Part shown: positions 1 through 58,325 of the stretch, in pieces
Position numbering within the stretch: position 1 is the first letter of the stretch
Layout: each line of letters opens with the position of its first letter
DNA from: Eubacteriaceae bacterium
GTDB taxonomy: Bacteria > Bacillota > Clostridia > Eubacteriales > Anaerofustaceae
Direction: 5' to 3'
Assembly: GCA_012727485.1 (NCBI GenBank)
Contig: JAAYHF010000169.1
Span: 1 to 58,325, forward strand
DNA length: 58,325 nucleotides
The notes under the pieces: generated by a model
The model's input: the letters and a program-made list of their open reading frames with translations, nothing else
Told to the model about the DNA's origin: nothing
The model's database searches: none
Program-made: the position numbers and the translations under genes

Positions 1-393
1 GCCCTCTTTTATCTGCTGAAGAATGTATTGCTTGGCATTCTGGGCCGCCACCCTTCCGAAATCCGCCGGTTCAAGCCTGAATTCAAGCACATCTCCCAAC
101 TGAACATTATCCCCGTATTGTTTCGCTTCCTCAAGGGAAATCTGGGTTATCTCATCTTCTGTGGTTTCGCAGACGACCTTCTGGGAGAACATATCTATCA
201 CCCCCGTTACGGGATCGATTTTAACCCTCACATTTTGGGCGGCCTTGTAATCCTTTTTATAAGCCGCCACCAAAGCGGTTTCCACCGCCGCCAAAACATC
301 GCTCTTTTTAATTCCCTTTAATCTTTCTATTTCATCGAGAGCTTCGACGAAGCTCTTTAAGGTATCTTCCTTACTCGGAGCTTTCTTTTTCAT
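1..393 (-). CDS. nusA: Transcription termination/antitermination factor NusA, N-terminal part (gene runs off the left edge)
   Basis: Absent from the ORF track because it is open at the window edge. My reverse-strand translation from ATG 393-391 gives MKKKAPSKEDTLKSFVEALDEIERLKGIKKSDVLAAVETALVAAYKKDY...FGRVAAQNAKQYILQQIKEG, which is NusA N-domain-like. AAGGAGG lies 7 nt upstream. It sits directly downstream of rimP, as in the conserved operon. Confidence 0.85.
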   Translation of the reverse strand, partial: MKKKAPSKEDTLKSFVEALDEIERLKGIKKSDVLAAVETALVAAYKKDYKAAQNVRVKIDPVTGVIDMFSQKVVCETTEDEITQISLEEAKQYGDNVQLGDVLEFRLEPADFGRVAAQNAKQYILQQIKEG

Positions 394-408
394 TTCCGTG
401 CCTCCTTG

Positions 409-873
409 CTAAAACTTAAAATCAAAATGCAAATTTATCTTTGCCACGTTGTCCTTCGGTATTTCGAACCTTCTGCCCTCGGTTTCAAAGGAGAAAACTC
501 CGTTTTCATAACCCAAAAGCTTGCAGGAGAATTTCTTTTGATTATCCACGGCTGAGTAAAGGGACAAATCCACTTCGCTCCCCGCAAATCTGACATAATC
601 CTTCTCTTTTTTAAGCACTCGGTTCACCCCCGGGGAGGATACCTCCAAAACAAAGGGTTCTTCGGGGACAAAATCCAAGTTGTCTATCACTTCGCTGATT
701 TCCCGATTAACATTGACGCAGTCCTCCAGGCTGACTGCTCCCTGCGGCTTTTCCACATAGAAACGCAGGATTTTGTCCGCCCCCTCCTTGACATACTCCG
801 CATCCGCCAATTCGCACCCGCAACGCTCGATTACGGGTAGGGCTATTTCGGTTAATTTATCGAGAAAATTCAT
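409..873 (-). CDS. rimP: Ribosome maturation factor RimP
   Basis: The ORF is 409-915. I prefer the start at MNFLDKLTEIALPVIE (ATG 873) with AAAGGGG upstream. LEVSSPGVNRVLKK matches the RimP signature. nusA lies downstream. Confidence 0.85.
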   Translation of the reverse strand: MNFLDKLTEIALPVIERCGCELADAEYVKEGADKILRFYVEKPQGAVSLEDCVNVNREISEVIDNLDFVPEEPFVLEVSSPGVNRVLKKEKDYVRFAGSEVDLSLYSAVDNQKKFSCKLLGYENGVFSFETEGRRFEIPKDNVAKINLHFDFKF

Positions 874-885
874 AATGCCCCTTTC

Positions 886-916
886 AGAAAGAAATGAGTG
901 GGTCAGCCCACTCATT
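886..916 (-). promoter_or_regulatory. Leader hairpin (10-bp perfect stem AATGAGTGGG/CCCACTCATT, loop CTGA) followed by TCTTTCT; terminator-like attenuator in the rimP-nusA 5' leader
   Basis: The stem at 893-902/907-916 was read directly. It lies between the predicted promoter (927-955) and the rimP start codon. Confidence 0.5.
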
Positions 917-926
917 AAGTCGATTT

Positions 927-955
927 ATAATAACATAAAAATCGGCTTTTGTAAA
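927..955 (-). promoter_or_regulatory. Sigma-A-type promoter of rimP-nusA (TTTACA-17-TATTAT)
   Basis: On the minus strand, -35 TTTACA is at 955-950, the spacer is 17 nt, and -10 TATTAT is at 932-927. Confidence 0.45.
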
Positions 956-975
956 GGATAAAATGAACAAATTGA

Positions 976-1010
976 CTAAAAAAGCCGCCGAGTTATATTA
1001 TTCGGCGGTT
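976..1010 (-). terminator. Intrinsic terminator readable only on the minus strand (stem CCGCCGA/TCGGCGG, then CTTTTTT)
   Basis: The 7-bp GC-rich stem is at 985-991/1002-1008, with an A-run at 978-983 (T-run on the minus strand). There is no minus-strand gene upstream, so its role is unclear; it may insulate against antisense transcription. Confidence 0.4.
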
Positions 1011-1029
1011 GTGTGATAAAATGTAGCAA

Positions 1030-1893
1030 ATGAATAATGATTTTACAGCCGAAATTATAAAAAAAGCCGCCGAAGAAGGCTTTGTTTTGATAAACCGCAG
1101 GGATATTTCCTACGGAGTACAGCTCACCTTCGAGAGGGGCGGGCAAAGGGATATGATAAGGCTTTACGAAAACACCAAGGGTAAAAGGAGCATAGACACC
1201 TCCCTGACCAAATCCGATAAACTCAAGGCGTTGGCGGGGGGAACGCACCAAAGCGCCGAAAACCCCCTCTTAGCCCCTCCCCTCATCGGTTCGGACGAGG
1301 CGGGCAAGGGGGATTGGCTGGGGCCGCTGACGGTCTGCGCCCTTTACGCCGATGAGGTCATGTACGAAAAATTGGCCGCCTCGGGGGTGAAGGACAGCAA
1401 GAAACTCACCCCGGGCAAGATAGAAAAGCTCAAGGACGAGATTTTAGCCGTTTGTCCCCATTACAGCATAATCGTTATTACCCCTTCGGAGTTCAACAGA
1501 CTCTACGAGCAAAAAAAGAATATCAACCTCATTTTAACCGCCGCCCACGCCGCGGCGATAAAAAGCGTTTACGCCAAAAGCGGTTGCGGGCGGGTATTGA
1601 TAGATAAATTCGCCCCCGAATACCGCATAGCGGGGGAACTGGGGGATTATCCCCTCGAGATTCATCAGGAAAACAGGGCGGAAGCCAACTTTGCCGTGGC
1701 GGCGGCGAGTATTTTGGCAAGATATACCTATATGGCAAAACTAAAGCAGATGAGCGAGAAATACGGAATCGACTTCCCCCCCGGCGCGGCAAATGCGGCG
1801 AATACAGCCGCAGGGCAGTTTGCGGCGAAATACGGGAAAGAATTTTTAGGGGATATATGCAAGATAAGCTTTAAGAATACGCAAAAAATTTAA
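1030..1893 (+). CDS. rnhC: Ribonuclease HIII
   Basis: 287 aa. The N-terminal region resembles the RNase HIII substrate-binding domain, followed by GSDEAGKGDWLGPL (the RNase HII/HIII catalytic DE motif). Confidence 0.8.
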   Translation: MNNDFTAEIIKKAAEEGFVLINRRDISYGVQLTFERGGQRDMIRLYENTKGKRSIDTSLTKSDKLKALAGGTHQSAENPLLAPPLIGSDEAGKGDWLGPLTVCALYADEVMYEKLAASGVKDSKKLTPGKIEKLKDEILAVCPHYSIIVITPSEFNRLYEQKKNINLILTAAHAAAIKSVYAKSGCGRVLIDKFAPEYRIAGELGDYPLEIHQENRAEANFAVAAASILARYTYMAKLKQMSEKYGIDFPPGAANAANTAAGQFAAKYGKEFLGDICKISFKNTQKI

Positions 1894-1950
1894 AAGCCCT
1901 GCAAATTGAGCAAACTACTGCGGGTAGTTGCGGTATTATTGAGCGCTGTT

Positions 1951-2022
1951 ATAAACGGGCAAACCCCGATTAACGGGGCAAACCCCGATTAACGGGGCAA
2001 ACCCCGATTAACGGGGCTAACC
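1951..2022. repeat. Tandem 19-bp repeat, about 3.4 copies of GGGGCAAACCCCGATTAAC
   Basis: Units at 1957-1974, 1975-1993 and 1994-2012, with a partial unit at 2013-2022. Each unit can form a GGGG-CAAA-CCCC or CCCC-GATTAAC-GGGG hairpin. The array lies between rnhC and ligA. Confidence 0.9.
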
Positions 2023-2041
2023 GCAAACCAACCGACCGTGA

Positions 2042-4075
<2,034 letters not shown>

Positions 4076-4076
4076 C

Positions 4077-4958
4077 ATGGAAAAATTGCGGCTGAAAGCC
4101 CCGGGCAAGATTAATTTGGGGCTTGACATAATAGGAAAGAGGGCAGACGGCTACCACGATATAAAGACCCTCATGCACACAATTTCGCTTTACGACGAGC
4201 TGACCTTCGCCAAAGCCGAAAAAACGAGCCTTATCTGCGATGATCCGGATATACCCGGGGATACGAACAACATCGTGATAAAATGCGTTCTTGCGCTGGA
4301 GAGCCATGTCAAAAGGGAACTGCCCGTTGCAATCACTCTGAAAAAAAACATACCCACCCGGGCGGGGCTGGGCGGAGGGAGCGCAGACGGGGCTTGCACC
4401 CTCAGGGCGCTGAACTTTCTTTATGATCTCAATGTCGGCTTGGAGGAGCTTTGCGAGGCGGGCAAAGGAGTGGGGGCGGATATACCCTTTATGGTCAGGG
4501 GGGGCTTTGCCCTTTGCGAAGGCATAGGAGAGAGGATCACTCCCATTGAAAACACCTTCTCTTATCCCCTGCTTTTGGTGAAGCCGAATTTTTCGGTGGA
4601 TACCAAAGCCGCCTACGACTTTTCCGACAACGCCCATAATCAGCCTAACTGCGATTTCGAAAGGATACTCGCCTCCCTTGAAAAACCAGGGGTCTGCGAA
4701 GCGAGGAACGATTTCGAAGAATATTTGGCCGCATTCCACCCCAAAGCCCTCGAAATTAAAGCGGAGCTTTATGAAAGCGGGGCTTTTTTGGCGGGGCTTT
4801 CCGGCAGCGGGAGCTGTTTTTACGGCATTTTCGAGCAAACCGAAACGGCGCAAAGGGCTGCAGAGGTTTTAAGCGGCAAATATCCCTTTGTCTGCACACA
4901 AAGACTTTGCGATTCACAGGGGGCATTAATCGATCACAAGGGGCTTATTATCAAATGA
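4077..4958 (+). CDS. ispE: 4-diphosphocytidyl-2-C-methyl-D-erythritol kinase
   Basis: The N-terminus KAPGKINLGLDIIGKRADGYH and the GHMP-kinase motif GLGGGSADGA support the call. Confidence 0.9.
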   Translation: MEKLRLKAPGKINLGLDIIGKRADGYHDIKTLMHTISLYDELTFAKAEKTSLICDDPDIPGDTNNIVIKCVLALESHVKRELPVAITLKKNIPTRAGLGGGSADGACTLRALNFLYDLNVGLEELCEAGKGVGADIPFMVRGGFALCEGIGERITPIENTFSYPLLLVKPNFSVDTKAAYDFSDNAHNQPNCDFERILASLEKPGVCEARNDFEEYLAAFHPKALEIKAELYESGAFLAGLSGSGSCFYGIFEQTETAQRAAEVLSGKYPFVCTQRLCDSQGALIDHKGLIIK

Positions 4959-5620
4959 AAAAAGCAATTTTGTTGGGTGTATGCGCTATTCTCCTTTTAT
5001 CCCTCCTTACGGGTTGCGGCAAGGGCGGCGACAGCGAAATCATCATCGACAAGAGTCAGACAAAAAAGGTTTCCTTCGGAGAATGGAAGGATAAAACCTT
5101 TGTTTCCCGCTGGCTCGGCTTAACCTTCGCCCTGCCCGATAAAATGAGTTCGGCAAGCGCTGAGGAATTGAAAAACACCTTTCAAATCGGAGAGGACAGC
5201 GTCATAAACGAAGGGGCGGAGTTAAGCGAGGAAATCCTTGCGGACGAGCAGATATGTTATTATTACGATTTGAAGCTTAAAGACGGCGGCGGCACGCTTT
5301 GCTGTTGTCTTTATTATTTCGATACCCAAAAGAAATTGGGAGCGCAGTTAAGCTCCGCCAATTATGCCCTGAACCTGCGCGAAGCCCTTACGGCCAAGGG
5401 CTGTGAGCTGACCGAAAGCGAAAGGGCTTTGATTGCCGGGCGGGATTATATCCGCTTCGAAGCATCGCTCAATCAGTATGTGAAAAATGTCTATTACATC
5501 GGCAAATGCGAGGGAATTACGGTGATATGGATAACCGCCGAATATACGGGGCAAACCCCGAGCGTTTCGGAATTTATAAATGGGATTATGAGCTATGAAA
5601 CCTCAAACGACAAGAATTGA
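4955..5620 (+). CDS. Lipoprotein of unknown function
   Basis: The start at MKKAILLGVCAILLLSLLTGC carries a lipobox (LTGC). It overlaps the ispE stop as ATGA. Confidence 0.7.
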   Translation: MKKAILLGVCAILLLSLLTGCGKGGDSEIIIDKSQTKKVSFGEWKDKTFVSRWLGLTFALPDKMSSASAEELKNTFQIGEDSVINEGAELSEEILADEQICYYYDLKLKDGGGTLCCCLYYFDTQKKLGAQLSSANYALNLREALTAKGCELTESERALIAGRDYIRFEASLNQYVKNVYYIGKCEGITVIWITAEYTGQTPSVSEFINGIMSYETSNDKN

Positions 5621-5897
5621 GGGTTAAGCAGATAAATCTGCCCAAATAAATCTAAGGCTTTACAGCACAGTTTAAACCGCAAAAGCAACCGCCCTATTTA
5701 CCTTAAAGGATAAAAAGGGAAAATATTTTACCATTTCACGCTTGAACCAGTTGAGGGTTGTTCTCGTGCGGTAAAAGCTTGCAAAGAAAAGAAACAATCC
5801 TGTCTATGAGGGTAAATACCTTGGGGAGTGTTTATGCGTACAGCTTAAGACGAACCGCGAACCGTGCGGCGTTGCCTTATAAAAAGGCGAATCGTTG

Positions 5898-6581
5898 CTA
5901 TCCCCGATAATCCGCATCATCAAATGGCTCGACATCGTTGGTCGCCTTGATGAGAGTGAAAGCCCTTTTATAGAGCAACACCATAAAGGGCAGGAAGATG
6001 AGCAAAGCCCAATCCAAATCGAGGAATAAAATCGCATCGTATACGCCGTGGGCAAAGACCGGGGAAATCAGCGAAAGGGCGCGGTAAAAACCGCGCTTTT
6101 CGGGCACAAATTTGCTGAGGGAGAGAAAATAGCCCATCAAAACCCCGAAGATGGCGTGGGCGGGAACAGCGGTCACAGCCCTCACTAAGGCTGTGGTAAA
6201 GCCGTATTGATTGACATAAAGGATATTTTCTATGGTGGCGAATCCCAGGGAGACAAAACTACAGTAAATAATGCCGTCATAAAGCTCGTCATAGGATTTT
6301 TTGCGGTAGGCTATAAGGCGGCAGGCAATGAATTTAACGCTTTCTTCCACCAGAGCCACCCCGAAAAAGGCCTGCATCACGAGTTGAAAGGGGCTGTATG
6401 CATTGCCGAAAAGGTTCACATAAAGCTGTTCCAAAACCACCGCCGGCACAGCCGTTACCACACCGGCGATAAAAAGCAGAACAAGAAGGCCCAAGGGCTC
6501 TTTTTTATATTTGTCGAACCTTAAAAGAAAGAATACTATCACCACAGTGGGCAGCAGGGCTATGAAAAGTTCCTTTGTCAT
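5898..6581 (-). CDS. PrsW-family intramembrane metalloprotease
   Basis: It is polytopic and carries the EESVKF and HAIFG / AHGVYD motifs typical of the PrsW family. Confidence 0.7.
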   Translation of the reverse strand: MTKELFIALLPTVVIVFFLLRFDKYKKEPLGLLVLLFIAGVVTAVPAVVLEQLYVNLFGNAYSPFQLVMQAFFGVALVEESVKFIACRLIAYRKKSYDELYDGIIYCSFVSLGFATIENILYVNQYGFTTALVRAVTAVPAHAIFGVLMGYFLSLSKFVPEKRGFYRALSLISPVFAHGVYDAILFLDLDWALLIFLPFMVLLYKRAFTLIKATNDVEPFDDADYRG

Positions 6582-6703
6582 TTTTTCACCGCATTATTTT
6601 ATTTCGTTCCCATTTTAACAAAACGAGACTCTTTTTGAAATAAGTTTGGTGTAAAATACGCAAAGTATACTATAATTAAAATGCTATTATTTCGGAGGTT
6701 TAA

Positions 6704-9631
6704 ATGGATAACATCAAAGGTTACAGGCTTATAAAGAGCGAATACATAAAGGAGGTATCGGGTGAGGCTTACCTTTACGAGCATATTAACTCCGGGGCAA
6801 GGCTGATAGGGTTGAAAAACAACGACAAGAACAAGGTTTTTTGCATAACCCTGCTCACCTCCCCCGAGGACGACTGCGGAACCGCCCATATCATCGAACA
6901 TTCCGTACTTTGCGGAAGCGATAAATACCCGCTGAAGGAGCCCTTTGTCCAGCTTCTCAAAACTTCCTTGAATACCTTTCTTAACGCCATGACCTATCCG
7001 GATAAGACCATGTATCCCGTGGCGAGCATGAACGACAAGGATTTCGAAAATTTGGTTGATGTTTACTGCGATGCGGTTTTCAACCCCCTTATCAAGACCG
7101 ATGATTTTGCATTCCTTCAGGAAGGGCATCATTACGAATACGACAGCTCAGAAGATAAACTGACCATAAACGGGGTTGTATACAACGAAATGAAGGGGGC
7201 GACCTCCTCCCCCGAGGATATGCTTTTCGAAGCGGTGGAAGCGGGTCTTTTCCCCGGAACCATATATTCCTTCAATTCCGGCGGAGATCCGAAAAGCATT
7301 CCCGAGCTGACATACGAAAAATATCTGAATTTCTATAATAAGCATTATCACCCCTCCAACAGCTATATTTTCATCTACGGCGACACCGATATAAAAAAGC
7401 ACATGGAAACCCTTGATGAGAAATATCTTTCCGCTTATGGGAGAATTGCCCCCGTTCAAGCGGATTTCGCCCCGAAGCAGTTCAGCGGGCCGACCGAAGT
7501 CACTTTAGACTATGCGGCGGACGACGAGCAGTGTTCGGACAAATATTGGTTTGCTTGCAACTATGCCATGGCAAAGGCGGGGGACACGAAACAGATTCTC
7601 GCGCTGAATGTTTTAAGCAAGATCCTTTTCGACACCGATTCCTCTGTTCTCAAAAAAGCCCTGACGGACGCGAAGATAGGCGAGGAAGTCTATTGCAGTT
7701 ACACCACCGAGGAATTCACCACCTTCATGTCGATATATGTTAAAAACGCCCCCGGGGAGAACCTTGTGCTTTTGGAGGACACCATAAAAGAAACCCTCGA
7801 AAAACTCTGCAAGGAGGGAATAGACGACGAGGTCATTCTTTCCTGCGTGAACAACACCGAATTCTTCCTCAGGGAAGCGGACGCGGGCAGCGCCCCCAAG
7901 GGGCTTATTCACGCCATAAGGGTGATGGAAAATTGGCTTTACGGTTATGACCCCTTCGAACAGCTCAAATACGAAGGGGCTCTCGAATATCTACGGAAAA
8001 ACATGGGAAGTGATTTTTATGTGGGGCTTATTCGCAAATATTTCCTTGAAAACAAGCACACCGGCACAGTCACCCTGAAACCCGTTTACGCCCTGGGCGA
8101 GCAAAAGGAAGCCGAGCTTTCCCAAAAGCTCGAAGAATATAAAAATTCGCTGAGCAAATCCCGGCTTGTGCAAATAACAGAAAACGCCCTTAAACTAAGG
8201 GAGCGCCAGAACACCCCCGATTCCCCGGAGGACACCGCAAAAATCCCCGTGTTGGAAGTCGATGAGATAGCCCGGGAATGTGAAAAGCTTTCTCTTGATT
8301 TGACCGAAAACGGGGAAAGCCGCATATTCACATACACGGGAGAGTGTTCGGACATCGTATATGTGGATTTCAACTTCGATGCGGCGGATCTTAGCGCAGA
8401 GCAGGCGGCTCCGATGGAACTGCTCCGCAGTATTCTGGGGGTATATGCAACGGATAAATATTCCGAATACGATTTGGGAAATACCCAGGGGATCTATTTG
8501 GGCGACAGCGGGAGCGCCATAAGTATTCAGCAGAATTACAACGATATAAATGCCTATGAACGCAGATTCACCTATATGAGCAAGGCCCTTTTCTCCAATG
8601 CGGATAAGCTTTTTTCCCTTTCGGAGGAGTGTCTGCTTGCCACTCGCATTGACGATACGGAAAGGCTTAAGGTGACAATCCGCGAAGAAATAAGCAAATT
8701 CGAGAATTCCTTGGTGAATGAAGCGGAAACCCACGCTTTGCTTCGTATGGACGCGGCCTGCTCCCATAAGGGCGCCTTCCGCAACAACGCCAGGGGGGAG
8801 AATTATTACAGATACCTGCTGAAAACCAACGCCCGCCTGAACGCCGGGGACAACGGTGTTTTAAGCGAATTAAAGAGCCTTGCGGCAAAGATAGTTACCC
8901 GCTCGAGGCTGGATATTCTCATCACCTGCGACAAGGCCCATGAGAAAGCGATGATTTCAAAGGCGGCCGCCTTCGCCCAAAGACTGCCCGAAAGAACCCG
9001 GGGGGAAAACACCTTCATCGCCCTTTCTCCCGCAGTGAACGAGGGGATAATAATCCCCAGTGCCGTATGTTACACGGCGCAGGGGATAAACCTCAAAAAC
9101 GCCGGGGGTTATATGCCCGAAAGTTTCGGGGTTTGCCGCAAATATCTATACACCGATTACCTTTGGAACAACATAAGGGTAAAGGGCGGCGCCTACGGCG
9201 CAATGATAAGAGCCGACCGGGGCGGGGATCTGATGCTCGTTTCCTATCGGGACCCCAATGTGAAAAACACCTATCGGGTGTATGAGGGGATCCCCGAGGA
9301 ACTTATGAGCTTAAAACTGAGCAAAAGGCAGACCGATAACTTCATCATCGGCACCATCAGCGATATGGACTCTCCCAAACCCGTATATGCCAAGGGCAGA
9401 AACGCCTTGGGTTATATTTATGCCGATTATTCCCATGAGCAAAGGCAAGCCCTCCGGGAAGCCGTTCTTTCCACAACAGTGAAGGATTTGAACGACGCCG
9501 CAATCCAATTCGAGTTACTGCTCGAAAAGGGAATCAAGGTGGCCTTGGCTCCCGCAAACAAACTAAACGAATACGAAGGTTTCGATTCCATTCGAACCAT
9601 AAACAGGAACAACGCAGATGAAAACCGCTAA
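6704..9631 (+). CDS. Insulinase-family (M16C, PreP-like) zinc peptidase
   Basis: 975 aa. The inverted zinc motif HxxEH is present (AHIIEHSVLCGS). Length and architecture fit the M16C family. Confidence 0.8.
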   Translation: MDNIKGYRLIKSEYIKEVSGEAYLYEHINSGARLIGLKNNDKNKVFCITLLTSPEDDCGTAHIIEHSVLCGSDKYPLKEPFVQLLKTSLNTFLNAMTYPDKTMYPVASMNDKDFENLVDVYCDAVFNPLIKTDDFAFLQEGHHYEYDSSEDKLTINGVVYNEMKGATSSPEDMLFEAVEAGLFPGTIYSFNSGGDPKSIPELTYEKYLNFYNKHYHPSNSYIFIYGDTDIKKHMETLDEKYLSAYGRIAPVQADFAPKQFSGPTEVTLDYAADDEQCSDKYWFACNYAMAKAGDTKQILALNVLSKILFDTDSSVLKKALTDAKIGEEVYCSYTTEEFTTFMSIYVKNAPGENLVLLEDTIKETLEKLCKEGIDDEVILSCVNNTEFFLREADAGSAPKGLIHAIRVMENWLYGYDPFEQLKYEGALEYLRKNMGSDFYVGLIRKYFLENKHTGTVTLKPVYALGEQKEAELSQKLEEYKNSLSKSRLVQITENALKLRERQNTPDSPEDTAKIPVLEVDEIARECEKLSLDLTENGESRIFTYTGECSDIVYVDFNFDAADLSAEQAAPMELLRSILGVYATDKYSEYDLGNTQGIYLGDSGSAISIQQNYNDINAYERRFTYMSKALFSNADKLFSLSEECLLATRIDDTERLKVTIREEISKFENSLVNEAETHALLRMDAACSHKGAFRNNARGENYYRYLLKTNARLNAGDNGVLSELKSLAAKIVTRSRLDILITCDKAHEKAMISKAAAFAQRLPERTRGENTFIALSPAVNEGIIIPSAVCYTAQGINLKNAGGYMPESFGVCRKYLYTDYLWNNIRVKGGAYGAMIRADRGGDLMLVSYRDPNVKNTYRVYEGIPEELMSLKLSKRQTDNFIIGTISDMDSPKPVYAKGRNALGYIYADYSHEQRQALREAVLSTTVKDLNDAAIQFELLLEKGIKVALAPANKLNEYEGFDSIRTINRNNADENR

Positions 9632-11003
9632 AAAACTTTTATCGGCGGCGCTGGCTTTACTGCTGGCGCTTTCATTTACTCCCGGAACAGTTTATTCGGC
9701 CGATTTCGATTTGGCGCCCTATTCCTCGATAGGTCTTTTCATTTATGAGGAAACCACGGGAACGGTGCTTTTGGAGAAAAATGCCCACACAAGGCTTTAC
9801 CCCGGGAGTATCACCAAGATAATGACCACCATAACCGCCCTGGATTACATGGATAACATGGAGGAAAAAGTAAGGGTCACCTCCGCCGCCCTGGGCTTGG
9901 TGGGGCCCAACAGCTCCACAGCCAATCTATCGGCGGGAGAGGAGCTGACCTTCCGTCAGCTCATATATGCCACCCTTATCCCCTCCGGAAACGATGCGGC
10001 GATAGTGACCGCGGTGGCCTGCGGGGAAAAGATATTGGGGAAAAAGGCCTCGGTGGGCGAATGTTACTCGGCTTTCCTTGAAAAAATGAACGAAAAATCC
10101 CTGCAAATGGGGCTTACCGAATCCCATTGGGCAAATGCGGACGGCTACGACAACACGCAGAACTATTCCACCGCCTTTGATATCGTAACCCTGGGGAGGG
10201 CGGCTTCGAAAATGAGCTTAATAACCGAAACCGTGGGCAATCTTTCCGTGAAGCAGACCACAAACACCGCCACCCACGAATGGAAAAGCACCAATGTTTT
10301 AAAATACGAAACCCTGCCCGCCTATTACGGCGGAGGGGGAGCAAACCCCTATTATTCACCGCTGGTGACGGGCATGAAAACCGGATATACCAAAATGGGG
10401 CAGAAATGCTTCCTTATGACCGCCACGGACGGGAAGATGAATATTATCGGAGCTTTCCTGAATGTTCCCGACGACAACAAAATGGAGATTTGGCAGAAAG
10501 CCGACAGCGTGCTTGACTATGTTTTCAAGGGCCATGCCATAGTTTCCCTCATAACCGATGAAAACAGGAGCGCAACCTACTCTGTGGCAAATCCCTCGGT
10601 TTTCCAATCAGGTCAGCTCGCCATATACGCTCGGGAGGATCTGACCCTTTGTTTGGATAAGGATAAGATAAATAAATACGGCTACATGACCACCCTTTCC
10701 GCCGATACGGTGGCTGCGGAGGAGGACGGGGTACTGCGGCTAAAGCGGGATATTGTGCCGGGAGATGTGATAGGTCAGCTTGTATTCTTCTGCGACGGGG
10801 ATATAATCGCCAAAACGGATATGATAACCGCCGAAAAATTCGATATATTCGGCAAATCCGATATTGTGATGATAGCGGTATTCGTGACAGCCATAGGCAT
10901 ATTCATCGTTTTGATGAGTATGCTCCAGAAAAAGAAACTAAAAAAGAAGAAATTGAGAAGAAAGAAAAATGCAGCAAAGAGTTCTAAAAACGCTCGAGTA
11001 TGA
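9618..11003 (+). CDS. D-alanyl-D-alanine carboxypeptidase (S11 / PBP5-type) with a C-terminal TM segment and Lys-rich tail
   Basis: It has a signal peptide, SITK (SxxK), SGND (SxN) and KTGYT (KTG). The C-terminus has a TM helix followed by QKKKLKKKKLRRKK. Confidence 0.85.
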   Translation: MKTAKKLLSAALALLLALSFTPGTVYSADFDLAPYSSIGLFIYEETTGTVLLEKNAHTRLYPGSITKIMTTITALDYMDNMEEKVRVTSAALGLVGPNSSTANLSAGEELTFRQLIYATLIPSGNDAAIVTAVACGEKILGKKASVGECYSAFLEKMNEKSLQMGLTESHWANADGYDNTQNYSTAFDIVTLGRAASKMSLITETVGNLSVKQTTNTATHEWKSTNVLKYETLPAYYGGGGANPYYSPLVTGMKTGYTKMGQKCFLMTATDGKMNIIGAFLNVPDDNKMEIWQKADSVLDYVFKGHAIVSLITDENRSATYSVANPSVFQSGQLAIYAREDLTLCLDKDKINKYGYMTTLSADTVAAEEDGVLRLKRDIVPGDVIGQLVFFCDGDIIAKTDMITAEKFDIFGKSDIVMIAVFVTAIGIFIVLMSMLQKKKLKKKKLRRKKNAAKSSKNARV

Positions 11004-13320
11004 CAGAATACTCGCTTTGATAGCCGAAAAAGCGGCAACCGAAAGCGCAAAAAAAAGAATTGAAGAATTAACGCCCACCCTTGGCGATTACGATTTGCAA
11101 AGAACCTTCACCTTAACCGGGGAAGCCTACGACACCATAAGGGTAAAGGGCAACATACCCGCGGGGGGCTATAAGGAAGTAAGGGAGTATGTTATCCACG
11201 CCCAAAAGGGGGGCACTTTAAGGGGAGGCGCTCTTTTAAAGATAGCCTCGGCAATAAAATACGCCCAGCAGATAAAAAGGTTCATTTTCTCGGAGGAATA
11301 CGAAAGCTTTCCCTGCGAGAATTTAAAACAGACCGCCGGAGAAATAACCGACCTTAAATCATTGGCTTCTTCGATCGAATCTTGCATATTGGGGGAAGAC
11401 GAGATAAGCGACAACGCTTCGCCCGCCCTATCCGCCATACGCCGCAAAATGCGAAGGCTCAACGCCTCCCTGAAGGATAAGCTTTCCTCCTACACAAAAT
11501 CGGACACCGCAAAATATTTGCAGGAGCAGTTGGTCACCATGCGTAACGGCAGATATGTCATTCCCGTAAAGAGCGAATACAAGGGCAGTGTGGACGGGAT
11601 AGTTCACGATACCTCCCAAAGCGGAATGACCCTTTTCGTCGAACCCCGCAGTGTCATCAACATGAACAACGAGTTAAGGACGCTGGAGTCCGAGGAAGCC
11701 CGGGAAATCGATATTATCTTGGCGGAGTTTTCCCAAAAGGTCGCCCAAAAGGCGTTGGAGCTGACTGCAAACGAGGATTCGGTCATTTTATTGGACGAAC
11801 TTTTCGCCAAGGCGGGATACGCCTACGAAAGGAATTATACAAAACCCTTAATCAACAAGGAGCGCTATATTGAGCTTTTCCGCGCCCGTCACCCGCTTTT
11901 GGACCCGAAAAAGGCGGTAGCAAGCGATTTGAGAATAGGAAGGGATTACACCCAGATCGTCATCACCGGGCCGAACACGGGAGGCAAGACCGTGGCGCTC
12001 AAAACCCTGGGGGTATGCCTCTTAATGGCCCAAAGCGGGCTTTTTATCCCTGCGGGGGAGGGCAGCAGCCTTTGCACCTTCGAAAACATTTATGCGGATA
12101 TAGGGGACGAACAGAGCATAGAGCAATCCCTGAGTACCTTTTCCTCCCACATGACCAACATTTCCTCCATATTGAACGACTTGGACGAAAACTGCCTCGT
12201 TCTTCTGGACGAGTTGGGGGCAGGCACAGACCCCTCCGAGGGGGCGGCGCTTGCCAAGGCCATACTCAAATTTATAAGGGATAAGGGAGCGATGTGCGTA
12301 GCCACCACCCATTACAACGAAATAAAGCAATATGCCTTGACCGAAAGGGGCATTGTCAATGCGAATGTGGAATTTGACACGGTCAATTTAAAGCCCACCT
12401 TCCGCTTGACCATAGGACTGCCGGGCAAATCCAACGCCTTTGAAATATCCCGAAGGCTGGGCATTTCCGAGCAGATCATCGAAGAAGCCAAAAACGAAAT
12501 GGATATGGGAGATGCCAGATTCGAGGATCTGATAACCGAACTCAACGATAAGATCAAAGACGCGACCCAAAGCAGGGACGAAGCCCATAGGGCGCTGAAA
12601 CAGGCTCGGGAAGCGGAGGAGCAGATGAACTCGGAATTGGAAAAGCTCAAGGCTTCCAAGAACAAAATGTATACCGAGGCGGTGGTGAGCGCAAAGCAGA
12701 TAGTGAACAATGCGAAAAAAGCCGCAAAGGATATAATATCCTCCGCGGATAAATACTCCAAAGGCTCATCGGACAGATCCCTCAGAAACGAGGCCTCCGA
12801 GCTTGCCAAAGCGGCGTTGGACGAGCTTAATTCCCTGATGCCCAAACACGCCTTTTCCCTCACGGACGACCCCGCCCGGGCGGAATACGACTTCAAGAAA
12901 GGTGACGATGTGGAAATACCCGAGCTTTCCGGAGAGGGTAGCATACTCGAAATAAAGGAAGACACCGCCCTTGTGCAGATAGGCTCGATTAAAACGAGGA
13001 TAGCCCTTTCCAAACTGCGCCCCGGGGCGAAAAAGAAGGAAAAGACCTTCTCCTACACGGGTTCAAAGGCCCAAAGCGCCTCCCCCACCCTTGATATAAG
13101 GGGAATAACGGGGCAGGAGGCGCAAATAGAGGTGGAAAAGTTTTTGGACGACGCCACCCTTGCAAATCTGAAGGTGCTGACGATAATCCACGGCAAGGGG
13201 GAAGGGGTTTTGCGCAAAAAAGTGACGCAAATTCTTCAGGAACACCCGTTGGTGGAAAGCTTCCGCCTGGGAGGACTTTCCGAAGGGGCGGGCGGAGCTA
13301 CGATTGTTTATATGAAATAG
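10969..13320 (+). CDS. mutS2: Endonuclease MutS2 (MutS-type ATPase plus Smr domain)
   Basis: 783 aa. It has Walker A GPNTGGKT, a coiled-coil region and a C-terminal Smr domain (LDIRGITGQEA...HGKGEGVLRKKV). Confidence 0.9.
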   Translation: MQQRVLKTLEYDRILALIAEKAATESAKKRIEELTPTLGDYDLQRTFTLTGEAYDTIRVKGNIPAGGYKEVREYVIHAQKGGTLRGGALLKIASAIKYAQQIKRFIFSEEYESFPCENLKQTAGEITDLKSLASSIESCILGEDEISDNASPALSAIRRKMRRLNASLKDKLSSYTKSDTAKYLQEQLVTMRNGRYVIPVKSEYKGSVDGIVHDTSQSGMTLFVEPRSVINMNNELRTLESEEAREIDIILAEFSQKVAQKALELTANEDSVILLDELFAKAGYAYERNYTKPLINKERYIELFRARHPLLDPKKAVASDLRIGRDYTQIVITGPNTGGKTVALKTLGVCLLMAQSGLFIPAGEGSSLCTFENIYADIGDEQSIEQSLSTFSSHMTNISSILNDLDENCLVLLDELGAGTDPSEGAALAKAILKFIRDKGAMCVATTHYNEIKQYALTERGIVNANVEFDTVNLKPTFRLTIGLPGKSNAFEISRRLGISEQIIEEAKNEMDMGDARFEDLITELNDKIKDATQSRDEAHRALKQAREAEEQMNSELEKLKASKNKMYTEAVVSAKQIVNNAKKAAKDIISSADKYSKGSSDRSLRNEASELAKAALDELNSLMPKHAFSLTDDPARAEYDFKKGDDVEIPELSGEGSILEIKEDTALVQIGSIKTRIALSKLRPGAKKKEKTFSYTGSKAQSASPTLDIRGITGQEAQIEVEKFLDDATLANLKVLTIIHGKGEGVLRKKVTQILQEHPLVESFRLGGLSEGAGGATIVYMK

Positions 13321-13371
13321 TTGTAATTATGAATTTAATATTGTATACTATGAATCACCCGCAAAAAAACC

Positions 13372-14112
13372 ATGGCGAATAAAACCTATAAGGCTATCGT
13401 ATTAAGGGCGGTAAAATACGGCGAACAGGACAAAATGCTCACCCTTTTCACCCTGGAAGGGGGCAAGATGAGCGCTGTGGCAAAGGGAGCGCAAAGCGCC
13501 CGCAGTAAATTTTTAGGTTCTTCCCAAAGCTATTGCTTCGGGGAGTATGTCCTGAGCGAAAGCCTCAAAATGCCCTATCTTTCTTCTGCGGAGGTGATTA
13601 ACGGATTCAAGGGGATAGGGCGGGATATAAGGCTTCTTTGCGCCGCGGCATATATCTGCGAGATTATTACCGTCGCCTTCGAGGAAGCGAGCGAGGACAG
13701 GTCGGCTTTCATGCTCCTTTATCACTCGTTAAAGCTTTTGGAGGGCTGTCCCGGAGAAAAATCTCTTGTTTTATCCACCGCATTCGCGCTGAAAATGCTG
13801 GGGATAAACGGCAGTTATCCCGCGCTGGACAGATGCGTGAACTGCGGGAAAGTCGGTGAGGATTATTTCTTTTCCCCTAAGGAAGGGGGAATAGTTTGCG
13901 CCGATTGCGTAAGCGCAGAGGGTTTGGCGATTTTGACCGCTTCCCAGGGGCTTTATCTGTTTGACCTTTTGTTTTGCGGCATGGATAAGATACTTTCGCT
14001 CAACGCGCCTTCGGGGCAAGAGCAGAAATATCTTTTCAAGCAGATAAACAATTATCTTGTTTATACTCTGGGAAAAAACATTAAAAGTTTTGAGATGCTG
14101 TATCAACTGTAA
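13372..14112 (+). CDS. recO: DNA repair protein RecO
   Basis: 246 aa. It has an N-terminal OB-like region and a CxxC...CxxC zinc motif (CVNCGK...CADC). It lies upstream of glyQS, as in Bacillus. Confidence 0.85.
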   Translation: MANKTYKAIVLRAVKYGEQDKMLTLFTLEGGKMSAVAKGAQSARSKFLGSSQSYCFGEYVLSESLKMPYLSSAEVINGFKGIGRDIRLLCAAAYICEIITVAFEEASEDRSAFMLLYHSLKLLEGCPGEKSLVLSTAFALKMLGINGSYPALDRCVNCGKVGEDYFFSPKEGGIVCADCVSAEGLAILTASQGLYLFDLLFCGMDKILSLNAPSGQEQKYLFKQINNYLVYTLGKNIKSFEMLYQL

Positions 14113-14124
14113 CGGAGGAAGAAA

Positions 14125-15513
14125 ATGTCAAGACAGCTAACACTGAATGAAATAATCAGTATAACCAAAATGCGGGGAATAGTTTTCCCCGGAAGCGAAA
14201 TTTACGAAGGGCTTGCCAACGCCTGGGATTACGGCCCCATCGGAGTTTTGCTTTTAAACAACATCAAGGCCGCCTGGGTAAAGAAATTCATAACGGAGAA
14301 CAAATACAATGTTCAGATAGATTCCGCCATTCTCATGAATACCCGCACCTGGGAAGCCAGCGGGCATCTGACCAATTTCAACGACCCGCTAATTGACTGC
14401 AAAAACTGTAAAAGCCGTTACAGGGCAGACAAGCTTGTGGAAGAAGATTTCGCCAAACGCGGCATCGACGAGGTGGCGGACGGCTGGAGCAACGAGAGAA
14501 TGGAGCAGTATATAGCCGATAACGGCATTGTCTGCCCGAAATGCGGCGCCAAGGATTTCACTAATATCCGCCAATTCAATTTAATGTTCAAAACCTTCCA
14601 GGGAGTCACCGAGGAGGGAGCGAACACCCTCTACCTTCGCCCGGAAACCTGTCAGGGAATTTTTGTGAATTTCAAGAATGTCCTTCGCACCACCCGCAAA
14701 AGACTGCCCTTCGGAATAGGGCAGATAGGCAAGAGCTTCCGCAATGAAATAACGCCGGGCAACTTTATTTTCCGCACCAGGGAATTCGAGCAGATGGAAC
14801 TGGAATTCTTCTGCCACCCCCGGGACGAATGGGAATGGTTCAATTATTGGAGAAGCTTTTGCATTGAGTTCCTTTACAGCCTCGGGCTGAAAAAGGAGCA
14901 TCTGACGCTCAGAGACCATAAAAAAGAACAGCTTTCCCATTATTCCAACGCCACCACAGACATTGAATACGATTTCCCCTTCGGCCGCAGCGAGCTATGG
15001 GGAATAGCGGACAGAACCGATTACGACTTGAAACAGCACGAAGCCTTCTCCGGCAAGGATATGAAATATCAGGATCCCGTAACCAACGAGAAGTTCTTCC
15101 CCTATTGCATCGAGCCTTCGGTGGGAGTGGGCAGACTTATGTTCGCCGTGCTTTGCGACGGCTACGAATGTGAGAGCTTGGAGGACGGAAGCGAAAGGAA
15201 TGTTTTCAGGGTACACCCCTTTTTGGCTCCCTACAAGGCGGCGGTGCTTCCGCTCACCAAAAAACAAAACGAAAAGGCAAGCGAAGTCTATTCGGAGCTG
15301 ATGAAGAAATTCGAATGTGATTACGATGAAACGGGCAATATCGGCAAGCGTTACAGAAGGCAGGACGAGATAGGCACCCCCTATTGCATCACCATTGACT
15401 TCGACACCGAAACCGACGGCTGTGTCACCGTGAGGGACAGGGACACCATGACCCAGCAGAGGGTTCCCATCGGAGAGCTTGCGGAGCATATCAGGGAAAA
15501 AATCGCGTTCTGA
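14125..15513 (+). CDS. glyQS: Glycine--tRNA ligase (alpha2 type)
   Basis: 462 aa with class II aaRS motifs ([25 protein letters not shown]). GGAGG lies 6 nt upstream. Confidence 0.9.
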
Positions 15514-15556
15514 ATTTCGAAACGCAAACATATTAAGATAAATTTGAATAATTCTA

Positions 15557-15585
15557 TTGATTTATCATCATAAATATGATACAAT
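15557..15585 (+). promoter_or_regulatory. Promoter TTGATT-17-TACAAT with an inverted repeat TATCAT-N7-ATGATA in the spacer (likely TetR operator)
   Basis: -35 is at 15557-15562 and -10 at 15580-15585. The inverted-repeat arms are at 15563-15568 and 15576-15581. Confidence 0.45.
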
Positions 15586-15617
15586 AGTACAAAAATAATA
15601 ATCAGAGGAACAATTAA

Positions 15618-16268
15618 ATGGCAACTTACAAAAAGGGTATTGAAACAAAGGAAAGAATCTTCCAATCGGCTAAAAAGATGTTTTATGAGTACGGCTACAA
15701 GAATGCGACCATCGAAAAGATCGCGGGAAACGCCAATGTGCCCATCGGTCTTGTCAACTATTATTTCAAGAAGAACGAGATCCTTTCCATTATCTACACT
15801 CAATTCTTGCAGAACATCAAGGATTCCATCGACGACCAGATAGCCGCTGAAATCGAAAATCCGCTGCAGAAGCACATCGTTTTCACCAGAATATTTTACA
15901 GCATAATGCTCTCCAACGACAAGAACAGGGAGCTTTACAAGGAAATATTCATCAATGAGCTTGTGGAAGCCGATGCGAACGATTTGGTGGGGCTGGATTT
16001 CATGGATATAATCCGCACCTTCGACATCGACATCACCGAAAGCATTTTCCACAGATTGACCATAGCCGAATACGGCGCCCGCAGAGAGCTTCTGCTGGAT
16101 CGTTATGACAGACTTGATCCCGAAAAGAGCAAGGATTTCATCAATTTCCTCGCCACCATTTCCGTAAGGCTTGCGGGTGTGGATATCAAGGAAGTCATGA
16201 GAAACTGCAAGAAGGCGGACGAGCTTTACAAGAAGGTCGATACCAACGTAATAAAATTCCTCGTTTAG
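15618..16268 (+). CDS. TetR/AcrR-family transcriptional regulator
   Basis: The N-terminal HTH is ERIFQSAKKMFYEYGYKNATIEKIAGNANVPIGLVNYYFKKNEIL. Confidence 0.85.
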   Translation: MATYKKGIETKERIFQSAKKMFYEYGYKNATIEKIAGNANVPIGLVNYYFKKNEILSIIYTQFLQNIKDSIDDQIAAEIENPLQKHIVFTRIFYSIMLSNDKNRELYKEIFINELVEADANDLVGLDFMDIIRTFDIDITESIFHRLTIAEYGARRELLLDRYDRLDPEKSKDFINFLATISVRLAGVDIKEVMRNCKKADELYKKVDTNVIKFLV

Positions 16269-16337
16269 AGTGAATCCCTTCAAACACCCCGGACAGGTAT
16301 GAGCAATAAAACCATTGTATTTCATACCTGTCTTTTG

Positions 16338-17435
16338 TCATTTTTTGCTTTCGAGCAAAGGCGCGTTTTCCGCAATGGTTATATAGGCCTTAAGTCCGAC
16401 CGAGAGGTATTTTTCATTGAAGGAAAAATCACTGCTGTGCAGTTCGGGGGTTTGCCCCCCCTCCCCTACTCCCAAAAGCATATAAAGCCCGGGGCGCTCC
16501 CGGGCGAAAAAGGCAAAATCGTCCGCCAAAAAGCAGGGGGAAGCCTTTTTGAATTTTTTGCCGAATAATTCTTTAGCTCTCCGATATAGCCTGCCGTCGT
16601 TTTTCAGGGCTATATACCCCCCCTCGGCTATGAAGCATACCTCGCAACCGCTTGAGCAGGCCGCTTGACGGCATATTTCGTCTATCGCCTCAAGCATTTC
16701 CCCATGGGATTGAAGGCCGAGGGTTCTTATTATTCCTGTGAGTTCGGCGCTGTCGGCTATGATATTCTGCGCCCTTCCCGCCTGTAGGGTGCATACCCGG
16801 CACAGAGCCTTCCCGCTTGGGGGAATGTTATTTATATCCGTCACTATTTGCCCCGCCGCCTTCAGGGCGTCCCTCACTTCTTTCCCGCTTGCCGCATGGG
16901 CGCTCAGCCCCTTTGCCCGAATGATGAGCTTTGAGGAATCGGAAAACATATAGCCGGGCATCGAAGCCATAAATCCGCCGGGCAGGGAGGGAAAAACATG
17001 AAAACTGTATATCTCCGCAACATTGTATTTCTCAAGAATCCCCTCGGCTATCATGCCCGGGGCGCCTCCGAAGGTTTCCTCCGCGGGTTGGAAAATCAGC
17101 AGAATATTGCAGTCATAATCCGGGAGATCCTCTGCAACATGGGCCGCAAAGGCCAAAAGCAGGGCCATGTGGGCATCGTGTCCGCAAAGATGGGCATAAT
17201 CCCCGTTCAAGGGGAGGGCGTCCATATCGGCTCTGAAGGCTATGGATTTTTCTTTTCCGAAATCAATCGGGCATATCACCCCGGTTTGGGCGCAAAGAAT
17301 GGGAGAGAAGCCTAAAAAGCGCAGGGAGTCCATGATAAAATCCCTTGTTTCATATTCTTCGCCCCCCCCTTCCGCAATACGGCTTAAGGCCTTTTTAAAT
17401 CCGACAAGGTATTTCAGGGAATCGTTGATGTGCAT
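16338..17435 (-). CDS. M20-family amidohydrolase/peptidase
   Basis: 365 aa with the metal-ligand context FRADMDALP...CGHDAHMA typical of M20D amidohydrolases. Confidence 0.75.
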   Translation of the reverse strand: MHINDSLKYLVGFKKALSRIAEGGGEEYETRDFIMDSLRFLGFSPILCAQTGVICPIDFGKEKSIAFRADMDALPLNGDYAHLCGHDAHMALLLAFAAHVAEDLPDYDCNILLIFQPAEETFGGAPGMIAEGILEKYNVAEIYSFHVFPSLPGGFMASMPGYMFSDSSKLIIRAKGLSAHAASGKEVRDALKAAGQIVTDINNIPPSGKALCRVCTLQAGRAQNIIADSAELTGIIRTLGLQSHGEMLEAIDEICRQAACSSGCEVCFIAEGGYIALKNDGRLYRRAKELFGKKFKKASPCFLADDFAFFARERPGLYMLLGVGEGGQTPELHSSDFSFNEKYLSVGLKAYITIAENAPLLESKK

Positions 17436-17568
17436 GATTTATTCTATGTACGGCTGAATATTAAAGAACCGTGAAATAATTGCATTAACGGCAATTTTTG
17501 TATTGCGGTTGATATTGTATTATATCCCAATGTGTTATAATCAAGGCAATATAAATCGGAGGACGATA

Positions 17569-18315
17569 ATGGACTGCGTTAAGGAAATCGAAAACAGAGT
17601 AGCATTTATTAAGGAAATAGTTGAAAATGCCCATGCAAAGGGCATCGTTTTGGGGTTAAGCGGGGGCAAGGACAGCGCCCTTGCGGGAATACTCTGCAAA
17701 ATGGCCTGTGAGAACACCCTTGGGCTTATCATGCCCTGCGGCACAGAGGTGAATTACTCTCAGGATATGACGGACGCCCTTGCTCTGGCGGAAAAATTCT
17801 CCATAAAAACAAAGGTGGTGGATTTAGCCCCCGCCAAGAATGAACTTGTCAAAGCCATGGAGGGAAGTTTTGTTTTAGATGAAGAAGCCACTTCAAACAT
17901 GAACCCCAGACTGAGAATGACCGCTTTATATGCAGTGGCAAGGCAGGAGGGCATGGTGGTGGCGGGAACGGGAAACGCCTGCGAAAGGTATGTGGGATAC
18001 TTCACCAAATGGGGCGACGGCGCCTGCGATTTCAACCCCATCGGAGACATGATGGTGAGCGAGATATACGAACTGCTCGAATATCTGGGCTGCCCCGAGA
18101 ACATAATCAAAAAAGCTCCCTCGGCGGGGCTGAAGATAGGTCAGACCGATGAATACGAATTGGGAGTGACCTATAAGCAGATTCAATACTATCTGCAATA
18201 CGGCCCCAGCGCACTGGACAAGGGCGCAACGAAACTCATCGATTCCCTGCATGAAAGAAATCTTCATAAGCTAGAACCGGTGCCTATTTACAGCAGGGAA
18301 GACAAGGGAGAATGA
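17569..18315 (+). CDS. nadE: Ammonia-dependent NAD+ synthetase
   Basis: The start at MDCVKEIENR has GGAGG 6 nt upstream. The PP-loop motif SGGKDS is present. Confidence 0.85.
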   Translation: MDCVKEIENRVAFIKEIVENAHAKGIVLGLSGGKDSALAGILCKMACENTLGLIMPCGTEVNYSQDMTDALALAEKFSIKTKVVDLAPAKNELVKAMEGSFVLDEEATSNMNPRLRMTALYAVARQEGMVVAGTGNACERYVGYFTKWGDGACDFNPIGDMMVSEIYELLEYLGCPENIIKKAPSAGLKIGQTDEYELGVTYKQIQYYLQYGPSALDKGATKLIDSLHERNLHKLEPVPIYSREDKGE

Positions 18316-18926
18316 AGAATATACTGCTCGGCCTTTTAAGCGTTGCAATCGCTTATCTGATAGGCTGTATAAACGGAGCTTACATATTAACAAAGATTCT
18401 TCACAATAAGGATATACGGCAATACGGCAGCGGCAACCCCGGAAGTACCAACACCCTTCGCACCTTCGGCCCGAAAACGGCTTGTTGCGTGTTTTTGTTT
18501 GATGTCATCAAGGCCTATGCGGCGGTGAAGCTATCCGGGATAATCTGCCCGGGGAATTCCGTCGTAAATTTGCTTGCCTCCATCGCCGTGGTGGTCGGTC
18601 ACGATTGGTCGATCATGTTGGGCTTCAAGGGCGGCAAGGGCGTGGCAAGCAGTCTGGGGGTGGGTTTCGCCCATACCCCTTTGTTGGCGCTCTCCTGTTT
18701 TCTTATTTCCCTTATCATAATTCTTTTGACAAGGCTTGTTTCCCTTGCCAATCTAATTGCGGTTTTCGCGGTAATTCCCCTTTGCTTGATTTTTTCAAAG
18801 GGGATATATGCGGTTATTCTATATATCGTTCTTTTCGCCCTTTGCGCCTTAAGGCACAGAGAGAATATCCAAAGATTGCTCAATGGAACGGAAAGCCGTC
18901 TGGATTTGAAGCTTAAAAAGAAATAA
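18312..18926 (+). CDS. plsY: Glycerol-3-phosphate acyltransferase PlsY
   Basis: It is polytopic with the GSGNPGSTN motif and overlaps nadE as ATGA. Confidence 0.9.
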   Translation: MKNILLGLLSVAIAYLIGCINGAYILTKILHNKDIRQYGSGNPGSTNTLRTFGPKTACCVFLFDVIKAYAAVKLSGIICPGNSVVNLLASIAVVVGHDWSIMLGFKGGKGVASSLGVGFAHTPLLALSCFLISLIIILLTRLVSLANLIAVFAVIPLCLIFSKGIYAVILYIVLFALCALRHRENIQRLLNGTESRLDLKLKKK

Positions 18927-20252
18927 ATGGGTAATATGATAGAATTGGCGGCGCAGAACAACTTGAGGGATTCGGCGCCCTTGGCGGAAAGAATGCGCCC
19001 GAAAACCATCGAGGAATTTGTGGGGCAGGAAGCGGTTTTGGGAGAGGGAAAGCTCCTTAGACGAATGATTTTGGCGGACAGGCTTTCCTCTGTGGTGCTT
19101 TTCGGGCCTCCGGGAAGCGGGAAAACCACTTTGGCGATGATAATAGCCAATACCACCAAAAGCGAATTTATCAGGCTGAATGCGGTCACAAGCGGGGTGG
19201 CGGACATCAAGGAAGTGATAAAGAAGGCCACCGATAACCTGGGTATGTACAGCAAGCGCACCATCGTTTTCATAGACGAAATACACCGCTTCAACAAGGC
19301 CCAACAGGACGCCCTGCTCCCGGCGGTGGAAAACGGCACTATTATTTTGATAGGAGCCACCACGGAAAACCCCTATTTCGAGATCAATTCCGCCCTTATT
19401 TCCCGTTCCACGGTTTTCGAGCTTACCCGGCTAACAGAGGAAAACATCAGGCTTATCGTCAAAAGGGCCATAAAGGACGAGGCCAAGGGGCTGGGGAAAT
19501 TCCCGATAAAGATAACCAAGGAAGCCATAAACCACTGGGCGAATGTGGCAAACGGAGATAGCCGAACCGCCTTAAATGCCCTTGAGTTGGCTTTTCTGAC
19601 CGGCAAAAGGGACGAGGAGGGGGCAATTATAATAGATTTGGCCTGCGCCGAGGAATGTATACAAAAGCGGGCTGTGGTTTACGACAAAAACGGCAGTTCC
19701 CATTACGACACCATCAGCGCCTTCATCAAAAGCCTGCGGGGTTCTTCCCCGGACGGCGCTCTTTATTATTTGGCTAAAATGCTTTATAGCGGCGAAGACC
19801 CGAAATTCATCGCAAGACGAATGGTTATATTCGCTTCGGAGGACATTTCCAATGCGGACCCGAGGGCCTTGGAGGTGGCGATAAACGTCTTTAGGGCTGT
19901 GGAAATAATAGGATTGCCCGAATGTGCCATAAATCTCGCCCATGGGGTGACTTATCTGGCGAGCGCCCCCAAGAGCAACGCCTCCTGCATGGCTCTTTAC
20001 GCCGCCCAATCCGATATAGAAAAAAAGCCCACCGCCGAAATACCCAATCATCTGAAAAACGCCGTTTACAAGGCGCAAAGGGAGGCGGGGATAGGCAAGG
20101 GCTACCTTTATCCCCATGATTTCGAGGGACATTTCGTGCCTCAGGAATATATGCCGATAGGCATGGAGGGAACGGTTTACTATCACCCCACCGAAATGGG
20201 TTACGAAAAGTCTTTGAAAGAGTATTTGGACGACATCAAAAAAAGAGTATAA
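18927..20252 (+). CDS. rarA: Replication-associated recombination protein A (MgsA/RarA AAA+ ATPase)
   Basis: Walker A GPPGSGKTTLA, Walker B VFIDEIHRFNK and a C-terminal MgsA domain are present. Confidence 0.9.
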   Translation: MGNMIELAAQNNLRDSAPLAERMRPKTIEEFVGQEAVLGEGKLLRRMILADRLSSVVLFGPPGSGKTTLAMIIANTTKSEFIRLNAVTSGVADIKEVIKKATDNLGMYSKRTIVFIDEIHRFNKAQQDALLPAVENGTIILIGATTENPYFEINSALISRSTVFELTRLTEENIRLIVKRAIKDEAKGLGKFPIKITKEAINHWANVANGDSRTALNALELAFLTGKRDEEGAIIIDLACAEECIQKRAVVYDKNGSSHYDTISAFIKSLRGSSPDGALYYLAKMLYSGEDPKFIARRMVIFASEDISNADPRALEVAINVFRAVEIIGLPECAINLAHGVTYLASAPKSNASCMALYAAQSDIEKKPTAEIPNHLKNAVYKAQREAGIGKGYLYPHDFEGHFVPQEYMPIGMEGTVYYHPTEMGYEKSLKEYLDDIKKRV

Positions 20253-20341
20253 TAATTAACCGTAAATATTAATCAAGACCGATTAGCTTGCCTGCCGTTT
20301 CGGATATAAATGCGACAGGTTTGCGACAGGGAGGTATGAAT

Positions 20342-21085
20342 ATGTCAGGACATTCCAAATGGGCCAATATCAAGAACAAAAAAGGCAAGGCGGACGAAGC
20401 GAAGGGAGCGATTTACACCAAGCTGGCCAAATTCATAATGGTGGCGGCGAAGGAGGGCGGAGGAGATCCGGCTTATAACTCCAAACTGCGGGAAGCCATA
20501 ATGAAAGCCAAGGCCGCCAACATGACCAACGACAACATTGACAGGGCGATTAAAAAGGGCACGGGGGAAAGCGGCGGCGCGAATTGGGAAACCATAACCT
20601 ACGAGGGTTACGGAATAGGCGGAGTGGCGGTTATCCTCGAAGCGCTTACCGACAACCGCAACCGCACCGCGGGAGATGTGCGCCATGCCTTTGATAAATA
20701 CGGCGGAAATTTGGGAACAAACGGTTGCGTTTCCTTCATGTTCGACAAAAAGGGCGTGATAGTTTTGGATACGGAGGAGCTGACCCAAACCGAGGACGAG
20801 CTGATGGAGTTGGCTCTGGAGGCGGGGGCAGAGGATTTCGTATATCACCAGGAGGACGGGCTTTACGAGATAATCACCTCCCCGGAGGATTTCCTTGCGG
20901 TTTCGGATGCCCTCGAAAAGGCGGGGCTAAGCCCCATAAGCTCCGAGCTGACGATGATTCCCCAAAATACGGTGGATTTAAGCGACCCCGATGCGGTGGC
21001 GAAATTCAATAAAATGATAGATATGTTCGAAGCAAACGACGATGTGCAGGAAGTCTGGCACAATGCACAGCTTCCCGAGGAATGA
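20342..21085 (+). CDS. yebC: YebC/PmpR-family DNA-binding transcriptional regulator
   Basis: The N-terminus is MSGHSKWANIKNKKGKAD. AGGGAGG lies upstream of ATG 20342. Confidence 0.9.
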   Translation: MSGHSKWANIKNKKGKADEAKGAIYTKLAKFIMVAAKEGGGDPAYNSKLREAIMKAKAANMTNDNIDRAIKKGTGESGGANWETITYEGYGIGGVAVILEALTDNRNRTAGDVRHAFDKYGGNLGTNGCVSFMFDKKGVIVLDTEELTQTEDELMELALEAGAEDFVYHQEDGLYEIITSPEDFLAVSDALEKAGLSPISSELTMIPQNTVDLSDPDAVAKFNKMIDMFEANDDVQEVWHNAQLPEE

Positions 21086-21105
21086 GCTTTAAATACATAT
21101 ATTAA

Positions 21106-21139
21106 AACAAGGGCGCAAAGGTATCCGCCCTTGTTTTTC
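21106..21139 (+). terminator. Intrinsic terminator after yebC
   Basis: The stem AACAAGGGCG / CGCCCTTGTT is followed by TTTT. Confidence 0.75.
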
Positions 21140-21672
21140 GTCTGTTTTGCATAAGGTATCTTGCCTTTTTACCTTCGAGTTTAGAAAACCTGACATATAT
21201 TTTATTATCGGATATGCTTCACTGCGGTGGTCGCACAAAGATCGCAACCCGCACGATGCCCTCGAAAAGTCTGCGGGACATTACAGAAAATGAGATTATC
21301 CGCTTTTATATGCGCTGTTCGAAGCATAAAGCACTTGCGAAAAAGTTCGTTTATAGCCGATGCGAAACGAATTAAGGCTTTATGGACAATAATTTTAAGG
21401 TTTTATTCGATTTGAGCTATATAGGCTCGCCATTAACGCCGCGTCAAGTGAGGCGGGTTGCTGTGTGGGATTTATTTCTTTTCCCAATATAAATTAATCA
21501 GACTTTAAGCGGTGACAGGGGGTAATGGGGTAGCGGCAAAAATTCGTTACATCGGTTTACCTCTCTAGTATTGCCGTTGTTTAATCTATTCCGTTAATTA
21601 AAAAGCTTGTTGTATTTCTTAACTAACATCATAACCCAAGGAAACGGCATAAGCGCCCCCGCCTAAACTGCT

Positions 21673-23712
21673 TTAATTCATCGTTATCCGCCCGAAAAGG
21701 CTTTCGCCCTCTTTCTTCAATTTCTCATAAAAGGCCTTGGAAATATCGTCCGTATAACCGGCGAGGCTTTGCGCGGCCACAGAGGCGGCCATGAAAAGAT
21801 CCGGATATTCAAGGGCATATTCGGTGATATTGCCCGTTTTGCCGCTCTGTTTCAAGCCGAATATCTCCCCTGCGCCCCGAAGTCTCATATCCTCCCGGGA
21901 TATTTCGAAGCCGTCGGTGGTGTTCTTCAACACAGTGAGCCTTTTCAATGCGGCGGGGGAATCGGAATCCGTTTGCAGAAAGCAGTAACCCGCCTCCCTG
22001 CCCCGGCCAACCCTGCCCCTTAACTGGTGGAGCTGGGAAAGCCCGAATCTCTCCGCGCCCTTTATCCACATTATAACCGCCTCCGGCACATCAATGCCCA
22101 CCTCGATTATCGTTGTGGAAACGAGTATATTGGTTTCCCCCGAGGCGAATTCGTTCATGATTTCCGTCTTTTTATCCTCGCTCATCTCCCCGGTGATAAA
22201 GCCCACCTTATTGGGGGAAAGTATCTTCACCGATTCCTCATATACCTCATTCACATTTTCCATATCCGCAGAGTCTATGGCGGGGCAGACGATGAAGGTT
22301 TTTAGCCCCTTTTCGGCGGCGGCGGCAACGAAGGCATACGCCTTTTTATCCTGGGTGGAATTGAATAAAAATGTTGTGATGGGAAGGCGGCCTGCGGGCA
22401 GTTCGTCTATGATGCTCAGTGACAAATCCTTATAGATGCTCAAAGCCATGGTGCGGGGAATGGGCGTGGCGCTCATCACCAGCACATGGGGCAACACCCC
22501 CTTGCTTTCCAGCGCGGCCCTTTGGGCAACCCCGTAGCGGTGCTGTTCGTCTATGGAGATAAAGGCCAAATCTCGGTAGACGACATCCTTGGAAAAAAGG
22601 GCGTGGGTGCCGAAAATAACATTCGTTCGGCCGTCGGCTATTTTTGCGAGGGTTTCTTCCCGCTGTTTTTTCTTCATTCCCGAATAAAGCACGGCGCATT
22701 CAAAACCGAAGGCCTCAAAATATCGGGAGTATTTTTCCTTATGCTGACGGGCTAAAATCTCCGTGGGAGCGCATATTGCCGCTTGGAAGCCGTTGGCTAC
22801 GGCGATATAGGCCGCGGCCACAGCCACAAAGGTCTTTCCGCTACCCACATCTCCCTGGAGCAGACGGTTCATTCTACCGCCGGAGGACATATCCGCAAGT
22901 ATCTCATCGAGGGCCCTTTTCTGGGCCCCGGTCAATTCAAAGGGCAGGCTTTTCACGAATTGACCGCCGAAGGATATATCCATCACCCTCCCCTTTTGGG
23001 TTTCCTTCAGGGCGACGGATTTATTAAGGCCGATATTAAAGCTCATGAATTTCTGCATGATGAAATATCTTGCCCCCCTGACGGCGTCCTTCTCGTCGCC
23101 GGGAAAGTGAATATCCCTGTAAGATTGCTCTATTCCCTCCAAATCATATTCCAAACCGATGCGAAGGGGCATCTGCTCGGTCAAGACCGTGTTTTCAACG
23201 GCTTCCTTCATCCAAAGGACGAACTGCTTTTGCTTGAGCCCGCTTTTCACGGAAAGGGAATAGACGGGATATATACCGGGTTTTAAATAGGTGGCAATGT
23301 CATCTCTTTCGAGTACGGGGGAAATCATCACCTTTCCCCCCGGGCCGCCGCCGGGGTAAAGCTTGCCGTAAAGCCTGTATGTGCCCTGCTTTTTCAGGGA
23401 ATCCTTTATATAGGGCTGGTTATAGAAAACCACGGGGAATATGTCCCTGCCGTCGTCGAAGCTCAAAGTCCACCTGCTTTTGGTACCCTTGGAATAGCCC
23501 CTGCTGCCTATACCCGTATATACGGCACGAATAAGCGCATACTGCCCCTGCTGAGCCTGCGAAAAATCGCAAAAATCCCTCCGTTGTCTGTAATCCGAGG
23601 GAAAATAATCTAAAAGTTGCCCTATGGTTTTTATTCCGATAGTAGAAAGGGCGTTAGCCTTTTTGCCGCCGACGCCCTTTAAGACTGTTATTTCATTTTC
23701 GGGATAAAACAA
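21673..23712 (-). CDS. recG: ATP-dependent DNA helicase RecG
   Basis: 679 aa with GDVGSGKT and a DEQH box (DEQHRYG). The start is TTG with GGAG upstream, 4 nt after the yloV stop. Confidence 0.9.
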   Translation of the reverse strand: MFYPENEITVLKGVGGKKANALSTIGIKTIGQLLDYFPSDYRQRRDFCDFSQAQQGQYALIRAVYTGIGSRGYSKGTKSRWTLSFDDGRDIFPVVFYNQPYIKDSLKKQGTYRLYGKLYPGGGPGGKVMISPVLERDDIATYLKPGIYPVYSLSVKSGLKQKQFVLWMKEAVENTVLTEQMPLRIGLEYDLEGIEQSYRDIHFPGDEKDAVRGARYFIMQKFMSFNIGLNKSVALKETQKGRVMDISFGGQFVKSLPFELTGAQKRALDEILADMSSGGRMNRLLQGDVGSGKTFVAVAAAYIAVANGFQAAICAPTEILARQHKEKYSRYFEAFGFECAVLYSGMKKKQREETLAKIADGRTNVIFGTHALFSKDVVYRDLAFISIDEQHRYGVAQRAALESKGVLPHVLVMSATPIPRTMALSIYKDLSLSIIDELPAGRLPITTFLFNSTQDKKAYAFVAAAAEKGLKTFIVCPAIDSADMENVNEVYEESVKILSPNKVGFITGEMSEDKKTEIMNEFASGETNILVSTTIIEVGIDVPEAVIMWIKGAERFGLSQLHQLRGRVGRGREAGYCFLQTDSDSPAALKRLTVLKNTTDGFEISREDMRLRGAGEIFGLKQSGKTGNITEYALEYPDLFMAASVAAQSLAGYTDDISKAFYEKLKKEGESLFGRITMN

Positions 23713-23716
23713 TTCT

Positions 23717-25345
23717 TCACTCCGCGCTGATTATATAGTAATAAAGGGGCTGACCTCCGCTTATCACATCGAAATCCACATTCGGATATTCCCCTGCAAG
23801 CTGATCCTTCAGTTTTTCGGCGTCTTTTTGCTTCACATTCTCGCCGTAATATATGGAAACAATGGCCGCGGGGCTTTCCAATAACTGCTCGATGAGCTTT
23901 TTGCAGGCTTCGCTGACCCCTGCCCCGGTGACGGTTATCTCTCCCCCATTGAGGCCGATAATATCATTTTTATGTATATCGACCCCGTTCACATTGGTAT
24001 CCCTCACCGCAAAGGTCACCTGACCCGTGCGGACTGCGGCGTAGCTCTCCTCCATATTCACCATGTTTTCCCGGGCCTCAAGGGTCGGGTCAAAGCTCAT
24101 GAGGGCGGTTATCGCCTGGGGAATGTTCCTCGTTTCAAGAACATGGATATTCTTTTTACTTACTTCCTTCACCTGCTTGCAGGCCAAGATAATATTCTTA
24201 TTGTTGGGTAAGAGGATATATTCGTCCGCATCGGTGTTTTCGATTATATCGAGAAAGTCCTGGGTGGAAGGGTTCATGGTCTGCCCTCCGCTGACGATGT
24301 AATTCACTCCCAAACCTCTTAAAATCTCGCTGAAGCCCTCCCCGGCGGAAACGGCTATTAAGGCATAGGGCACATGCTGTTTGTCGTAATGCTCCGAATG
24401 GGCTTGCTCGCCCTCCGTCAGCGTTTCGAATATCTCGCTGTGCTGTTCTCGCATATTGTCTATCTTGATTTTGGTGAATTCCCCCGCCACAGAGGCTATT
24501 TTCATGACATTCCAGGGTTCGTTGGAATGGACATGAATCTTTATTATCCCCCCGTCCTCGATAACCAAAAGGGAATCCCCTATTTTCATCAGCTTGTCGA
24601 TGAGGGTTTTGCGATATTTTTTCTTTCCTGCGGTGCGAATCAAAAGCTCCGTGCAGTAGGCGTATTTAATCTCGCTGTTGGCGGAATATTCGAATTGGGC
24701 CGTGGAACGGTTTGCCGAAGCGCTCTTTAGGCTGACGGGAGTTCCCTTGGCGGCGAGCATCGCACCCTTCATGATGCACATCAGCCCCGCGCCCCCCGCA
24801 TCCACCACTCCGGCTTCCTTGAGGACATCGAGCATTTCGGGAGTGCTTTTCAGGGCGTCCTCCCCCACCTTGACTATATCCTCCAAGAATTTGGCGCAGT
24901 CGGTGTATTTGGAATAATTCTTATCGGCAAATTCGCTCATCATGCGGGCGACGGTTAAAATAGTGCCCTCGGTGGGCTTCATCACCGCGCTGTAAGCCGC
25001 CTGTTTGGCGCTGGAAAGGGCTTGAGCCAAAACAGATGAATCCATGGTATTATGCCCCATGCAACCCTTTGAAAAGCCCCTGAAAAGCTGGGAAAGTATC
25101 ACTCCGGAGTTTCCCCTCGCCCCCATTAAGGCTCCCGAAGAAACGCTTAAGGCCACATCTCCCACCCCTCCGCTGACGCTGACGGCTTCCTTGATCGCAC
25201 TTTGCATGGTCAGCGACATATTGGTGCCTGTGTCTCCGTCGGGAACGGGGAAAACATTCAGGTCGTTCACCGATTGTTTGTTATTTTCCAAATAGGCGTA
25301 TCCGCTTGTCAGATAACTTTTGAATTGATTTGAATTAATAGCCAT
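23717..25345 (-). CDS. yloV: DAK2-domain fusion protein YloV
   Basis: 542 aa with DGDTGTNM (Dak2). It shows the conserved asp23-yloV-recG synteny. Confidence 0.85.
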   Translation of the reverse strand: MAINSNQFKSYLTSGYAYLENNKQSVNDLNVFPVPDGDTGTNMSLTMQSAIKEAVSVSGGVGDVALSVSSGALMGARGNSGVILSQLFRGFSKGCMGHNTMDSSVLAQALSSAKQAAYSAVMKPTEGTILTVARMMSEFADKNYSKYTDCAKFLEDIVKVGEDALKSTPEMLDVLKEAGVVDAGGAGLMCIMKGAMLAAKGTPVSLKSASANRSTAQFEYSANSEIKYAYCTELLIRTAGKKKYRKTLIDKLMKIGDSLLVIEDGGIIKIHVHSNEPWNVMKIASVAGEFTKIKIDNMREQHSEIFETLTEGEQAHSEHYDKQHVPYALIAVSAGEGFSEILRGLGVNYIVSGGQTMNPSTQDFLDIIENTDADEYILLPNNKNIILACKQVKEVSKKNIHVLETRNIPQAITALMSFDPTLEARENMVNMEESYAAVRTGQVTFAVRDTNVNGVDIHKNDIIGLNGGEITVTGAGVSEACKKLIEQLLESPAAIVSIYYGENVKQKDAEKLKDQLAGEYPNVDFDVISGGQPLYYYIISAE

Positions 25346-25356
25346 ATCTATTCCCT

Positions 25357-25689
25357 CTATATCCTCACGCTGGGGACATATACGGTTATCCTGCGCACCT
25401 TCAGCCCTGTTTTAATTTCAATATTGTATTTAACGGCCTCTGTCAGATTCTCTGCCACGGTTTCCATTCTTACTCCGAATTCGAGTATAACGTGCAAGTC
25501 GATGAGAAGATTATGGCGGGTGTCCACGCTGACCTTGACGCCCTTGGTCATATCGTTGTTGCTTAAAAGATGAACTATACCGTCCGCCCCGGGGGTATTT
25601 GCCATACCCACCACTCCGAAACAGGCCTTCGCCGTGTTGCCTGCGATGAGCTTGATGTCGTTTACGGTTACCTCATTTTCTTTTTCCAT
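25357..25689 (-). CDS. Asp23/Gls24-family envelope stress protein
   Basis: The start is at MEKENEVTVNDIKLIAG. The Asp23-like sequence GVVGMA...VKVSVD is present. Confidence 0.8.
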   Translation of the reverse strand: MEKENEVTVNDIKLIAGNTAKACFGVVGMANTPGADGIVHLLSNNDMTKGVKVSVDTRHNLLIDLHVILEFGVRMETVAENLTEAVKYNIEIKTGLKVRRITVYVPSVRI

Positions 25690-25795
25690 ATTATGTTTCC
25701 TCCGAGATAAATCGAACCGGAAGCTTTTGCTTCCGGTTCGATTATACCATAACAACCGTTTATTTAATTGCTTTCGCTTAATTAAGTTCGCTTTA

Positions 25796-26962
25796 TCAGC
25801 CCTTAAGCGCCTTTTCGATGCGGTTGAAGGCTTCCTTAACCACCGAAAGGGGGCAGGCGATATTCACTCTTATATAGCTATCCGCATTATCCACAAAGCT
25901 TCTTCCGGATTCTATCACAACGCCGTTTTGGGTAATCTTCTTTTCAAGCTCCTCGTTGCTCAAGCCGTAGGCTCCCAAACCTATCCAAGCCACATAGGTG
26001 CCCTCGGGAACGGTATAAACGGCTTCGGGAAGCTTTTCCGCAAGGAACTGCTTTATGTATTCGAAATTTCCGTCCAAATATGCCCTTAATTCGTCGAGCC
26101 AATAATGCCCCTGCGAATAGGCGGCCTTTGTGGCGACAATGGAGAAGGGATTGGTGGAAGCGCCGCCCGCGGCCTTCATATATTCTTTACGAAGCTCCTC
26201 GTCTCTTATGAATATGTTGGAGTGTCCGTTTCCGGCAAGGTTGAAGGTTTTGGAGGGGGCGGTGCAGGTGATGATGTTTTTGGCATCGGGGAAAAGTTTT
26301 GCGATGGGAACGACTTTCTGATTCACTCTGGTCAAATCCGCATGGATTTCATCGGAGATGATGCCCACGCCGTTGGCGGTGCATATTTCGTATATTTTGG
26401 TGAGTTCTTCCGCCGTCCAAATTCTTCCCGTGGGGTTATGGGGATTGCAGAGAATGAAAAGGGTGGTATTCGGGTCCTTACACTTCTGCTCGAAATCTTC
26501 GAAATCCATGGTATAGTATCCGTCGGTGTTAATCAGCCTGTTGTAAAGGGCGTTTCTGCCCTTGGCCTTGTTGATGGCGCCGAAGAAGGGGCCGTAAGAA
26601 GGAGTGGTGATTATGATGTTGTCGCCCTCTTTAGTCATGACCTCCGCCAGCACATTGACTGCGGGAACAACCCCGTTGGAAATGACTATTTCTTCTCTTT
26701 TGACTTCGAGGCCGAAGCGGGTTTTGTACCAATTAATAAGAATATCGTAGTAGCTCTCATCGAAAATGCCTGTGTAACCGAAAATTTTCTTTTCTATTCT
26801 CTCGTGCATGGCTTCGAGAATTTCGGGGGCGACGGCAAAATCCATATCCGCTATCCACATGGCGATGGCGCCCTCGGGAGCGTCGGTGTAAAAACGCTTC
26901 ATACCGTCGTACTTAACGGAATCGGTTCCGGCTCTTGAGATAATTTGATCGAAATTATACAT
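25796..26962 (-). CDS. MalY/PatB-type PLP-dependent C-S lyase (aminotransferase class I/II)
   Basis: 388 aa with the family-typical N-terminus FDQIISRAGTDSVKYD and SKTFNLAG (PLP lysine). Confidence 0.8.
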   Translation of the reverse strand: MYNFDQIISRAGTDSVKYDGMKRFYTDAPEGAIAMWIADMDFAVAPEILEAMHERIEKKIFGYTGIFDESYYDILINWYKTRFGLEVKREEIVISNGVVPAVNVLAEVMTKEGDNIIITTPSYGPFFGAINKAKGRNALYNRLINTDGYYTMDFEDFEQKCKDPNTTLFILCNPHNPTGRIWTAEELTKIYEICTANGVGIISDEIHADLTRVNQKVVPIAKLFPDAKNIITCTAPSKTFNLAGNGHSNIFIRDEELRKEYMKAAGGASTNPFSIVATKAAYSQGHYWLDELRAYLDGNFEYIKQFLAEKLPEAVYTVPEGTYVAWIGLGAYGLSNEELEKKITQNGVVIESGRSFVDNADSYIRVNIACPLSVVKEAFNRIEKALKG

Positions 26963-27099
26963 ATGCTTCTCCTTTTCACGCGCCTTTATTTATAGGCGCT
27001 TCAATCATTATGATACTTTTTCCGACACTCAAATTCAATAGTTACCGCATAAAAAAAGAACACGGCGCATATTGATTTAATACCACCAAGGAGGTTATC

Positions 27100-28602
27100 A
27101 TGAATATTTCTATGGAACAAACAGTCTTTGAGGTAACCGGTTCCATGAGTCCCATGGCCGACTCTCTGAAACTGACACAGACACTTCGCCCGAAAGAAAA
27201 TTCCGCGGGGATAAAGGAAATTCTCTTTTGCGGCGCTGACACTTTCATCACCGAAGCCACATCCCGGGACGGGCTTTGCTGTATCAAGGGCAACGCAAAC
27301 TGCACCATGTATTATCGGGCCGAAAACGATGTTTTGGATGCGATAACCGCAGAGATACCCTATGAATATATCGGAGAATGTCCCAAGGGGTTGCTCACGC
27401 CGCTGATCAATGCGAGGATCACCTCCGCCAAGGCGGTGAATGTGAAGCCCAGAAGAGCGGATATGGAAATAACCGTCGCCTTCGAGGGACTTTTGGCCGA
27501 AAGGGCGGAGGCTTCCCGGGATTTGAATTTAAAGGATATTGATATGCTTTATATCAAAAGCACCTCCCAAAGCGCCGATACCATATCCATCAACCAAACA
27601 ACGGAGAAAATCTTTTTGGAATTCGAAACGACCCGCTCACCGCAAAACGCCATTGCCTGCACAGCGGAGCTTACAACCTTCGAATCCGCCCGGGGAAAGG
27701 GAGGGTTGCTTTTCAGCGCCTCGCTGACGGCAAATGCCCTTTACACCTGCCAAAACGACGATAATGACAGCGAATATTACAGCGCTCTCAAGCAAGTTGA
27801 CATCGAAAGATTCATAGAATTGCCGGATAACGCCTTTTATGACAGCTATTCCATCACCGCAAAGGTCTGTGCGGGCCCCTCGGAGGTGATATGGCAACAG
27901 GAGGGGGCCTTGCTCACCGCCTCGGCGGATCTGGCAGTCACCGTGATAATGTATAAAAAGAATACCTGGGACGCCTGCGAGGATTTGTACAGCGCGCAAA
28001 GGGCTGTTTTGCCCGTAATAAAGCAGGTGAAATGCGCCCGACTGACGCAGGAGCAGACCATACCCCTCTCCTTGAACGACGCAAAGAAAACCCCGGGGGA
28101 TTTCGTTTTCGTGAAGGGCAGTTTCGGACAGATGAGATACGATATAAAGCAAGCGGAGGAAATCTGCGAAATAACGGGGGAAGTGGAAGTCACGGGAATA
28201 TTGTTCAAGGAGCAGGGAGAAGCCTTCCGCATGGAAAGATTGGTTTTACCCTTCAAAGAAACCCTGCCTAAGCAATCGGGAGAACAGCTTTTCATCACCC
28301 CGGAGCTAAAAAATTTTTCAATGGAAATAGACGACGATAAGCTGATAGCCGCCGCAGAAACCCATATTAATTTCAGCCGCTTCGCCTTTGGCGAGATACC
28401 CTTTATCGAGGAGGTGAACGAGGGCGCTTTTGAAGCCGAAAATGATTCCTATCAGAGGATTACCGTGGTTTACGCAACCGACAAGGAGGATCTGTGGGAA
28501 GCGGCGAAGGAGGCGGGAAGGGGCATAGCGGAAATATTGGCGGATAATTCCATAAACGATATTGAGGACATTTCGGGGGGCAAACCGCTTATCATCAGGT
28601 AA
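27100..28602 (+). CDS. Hypothetical 500-aa cytoplasmic protein (possibly DUF3794/SPOCS-like repeats)
   Basis: It has a strong RBS (AAGGAGG) and no catalytic motif that I recognise. The family assignment is from memory only. Confidence 0.6.
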   Translation: MNISMEQTVFEVTGSMSPMADSLKLTQTLRPKENSAGIKEILFCGADTFITEATSRDGLCCIKGNANCTMYYRAENDVLDAITAEIPYEYIGECPKGLLTPLINARITSAKAVNVKPRRADMEITVAFEGLLAERAEASRDLNLKDIDMLYIKSTSQSADTISINQTTEKIFLEFETTRSPQNAIACTAELTTFESARGKGGLLFSASLTANALYTCQNDDNDSEYYSALKQVDIERFIELPDNAFYDSYSITAKVCAGPSEVIWQQEGALLTASADLAVTVIMYKKNTWDACEDLYSAQRAVLPVIKQVKCARLTQEQTIPLSLNDAKKTPGDFVFVKGSFGQMRYDIKQAEEICEITGEVEVTGILFKEQGEAFRMERLVLPFKETLPKQSGEQLFITPELKNFSMEIDDDKLIAAAETHINFSRFAFGEIPFIEEVNEGAFEAENDSYQRITVVYATDKEDLWEAAKEAGRGIAEILADNSINDIEDISGGKPLIIR

Positions 28603-28653
28603 CAAGACCAAATCCTTTTCATATTATATTGCGAAAGAAATACGGAGGACGTT

Positions 28654-28818
28654 ATGAAAAGGATCTCGGGCAGGCTTTTGGAATTGCTGCTGCTTATATG
28701 CTGTTTTTCGATGTTCATACTGGTGCTTCCCGATTGGATAGGCATCATGCTTGCGGGCGCCATACTCATCGTCTGCCTTGTGTCCATGATTTCATCCAAT
28801 TTCTTCGGGAGATTTTGA
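28654..28818 (+). CDS. 54-aa two-helix membrane micro-protein (not in the ORF track)
   Basis: My translation is MKRISGRLLELLLLICCFSMFILVLPDWIGIMLAGAILIVCLVSMISSNFFGRF. GGAGGA lies 4-5 nt upstream of the ATG, and the gene starts 52 nt after the preceding gene. Confidence 0.5.
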   Translation: MKRISGRLLELLLLICCFSMFILVLPDWIGIMLAGAILIVCLVSMISSNFFGRF

Positions 28819-28965
28819 AGGAAAAGCTTTTCTTTGCTGATATAAAGAAGCCTGTTTCAGTTGATGCGTTAACAGGACAAGAAATTGCCCGCCGTGGGGT
28901 TATTCTCTCGGCGGGCTTTCAATTCAATATAGGTTTGAGGTATTTACCTTAATAGTGAGTTTTTC

Positions 28966-29721
28966 TCAAGAAACAAAACAGGCAAGCTCAAGGGCAATCA
29001 TGAAATATCCGGGATCGTGCTGCGAGCCGTTGTTGCCGAATTCTGACCTTTTATCCCATTCGGGGGCGTCCAAAAGATCCCCGCTTTTCAGAAAATTGTA
29101 AAACTGCACCCCTCTGAAATCGCATACCGCCTGAACAGAGGCGCATTCCATTTCCACGGCAATGCAACCTTCCTGCTTGCGTTTTTCGAAATTATCCCTT
29201 GTTTCTCTGTAAATGGCATCGGTGGTCCATGTTTTTCCGAGGACATACGGAATATTTGCGCGCTTCATAAACTCGGCGACAATAAGGGAATTTTTAAGGG
29301 CAATGTAATCGGCGGCGGGGGCATAGTGGTAGGAGGTTCCTTCGTCACGGTAAGCCTGTGTCGGAATCATTATTTTTCCGCTTGCAATGTTCTTGTCAAG
29401 GCACCCGGCGCCCCCGAACATAACAATTTTATTCGTATCGACCTCAAACAGCACTTCCTCAATAAGACCCACAGCGGCGGGAGCGCCTATATATGTTTTG
29501 TAAAAGCCGATCCTCTTTCCCTTATAGTCTATTTGATATATGGGAATAAGTCCGTTGGCCGAATCCAACGAAGCGATTTGAATACAGTCGAAATGCTCTG
29601 TGACATATTTTTCGATGATATGTGAAAAGGTGATTATTATCGCATCGACTTGGGGAGCGCCTGCTTTTTTGAGCGGTTGAATTATCGCCTCGGTTTGGTT
29701 GTCAAAAGAATCGGTTATCAT
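28966..29721 (-). CDS. PNP_UDP_1-family nucleoside phosphorylase
   Basis: 251 aa. GGAGCLD and VEMECASV resemble uridine/purine nucleoside phosphorylases. Confidence 0.7.
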   Translation of the reverse strand: MITDSFDNQTEAIIQPLKKAGAPQVDAIIITFSHIIEKYVTEHFDCIQIASLDSANGLIPIYQIDYKGKRIGFYKTYIGAPAAVGLIEEVLFEVDTNKIVMFGGAGCLDKNIASGKIMIPTQAYRDEGTSYHYAPAADYIALKNSLIVAEFMKRANIPYVLGKTWTTDAIYRETRDNFEKRKQEGCIAVEMECASVQAVCDFRGVQFYNFLKSGDLLDAPEWDKRSEFGNNGSQHDPGYFMIALELACFVS

Positions 29722-29774
29722 CTCGAAACTCCTGTTATGACTTTAATTGCGCTGTTCAGGGTTTTCTTATACCA

Positions 29775-29800
29775 CAAAAAGCCGCCCGAAGGCGGCTATT
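29775..29800 (-). terminator. Intrinsic terminator after rpmB
   Basis: The stem AGCCGCC-TTCG-GGCGGCT is followed by TTTTTGTGG on the minus strand. Confidence 0.75.
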
Positions 29801-29809
29801 TACGATTTT

Positions 29810-29998
29810 TTAGCCTCTTTCGACCTTGCCGCTGCGAAGGCATCTGGAGCAGACACGCACTGTTTTATGGGTGCCGTTTTCGATAATTTTGACTTTTCTC
29901 AGATTGGGTTCCCATGCTCTGTTGGTGTGGATATTGGAATGGGAAACATTGCAGCCCATCTGAGTTCCTTTTTCGCATACATAACATACTCTTGCCAT
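29810..29998 (-). CDS. rpmB: 50S ribosomal protein L28
   Basis: The sequence MARVCYVCEKGTQMGCNVSHSNIHTNRAWEPNLRKVKI... is 62 aa. Confidence 0.9.
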   Translation of the reverse strand: MARVCYVCEKGTQMGCNVSHSNIHTNRAWEPNLRKVKIIENGTHKTVRVCSRCLRSGKVERG

Positions 29999-30168
29999 TA
30001 TTTCATCTCCGATCCATTGTAAACTAATCTGAAACAGCTGTAATATAATAGCATATCCCATCGGGCAATGCAATCAAAAACGATAAAATTTCACATCGGT
30101 TGCGGTTTATGTTATAATCTTACCCGGGTATTATAAACCCATAACGGTCGAAAAACAAGGAGTATAGA

Positions 30169-30939
30169 ATGATACTTGCAATAGATGCGGGAAACACGAT
30201 GACAAAATTCGGGTTATTTGACAAAAGCAGGCTCACAGCCCTGCATAAGACCGCCACCAAAACGGAAAAGACCTCCGACGATTGGAGCTTTTTCATCTTA
30301 AACGCCCTTTTAGCCAACGGGAAGACTTCCGGGGACATTACCGGGGTGATTATTTCCTCTGTGGTGCCTCAAATAGACGCCTATCTCGGGGAAGCCTGCG
30401 AGAAGGCGCTTAATATCTCGCCCATTTTCGTTTCCCATAGGGTGAAAACCGGCATTGTTTTGGATACTGACGACCCGAGCGAGGTGGGTGCAGACAGGAT
30501 ATGCGCGGCCCAAGCTGCGGCGCATTACCACGGCAAGCCCGTTATAGTGGCGAATTTCGGCACCGCCACCTGTTATGATCTTGTGGACGAGAGGGGGCAT
30601 TTCTGCGCCGCAGTCACCTCCCCCGGGCTTAAAACCGCCGCCGAATCCCTCTGGGGCAAAGCGGCCAGACTCGATAAGGTGGAATTAAAAGCCCCCGAAA
30701 GCATTTTGGCAAGAAATACCAACGACAGCCTGCAGGCAGGGGTGGTTTACGGCTGTGTGGGGCAGACCGAATATATAATTAATAAATTAAAGGAAGCTTC
30801 GGGCTGTGGGAACGCTGTGGTGGTGGGCTGTGGAGGTTATTCGGATATAATAGCAACTCACACCGATGTAATAGATATAATCGACAAAGATCTCATCATG
30901 AAGGGGCTTCTTTTGATTTATGACGAAAACAGAGCATAG
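30169..30939 (+). CDS. coaX: Type III pantothenate kinase
   Basis: The N-terminus MILAIDAGNTMTKFGLF is present in a 256-aa ASKHA-fold protein. Confidence 0.85.
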   Translation: MILAIDAGNTMTKFGLFDKSRLTALHKTATKTEKTSDDWSFFILNALLANGKTSGDITGVIISSVVPQIDAYLGEACEKALNISPIFVSHRVKTGIVLDTDDPSEVGADRICAAQAAAHYHGKPVIVANFGTATCYDLVDERGHFCAAVTSPGLKTAAESLWGKAARLDKVELKAPESILARNTNDSLQAGVVYGCVGQTEYIINKLKEASGCGNAVVVGCGGYSDIIATHTDVIDIIDKDLIMKGLLLIYDENRA

Positions 30940-31909
30940 GGATTTTTTCAGAGACATTTTATCCGAAAGCAATATTCTGCTCGCTCCCATGGCGGGGGTG
31001 ACGGACGCCGCCTACCGCCAAATATGCCACAAAAAGGGCTTTCGGACAATGTTCACCGAAATGGTCTCCGCCAAGGGCATGGTTTACGGCAATGAAAACA
31101 CCCTTTACTTAACTAAGCTTTTTCCCTCGGAAACAAATACGGCCCTACAGCTTTTCGGCTGTGAGGCTAAGTACATGGCAAGGGCAATAGAGGAATATGT
31201 AAATAAGAGCGATTTCGCTTTTTTGGATATTAATATGGGCTGTCCCGTGAGAAAGATCGTGGGAAACGGCGAGGGCAGTGCCCTTTTGAGAAACCCGCAA
31301 AAACTTTACGATTTGGCGACCGCATTGGTTAAGGTCAGCGAAAAACCCGTATCCGCGAAAATCCGCCTCGGCATCGACGGGAAGATAAACGCCTCGGAAA
31401 ACGCCGCCGCCTTAGAGGAGGCGGGGATCGGAATGATAACCGTTCACGGAAGAACAAGGGAAATGTTTTATTCGGGCAAGGCCGATTATGCTCAAATAGC
31501 CAAAGTGGTCGGGGCGGTGAAAATACCCGTCATTGCCAACGGGGATATTTGCGATTATGAAAGCTACAAGAGAGCTTTGGAGGAAACGGGAGCCGTCGGG
31601 GTGATGATAGGAAGGGCCGCCATGGGCAATCCCTTTATAATCTCCCAAATAACCTCGCAAATAGCCGGTGAGGATTATATACAGATAAGTGCGGCCGAAA
31701 AGCTCCGAACCGCTTTGGAACATTTTGAACTGCTTAATGAATACAAGGGGGAAGCCATCGCCTGCAACGAATTCCGCAAGCATTTATGTTATTACACAAA
31801 GGGAATGCCCGGCGGGGCCGCCGTTCGGGGCAAAGTGTCCTCCCTTTCCACCGCAGAGCAGTTTCGGGACTATATCAATAAGTTAATCGGTGAGTTTTCG
31901 GAGCAGTAG
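30920..31909 (+). CDS. dusB: tRNA dihydrouridine synthase DusB
   Basis: It has LAPMAGVTDAAYR and a TIM-barrel FMN motif. It follows coaX, as in many Firmicutes. Confidence 0.85.
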   Translation: MTKTEHRDFFRDILSESNILLAPMAGVTDAAYRQICHKKGFRTMFTEMVSAKGMVYGNENTLYLTKLFPSETNTALQLFGCEAKYMARAIEEYVNKSDFAFLDINMGCPVRKIVGNGEGSALLRNPQKLYDLATALVKVSEKPVSAKIRLGIDGKINASENAAALEEAGIGMITVHGRTREMFYSGKADYAQIAKVVGAVKIPVIANGDICDYESYKRALEETGAVGVMIGRAAMGNPFIISQITSQIAGEDYIQISAAEKLRTALEHFELLNEYKGEAIACNEFRKHLCYYTKGMPGGAAVRGKVSSLSTAEQFRDYINKLIGEFSEQ

Positions 31910-32028
31910 CTTTGAAAATATGCTTTGTGCGGTTATCTACTTTAAAAACAGCAAAAATCCCCCATTTCAAGCGGAAATACCGATAAATGGGGGATTGATG
32001 TTTATGTTTACCTAAAACGAAAAGTTTG

Positions 32029-33096
32029 TTATTCCTGCGCTTCCATTTGCGCCGCCCTGTCGGAGGTGATGAGGGAATCAATCAATTCATCTATATCCCC
32101 CGCCAAAACTTCGTTTAATTTATAGAGGGTCAAATTGATGCGGTGGTCGGTTATTCTTCCCTGGGGGAAGTTGTAGGTGCGTATTCTTTCGCTTCTGTCC
32201 CCGCTTCCTATCTGGCTTTTCCTGTCGCTGGCGATGCTTTCCTGCTGTTTGCGGGTTTCTATTTCCAAAAGGCGGGATTTGAGTATTTTCATCGCCTTAT
32301 CTTTGTTTTTGAGCTGGGATTTTTCGTCTTGGCAGGAAACCACCAAGCCAGTGGGCAAATGGGTTATTCTCACCGCCGAGTCCGTGGTGTTCACGCTTTG
32401 CCCGCCGTTGCCCGTGGAGCGATAAACATCAATACGCAAATCGTTGGGGTTAATTTCCACCTCCACATCTTCCGCTTCGGGAAGCACCGCCACGGTGGCG
32501 GCGGAGGTATGAATTCTCCCGCTACTTTCCGTTTCGGGGACCCTTTGCACCCTGTGGGTGCCGCTTTCGTATTTCAATCTGGAATAGGCTCCCTTGCCTG
32601 TGAATTGGATAATTACTTCTTTATAGCCGCCTATGCCTATCTCGGTGGAGCTTAATATTTCGTTTTTGTATCTGCGGCGCTCCGCATATCTCAAATACAT
32701 TCTAAGCAGATCCCCGGCAAAAAGGGCGGCCTCATCTCCCCCCACCCCGGCTCTTATCTCCATGATGACATTTCGCTCGTCGTTGGGGTCCTTGGGGAGA
32801 AGCAATATCTTTATTTCTTCCTCCAATTCGGCAAGCTTTTCATTCAAGGAGGCAATGTCCTCATGGAGCATCTGCTTGAACTCCTCGTCCGGGCCTTCCT
32901 CCAACATGGCTTTGTTGTCCGTCAGCTCCTCGTTTAAGGCCTTATACTGCTCATATTTCTTGACAATATCCTCAAGAGAAGATATTTCCTTCATCGTTTT
33001 TGTATATAGATTTTGATCCTTTACCATATCCGGGTTCGCAAGGGATTCGGTAAGGCTGTCGTATTTGGTTTTGATTCCCGCAAGTTTTTCTAACAT
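32029..33096 (-). CDS. prfA: Peptide chain release factor 1
   Basis: I prefer the start at MLEKLAGIK (GGAGG 6 nt upstream). It has a GGQ motif (GNGGQSVN) and the RF1-type context [17 protein letters not shown]. No RF2-type frameshift site is present. Confidence 0.9.
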
Positions 33097-33149
33097 ATAA
33101 TCCTCCGAAGGGTTATTATAACCCATATATATGGGGTTTTGCAACCACT

Positions 33150-34106
33150 CTATTCGGTAATGGGGGTGTTTTTCAGCAAATAGCGCAAATCCCTGCCGGG
33201 CATATTTATCCCCTTGGTGACTGAAAAGATGCGGCTGGTGACCCTCTCGTCGTATATCTCGTTAATTTCCCTTACGGTCAAATTCGTGGAAAAAACTATG
33301 GGTTTCAGCGAGTTCATGCGCTCGTTCAGCACCTTATAAAGCATATTCTCCGAAAAATCCGTCTGCCTTTCCGTTCCCAGATCGTCAATAATCAGCAAAT
33401 CGCAACTAATCAGATTTTCATAGAAGGAATCGTCCGCTTCACCCACTGCGGACTTGGTAAGGGCGTCTATCATGCCGTAGCCGGTGACATATAAAACCGT
33501 CTTGCCTCGGTCGATTGCGGCCTTGGCGATGCAATGGGTAAGGAAGCTTTTGCCCGTTCCCGTTTTTCCCCTTATGAGCAAATTGGAATAATTCCTGTCA
33601 AATTCCTCCGCAAATTGCAGGCAGGTATTTCTAGCCCTGCGGGCAAGCTCGGCTTGATTGCCGTTTTCGTCATCGGGGGAGGCGGAAAAAACGCTTTCGT
33701 CGAAAGAATCGAAGTTTTCCCTTTTTATTATTTGGGAGATGCCCGATGCGGCATAACATTCATTAAGCACAAATTGGGCGAGGCAGGAACACATCTTTCC
33801 CTCGGAATATCCGCTGTCCGAGCATTTCGGGCATAGGGGGCGGTAATTCAGGCAGTCTTTCTCGTAACCCTTTTGGGCGAGCAGTCCTTCCAGCGCGGCG
33901 GTGAGCTTCTTTGCCGCGCTCTCCGTTTGCTCCGGGGGGATTCCCTTTTCCAGCGCCTTTGCCCAAAGGTTATTGAGTTCCTTCAGCGCGGCGGCTATAT
34001 CGGGATTTTCCCTGATGATTTTCCTTCTTTTATTCTCAAAGTCGATTTTTCTCTCCCCTGCCTTAAGGTCGTATTTACGCTTGGCGTCGCCTATCATTCC
34101 CATCAT
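33150..34106 (-). CDS. DnaI/DnaC-type replicative helicase loader (AAA+)
   Basis: It has an N-terminal Cys cluster (CPKCSDSGY...CSC), Walker [11 protein letters not shown] and Walker B LLIIDDLG. Confidence 0.75.
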
Positions 34107-35044
34107 TCATCTCCGAAAAGAGCTTTTTCCACCGCTTCCACATCGTAGTTCTGCCTGTCCTTGATTTTCTCCCGGGTTTTCTTCGATGGGGTTGCGGCGG
34201 GGGTATTTTCTCCGTTGTGCCAAGCGGTGAGTATTTTATCCACATAGGAAAGATTCGGCTTGGTTATCTTCACCGTTTCATCGCAGGCCTTTTTTATGGT
34301 TTCCATATCCATTTTATATTCTTCGAACCATTTATCCATTATTTTACGCATCGGGTCGGAGGGAAGGGTGTATATTCCCAAATAATTAAGCACTTCCTTG
34401 TTGCGCTTGTTGCCCGCATCCCTTTTTGCTATGTATTCGCTGAGCTGGTCATAGGTGGATATGCCGTTGTCGTAGTAGACAAGGGCCATCGCATCCCAAT
34501 AGTTGATCGTGCGTTTATCCCGATTAAGGCAATCCTCTATCATCAAAACCACCGTCTGCGGGGTAAGCGAATAATCCTCTATCCAGCTTAGGATAATATC
34601 CTGCTCGTTGGGGGAGATGGGCCTTGCTATCCTGCTCTCTATTTCCCCGAACATTTCCGTGTATTTGCGAGAGGCACGCTTTTTTGCCGTCTTTCTCGGG
34701 GTCAGACTGCCTCCTGCGAAAAGGGCTTCCGACAAAGAAAGGTATTCCACATCTCTGCCCTTGCTTTGCTCATCTAAATATATCACTCCCACCCCTGCCC
34801 AATATTCCCAAGCCTTTGCCACATCTTCTTCGGTTATCTTCAGCGCTTCGGCTATTTGAGAGTCGTTGGGGGAAGCTCCTAAGGCATAACAGCACTTTAA
34901 CCCATACAAATACACCTTCACATAATCCCCCCTGGCGGCGGGCATATAGTGATTGATGAAAGCATTTTCCACCGCGGTAATCCCCATATCTTCGATATGG
35001 GAGAGGTGTTTGAATCGGCTCATTACTATAACCATTCCTTTCAA
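34103..35044 (-). CDS. DnaD-domain replication initiation protein (DnaB/DnaD family)
   Basis: 313 aa with DnaD-like repeats. It overlaps the loader gene as ATGA. The exact start is uncertain (TTG 35044, ATG 35035 or ATG 35023). Confidence 0.65.
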   Translation of the reverse strand: MKGMVIVMSRFKHLSHIEDMGITAVENAFINHYMPAARGDYVKVYLYGLKCCYALGASPNDSQIAEALKITEEDVAKAWEYWAGVGVIYLDEQSKGRDVEYLSLSEALFAGGSLTPRKTAKKRASRKYTEMFGEIESRIARPISPNEQDIILSWIEDYSLTPQTVVLMIEDCLNRDKRTINYWDAMALVYYDNGISTYDQLSEYIAKRDAGNKRNKEVLNYLGIYTLPSDPMRKIMDKWFEEYKMDMETIKKACDETVKITKPNLSYVDKILTAWHNGENTPAATPSKKTREKIKDRQNYDVEAVEKALFGDE

Positions 35045-35251
35045 TATATCCGTGAAGCGAAAAGCCGAAATTCGGCAGGAGCGAAAATTGCGGGATATTT
35101 TTGCCGTATCCCTTGAATGTTTTCGCCTTTATAAGGGTTTATAACCCTTTTTAACTTTCGATACTTTCTTTAGATAAAAAAGTACCTGTCTATTATAGCA
35201 TATCCGAAAGCTTTGTTGTAAAATAAAAACAATTCGCAACGGGAGATTGCA

Positions 35252-36211
35252 ATGTTTGTCAAAGAAATGAAAAACGGGGATCTGTTGGAAAAACATATCC
35301 TGCTCATAAAAAGATTCGATATAAAAACCACCAAGGCCGGAGGCGTTTACGCGGATATTCTTTTTTCGGATAAAACCGGGGAGATAACCGCCAAATATTG
35401 GGATATTCCCGAAAAGGTCCGGGAAGCCTTCAAGGTCGGGGACATAGCGGAGCTTTCGGGGAATGTGGCCAATTACAGGGAAAATCCACAGATAATCGTG
35501 AAAACAATGGACACCGCCCCCGCCGATGCGGATAGTCTGGCGGACTTGGTGGAAAGCGCTCCCTATTCCTCCGAGAGAATGTACAATAAGATAATCGAAG
35601 TGATAAACTCCGTTAAAAACGACGACATCAGGAATATCACCCTGACTATCCTCGAGGAAAACAAGGAAAAGCTTCTTTATTATCCGGCGGCTAAAAGCTT
35701 CCACCATGCCATAAGAAGCGGCCTTTTATATCACACCTATACCATGATGAGAACCGCCAGCGCCTTGAGCGAAGTATACGATTTTTTGAATAAGGATTTG
35801 CTCTTTGCGGGGGTCGCCCTCCACGACATAGGCAAGATAAAGGAAATCACAGGGGAGCAAACGGGGGTCGCCCGGGAATATTCCGCCGAGGGCAAGCTTT
35901 TGGGACACATAACCATTTCGGTCTGCATGATAGACGAAACGGGCAAAAAATTGAACTGCGATCCGGAGATAATTATGCTGCTCAAGCACATGGTTCTTTC
36001 CCATCATTTTTATCCGGAATACGGAAGCCCCATTTCCCCGATGTTCGCAGAGGCGGAAATTCTGCACCATATAGATGTTTTGGACGCGAGAATGGATCAA
36101 TTCAGAAAAACCACCGAGGCCACCCCTCAAAAGGATTTTTCCGAAAAGGTATGGATTTTGGACAAACGCAGTGTATATAATCACGCATTAGGAGAGGAAG
36201 AAAACAAATGA
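35252..36211 (+). CDS. yhaM: 3'-5' exoribonuclease YhaM-like (OB fold plus HD domain)
   Basis: It has an N-terminal OB fold and an HD domain (ALHDIGK...HH). Confidence 0.75.
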   Translation: MFVKEMKNGDLLEKHILLIKRFDIKTTKAGGVYADILFSDKTGEITAKYWDIPEKVREAFKVGDIAELSGNVANYRENPQIIVKTMDTAPADADSLADLVESAPYSSERMYNKIIEVINSVKNDDIRNITLTILEENKEKLLYYPAAKSFHHAIRSGLLYHTYTMMRTASALSEVYDFLNKDLLFAGVALHDIGKIKEITGEQTGVAREYSAEGKLLGHITISVCMIDETGKKLNCDPEIIMLLKHMVLSHHFYPEYGSPISPMFAEAEILHHIDVLDARMDQFRKTTEATPQKDFSEKVWILDKRSVYNHALGEEENK

Positions 36212-36729
36212 AAGACGCAAATTCGATACTGCAATATGTTATGGTGTTCTTAATGGCCCTGGGCGCCGCCTTTAACTTGGGCGCTTCGATAACAAAAAGA
36301 AAGAATCTCGGTTCTCTGGTGCGCCGCACCATGAGCGCCTGGAGATTCGCGGACAAGACACAGCTTTTCCTAGCGGGAGGCGTTTGTATTCTCTGGACTC
36401 CCACCTTTTTCTTGAAGGATATGACCAACCAAATGAAGGGGCTTTTCGTGATACTCTTTGTCGTGGCCATTGCCTATCTTTTGGCGGCGGTTTTGAATTT
36501 GCTTGTCACCCCCGGATTTTACGAAAAGGGGATTTCCACCGGCTCGGGTATACTCCTTTACAGGGAGATAAGGGGCTATTCCCAGGGGCATTATGCCTCT
36601 GACGAGACCCTGAAGGTTTTCTATTTTAACCCCAACAGAAGCGGAAAAAGCTCCCTCAGGCTGGTCGTGCATCAGGAGGAGGAGAAGGAAGCCAAGGGGA
36701 TACTTAAGAAGAAGTGCAGTTTTAAATAG
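36208..36729 (+). CDS. Hypothetical membrane protein (3 TM plus a soluble C-terminal domain)
   Basis: It overlaps yhaM as ATGA and has hydrophobic segments, but no motif that I recognise. Confidence 0.55.
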   Translation: MKDANSILQYVMVFLMALGAAFNLGASITKRKNLGSLVRRTMSAWRFADKTQLFLAGGVCILWTPTFFLKDMTNQMKGLFVILFVVAIAYLLAAVLNLLVTPGFYEKGISTGSGILLYREIRGYSQGHYASDETLKVFYFNPNRSGKSSLRLVVHQEEEKEAKGILKKKCSFK

Positions 36730-36756
36730 TAAGGTTTTGGATTTGTATAATAAAAC

Positions 36757-36786
36757 AAAAAGAGGCGGGGGCGCCTCTTTTTGTTT
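36757..36786 (+). terminator. Intrinsic terminator
   Basis: The stem AGAGGCG-GGGG-CGCCTCT is followed by TTTTGTTT. Confidence 0.8.
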
Positions 36787-37080
36787 ATGGGATTTGTTTC
36801 AAAGAAAGGCTCGCAGTTGGGGAAACGGAAAAGGCGGGAAAGGTGGTAGGCTTTTATTGTTGTAGCTTTAAAGGGAATACCTTATTGAAGGTGTTTTGCT
36901 TTTGCTGTTTTCTTTTGTATGGTTTTTTTATGGCAATATATTGCCTTCGGCTTATATTGCTTGGGGGAATTGGGAGGTCTTTTATATGAATAGTATAATC
37001 AGTAATCTTTCTTTCGTTGAGTGTATCCTTTTTTATAAATAATGAAAAATGAATATTGAAAAAGCCACAGTAAACTGTAC

Positions 37081-37105
37081 AAAAGCACAGTTTCACTGTG
37101 CTTTT
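37081..37105 (-). terminator. Hairpin terminator downstream of tRNA-Ser
   Basis: The stem AAAAGCACAGT-GAA-ACTGTGCTTTT is symmetric with runs on both sides. Confidence 0.6.
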
Positions 37106-37189
37106 ATGAATAATACGAAAACGCTCGGGGGGTATCCTTGCGTTTTGCGTTCCATCGGTATTCATTTTGATGTGAGTTTGTGTTTCCGG

Positions 37190-37278
37190 CGGAGAAGGAG
37201 GGATTTGAACCCTCGCACCGGTATTAGCGGTCTACACCCTTAGCAGGGGCGCCTCTTCGGCCACTTGAGTACTTCTCC
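37190..37278 (-). tRNA. tRNA-Ser (anticodon GCU)
   Basis: The reverse complement is GGAGAAGTACTCAAGTGGCCGAAGAGGCGCCCCTGCTAAGGGTGTAGACCGCTAATACCGGTGCGAGGGTTCAAATCCCTCCTTCTCCG. It shows a 7-bp acceptor stem, anticodon stem CGCCC/GGGTG with loop CTGCTAA, a long variable arm and a T-loop TTCAAAT. No CCA is encoded. Confidence 0.9.
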
Positions 37279-37294
37279 GAATTGAAATAAATAG

Positions 37295-37954
<660 letters not shown>

Positions 37955-38069
37955 GAAAGACCATAAAAGCGCCGCACAATTCGCAGTAAAGCTATAAAGG
38001 CATCGTTGATGTTTTTTTCCAATGGGTTTCCCCCGAGAAAAATTTTAGCAAGGCAATTTTCACCGTATG

Positions 38070-38126
38070 AAAAACAAAAACAGGCGTGAAATCGCAAAGG
38101 AGTTTACCGTTACGATTTCACGCCTG
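38070..38126 (-). terminator. Strong intrinsic terminator closing the vWA-LRR-AAA operon
   Basis: A perfect 14-bp stem CAGGCGTGAAATCG/CGATTTCACGCCTG (38081-38094 / 38113-38126) is followed by TTTTTGTTTTT on the minus strand. Confidence 0.85.
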
Positions 38127-38186
38127 CGGATTTGATGTTTAAAGCCCATGGTCGGCGCTTATCTATTCGCTTTTGTGCGGTATATT

Positions 38187-39704
38187 CTATAATTCCCCCA
38201 ACTGCTCGATCTCGGAATTGAGGGCTATCTGCCTTTCGAAAAAGAGCAGTTCCTTATTATGTTTCGAATAACCCTCACAGCCGTAGGAGGCGATGAAAAC
38301 GGCAGTATGGGGGTTTGCCGTGAGTTCCGCCACCGCCACCAACATTTCCTGCCCGTCCCCGAACACTTCCTCCAAGAATTTGAACATATTATCCATCTTG
38401 CCGCCGATGTTTAAGATAAGCTCGTCCTTTTCGGCGGTCTTTTTCGAGAAGGCTTCTTTTATCATCTCAAAACCTTCCCTGCCCGCGGGATTTCCCGCCA
38501 GTGTGAGATTTTTGCGGCATTCGTCAAGGAAAGCGGCGGCGGTGTTGATTATAAAGCCGTCGTCCTTGGTCAGTATACCCGCCTTGCCGAGGGCGACCGT
38601 CTTTTCCGCAAGGGCTTCCCTCGCCTCCTCCAACAGCGCCGCCCCGTAGGTTTCCTCTGAGGAGATGAGCTTTTCCTTTATTGAGAGCAAAATGGGATAG
38701 ATGCGGGAAAGCACATCTTTTTGAAGGGTGAGGGAACGGCAAAGGGAGGAGACCTCATCTATAAGCAGACCCAAAAGGGAGAGCCTTTCCGTGAATTTCG
38801 CGCGACGCACGGAATTTTTCACCGCAAGGTCTGCCTTGCCGGCGAGTATCTCATCGGTTTTATAGTCCTCGGCGTATTTTTTATACAGGTCGTAATAAAC
38901 CGAGAAATCCTTCGCCACCTTGTTATTTTGAATATATTGGCTGACTAAATCGTAGTTCACGGGAATGTTCAGCTTTTCATAAAGCTTTATCATATCCGAC
39001 AGATCCTCCCAGCCCCTGGCGGTGACAAAGCTCTTGCCCTCGGGGGTGACCTCAAAATAATAGAAATCGGATTTTCTCACGTCCAAATAAGCCATAACAG
39101 AGCCGTGGACCGCCTTTTCATAGGCATACTCCTTCCAAACGGAAAGATCGGCTTCGACCTGCACGACCTTTAACCTATCCAAGGTCACAATGTCGAATTC
39201 CCTCACCGAATCGTTGTATTCCGGGGGATTTCCCGCCGTCACCACCACCCAACCCTCGGGAACGCTGTGCCTGCCGAACACCTTATATTGCAAAAATTGG
39301 AGCATTGCCGGGGCGAGGGTTTCGGAAACGCAGTTTATCTCGTCAAGGAAAAGAATTCCTTCCTTTATCCCCGTTTCCTCCATGGTTTCATAAACCGTCG
39401 AGATAATCTCGCTCATGGTGTATTCGGATACGGCATATTGCCTGCCCGCGAAATTCTTTTGGACGATATAGGGCAGGCCGATGGCGCTTTGGCGGGTATG
39501 GTGGGTCATGGAATAGCTCACCAACCCTATCCCCATTTTATTGGCTATCTGCCTGATTATGGCTGTTTTGCCTATCCCCGAAGGGCCTATTATGAAAAGC
39601 GGCCTTTGCTTTTCCGCAGGTATCACATAGGTGCCGTATTCGTCTTTTTGCAGGTAAGCCCTTATCGCGTTTTCAACCTGCTGTTTCGCTTGTTTTATAT
39701 TCAT
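38187..39704 (-). CDS. AAA_5/MoxR-like ATPase with a roughly 300-aa C-terminal extension
   Basis: It has Walker A GPSGIGKT, Walker B ILFLDEIN and the VVTAGNPPEY segment. Residues from about 210 to 505 are helical-looking without motifs I recognise. Confidence 0.75.
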   Translation of the reverse strand: MNIKQAKQQVENAIRAYLQKDEYGTYVIPAEKQRPLFIIGPSGIGKTAIIRQIANKMGIGLVSYSMTHHTRQSAIGLPYIVQKNFAGRQYAVSEYTMSEIISTVYETMEETGIKEGILFLDEINCVSETLAPAMLQFLQYKVFGRHSVPEGWVVVTAGNPPEYNDSVREFDIVTLDRLKVVQVEADLSVWKEYAYEKAVHGSVMAYLDVRKSDFYYFEVTPEGKSFVTARGWEDLSDMIKLYEKLNIPVNYDLVSQYIQNNKVAKDFSVYYDLYKKYAEDYKTDEILAGKADLAVKNSVRRAKFTERLSLLGLLIDEVSSLCRSLTLQKDVLSRIYPILLSIKEKLISSEETYGAALLEEAREALAEKTVALGKAGILTKDDGFIINTAAAFLDECRKNLTLAGNPAGREGFEMIKEAFSKKTAEKDELILNIGGKMDNMFKFLEEVFGDGQEMLVAVAELTANPHTAVFIASYGCEGYSKHNKELLFFERQIALNSEIEQLGEL

Positions 39705-39784
39705 CTGTTGAGATTTCCTTTCCGCTTATCCTTAAAACCTTTCGGTTCTTATTTAAAACGCCTCATATTAAAAATACTTTTTAT

Positions 39785-41434
39785 TTAAAGTTCCATATTT
39801 CTTATCGTCGATATGCGATAGGCCTTTAACACATCGTTTAGCCTATATCTGGACTTTTGCCTCGGATTTACTATATTGACCACCACTCCCTTAATGCCCG
39901 CCAGCTTCCCGTTTACCTCGACGCACTCCCCCAAATTCAACTTCATGGAGCTGTTGCATTTAACCGTCATAAGGTTATCGAATAAAACCAACACACAGCA
40001 TTTGCCCGGGGTGGTTATCTCGTCCATAGCTTCATATATCTCGCTGTTTTTCTTCACATATTTAAGCAACACAGCCAAGGCCCGGGGGGAAGAATAACCG
40101 GCGCATCTGCCCACATAATCGGCGGGGTCTATCAAAAGGAGCTTATCCGTACAAAGCGAAGATACAATTTGTGCGTTGTCCGAATAAACGGCATACCTCA
40201 TCAGGGCGTCCTCGCAATACTTTGCGGAATTCGCCGTGAGATAACCCCTTCTTTCCAACATATCCGCCAAAATGAGCTTTTTGACCTCGGCCTGCTCGAA
40301 GGTGTAAAGGTTCTCCGTAAGGGCGTTGAAATCATACTTCGCCTGTTTGGTGAAATCGAGAAAGGAGAGCATATTCACATCGTGAATGGCTATCACATCA
40401 CCGTCGGCCATGACGATCTCCTTGGGACAGCATTTATCGAAGGCTGTGGGGGAAAGGCGTTTGAGGTTGGCGGGAATATTCAGGGATTTCAGATTCACAC
40501 ATTCCCTGAAGGCATATTCGCCTATTCGCTTCACGCTTTCCGGGAGAGTAACTTTGTAAAGGCTATCACAGCCCGCAAAGGCCTCCTCCCCTATCTCCGT
40601 AACCCCCTCGGGCAGTTCGTAATAGGCGGCGGCTCCGTAGTAAGAATAGGCTATTCCCTTTACGCAAACTAAGCCCCCCTCGTCCCTCAGACCGATGCAG
40701 TCCTTAAAGGCCATTGTCCCTATCTTACAGCCCTCAGGGGGGAGCAGGGCGTTTTTAAGGGAAATACAACCCGCAAAAGCCTTGGCTCCGATCTCCGTTT
40801 CGCTGTCGGTTATTGCTATCGAACTGAGGCCCACGCAGTCGTAAAAGGCTTCCTGTCCTATAAAAACCATACCCTCCGGGAAATTCATCTCCTCCAATTT
40901 CCTACAGCCGGAAAAACACTCCGCCCCCAATTTGCATATACCCCGGGGCAAAGAGGCGGCAATAAGGGAAGAACAGTTATAAAAGGATCTTTCCGGGAGG
41001 GTGTCGAGCTGATCGCAATTTATCATCGCCACAGTCAGCCCCTTGCAACTTTCAAAGGCGCTTTTTCCCATTTCCTTTAAGCTTTTCGGCAGGGTGATGT
41101 TTCTGATCGCGCGGCAGCCGTAAAAGGCGAAGGCTCCCAAAACCTCCAAATGGCGGGGAATGTTCACTTCCCGCAGGGAGCGGCAACCGTTGAAGGCGTC
41201 CTTTCCTATGGATGTGACATAGCCCCAGCTCGAAACCCTCTCCAAATTCTCGCAACCGGAAAAAGCCCCCTCCCCGATTATCCGCACGCTCTTGCTCATG
41301 CTCACCGAGGTGATGAATTTATTGCGCTTAAAGGCCTCCGTCGCTATCCCCATGACCCCCGGGGGTATTTCCACATTGGGGCTGTTGCCGTTATAGCTTA
41401 ATACCACTGAGTTTTCTATGACAAGCTCGCTCAT
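39785..41434 (-). CDS. Leucine-rich-repeat (BspA-type LRR_5) protein without signal peptide, plus a roughly 215-aa C-terminal domain of unknown function
   Basis: There are 13 tandem repeats of about 23 aa with the core AF-x-x-C-x-x-L (e.g. GEGAFSGCENL, GKDAFNGCRSL, GEEAFAGCDSL). The N-terminus MSELVIENSVV is not hydrophobic. The start overlaps the upstream stop as ATGA. Confidence 0.8.
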   Translation of the reverse strand: MSELVIENSVVLSYNGNSPNVEIPPGVMGIATEAFKRNKFITSVSMSKSVRIIGEGAFSGCENLERVSSWGYVTSIGKDAFNGCRSLREVNIPRHLEVLGAFAFYGCRAIRNITLPKSLKEMGKSAFESCKGLTVAMINCDQLDTLPERSFYNCSSLIAASLPRGICKLGAECFSGCRKLEEMNFPEGMVFIGQEAFYDCVGLSSIAITDSETEIGAKAFAGCISLKNALLPPEGCKIGTMAFKDCIGLRDEGGLVCVKGIAYSYYGAAAYYELPEGVTEIGEEAFAGCDSLYKVTLPESVKRIGEYAFRECVNLKSLNIPANLKRLSPTAFDKCCPKEIVMADGDVIAIHDVNMLSFLDFTKQAKYDFNALTENLYTFEQAEVKKLILADMLERRGYLTANSAKYCEDALMRYAVYSDNAQIVSSLCTDKLLLIDPADYVGRCAGYSSPRALAVLLKYVKKNSEIYEAMDEITTPGKCCVLVLFDNLMTVKCNSSMKLNLGECVEVNGKLAGIKGVVVNIVNPRQKSRYRLNDVLKAYRISTIRNMEL

Positions 41435-42795
41435 TTCAGATTGGCAATATCCTTTTCATTTAATACCATCTTCATCGCCCATATCGGAACATCGGGCTTT
41501 TTTGCCCCTTCCTCCAAGAATATGAAGGCCACAGGGTAATTCGGGCGCCTGCGGGGGAAATGTCCGTAGCCGTCGGTGAAATAGATAAGCCCATTGAGCT
41601 TGCTGAATTCCCTTTTTTCCACCAGTTTGTCCACATATTCGAAAACCGGGCGAAAATCCGTTCCGCCGAAGCCCGAAAGAGTCATGTCCCTGATATAGTC
41701 GTCGAATTCCCTGCGGTTGGTTATCTTGTAGTCGTTTTGCACCGCCGCATCGCATTGAATTATATGTATATTCACCTTTTGGGTAAAGCTCTCGCCCGCC
41801 ATCAGTATGGAATAGGTCTTGTTTAAAAACTGTTGTATGGTTTTTCCATGACAGCTTCCCGAGGTATCCAGCGCGATTACAAACTGTTTTATCTGCTTGA
41901 TTTCCTTGTATTCCAAGGGTTCGATCAGGGGCATATTCTTATAAAGGTTAAGCCCGTAGGTATAAAAGACATAATCGAATTCGTCCTCGTTTATTTTCAG
42001 GCGTTCCTCGCGGAATGCGAATTTCTTCAAAAAAGAGGTGTAATCGTATTTGTCCCGGGTCACTTCCTCGATATTCTGGATAATTCCCCCGGAAATATCC
42101 CCCCAATCCTTGGGGGAGCTTTCCAGATCTATCTTGATTCTTTCGCTTATCTCCTCCCATTCCTCACGGCTCAGGGCGATGTTTCCCTCGGGCATATTCC
42201 CGCTTTCTTTTTCGGGCTCGCTTTCACCGCCCTCGCCGTCCTTTGGCTCTCCTCCGCTTTCCCCTGGATACCACAAAGAGTGGTCGTCCCTGACGAAAAG
42301 CGTTTCCAAAGCGAATATATCCGCCGCCGCAAGGGGGGTGGTGCAAAGATAATCGTAGACCTTTTCCGCGGTTATGATTCCCGTGGTGCGGCTTATCACA
42401 GCACAGGCTTCCCTCTGCTTTTGCGATCTCGGCTCATGGGTCAATTCCGATCCGAGATTGTTCGCCACGCTCTCGCAGGCTATATCGCAGGCGAGATTCC
42501 AAAATCTCCTGTCGATGGTTTGACCCACAAAGGGGTGTTTGAAAACAAAATGCAGAACGCAGTGCAAATAATCGGCGCTGACCTTGTCTTTATCCTCTTT
42601 ATAGGAATTAATAATATAGCGGGGGTTGTAGTTATATACTCTGCCGTCCGAGGATATTGCGGATATATCGGAGGCGGCTTTAAATTCGAAGTTAAAAAGA
42701 GCCACATCAAGATACCTCTGTTTGATGAACAGATTGGCTCTACACATATTCAATATTTCTTCACAGAGAGTTTCTGTTTTTCGCAACACATCCAT
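41431..42795 (-). CDS. vWA-domain protein with an N-terminal putative-metallopeptidase-like domain (DUF2201-type architecture)
   Basis: MIDAS residues are DTSGS (41854-41868), GGTD and FTDG. The N-domain has HCVLH (42550-42564). An acidic Gly/Glu linker is GESGGEPKDGEGGESEPEKESG. Confidence 0.75.
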   Translation of the reverse strand: MDVLRKTETLCEEILNMCRANLFIKQRYLDVALFNFEFKAASDISAISSDGRVYNYNPRYIINSYKEDKDKVSADYLHCVLHFVFKHPFVGQTIDRRFWNLACDIACESVANNLGSELTHEPRSQKQREACAVISRTTGIITAEKVYDYLCTTPLAAADIFALETLFVRDDHSLWYPGESGGEPKDGEGGESEPEKESGNMPEGNIALSREEWEEISERIKIDLESSPKDWGDISGGIIQNIEEVTRDKYDYTSFLKKFAFREERLKINEDEFDYVFYTYGLNLYKNMPLIEPLEYKEIKQIKQFVIALDTSGSCHGKTIQQFLNKTYSILMAGESFTQKVNIHIIQCDAAVQNDYKITNRREFDDYIRDMTLSGFGGTDFRPVFEYVDKLVEKREFSKLNGLIYFTDGYGHFPRRRPNYPVAFIFLEEGAKKPDVPIWAMKMVLNEKDIANLK

Positions 42796-42804
42796 AACTT
42801 ACTT

Positions 42805-42833
42805 ATTATAACTTCAAACTGTGCCTTATTCAA
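42805..42833 (-). promoter_or_regulatory. Near-consensus sigma-A promoter TTGAAT-17-TATAAT with the ATG only 9 nt downstream of the -10 (leaderless or near-leaderless)
   Basis: On the minus strand the sequence reads TTGAATaaggcacagtttgaagtTATAATaagtaagttATG. Confidence 0.55.
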
Positions 42834-43882
42834 GTAAAATCACCTTCCCGGGGTCGAATTAACCAAAAGAACCACCGCTTAATCATTTATGAAAAAGATT
42901 ATCGGGAGATTCTTTTACGGCAACAACAAGGGGAAAGCGCACAAAGATACGGGATAAATGCGGGGATTAAACGGATTACCTACCGCGGGGCTTACCCCGA
43001 TGAACTTTCGCCGGATATGCTTCGGGGGGGGGCGGGGTGGAGTTGAGGGAGTATAAAAAGTGAGTTTTGCCTGTCGGGCGGATATTTCATAAATGCTCAT
43101 GCTGAAAAAAGGGCTAAAGCTTCGGTTTAAACTCTTTTTTCGCCATGGAAACGGAGCTTGCAACGGCTGTTTACCGTTTATAATTGCGCCTTTACGCCGC
43201 CGCTTATCTTATAAATTTATTTTTTCACACCGCCGATTATTCGGTGAGATAAAGTCAAGGGAAATAAGGGTTTAAGGTGGATAACAACCCTCTCCGGGAG
43301 GCGTGAAACGGAAAGAATTTTCTTTTTTATCTTTAGGAGCAAAAGGGCGGTCGCTTTTTCACTGTTGTGCGATATAGCCCTGAAATTCGGCTTTAACATT
43401 TTAAAAAGGACATAAGGAAAATGCCGCAACAACAAAGCTATAATTTTATATAAATACCTTTATTTCACAAGTCGATTGCAAACATAAGAAAGCGGTTTAT
43501 CAAAAGAAAAAAAACCGATAATATCTCCCTACCGACGATAAAGCACAATCGGCTGTCAGGAACGAAGCTTACCATGCGAGTTACCGCCCTTTTACGGCAC
43601 TGTTCGCCTTTTGCGGGGTACACTTCCTCTTGCCCGTAAAAGCAAAAACGCAAGTGCCGAAACGCTTTAGCGTTTTATACTTGCGCTTTTTAATTTATGT
43701 CGATTTCTCGTTTATGGGAATGGTTTATCTCGATTTTTTTGTTCGGGTTAATGTGTTTAAGCCTTAGTTCCCGCTTTTCTCGGTTCGAGTTCGAGGCTGT
43801 CCCAAGCCGAATTAACGGATTGACTTTCCTGGCAGTCTCGAAAGCGCCATAAAACCCCGTCGCCCTGCCCGATGGATTAAAT

Positions 43883-44650
43883 TCAGCTTTTTATCAACAC
43901 AACCTGAATCTTATCCGTCTGTGTGTCTTTTTCATCAAAGCTCATGAAATCGTACCACCCCGCAAGGGCAAGCCCGCTTTCCTTTGAATAATGCAGAATT
44001 TGCTCCTTTGAGAGGGGATATTGCCGAGTGAGGATATTCTTCGTTTCCGAGGGGGTTTTGACCTCAAGGTTTGTCACAAGCATATCATCTTTTTTATGCC
44101 GCCGAATGGTCAGCAGACAATCCTTGTAATCAAAAACCTCAAGGGCGTTTCCTCCCCCGTCGAAATTGGACGGCTTGATTATATCAAAGGTGAAAACAGA
44201 GCCTTTCTTAAGCATACCCGATAGATTTTCGAAAACCCTCTGCGTGTCCTTCGCCGGGATATAATTCATGCCGTCACAGGCGCAGTAGGCAAAGTCGTAA
44301 AGCCTGTTTTCCTTAAAATCGCGCATATCCGAAAGCAAAAGGCGGCATTTGAGCTTTTTTTCCCTCAAATTTCCCTCGCAGACAGTGAGCATCTCGGGGG
44401 AAAAATCCACTCCCGTCACCCTTGCCCCCGCCGCGGCGAACATTCCCGTCAGCTCCCCCGTTCCGCAGGCCACATCGAGTATTTCGGCGTTTTTAATATC
44501 TCCGCCTTCGGAAAAGCCCGAAAAGGTATGATAACTTCTGATTTTATTCAGATAATCGAACCATCTTTCATAGTCCACTTCATCGGTGAGCAACTGATAA
44601 TAGGGCGCAAAGCTGTCAAATGCGCCCTTTGTGTCGGTTTGCATTTTCAC
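43883..44650 (-). CDS. Class I SAM-dependent methyltransferase
   Basis: Motif I is LDVACGTGELTG. The start is GTG 44650 (overlapping the upstream stop) or ATG 44644. Confidence 0.8.
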   Translation of the reverse strand: MKMQTDTKGAFDSFAPYYQLLTDEVDYERWFDYLNKIRSYHTFSGFSEGGDIKNAEILDVACGTGELTGMFAAAGARVTGVDFSPEMLTVCEGNLREKKLKCRLLLSDMRDFKENRLYDFAYCACDGMNYIPAKDTQRVFENLSGMLKKGSVFTFDIIKPSNFDGGGNALEVFDYKDCLLTIRRHKKDDMLVTNLEVKTPSETKNILTRQYPLSKEQILHYSKESGLALAGWYDFMSFDEKDTQTDKIQVVLIKS

Positions 44651-44991
44651 ATACTGCGGGTTGCGACTATATTTGCCTTTGTTCCCAGCACATCCTCGAT
44701 CAAAACATCTCCCACCCTGACGGGGGAGGCGACCACGGTTCTGTCTATTATGGAAATGACCTCGTCCATGAGGCTTTTCGGTATGGGGCAGCTTGTCTTA
44801 ACGGGCAACATTTCATGAATGGCGCCCTTGATGCGAATTGTGGAGGTGAGGGTGCGCTCCGGGGAAATCAGCTCCGTTTTCGCGAAGTTAATACCCTTGT
44901 CGCATTTATTGCCGTTTAATTTGAATTCTTCGCCGTCCTCCACCGTCATTTCACAACCCTTGGGGCATAATATGCAAATCATCTGTTTCAT
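44647..44991 (-). CDS. DUF1667-domain protein (small Cys-rich subunit of glycerol-3-P-dehydrogenase-like clusters)
   Basis: The sequence is MKQMICILCPKGCEMTVE...NKCDKG. It overlaps the upstream gene as ATGA. Confidence 0.7.
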   Translation of the reverse strand: MKQMICILCPKGCEMTVEDGEEFKLNGNKCDKGINFAKTELISPERTLTSTIRIKGAIHEMLPVKTSCPIPKSLMDEVISIIDRTVVASPVRVGDVLIEDVLGTKANIVATRSM

Positions 44992-46265
44992 TCGGCTTCC
45001 TCCTTTTCTATTCCGACGGTTATATTACCCCCCGCGGCCTTGGCCAAAAGCTTGCCGGGAATGGTAATGCGTTGCATTTCCGCCGGTATTATGTAGGGCT
45101 TTATCCCATAGCGGGCGATATATTCACCGTTGTCCGCCTTTACGACGATGCGGGAATTTTCATGGCGATCCCTCACTCTGAAGGAAATGTCCACATTCTT
45201 CTCCACATTTGCGGGGCGGATTTTCTGGGGTACGCAGTAATTTATATTGTCCTCACAGAAAACCTGAATAAGCCCGCTGTCGTCCGCCTTGCCCTTTTTC
45301 GCATAAACGGCGGCCGCTTTTCCGGCGCGGATACTTTCGGCGGTGACATAATCCACCAGATCATGCACCTGAAGAATATTTCCGCAGGCGAAAATCCCCT
45401 CAACGGAGGTTTCGTCGTTTTCGTAAACCACAGCTCCGTTGGTGCGGGGGTCCATTACTATTCCCGTGGCTTCGGAAATGTCGTTTTCCGGGATAAGCCC
45501 CACGGAAAGCAGTAGGGTATCGCACTCGATCTCCCTTTCCGTTCCGGGAATGGGGTTTTTACGGGAATCGGTTTGGGAGATCACTATCTTTTCGAGACGG
45601 TTTCTCCCGATGATATTGGTAACGGTGTGGTTCAGATAAAGGGGTATGCCGAAATCGTCCAGGCATTGCACTATATTGCGGGTGAGTCCGCTGGGGGAAG
45701 GCCCTCTTTCGATGACGCCTATCACATTCGCCCCCTCCAGGGTCATTCTGCGGGCCATGATAAGCCCTATATCCCCCGAACCGAAGATAACTATATTCTT
45801 ACCCACCAAAAAACCGTTTATGTTGGCGTATCTCTGGGCGGCTCCCGCCGTATATATGCCAGCGGGCCTTGTGCCGGGGGTGGATATTGCTCCCCTGGGG
45901 CGCTCCCTGCAACCCATGGCAAGAACCACCGCCTTTGCCTGAATGTCAAAACAACCGTTTTCGGGGTTGATTGCGGTGATAACCCTGTCGGCGGATATAT
46001 CGGTAACCATTGTATTGAGCATCACGGTGATGTCCGTTTCGCCCAGCTTATCTATGAATCTTTGGGCATATTCGGGGCCGGTGAGTTCCTCCTTGAAATA
46101 ATGGAGGCCGAAACCGTTATGTATGCACTGGTTGAGTATTCCCCCCAGCTCCTCGTTGCGCTCTATGAGAAGCACCTTTGTATCTCCCTGTTCCCAGGCT
46201 GAATAAGCCGCCGCCAGACCCGCGGGGCCTGCGCCGATGATGGCAACATCGTAATTCATATTCAT
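44988..46265 (-). CDS. NAD(P)/FAD-dependent oxidoreductase (pyridine nucleotide-disulfide oxidoreductase family)
   Basis: The true start is MNMNYDVAIIGAGPAGLAAAY (ATG 46265) with GGAGG 7 nt upstream. It overlaps the upstream stop as TAATG. Confidence 0.8.
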   Translation of the reverse strand: MNMNYDVAIIGAGPAGLAAAYSAWEQGDTKVLLIERNEELGGILNQCIHNGFGLHYFKEELTGPEYAQRFIDKLGETDITVMLNTMVTDISADRVITAINPENGCFDIQAKAVVLAMGCRERPRGAISTPGTRPAGIYTAGAAQRYANINGFLVGKNIVIFGSGDIGLIMARRMTLEGANVIGVIERGPSPSGLTRNIVQCLDDFGIPLYLNHTVTNIIGRNRLEKIVISQTDSRKNPIPGTEREIECDTLLLSVGLIPENDISEATGIVMDPRTNGAVVYENDETSVEGIFACGNILQVHDLVDYVTAESIRAGKAAAVYAKKGKADDSGLIQVFCEDNINYCVPQKIRPANVEKNVDISFRVRDRHENSRIVVKADNGEYIARYGIKPYIIPAEMQRITIPGKLLAKAAGGNITVGIEKEEAE

Positions 46266-47707
46266 TAAAGCACCTCCCTTTGTTTGGTTTTGCTTATCAG
46301 TATTTCGGAACCGCTTCTGCCCTGAAGCACCTCCAGGAGGGATGCGCCCGTTTGGTCGGCTATTATTTGGGCAATCTTGGGCCCGCAGAAACCGCCCTGA
46401 CATCTGCCCATTCCCGCCCGGGTGCGCTTTTTGATGCTGTCTATGGATAGCGCGGGGATAACCCCGTTGATCGCATCTATTATTTCCCCTTCGGTTATGT
46501 GTTCGCATCTGCAAACGATCTTGCCGTAAAGGGGATTGGAGGCGATGAGTTCGTTCTTTTCTTTTCTGGAAAGCTCGTCGAAGCGAACCACCTTGCGGCG
46601 TTCCTGATAATAATTCTTTTTCTCCATTTTAAGCCCGGCGTCCTTTAGAATATCCACCGCGTCCAGCCCTATGGCGGGAGCCGAGGTGAGTCCCGGGGAT
46701 TTAATGGCGGAAAGGTTGATGAAGCCGGGAGTTTCCTCCGCTTGGCCTATCACGAATTCGCCTATATCCGAATTTGCCCTCACCCCCGCAAAGCTCCTTA
46801 TGACGGATCTGAAGGCGATGTCCGGAACGGATCGCAGGGAAGCTTCCTTGATATAATCAAGGGCGTGCTGTTCGACCGAGGTGTCGTCCCTGTCGTTTTG
46901 GGCTTGGGCATCGGGGCCTATGAGCAGATTTCCGTGAACCGTGCGGGTCACAAGCACCCCCTTGCCCTTTTCGTTGGGGCATTGGAATATGGTGCGGTTT
47001 ATGACATTGCTGTCCTTTTTATCCAAAAGATAATATTCGCCCTTGGTGGGGACGATGGTGAATTTATGGTTGCAGACCATGTCGTTTATAACATCGGCAT
47101 GGGTGCCTGCGGCGTTGATTATGTATTTCGCCTCGTAAATTTTTTTATCGGTTTTTACTATAAAGCGGTCGTCGAGCTTTATGATATCCATGACGGGCGC
47201 GGAAAGCTTCAGCTCCACTCCGTTGCGAACAGCCATTTCGGCATAGGCGGTGCATAAATCCCAGGGGTCGATAATGGCGCTGGTGGGAGCATTCAAAGCC
47301 GCCTTAACATTGCGGCTGAGCTTGGGCTCCATATCAAGAGTTTTTTGGGCGCTTAATATCTCTATTCCCGCAACCCCGTTGTTCTTTCCCCTTTTGAGCA
47401 GTTTTTCGATTTCGAGCATATCTTCGTCGCTGAAGGCAAGTACAAAAGCGCCGCACTGCTTATATATAACATCGAATTGCTCTGCGATGTCTTTCATCAT
47501 TGCGGCACCTTTTATATTGTACTTTGCCATCAGGCTGCCTTCGGTCGGATCATATCCCGCGTGAACAATGGCGCTGTTTGCCTTGGTCGCTCCCTCTGCG
47601 ACATCATTATCCTTTTCAAGAACTGCAATTGAAATATCGTATTTCGAAAGTTCAAATGCTGCGGATGCGCCCACTATCCCGCATCCAATAATTATCACAT
47701 CATACAT
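46265..47707 (-). CDS. FAD-dependent oxidoreductase, GlpA-like, with a C-terminal BFD-like [2Fe-2S] domain
   Basis: The start is MYDVIIIGCGIVGASAAFE (AAGGAGG upstream). The C-terminus is CRCEHITEGEI...GMGRCQGGFCGPK. Confidence 0.8.
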   Translation of the reverse strand: MYDVIIIGCGIVGASAAFELSKYDISIAVLEKDNDVAEGATKANSAIVHAGYDPTEGSLMAKYNIKGAAMMKDIAEQFDVIYKQCGAFVLAFSDEDMLEIEKLLKRGKNNGVAGIEILSAQKTLDMEPKLSRNVKAALNAPTSAIIDPWDLCTAYAEMAVRNGVELKLSAPVMDIIKLDDRFIVKTDKKIYEAKYIINAAGTHADVINDMVCNHKFTIVPTKGEYYLLDKKDSNVINRTIFQCPNEKGKGVLVTRTVHGNLLIGPDAQAQNDRDDTSVEQHALDYIKEASLRSVPDIAFRSVIRSFAGVRANSDIGEFVIGQAEETPGFINLSAIKSPGLTSAPAIGLDAVDILKDAGLKMEKKNYYQERRKVVRFDELSRKEKNELIASNPLYGKIVCRCEHITEGEIIDAINGVIPALSIDSIKKRTRAGMGRCQGGFCGPKIAQIIADQTGASLLEVLQGRSGSEILISKTKQREVL

Positions 47708-47803
47708 TGCGGCCTCCTTATTTTCGATAATTATACTAATAAGGAGGGCAAAGTACAAGATTAATCCGTAAAAAACCTTAAAGCAGACATTTTTTACATT
47801 TTT

Positions 47804-48142
47804 TTACATACCGAAGCTGATTGCTATGGCTTCGTTTATCAGCCGCATCGTGTTTTCGTCCACATGGCCTATTTTGTCCTTCAAACGCATCTTATCTATG
47901 GTGCGTATCTGTTCCAAAAGCGCCACCGATTCCCTGGTCAGTCCGGCCGCTTTTTCCAAGGGGATATGGGTGGGCAGCTTCATTTTGTTTGTTTTGGATG
48001 TAATAGCCGACACTATAACCGTGGGGCTGTATTTATTGCCCACATCGTTTTGCAGCACCAGCACAGGGCGCACTCCGCCCTGTTCGCTGCCCACGATGGG
48101 ACTTAAGTCGGCATAATATACATCGCCTCGTTTGATAATCAT
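47804..48142 (-). CDS. mazF: MazF/PemK-family endoribonuclease toxin
   Basis: The sequence is [49 protein letters not shown], with GGAG 7 nt upstream. Confidence 0.85.
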
Positions 48143-48330
48143 AGGTATCTCCGAATATTACATTATTACCGGCAACATAATCGGAACCCCGATACATAAT
48201 ATTTATAAGGTCCGCCTATGTTACCCCGACGAGATTATCTTTGACAAACAGGGTCGGTTTATTCAGGAAAAATAAATGCAATCGTTTGTTATGCCCATTA
48301 CTGTGCTATAATTTATACTCGGAGGAAATC

Positions 48331-50961
48331 ATGGAATACTACGGACTTAATCAACTCAGAGAAATGTTTCTCGATTATTTTGCCACCAAAAACGGACATC
48401 TGCGCCTGAACAGCTTTTCGCTTATCCCTCAAAACGATAAAAGCCTTCTGATAATCAATTCGGGAATGGCCCCCCTCAAACCCTATTTCACAGGGCAGGA
48501 AACTCCCCCGAGAAAGAGAGTAACCACCTGCCAAAAATGCATACGCACCCCGGACATCGAAAATGTGGGCAAAACAGCCCGCCACGGCACCTTCTTCGAG
48601 ATGCTGGGCAATTTTTCCTTCGGGGATTATTTCAAAACAGAAGCGATTCAATGGGCTTGGGAATTTTTGACCGAAGTGGTACATATCCCCAAGGAGCTTC
48701 TTTACGCCACCGTATATCTTGACGACGATGAAGCCTACGCCATTTGGAGGGATGTGATCGGTCTGCCCGAAAGCCACATATCCCGCATGGGCAAGGAGGA
48801 CAACTTCTGGGAAATAGGCACAGGCCCCTGCGGGCCCTGTTCCGAGATATATGTTGACAGGGGAGAAAAATACGGCTGCGGCAAGGACGACTGCAAGGTC
48901 GGTTGCGAGTGCGACAGGTTTGTGGAGGTATGGAACCTCGTTTTCACCCAATTCGACCGCAAAGAGGACGGAGCCTACGACAGGCTCGAACACCCCAACA
49001 TCGACACGGGCATGGGTCTTGAGCGTTTGGCGATGGCGGTGCAGGAAGTGGCCAACATTTTCGAAGTTGATACGATCAAATATGTTCGCGATTATATATG
49101 TAAACTGTCCCGGGTCGAATACGGCCTCAACGAAACCGCAGATATATCGGTGAGAGTTATAACCGACCATATCCGCAGTACCGTTTTCATGCTTTCCGAC
49201 GGGATTATCCCCTCCAACGAAGGCAGGGGCTATGTTCTTCGCCGCCTTTTAAGAAGGGCCGTTCGCCACGGCAAGCTATTGGGAATCGAGGGAATGTTCA
49301 TGGAAGCGGTGGCCGAAAAGGTCATCGAATGTTCCCACGAAGCCTATGAGGAGCTTTCCGAAAACAAGGATATGATATTGAAGATGATCCATGTCGAGGA
49401 GGCCCATTTCAATGAAAAGATAGCCCGGGGAGAGCAGCTTCTCAAAGAATTGATCGAAGAAAACGCAAAGCGGGGCATTGGGGTCATCGGCGGAGAGGAC
49501 GCCTTCAAACTTTACGACACTTTCGGCTTCCCGCTGGAGCTTACCATGGAAATAGCCGAGGAAAATTCGGTCACGGTGGACACCGCCGGCTTCGAAACGG
49601 CGATGAAAAATCAAAAAGCCGCTTCCAAGAAGGCCCATGAGCTTCAGGGCATAGCGGGCTGGAAGGACGAGCTGACCGAGATTGTTTCGGGAATGAAGGC
49701 CACCCGCTTCACCGGTTACGACTGCCTTGAGCAAACCTCCAAGGTGGTATGTATTGTGGCGGATTCCCAATCCGTTGACGGCGTCAGCTCCCCCTGCGAA
49801 TGTGTGATTATCACGGAAGCCACCCCCTTCTACGGACAAATGGGGGGACAGGCGGGAGATATGGGAATCCTCACGGGAGAGGGCTTGTTCGGGGAAGTTA
49901 CGGATACCTTGAAAAGCGGCGACAAGACCGCCCATTATGTGAGGCTGACCGAGGGGTCTGTTTCCTTGGGACAAACCGTTGATCTTAAGGTTGACCAAGC
50001 CCACAGAATGAATATTCAGCGCAACCACACCGCCACCCATCTGCTTCACAAAGCCCTTAAGATCGTGCTTGGATCTCATGTAAATCAGGCGGGAAGCGAA
50101 GTGAACGCCGATAAACTCAGATTCGACTTTTCCCACTTCGAAAAGCTCACCGACGAACAGCTTGAGCAGGTGGAAAAGCTGGTAAACGAAGAAATACTCA
50201 AATGTCTGCCCGTCGAAATATTCACCACAACCCTTTCGGAGGCAAAGAAAGCGGGGGCGACTGCCCTTTTCGGAGAAAAATACTCCGATGAGGTTAGGGT
50301 GGTCAAGGCCGGGGAATTTTCCATGGAGCTTTGCGGGGGCTGTCATTTAAGCAACACGGGCTTTGCGGGAATGTTTAAAATAATAAGCGAAGGCGCGGTT
50401 GCGGCGGGAATAAGGCGCATTGAAGCCCTGACGGGCAAAGCCGCCTACGAATACGCCTGCCGCCTGAAGGAACAGCTCGATGAGGCCGCCGAAGCCGTCA
50501 AAGCTTCCCCCGCCGCCCTAACCCAAAGGATAAACGAGCTTCTTTCAGCCAATAATGCCTATCAAAAGGAAATAAAGGCCTTAAAGGATTCTGCCAACAA
50601 GGATTTATCCGGGGAGATTCTCTCCGGGGCATTTGAAGAAAAGGGCATTAAATACGCCCTTTACGACATGGGGGAAAGCGATGTGGCTACCCTGCGGGAT
50701 ATGAGCGACAAACTCAGGGAAAAGATGGATTGCGGCGTTGTTTTACTCACCGGTTTTTCCGGCGCAAAGGGCGTGATGCTCTGCGCCGCCACCAAAAGCG
50801 CGGTTCAAGCCGGTTTCAACTGCGGGGCTTTCATTAAAGAAATCTCCCAAGCTCTCGGAGGCTCGGGAGGAGGCAGGCCGGACATGGCCCAAGCCGGATT
50901 CAAAGACCCCGCAAGGGCAAAGGAAGTGCTTGAGATCGCTTTAAAGCTCATTAATAATTAA
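48331..50961 (+). CDS. alaS: Alanine--tRNA ligase
   Basis: The start is MEYYGLNQLREMFLDYF (GGAGGA upstream). It has an editing-domain HxxxH (HTATHLLH), CGGCH and a C-terminal DHHA1 domain. Confidence 0.95.
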   Translation: MEYYGLNQLREMFLDYFATKNGHLRLNSFSLIPQNDKSLLIINSGMAPLKPYFTGQETPPRKRVTTCQKCIRTPDIENVGKTARHGTFFEMLGNFSFGDYFKTEAIQWAWEFLTEVVHIPKELLYATVYLDDDEAYAIWRDVIGLPESHISRMGKEDNFWEIGTGPCGPCSEIYVDRGEKYGCGKDDCKVGCECDRFVEVWNLVFTQFDRKEDGAYDRLEHPNIDTGMGLERLAMAVQEVANIFEVDTIKYVRDYICKLSRVEYGLNETADISVRVITDHIRSTVFMLSDGIIPSNEGRGYVLRRLLRRAVRHGKLLGIEGMFMEAVAEKVIECSHEAYEELSENKDMILKMIHVEEAHFNEKIARGEQLLKELIEENAKRGIGVIGGEDAFKLYDTFGFPLELTMEIAEENSVTVDTAGFETAMKNQKAASKKAHELQGIAGWKDELTEIVSGMKATRFTGYDCLEQTSKVVCIVADSQSVDGVSSPCECVIITEATPFYGQMGGQAGDMGILTGEGLFGEVTDTLKSGDKTAHYVRLTEGSVSLGQTVDLKVDQAHRMNIQRNHTATHLLHKALKIVLGSHVNQAGSEVNADKLRFDFSHFEKLTDEQLEQVEKLVNEEILKCLPVEIFTTTLSEAKKAGATALFGEKYSDEVRVVKAGEFSMELCGGCHLSNTGFAGMFKIISEGAVAAGIRRIEALTGKAAYEYACRLKEQLDEAAEAVKASPAALTQRINELLSANNAYQKEIKALKDSANKDLSGEILSGAFEEKGIKYALYDMGESDVATLRDMSDKLREKMDCGVVLLTGFSGAKGVMLCAATKSAVQAGFNCGAFIKEISQALGGSGGGRPDMAQAGFKDPARAKEVLEIALKLINN

Positions 50962-50968
50962 AAGAGAA

Positions 50969-50998
50969 AAACATCCCCCGCTTTGGCGGGGGATGTTT
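50969..50998 (+). terminator. Hairpin terminator after alaS
   Basis: The stem is AAACATCCCCCGC-TTTG-GCGGGGGATGTTT. Confidence 0.65.
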
Positions 50999-51083
50999 AG
51001 ACATTGCTAAATTGCCGAAAAGATGATCCGAAAGCGCAATTTGGGTTCAATTCGAAAAATATATCCCATTTTTATATTAACGC

Positions 51084-51112
51084 TTGGCAATTAGCGGATA
51101 ATAAAGTATACT
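51084..51112 (+). promoter_or_regulatory. Promoter TTGGCA-17-TATACT upstream of ireB
   Basis: -35 is at 51084-51089 and -10 at 51107-51112. Confidence 0.45.
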
Positions 51113-51142
51113 TTTAGTAATTATAGTTTTGGAGATGAGAAT

Positions 51143-51403
51143 ATGGATTCCAAGGAACTTCAAGAGACCAGAAAATTTTCCATAGCGCCCGAACGCAATT
51201 CGAAGGTGAGCAACTCTCTGGCGCAGGTTAAAAAGGCTCTCGTGGAGAAGGGTTACGACCCTATCAACCAGATAGTCGGTTACCTGATGAGCGGGGATCC
51301 AACCTACATCACATCCTTCAAGGATGCGAGGAGCATAATTAAAAAAATAGACAGGGACGAATTGCTCGAAGAAGTGGTTTCGTTTTACTTAAAGGAGTTA
51401 TGA
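51143..51403 (+). CDS. ireB: IreB-family regulatory phosphoprotein (UPF0297/DUF965)
   Basis: 86 aa with [22 protein letters not shown]. Confidence 0.85.
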
Positions 51404-51455
51404 TTTCGCGGCAAAACAGCCCTGCGCTGTTTTTGTGCGCGCAAAACAAAGAGAA

Positions 51456-52175
51456 ATGCTTGAAAAAAGAATAATGTGCCTTGATCTCGGCGATAAAAGG
51501 ATCGGAGTGGCCGTCAGTGATATGCTCGGCATAACTTCCCAAGCCGCCGGGGTTATTGTTTCCCGGGGGGAAATGCAGGATATCGATGAGATTAAAAAGC
51601 TGATCGAACAGAAAAATGTCGGTCTTTTGCTTATAGGTTATCCGATAAGCATGGACGGAAGCGAGGGCGGCAAGGGCGCAAAAATAAGGGAACAATTTGA
51701 GAGAATGAAGCCGCTTATCCCCTGCGAGATGATGCTTTGGGATGAACGGCTTTCAACTAAAGAGGCGCAGAGAATTCTTACCGAAGCCGGCAAGAATTGG
51801 AAAAAGCAAAGAAACCTTATAGACGAAACTGCGGCGCAGATAATACTCCAAAGTTATTTGGATACCAAAACATTTAAGAAAGAGGAAAAAATGACAACAG
51901 AAAAGAACAACATGGAAGAAGAATTCGAAGAAGAAGAAATGGAAGAAACACTCACCCTCATCAATGACGAGGGGCAGGAAGTGGAGCTTTTCATAGATTC
52001 GGAATTTGAATTTGAAGGAAAGATGTATATAGTGCTTTACGAAAGCGAAGATAACGATGAAGCCTACATTTACAGATTAGACGAGGACGAAAACGGGGAA
52101 AGCTATCTTGTTGATATAGAGGACGACGAGGAATTCGGCAAGGTGGTTGACTACTACTCAGAATTGGATGAATAA
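51456..52175 (+). CDS. ruvX: Holliday-junction-resolvase-like RuvX (YqgF) fused in frame to a DUF1292 domain
   Basis: The RuvX part is MCLDLGDKRIGVAVSD...AAQIILQSYLD. With no intervening stop it continues into MTTEKNNMEEE...LTLINDEGQEVELF...YIYRLDEDENGESYLVDIEDDEE (DUF1292-like). An internal AAGAGGA RBS precedes ATG 51891. The N-terminal start is uncertain (51456 or 51474). Confidence 0.75.
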   Translation: MLEKRIMCLDLGDKRIGVAVSDMLGITSQAAGVIVSRGEMQDIDEIKKLIEQKNVGLLLIGYPISMDGSEGGKGAKIREQFERMKPLIPCEMMLWDERLSTKEAQRILTEAGKNWKKQRNLIDETAAQIILQSYLDTKTFKKEEKMTTEKNNMEEEFEEEEMEETLTLINDEGQEVELFIDSEFEFEGKMYIVLYESEDNDEAYIYRLDEDENGESYLVDIEDDEEFGKVVDYYSELDE

Positions 52176-52176
52176 A

Positions 52177-53892
52177 ATGGCAGGCCAACAGCGAAAAAAT
52201 ACAACACAAACGACACAGAACAAAACACCCCGTTCCCCTCAAGGTTTCAGGGTTATCCCCCTGGGCGGAATGGAAGAAATAGGGAAAAACTTCACTGTAA
52301 TTGAATGTGAAGATGATCTTATCATTATCGACTGCGGTATAAAATTTCCGGATGACGAGATGTATGGCATTGATTTTGTCATTCCGGATTTTTCTTATCT
52401 GGATAACAAGCTCAATAAGATAAGGGGACTTTTCCTCACCCACGGACACGAAGACCATATAGGGGCAATCCCCTACTTCATTAAGCGCTTCGGCAATATC
52501 CCCATCTACGGCACAAAGCTCACCATAGGTTTATTGCAGAATAAAATAGCGGAACATAAGCTGGAAAGCGAAGCCAATCTAAACAATGTGCATTACGGCT
52601 CGATCATAACCGTGAAGGGTTTCATCGTCGAATTCGTGATGACAAACCATTCCATACCCGACAGCGCTTCCCTGCTCATCAAATGCTCCGGAGGAACAAT
52701 TTTCCACACAGGGGATTTTAAAATAGACTTGACCCCGGTGGATAATCAGAAGATAGACTTGGGCAGAATAGCCCAGGCGGGCATCAGCGGGATAGATCTT
52801 TTAATCTCCGACAGCACCAATGCGGAAAAACCGGGCTACACTGCCTCGGAATCAACCATAGGCAGGGTTTTCGAGCATCTGTTTGCTCAGGCGGATAAGA
52901 AGCGGATTATAATAGCCGCCTTTTCCACCAATATTCACAGGATTCAGCAGATATTCGACACAGCCAAGCTTTACAAGCGCAAGGTGGCGGTGATAGGGCG
53001 GAGCATGGTGAATGTGGTGGGGGTGGCAAAGGAGCTTAAATACCTCAAATTCAAGGATTCGATTTTGGTGGATACCTCGGAAATAGGCAGATATTTGCCC
53101 GAACAGCTGGTGCTTTTGACCACCGGCTCCCAGGGAGAACCCATGAGCGCCCTTTCGAGAATGGCCGCAGGGGAACACCGTCAGGCCAAGATAAACGAAA
53201 ACGATTATATCATCATATCCGCCACGCCCATACCCGGTAACGAAAAGACCGTGGCCTTTGTTATAAGCGATCTCATCAAGCAGGGCGCACAGGTCATATA
53301 TCAGGGAGCGAACGATGTCCATGTTTCCGGACACGGGGGGCAGGAGGATTTGAAAATGATACTTGCGCTCACCAAGCCCAGATGCTTCATCCCCTGCCAC
53401 GGCGAATACAAAATGCTCTATGCCCATTCCCTTTTGGCAAAAAAGTTGGGAGTGAAGGAAGAAAACGTAAACATAATGCGTAACGGCGATGTGCTGGAAG
53501 TGACCCAGGAGGGCGCAAAGATTGTGGAGAGCCTGAATGTGGGGATAACCCTTGTGGACGGCTCCGGCATAGGCGACATCGGCTCAATCGTTCTGCGCGA
53601 TAGGAAAAAGCTCAGCGAGGGGGGACTATTCATAGTCTCCGCCACCATAGATTCCAAGGGGATCTTGGCCGGGCCGAGCATTCTTTCCAGAGGTTTCATT
53701 TACATGAGGGGCAGTGCGGATCTGCTCAACGAAGCAAAGAAAATTTCCGCCGAGCTGATAGCTAAAAAGATAGGGGAATCCGCCAGTCTTCAGGATATTA
53801 AAAGTTCCCTCAAATCCACCCTTGACTCCTACCTTTTCGGAAAGACGATGCGTAAGCCCGTGGTCATGCCCATCGTGTTGAAGGTGGACTGA
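52177..53892 (+). CDS. rnj: Ribonuclease J
   Basis: The start is MAGQQRK. It has the metallo-beta-lactamase motif HGHEDHIGA and beta-CASP architecture. Confidence 0.9.
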   Translation: MAGQQRKNTTQTTQNKTPRSPQGFRVIPLGGMEEIGKNFTVIECEDDLIIIDCGIKFPDDEMYGIDFVIPDFSYLDNKLNKIRGLFLTHGHEDHIGAIPYFIKRFGNIPIYGTKLTIGLLQNKIAEHKLESEANLNNVHYGSIITVKGFIVEFVMTNHSIPDSASLLIKCSGGTIFHTGDFKIDLTPVDNQKIDLGRIAQAGISGIDLLISDSTNAEKPGYTASESTIGRVFEHLFAQADKKRIIIAAFSTNIHRIQQIFDTAKLYKRKVAVIGRSMVNVVGVAKELKYLKFKDSILVDTSEIGRYLPEQLVLLTTGSQGEPMSALSRMAAGEHRQAKINENDYIIISATPIPGNEKTVAFVISDLIKQGAQVIYQGANDVHVSGHGGQEDLKMILALTKPRCFIPCHGEYKMLYAHSLLAKKLGVKEENVNIMRNGDVLEVTQEGAKIVESLNVGITLVDGSGIGDIGSIVLRDRKKLSEGGLFIVSATIDSKGILAGPSILSRGFIYMRGSADLLNEAKKISAELIAKKIGESASLQDIKSSLKSTLDSYLFGKTMRKPVVMPIVLKVD

Positions 53893-53893
53893 T

Positions 53894-54262
53894 ATGCAGG
53901 TATACGATAAACTGCACGAACTGACGGGGGCAGTAAGACAAAGCGAACAATATAAAAGATATATGGCGGCGGCAAGGGCTGTCAGCGGAAACGAATTATA
54001 CGAATCCATGATAAGGGATTTTCTCGCCGCACAAATCGAGCTTTCGGCAATGAAGATGCTTGGCCGTCAGCCCGATGAGGATAGGATAGATAATTTCAAT
54101 AATTTATATGCCTCGGTGAGTTCCATAGGGGAAGTGAATGAATTCATTCAGGCGCAAATGGCCTTTTCCCTGATGATGGACGACATTACCCGAGAAATAG
54201 CCTCCCTCACCGATACGGGATTTGACTTCATGAAATTCAATCCCGGAGATTTCGTTTATTAA
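53894..54262 (+). CDS. YlbF/YmcA-family regulatory protein
   Basis: 122 aa and helical, with N-terminus MQVYDKLHELTGAVRQSEQYKRY typical of UPF0342/YlbF. It follows RNase J. Confidence 0.65.
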   Translation: MQVYDKLHELTGAVRQSEQYKRYMAAARAVSGNELYESMIRDFLAAQIELSAMKMLGRQPDEDRIDNFNNLYASVSSIGEVNEFIQAQMAFSLMMDDITREIASLTDTGFDFMKFNPGDFVY

Positions 54263-54267
54263 CTTTC

Positions 54268-54294
54268 AAAAGCCGCACACCATGCGGCTTTTTT
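54268..54294 (+). terminator. Intrinsic terminator
   Basis: The stem AGCCGCA-CACCA-TGCGGCT is followed by TTTTTT. Confidence 0.85.
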
Positions 54295-54331
54295 ACATTG
54301 TATCAATATAAAAATCCAAAGAAGGAAAAAG

Positions 54332-54793
54332 ATGATAAGAAGGATTGAAAGAGAGGACATTCCCGCCTGCGCCGCCATAATGAGGGAGGTTTACAACAAC
54401 CCCCTTTGGCAGTGCCGCTGGAATGAAAAGACCTCCGAGGCTTACCTGACGGATTATTTCGAAGCGAAAAAGTTCTTGGGTTTCGTTTGCGAAATTGAAA
54501 ACGAGGGCGGTGGCAGGGAAATATGCGCGGCTATGTTTTGTCATGAAAAAATATGGTGGAACAACAGCGAGCTTTTCATAGATGAAATGTTTGTTCTTCC
54601 GAGTATGCAAAGGCGAGGTTACGGCAGCGCCCTGCTTGAAGCCGGGGAGGAATACATAAAAGAAAAAGCCCTTGCGGGCTTCACCCTCACCACCAACCGC
54701 CATTCCTTCGCCCCCGCCTTTTACGAAAAGAACGGGTTTGAGAGGGCAGAGCATATTCTTTATATGTATAAAAGCATGGAAAACGGGCAATAA
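54332..54793 (+). CDS. GNAT-family N-acetyltransferase
   Basis: The acetyl-CoA motif is LPSMQRRGYGSALLE. Confidence 0.8.
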   Translation: MIRRIEREDIPACAAIMREVYNNPLWQCRWNEKTSEAYLTDYFEAKKFLGFVCEIENEGGGREICAAMFCHEKIWWNNSELFIDEMFVLPSMQRRGYGSALLEAGEEYIKEKALAGFTLTTNRHSFAPAFYEKNGFERAEHILYMYKSMENGQ

Positions 54794-54799
54794 GGTTTA

Positions 54800-54835
54800 A
54801 AGCGCCCCGGGTAAAGTCAATACCCCGGGGCGCTG
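54800..54835. terminator. GC-rich hairpin between convergent genes
   Basis: AGCGCCCCGGG...CCCGGGGCGCT forms a stem of about 11-13 bp. There is no clear U-tract. Confidence 0.5.
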
Positions 54836-54860
54836 AGCATATTCGCCATTATTCGAAGCC

Positions 54861-55568
54861 CTATTCCTCCGCAATCTCCAAAGCGATCTTCATCATATCC
54901 GTCATGGTTTTTTCCCTCTCCTCGCTGGTGGTTTCGTCCGCGGTGTAAATGAAATGGTCGCTGATAGTCAAAACCGAAAGGGCCTTTTTGCCCGTTTGGG
55001 CGGCTATCATATAAAGGGCGGCGGTTTCCATTTCCACCCCCAATACTCCCATCTTAGCCCAAGATTGCCAAGTACCCTGTGGCTCATAGAAAATATCGCT
55101 GGATAATATATTGCCCACGGTGTAACGCACCTTCAGCTTATCGGCAACTTCCTTTGCCTTGAGCAGTAAGTCAAAATCTGCAAGGGGGGCGAAGGTGCCT
55201 TTTAAACCGTATTGATCGGCCCAGGCGGAGTTTGTACTCGCTCCCATGGCGAGGACGATGTCCCTCACCTTTACCTTCTCGCTGTAACCGCCCGCCGTTC
55301 CCACTCTTATTATGGACTCCACTCCGTATTGGGTGAATAACTCATGGGCATAAATACCCAAAGAAGGCATACCCATTCCCGAGGCCATGACGGATACTCT
55401 CTTTGCGCCGTAATAGCCTGTGTAACCGTTTATGCCTCTGACATTATTGACGAGCTTTGCATTATCCAAAAAGGTTTCCGCTATGAATTTCGCCCTCATC
55501 GGATCTCCGGGCATGAGGACTGTTTTGGCAAAATCTCCTAAATTCGCCGTATTATGTGGTGTGGACAT
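54861..55568 (-). CDS. deoD: Purine nucleoside phosphorylase, DeoD type
   Basis: The sequence includes TPHNTANLGDFAKTVLMPGDPMRAKFIAETFL and VEMETAALY. Confidence 0.9.
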   Translation of the reverse strand: MSTPHNTANLGDFAKTVLMPGDPMRAKFIAETFLDNAKLVNNVRGINGYTGYYGAKRVSVMASGMGMPSLGIYAHELFTQYGVESIIRVGTAGGYSEKVKVRDIVLAMGASTNSAWADQYGLKGTFAPLADFDLLLKAKEVADKLKVRYTVGNILSSDIFYEPQGTWQSWAKMGVLGVEMETAALYMIAAQTGKKALSVLTISDHFIYTADETTSEEREKTMTDMMKIALEIAEE

Positions 55569-55591
55569 GATTCCTCCGGGTTTTTCTTTGA

Positions 55592-55858
55592 TTATAACAT
55601 ATCCCCGGGGGATTTTAGCGTGTAATATTCGGATAATTCGCTGTCCAACAATTCAAAGGCCACGCCGTTTTTTTCCAAAAGCAATGAGAGGGTGTTCAGC
55701 ACAGCGGAAATGAGCTTTTCCAACATTTCCACCTGAACCTCATGGCGAACCTTGGGCTTTTCGGAAATGGTATTTTCCTTTGGCTTTACAGTTTCTTTCG
55801 CTTCGATTAACCCCGTTTTCAGGGGTACATAGGGCATGACATAGGTATATTTACTCAT
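55592..55858 (-). CDS. Hypothetical 88-aa protein
   Basis: The start at MSKYTYVMPY has AAAGAGG upstream. No motif is recognised. It lies 24 nt upstream of deoD. Confidence 0.5.
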   Translation of the reverse strand: MSKYTYVMPYVPLKTGLIEAKETVKPKENTISEKPKVRHEVQVEMLEKLISAVLNTLSLLLEKNGVAFELLDSELSEYYTLKSPGDML

Positions 55859-55960
55859 AATGACCTCTTTCCGGGTTATATTTATGTTAAATTTTCCGTT
55901 TTTATTTGCGGTATGATATAATAATCTCATAAATTCAATTCAACCCGAAAGGAATAACAG

Positions 55961-57280
55961 ATGAATTATCAGGAATCGCTGGACTTTATTGAAAACACTC
56001 ACAAGTTCGGCAGAAAATTGGGTCTTGAGAATATCACCATTCTTCTTCATGAGCTGGGAGATCCCCATATCGGAATGAAGTATGTGCATGTGGCGGGCAG
56101 TAACGGAAAAGGTTCAACCTGCGCCATGATAGCCACTGTTTTACAGTGCGCCGGCTACAAGACCGGGCTCTACATTTCCCCCTATCTGGAAAGGTTCAAC
56201 GAAAGAATCCAAATCAACAGAAACCCCATTCCCGATGACGACCTTGCCGAAAACACTACCTTGATAAAGGAAGCCATAGACAGAATGGTGGCAAAGGGAT
56301 ATGACTGCCCCTCCGAATTTGAGGTCATAACCGCAATAGCCTATAATTACTACAGGCGCGAGGGAGTGGATATAATCGTATTCGAAGTCGGTATGGGCGG
56401 CAGAATGGACGCCACCAATACCTGCCCCGACCCGGAAGCCGAAGTCATTTGCTCGCTGAGCTTGGAGCATCAGCAGTATCTGGGCGACACCATTGAAAAG
56501 ATAGCGGGAGAAAAGGCCGGAATAATAAAGGAAAACAGCGATGTCAGCGTTTACGGACTTGTTCCCCCCGAAACCGTTCCCGTCATAAAGGCAAAGGCGG
56601 ATTCCATGAATGCGAGAATGCACCTTTGCGACCCCAACGATATTGAGCTTATCTCCCACGACATTTCCGGACAGATCGTGAAGTATAAAAGGAAAGACTC
56701 AATTCTCGGAATAGACGAATTTAAGCTGGCTCTCATCGGCAACTATCAGGTTTACAACTGCCTGAATGTTCTGAACACCCTCGAAATATTAAAGGGCAAG
56801 GGCTGGAACATCACCCCCGAAGCCATCAAGGAAGGTCTGAATAAGGTTGCCTTCACCGGCAGATTCGAAGTATTGCACAAAGACCCGGTTATCTTAATAG
56901 ACGGCGGCCACAACATCGAAGGAATAACCGTTTTCACGAACAGCATCAAGACCTATTTCCCGGGAAAGAAAGTGGTGCTTTTCTACGGTATGCTCAACGA
57001 TAAGGCTGTGGACGACTCCATCAGGCTTCTTTGCTCCATCGCAAAGAAGGTCTACACCCTGACTCCCGACGACCCCAGCAGAGCTATCCAATCCGCTGAA
57101 ATGGCAAAAATGGTTCATAATGTTGACCCCTCCCTGCCCGTTCAATCCTTGGACAGCTTCCAAGACATTATGGGCGAGATCGATGTCAACGCCAAAGATG
57201 AGATATATGCCTTCACCGGTTCTCTTTATATGATAGGCGAAGCCAGAACCGTGGTTAACAATTACTTTGGCCAAAACTGA
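55961..57280 (+). CDS. folC: Bifunctional folylpolyglutamate synthase / dihydrofolate synthase
   Basis: It has the P-loop GSNGKGST and Mur-ligase architecture. Confidence 0.9.
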   Translation: MNYQESLDFIENTHKFGRKLGLENITILLHELGDPHIGMKYVHVAGSNGKGSTCAMIATVLQCAGYKTGLYISPYLERFNERIQINRNPIPDDDLAENTTLIKEAIDRMVAKGYDCPSEFEVITAIAYNYYRREGVDIIVFEVGMGGRMDATNTCPDPEAEVICSLSLEHQQYLGDTIEKIAGEKAGIIKENSDVSVYGLVPPETVPVIKAKADSMNARMHLCDPNDIELISHDISGQIVKYKRKDSILGIDEFKLALIGNYQVYNCLNVLNTLEILKGKGWNITPEAIKEGLNKVAFTGRFEVLHKDPVILIDGGHNIEGITVFTNSIKTYFPGKKVVLFYGMLNDKAVDDSIRLLCSIAKKVYTLTPDDPSRAIQSAEMAKMVHNVDPSLPVQSLDSFQDIMGEIDVNAKDEIYAFTGSLYMIGEARTVVNNYFGQN

Positions 57281-58325
57281 CAAGGCCGATAAGGGATTCT
57301 ATATCGCTTTTCCTTAAAACCTCATTTTCATAAAGAGCCTTTGACAATCTGCTCAGGGAAACCTCGTTTTCCTTGAGCAGATTTTTCGTCTTCTCATAGC
57401 AGGAATTGATGATAGAGCTTATCTCCATATCCATTTGCGCTCCGAGGGGGTGAATTCCTTCCCTGCGAAAGACCCTGTTGTTGAATTTGGCGCTCATTCC
57501 GTAGGTGCAAACCATATCTTCCGCCAGAGAGTTCGCCCGCTCCAAATCGTTTTGGGCGCCTGTGGTGACCGTTGAAAAAACATTCTCCTCGGCGGCTCTG
57601 CCCGCAAGCAAAACGCATATCCTGTCCATCAGCTCCTCCTTTGTCAGAAGGGTGTTTTCGCCGGTGCTGTCTGCCATTGTGAAGCCCAAAGAAGCGCCGT
57701 GGGGTACAACGGTTATCATATCCGGGTATTTCCCGCCGAAAACCGTTTCCGCAAGAGCGTGACCCGATTCATGGAAGGCTATGGTGAGCTTTTCCGCATC
57801 GCTTATCACCATATCTTTATTTTTAAGCCCCGCCGTGGTCTTGACCAAGGCTTCCTCCAATTCATCGTTGCTTATCTTGTCCTTCTGCTTGCGAATGGCC
57901 AAAAGGGCGGATTCATTCACGATATTTGCCAAATGAGCGCCGCTTAAGCCGTTGGTCTTGGTGGCTATTCTTTTCACATCGACCGTCTTATCCACCGGTT
58001 TATTCTTCAAATTAAGCTCCAATATGGCTTCCCTCGCCTTCAAATGGGGGTTGCCGATATAAATTTGCCGGTCGAATCTGCCCGGGCGAAGCAAAGCCCT
58101 GTCCAACATATCAATTCTGTTGGTGGCGGCAAGCACAACGGTGCCTTCGTTTTCCACGAAGCCGTCCATTTCTATCAGAAGCTGGTTTAGGGTCTGATCC
58201 CTCTCCGAGTTGTTGTCGGTGTTGCGCTGAACCCCAATGGCATCAATCTCATCTATGAATATAATGCAGGGGCGCTTCTTTTCCGCCTTCTCGAAAAGCG
58301 AATGGATCCTCCCCGCCCCCACCCC
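57255..58325 (-). CDS. ftsH: ATP-dependent zinc metalloprotease FtsH, C-terminal part (runs off the right edge)
   Basis: It has Walker B CIIFIDEIDA, the SRH region ATNRIDMLDRALLRPGRFDR and the HExxH motif AFHESGHAL. The frame is open to position 58325. Confidence 0.9.
   Translation of the reverse strand, partial: GVGAGRIHSLFEKAEKKRPCIIFIDEIDAIGVQRNTDNNSERDQTLNQLLIEMDGFVENEGTVVLAATNRIDMLDRALLRPGRFDRQIYIGNPHLKAREAILELNLKNKPVDKTVDVKRIATKTNGLSGAHLANIVNESALLAIRKQKDKISNDELEEALVKTTAGLKNKDMVISDAEKLTIAFHESGHALAETVFGGKYPDMITVVPHGASLGFTMADSTGENTLLTKEELMDRICVLLAGRAAEENVFSTVTTGAQNDLERANSLAEDMVCTYGMSAKFNNRVFRREGIHPLGAQMDMEISSIINSCYEKTKNLLKENEVSLSRLSKALYENEVLRKSDIESLIGLVSFGQSNC

Follow-up and report, generated by a model that had tools for sequence, protein, structure and literature searches.

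Organization of the three-gene locus

The window analyzed here is a stretch of 58,325 nt from a Eubacteriaceae bacterium (GCA_012727485.1, contig JAAYHF010000169.1, forward strand 1-58,325). It harbors three genes on the minus strand that encode a vWA protein, a leucine-rich repeat (LRR_5) protein and an AAA_5/MoxR-like ATPase (Table 1), and an ORF check bore out the coordinates and strand given for them in a first-pass annotation.

Table 1. Features of the three-gene locus, with positions in the window
Feature	Position	Strand	Remarks
Promoter-like site TTGAAT-17-TATAAT	42805..42833	-	10/12 match; -10 box ends 9 nt before the gene 1 ATG
Gene 1	41431..42795	-	454 aa; DUF2201_N and DUF2201 vWA domains, complete MIDAS
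vWA/MIDAS domain of gene 1, aa 304-450	41446..41886	-	DTSGS 310, GGTD 377, FTDG 406
Gene 2	39785..41434	-	549 aa; BspA-type LRR_5 protein, predicted cytoplasmic; no signal peptide or TM segment seen
LRR_5 solenoid of gene 2, aa 1-336	40427..41434	-	13 repeats, split into blocks of 10 and 3
Orphan C-terminal domain of gene 2, aa 337-549	39788..40426	-	helical part and small beta part, ends NMEL
Gene 3	38187..39704	-	505 aa; AAA_5/MoxR-like ATPase, core ~aa 30-260
Intrinsic terminator	38070..38126	-	14-bp perfect stem (18 pairs in the fold), then UUUUUGUUUUU

The TGA stop codon of gene 1 and the ATG start codon of gene 2 share an overlap of the ATGA type that can be read directly in the sequence (AAATGAGCG), as had been claimed, and genes 2 and 3 are set apart by an 80-nt spacer. 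The terminator proposed 3' of gene 3 is supported by folding, since the hairpin (38126-38081) with its U-run (38080-38070) reaches -33.8 kcal/mol (z = -6.7) and none of 200 shuffled sequences folded as well. With respect to the promoter described as near-consensus, the site is present at 42833-42805, but matches of 10/12 are unremarkable in this DNA (19 promoter-like sites observed in 9 kb versus 12.2 +/- 3.7 in shuffles) and no Shine-Dalgarno sequence was found upstream of the gene 1 ATG. The mRNA would be leaderless if this candidate promoter were real. The three genes are linked in an operon-like fashion and, judged from their arrangement, are presumably read as a single transcript.

A tRNA-Ser(gct) gene was found at 37188-37278; pyrR separates it from gene 3, and its distance of 0.9 kb agrees with that reported. 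The suggestion that the unit may be accessory was not upheld: its GC content resembles that of the flanks, the downstream pyrR gene is conserved in relatives, and no integrase was found near the three genes.

The vWA protein and the ATPase

Gene 1 encodes an N-terminal helical DUF2201_N domain (aa 1-177; Pfam PF13203, 36.5 bits, cut-off 23.2), an acidic disordered linker (aa 178-207), a helical region (aa 210-261), an invariant segment that is of low confidence in the model (aa 263-301) and the vWA domain. For the latter, Pfam (DUF2201, PF09967, 58.2 bits, cut-off 26.4, aa 306-444), the invariance of the MIDAS residues D310, S312, S314, T379 and D408 among 18 aligned homologues, and Foldseek matches with a probability of 1.0 to VWF A2, ITIH1, integrin I-domains and the MDN1 MIDAS domain (TM ~0.6, normalised to target) agree with the initial assignment of a vWA fold with a complete MIDAS. 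The description of the N-domain as peptidase-like holds with respect to the DUF2201_N profile match, but its motif is HxxxHxxxxH (H78-x3-H82-x4-H87) instead of HExxH, with C, M, A, V or I following H78 across all 18 sequences. The catalytic Glu of the HExxH signature of zincin-type metallopeptidases is hence absent in 18/18 aligned homologues. No PDB relative was detected by sequence.

The gene 3 product combines Walker A (GPSGIGKT, aa 40-47), Walker B (LFLDEIN, aa 118-124) and GNPPEY (aa 158-163) motifs with a long helical C-terminal extension (aa 261-505); GPSGIGKT, LFLDEIN and AGN159, which contains the sensor-1 Asn, are invariant among its homologues. It matches Pfam AAA with 35.3 bits and AAA_5 with 32.7 bits (cut-off 22). 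Its best PDB sequence matches are midasin AAA modules, and NorQ is among the best fold matches of the model, all of which are weak (TM <0.3), including that to NorQ-NorD (PDB 9qh6). Together, the Pfam matches, the motifs and the matches to midasin and NorQ substantiate the proposed AAA_5/MoxR assignment. The model, some core regions of which have low confidence, contains a beta-hairpin (aa 80-85/88-93) at the helix-2-insert position, between helix 2 and the Walker B strand (pLDDT ~59), and the pre-sensor-1 insert is not resolved.

The LRR_5 protein

The presence of 13 BspA-type LRR_5 repeats in the gene 2 product was confirmed by 13 AFxxC repeat cores and by the match to Pfam LRR_5 (E 3e-88); a second cap-like insert lies at ~aa 250-275 of the solenoid. 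In none of the three proteins does a 19-residue window exceed a Kyte-Doolittle mean of 1.5, which gives no indication of a TM segment or signal peptide, and a Pfam search for a surface-anchor domain in the gene 2 protein was negative. The hydropathy scan and the Pfam search thus agree that this protein lacks a signal peptide, TM segment and anchor, as originally noted.

The C-terminal domain of the gene 2 protein has no Pfam match and is unrelated to the C-terminal domains of other LRR partners (see below), and exhaustive screening of 1.84 billion representative proteins with phmmer yielded one true homologue (P0002). A helical domain of ~105 aa that is common to most other LRR partners is missing from the gene 2 protein, whose docking mode may therefore differ.

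Attachment of LRR_5 genes to the vWA-ATPase pair across Clostridia

Co-directional LRR_5 genes whose products lack signal peptides are widely and specifically attached to the vWA-ATPase gene pair in Clostridia. The survey covered 80 species-level loci that encode the closest relatives of the vWA protein of the window, and the counts are not independent events because these 80 loci are phylogenetically related. Of the 62 loci with an ATPase gene, 61 have it downstream of the vWA gene and in the same orientation. At least one co-directional LRR_5 gene is attached to 46 of the 62 complete pairs (74%), the number per locus ranging from none to at least four. As in the window, it stands between the vWA and ATPase genes in 20 cases, while it follows the ATPase gene in 17 and precedes the vWA gene in 13; the observation that the LRR gene is wedged between its neighbors is therefore true here, but describes one of three common arrangements. 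A total of 73 of 111 LRR junctions are overlaps or gaps of <=30 nt, including 15 overlaps of the ATGA type. The full-length orthologue of gene 2 (55% identity) occurs in two other species, both of which have the same trio with the same overlap at 55-70% identity. Synteny of the LRR gene with the vWA/AAA pair had been set beforehand as a test of the three-gene system, and it is found both in these two species and in the specific attachment of LRR_5 genes throughout the survey.

These data bear on chance adjacency, i.e., the insertion of an abundant LRR_5 gene into a vWA-AAA operon with no functional link. LRR_5 genes are indeed numerous in gut and rumen Clostridia (3635 matches), and the C-terminal domain of gene 2 is an orphan. 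However, LRR_5 genes account for 23-31% of the sequence up to 1.5 kb from the pair versus 0-7% beyond 3 kb, a 4- to 10-fold difference within the same loci, and the window contains no LRR_5 gene besides gene 2. The attachment to three quarters of the complete pairs in three different positions, the shared direction, the many overlapping junctions and the persistence of the trio at the identities given above are likewise at odds with a random insertion, which we regard as extremely improbable; it is contradicted by the locus survey, the coverage contrast and the junction overlaps.

Sequence identity declines in the order AAA > vWA >> LRR; in loci with 80-90% identical ATPases, the best LRR match has an identity of ~40%. 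No signal peptide was found on the attached LRR proteins, many of which end in an acidic/aromatic tail. Some of them carry Ank, BRCT or DUF4132 domains, which are intracellular, and these and a Zn-ribbon are the only extra domains seen. The 139 flanking genes fall into 129 Pfam families, none of which recurs more than four times, and this lack of recurring neighbors favors a self-contained module of the pair and its LRR partners. In one locus, WYL and BRCT genes lie upstream and a mobile element adjoins. The vWA and ATPase families comprise at least about 8000 relatives each, with at least 594 matches in species-representative genomes.

A putative remodelling machine with exchangeable LRR subunits

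Our working model, in which we place about even confidence, is that the three genes encode one cytoplasmic MoxR-AAA+/vWA remodelling machine with interchangeable LRR specificity subunits. Gene 3 would provide the ATP-driven motor of the AAA_5 class, as in NorQ, RavA and midasin, presumably in the form of a hexameric ring. Gene 1 would be the adaptor, whose vWA MIDAS metal site may grip an acidic residue of the target, whose linker and invariant segment would couple the vWA domain to the motor, and whose DUF2201_N domain, possibly a metal-binding zincin relic without the catalytic Glu, could make a second contact. The LRR_5 solenoid of gene 2 would act in a physical complex with both as the exchangeable specificity subunit, i.e., as an adaptor and not as a client, whose role would be to bind a target or ligand and to present this to the vWA-AAA core, where ATP hydrolysis would drive remodelling or disassembly of the target. 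Strong conservation of the core contrasts with LRR partners that differ in sequence, extra domains, number and position, which suggests that the machine acquires new targets when LRR subunits are swapped or diversify. A precedent is NorQD, in which the ATPase pore is plugged by the vWA domain, the MIDAS and the N-domain bind the target, and a linker is remodelled (PMC9976466, PMC13036017). With 16 of the 62 complete pairs lacking an attached LRR gene, the core is able to function, or be encoded, with no such gene close by.

The latter quarter of the pairs also speaks against a reversed relationship, in which the LRR_5 proteins are clients that are folded, matured or metal-loaded by a dedicated MoxR-vWA chaperone. 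Gene linkage and translational coupling would fit this explanation equally well, the acidic/aromatic tail of many LRR partners could be a MIDAS ligand, and MoxR-vWA pairs are usually encoded beside their client, e.g., NorQD next to cNOR and CbbQO next to rubisco (PMC9976466). Nevertheless, these genomes encode abundant LRR_5 proteins at other sites that have no such chaperone, and a nearly invariant chaperone would have to serve clients of extreme diversity in sequence and architecture. We consider a client role quite unlikely.

A conflict or defence system, whose LRR proteins would be diversifying sensors of invaders and whose ligand would license a MoxR-vWA output, e.g., of the zincin-like domain, has a precedent in the MoxR-vWA ternary conflict systems (PMC7159879, PMC8195603). 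A conserved engine with fast-evolving, multi-copy and shuffled LRR partners is compatible with this function, as are the occurrence of two paralogous systems in some genomes (L008 and L045, L001 and L028, L019 and L083), the locus with WYL and BRCT genes and an adjoining mobile element, and the position of related cytoplasmic LRR_5-TIR_2 fusions in defence islands. Moreover, ATPase homologues have weak precomputed matches to the model that represents MoxR in a ternary conflict system (bpMoxR, PF20030), which gene 3 itself matches with 22.4 bits, below the cut-off of 27. In PADLOC-DB 2.0, however, genes 1 and 2 had no match and gene 3 had matches at the P-loop level only (IetA, E 1.8e-4, 57 aa), none of them significant, and the flanks consist of ordinary housekeeping genes and not of defence islands. 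The core is unusually conserved for a defence gene, with ATPases of invariant length that are 55-57% identical across families; there is no recognisable effector, the peptidase-like domain lacking its catalytic Glu; EAD or Death-like adaptor domains are missing; and close homologues are absent from phages and plasmids. A defence function is accordingly unlikely in our view. The same low probability is assigned to its more specific formulation as an "NLR in trans", a widespread surveillance machine inside gut and rumen Clostridia in which a nearly invariant MoxR-AAA+/MIDAS-vWA engine and interchangeable, rapidly diversifying cytoplasmic LRR receptors on separate polypeptides would detect foreign or aberrant proteins and respond by remodelling or zincin-like activation.

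MoxR-vWA machines are common, but a target, or a principle by which targets are selected, is known for few of them. In the remodelling machine favored here, specificity appears to come from an element encoded in cis, a family of cytoplasmic LRR proteins, and finding what these subunits bind offers a tractable route to the targets. BspA-type LRR_5 repeats, which have so far been seen as surface adhesins, would gain an intracellular role, and a large pair of uncharacterised vWA and ATPase gene families would be defined. If the conflict reading were true, the loci would represent an LRR-based immune architecture in bacteria that dominate gut and rumen microbiomes.

Comparison with known systems

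The first-pass annotation had regarded the combination of LRR_5, vWA and AAA proteins as an architecture not known to be characterised, and no description of it was found in PADLOC, NCBIfam or the literature searched. Comparable systems are NorQ-NorD, RavA-ViaA, CbbQ-CbbO and CobS-CobT, in which the gene of an AAA_5-type ATPase likewise lies beside that of a protein that combines a target-binding domain at the N-terminus and a disordered linker with a vWA domain carrying a MIDAS at the C-terminus, and ATP-driven remodelling via the vWA domain is to be expected here as well (PMC9976466, PMC13036017). The present ATPase differs from NorQ and CbbQ in its length of 505 aa with a 245-aa helical extension not seen there, and the locus differs from these pairs in the DUF2201_N domain of the vWA protein, the lack of a client enzyme nearby and the variable set of cytoplasmic LRR_5 proteins.

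Midasin (Rea1) provides both the best PDB sequence matches of the ATPase and, with the MDN1 MIDAS, one of the fold matches of the vWA domain, and it is comparable in principle in that the MIDAS takes hold of an acidic residue on a partner protein while the pull comes from the AAA ring. However, this factor of eukaryotic ribosome assembly is a single chain of 5000 aa with six AAA modules that acts on assembly factors with Ubl domains, whereas ATPase and vWA are separate small proteins here and have no Ubl partner. The uncharacterised E. coli cluster yehI(DUF4132)-yehK-yehL(MoxR)-yehM-yehP(vWA)-yehQ(SWIM) also combines MoxR and vWA proteins with DUF4132, which several Clostridia loci contain either as a fusion with LRR_5 partners or as a gene next to the pair. 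The profile comparison with YehL and YehP revealed generic P-loop and vWA similarity only; LRR and DUF2201_N are missing from the yeh cluster, as are counterparts of SWIM and YehM from the Clostridia loci.

The repeats of gene 2 belong to the LRR_5 family of BspA, HupY/LrrG and Gli349, with weak NCBIfam matches to HupY and Gli349. In contrast to these secreted or wall-anchored adhesins, the pair-attached LRR proteins have no signal peptide, TM segment or anchor, and some carry intracellular domains. The comparison with STAND/NLR immune receptors is valid as an analogy, i.e., an LRR recognition module combined with an NTPase, but LRR and NTPase are separate polypeptides here and the NTPase is of the AAA_5 and not the STAND type (nSTAND3, 18 bits versus a cut-off of 27.2).

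The ternary conflict systems of Kaur et al. (2020/2021) share the MoxR and vWA core and a variable repeat-containing third component, which is VMAP, iSTAND, FtsH, a beta-propeller or TERNS3 there and a BspA-type LRR_5 protein here; no LRR partner turned up in term searches of these papers. Neither the vWA protein nor the third component showed an effector or EAD domain in a domain search; an N-terminal DUF2201_N domain is present instead, and the hosts are unicellular anaerobic Clostridia, in contrast to multicellular actinobacteria or cyanobacteria. The BspA-type LRR_5 protein as a third component is a new variation on the MoxR-vWA ternary theme.

Linkage of LRR_5 genes to the vWA-AAA pair

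Overall, the analysis supports the central interpretation of the first-pass annotation, i.e., a three-component system consisting of a vWA protein, a cytoplasmic LRR protein and an AAA-type ATPase, and confirms the underlying observation. The unit in the window belongs to a Clostridial module that is widespread and apparently undescribed, and it is an atypical member with regard to the C-terminus of its LRR protein. The same vWA-LRR-AAA trio recurs in two further species, one of them the source of P0002, the orthologue of gene 2 (locus L001), the other represented by L008; both show the 4-nt overlap and the downstream pyrR gene. The vWA and AAA families are very large (at least ~8000 relatives matched per search), with vWA homologues that are 45-50% identical and ATPase homologues that are 55-57% identical, nearly invariant in length and conserved at a mean column identity of 76%. 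A scan with the vWA alignment, limited to one genome per species, returned at least 594 relatives, the best 80 loci of which were analysed. All are Clostridia (Oscillospiraceae, Lachnospiraceae, Acutalibacteraceae, Anaerovoracaceae, Ruminococcus, Roseburia and others), and as the closest relatives of the query they are not phylogenetically independent.

The ATPase gene was located inside the fetched DNA in 62 of these 80 loci, in all but one of them (61/62) downstream of the vWA gene and on the same strand. The two genes are directly adjacent in 38 loci and separated by at least one LRR_5 gene in 20 and by another insert in 3, while an LRR_5 gene immediately follows the ATPase gene in 17 loci and immediately precedes the vWA gene in 13. 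At least one co-directional LRR_5 gene is thus attached in one of these positions in 46/62 loci (74%). No ATPase gene is visible in L009, L020, L023, L057, L058 and L077, where the vWA gene is followed by three to four LRR_5 genes that fill the fetched DNA. Divergent trios include L074, L086, L031 and L067, and a cultured carrier, Alkalibacter mobilis M17 DMB, has the order LRR-vWA-AAA (L033). Coverage by LRR_5 ORFs amounted to 23-31% within 1.5 kb of the unit versus 0-7% at a distance of 3-7 kb in the same loci, and 73 of 111 LRR-gene junctions showed an overlap or a gap of ≤30 nt, including 15 ATGA-type overlaps. A second LRR_5 gene was absent from the 58-kb window. A chance insertion of the LRR gene is rejected on the coverage, attachment and junction data and on the trio in L001 and L008; although the loci are not independent of one another, the three LRR positions and the variable copy number indicate repeated rearrangement with the linkage retained. 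The neighbourhood check across Clostridia hence bears out the proposed association, and the functional link between LRR_5 genes and the vWA-AAA pair is very probably real. In each of three MAGs, two vWA-AAA systems are present that are paralogous and differ in their LRR complement (L008 and L045, L001 and L028, L019 and L083).

The three-gene unit in the window

The three minus-strand ORFs were found exactly where they had been annotated, and all motifs quoted for their products are present (see table). Genes 1 and 2 overlap by 4 nt (ATGA, stop and start), and 80 nt separate genes 2 and 3. The proposed terminator is a hairpin at 38126-38081 with a U-run (-33.8 kcal/mol, z = -6.7). The proposed promoter exists as a site but carries little weight, since promoter-like sites are hardly more frequent than in shuffled sequence (19 observed versus 12.2 +/- 3.7). 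Only 9 nt lie between the end of its -10 box and the ATG of gene 1 (window 42793-42833), which lacks a Shine-Dalgarno sequence; a transcript from this promoter, if it is real, would therefore be leaderless.

Upstream of the operon, about 1 kb (42834-43882, GC 0.43) contains a C-run and shows neither a convincing ORF nor an Rfam match; this spacer is unusually long for this compact genome, the equivalent in the relative L001 measuring 88 nt. On the other side, pyrR (Pribosyltran, 37325-37954) is convergent to the operon and followed by tRNA-Ser(gct) at 37188-37278, the tRNA being the sole Rfam match between 36 and 45 kb. The idea that the unit is accessory found no support: it does not differ from its flanks in GC content, no integrase lies nearby, and the synteny with pyrR, kept in two related species, speaks for a vertically inherited locus.

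Features of the three-gene unit in the window and examples of the helical domain of other LRR partners
Feature	Position	Strand	Size or description	Basis
Gene 1	41431-42795	-	454 aa	
Gene 2	39785-41434	-	549 aa	
Gene 3	38187-39704	-	505 aa	
Gene 1, N-domain	aa 1-177		helical, confident	AlphaFold2, whole-model pLDDT 72
Gene 1, linker	aa 178-207		acidic, disordered	AlphaFold2
Gene 1, helices	aa 210-261			AlphaFold2
Gene 1, low-confidence but invariant segment	aa 263-301 (window 41893-42009)			AlphaFold2 and 18-homologue alignment
Gene 1, vWA domain	aa 304-450			AlphaFold2
Domain of ~105 aa, examples	L044:11399-11707, L047:6642-6953, L088:9532-11928			LRR genes, L009-L088

The LRR proteins

An LRR_5 match was obtained for all 88 attached proteins scanned. 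With the exception of an SLH-bearing secreted protein in L071, the attached LRR proteins lack a signal peptide, and they typically begin directly with an LRR_5 cap (MS..DFVIENGVLKKY.G...VVIPDGVT.IG). Extra domains among the 88 are intracellular, i.e., Ank_2 in 6, BRCT in 5, DUF4132 in 3, plus a Zn-ribbon. About 70 of the 88 carry a helical domain of ~105 aa without a Pfam match. It closes with '...A.LLEYKN', and in many cases an acidic/aromatic extreme C-terminus comes after it (DFSL, EFVLD, FDEL); this could serve for docking or as a MIDAS ligand. Conservation follows the order AAA > vWA >> LRR: at an ATPase identity of 80-90%, the vWA proteins share ~67% and the best LRR matches ~40%.

The gene 2 protein matches LRR_5 (E 3e-88) with 13 AFxxC repeat cores, and its full-length homologues form a single cluster, P0002, with 55% identity among 5.8 billion proteins. 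At aa ~250-275 (window 40610-40690), a second cap-like element, GLVCVKGIAYSYYG, resembles the N-terminal VVLSYNG cap and interrupts the solenoid, and the protein has the look of a fusion between two LRR_5 modules (10 + 3 repeats). Its C-terminal 213 residues (aa 337-549) are an orphan domain without a Pfam match, for which an exhaustive phmmer search retrieved only the P0002 orthologue and two marginal matches from 1.84 billion representative proteins and a three-sequence HMM nothing further in the loci. A relation to the helical domain common to other LRR partners was rejected (hhalign probability 4.5%), and P0241, a protein that shares the small beta part of the orphan domain, does not adjoin a vWA-AAA pair. 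The window LRR protein, which terminates in NMEL, and its two orthologues have no detectable ~105-aa helical domain and form an atypical sub-variant.

The vWA protein and the ATPase

Gene 1 matches DUF2201_N (36.5 bits) and the 'VWA-like' DUF2201 (58.2 bits), with the MIDAS motifs DTSGS at 310, GGTD at 377 and FTDG at 406. The N-domain had been called peptidase-like, which holds for the DUF2201_N profile match but not for the motif, as HExxH is absent and HxxxHxxxxH is found instead in 18/18 aligned homologues. The segment aa 263-301 (INEDEFDYVFYTYGLNLYKNMPLIEPLEYKE) is almost invariant in 18 homologues, yet modelled with pLDDT < 50, and may act as a linear docking element, either for the ATPase pore or for a partner. 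Foldseek matches were restricted to vWA domains, among them the MDN1 MIDAS domain, and all lay in the vWA half; PDB sequence searches with the protein and the N-domain profile returned nothing significant. A hydrophobic N-terminus or TM-grade segment is lacking in the products of all three genes.

Gene 3 matches AAA (35.3 bits) and AAA_5 (32.7 bits), both above the cut-off, and contains GPSGIGKT at 40, LFLDEIN at 118 and GNPPEY at 158. Its model (pLDDT 76) comprises an AAA core with a beta-hairpin, modelled at low confidence, in the helix-2-insert position (aa 80-93) and a helical extension of 245 aa. By sequence, midasin AAA modules are its closest relatives of solved structure; fold matches included NorQ, dynein and FtsH, all with low TM scores.

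Genomic context and a possible role in conflict

On either side of the module lie housekeeping genes of heterogeneous kinds (139 genes in 129 Pfam families, none in more than 4 loci), and neither PADLOC nor NCBIfam returned anything specific for the three proteins. Close homologues on plasmids or verified phages were not found: plasmid matches were distant MoxR proteins, and close 'Bacteriophage sp.' matches came from unverified virome contigs, of which the longest is a bacterial chromosome fragment. Such a mislabelled fragment is L092 (GenBank MT835935.1, 'Bacteriophage sp.'), in which LRR-vWA-AAA is preceded by genes for an ABC exporter, a radical SAM protein, an M18 peptidase, DegV and a Mur ligase. 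Ordinary flanks, the lack of a specific PADLOC match and of plasmid or verified phage carriage of close homologues, and flank-like GC thus amount to no defence-island or mobile-element signature, which speaks against a role of the module in conflict. Nevertheless, the module may have such a role, given its diversifying, multi-copy LRR partners, the genomes with two paralogous systems, one locus in which WYL and BRCT genes occur beside a mobile element, and LRR_5-TIR_2 fusions in true defence islands elsewhere.

The locus L088 (3489-11931), from an abundant gut species, has the order WYL regulator, small ORF, vWA, LRR_5 (604 aa), AAA and LRR_5-DUF4132 fusion, with a BRCT gene upstream and an integrated mobile element downstream (M78/HTH, MobC, VapE, ParB, resolvase). 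The cytoplasmic LRR_5-TIR_2 fusions (L095:7001-9670, L096:7001-9616) have defence-island-like surroundings, with TIR-NB-ARC-TPR, Cas3/Cse1 and NPHP3_N-TPR genes as neighbours and no adjoining vWA-AAA pair.

Comparison with known systems

The claim that the system is undescribed stands with respect to the literature searched, which holds no description of an LRR_5 partner for a DUF2201/AAA_5 pair, and with respect to PADLOC and NCBIfam; in public records the proteins go by the generic names 'metallopeptidase', 'VWA-like domain-containing protein' and 'AAA family ATPase'. By analogy, the mode of action would resemble that of MoxR-vWA pairs. In NorQD, a vWA 'finger' goes into the NorQ pore and the target is bound by the MIDAS site together with the N-domain (PMC9976466, PMC13036017), and the layout of gene 1 parallels the N-domain, disordered linker and vWA domain of NorD. 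On the best mechanistic reading, the MoxR-vWA pair would be a remodelling engine, for which the cytoplasmic LRR proteins would serve as exchangeable specificity subunits, a mechanism that we consider evenly balanced between right and wrong. The E. coli yehI-yehLMPQ cluster has the DUF4132 link in common with the module, while YehL/YehP were rejected as orthologues on account of a generic similarity only. A similar three-part logic underlies the ternary MoxR-vWA systems described by Kaur et al. The module departs from these, however, in their defining features: its third component is of a different type, judging from term searches of those papers, EAD or effector domains are absent, and the bpMoxR match of gene 3 stays below the cut-off.
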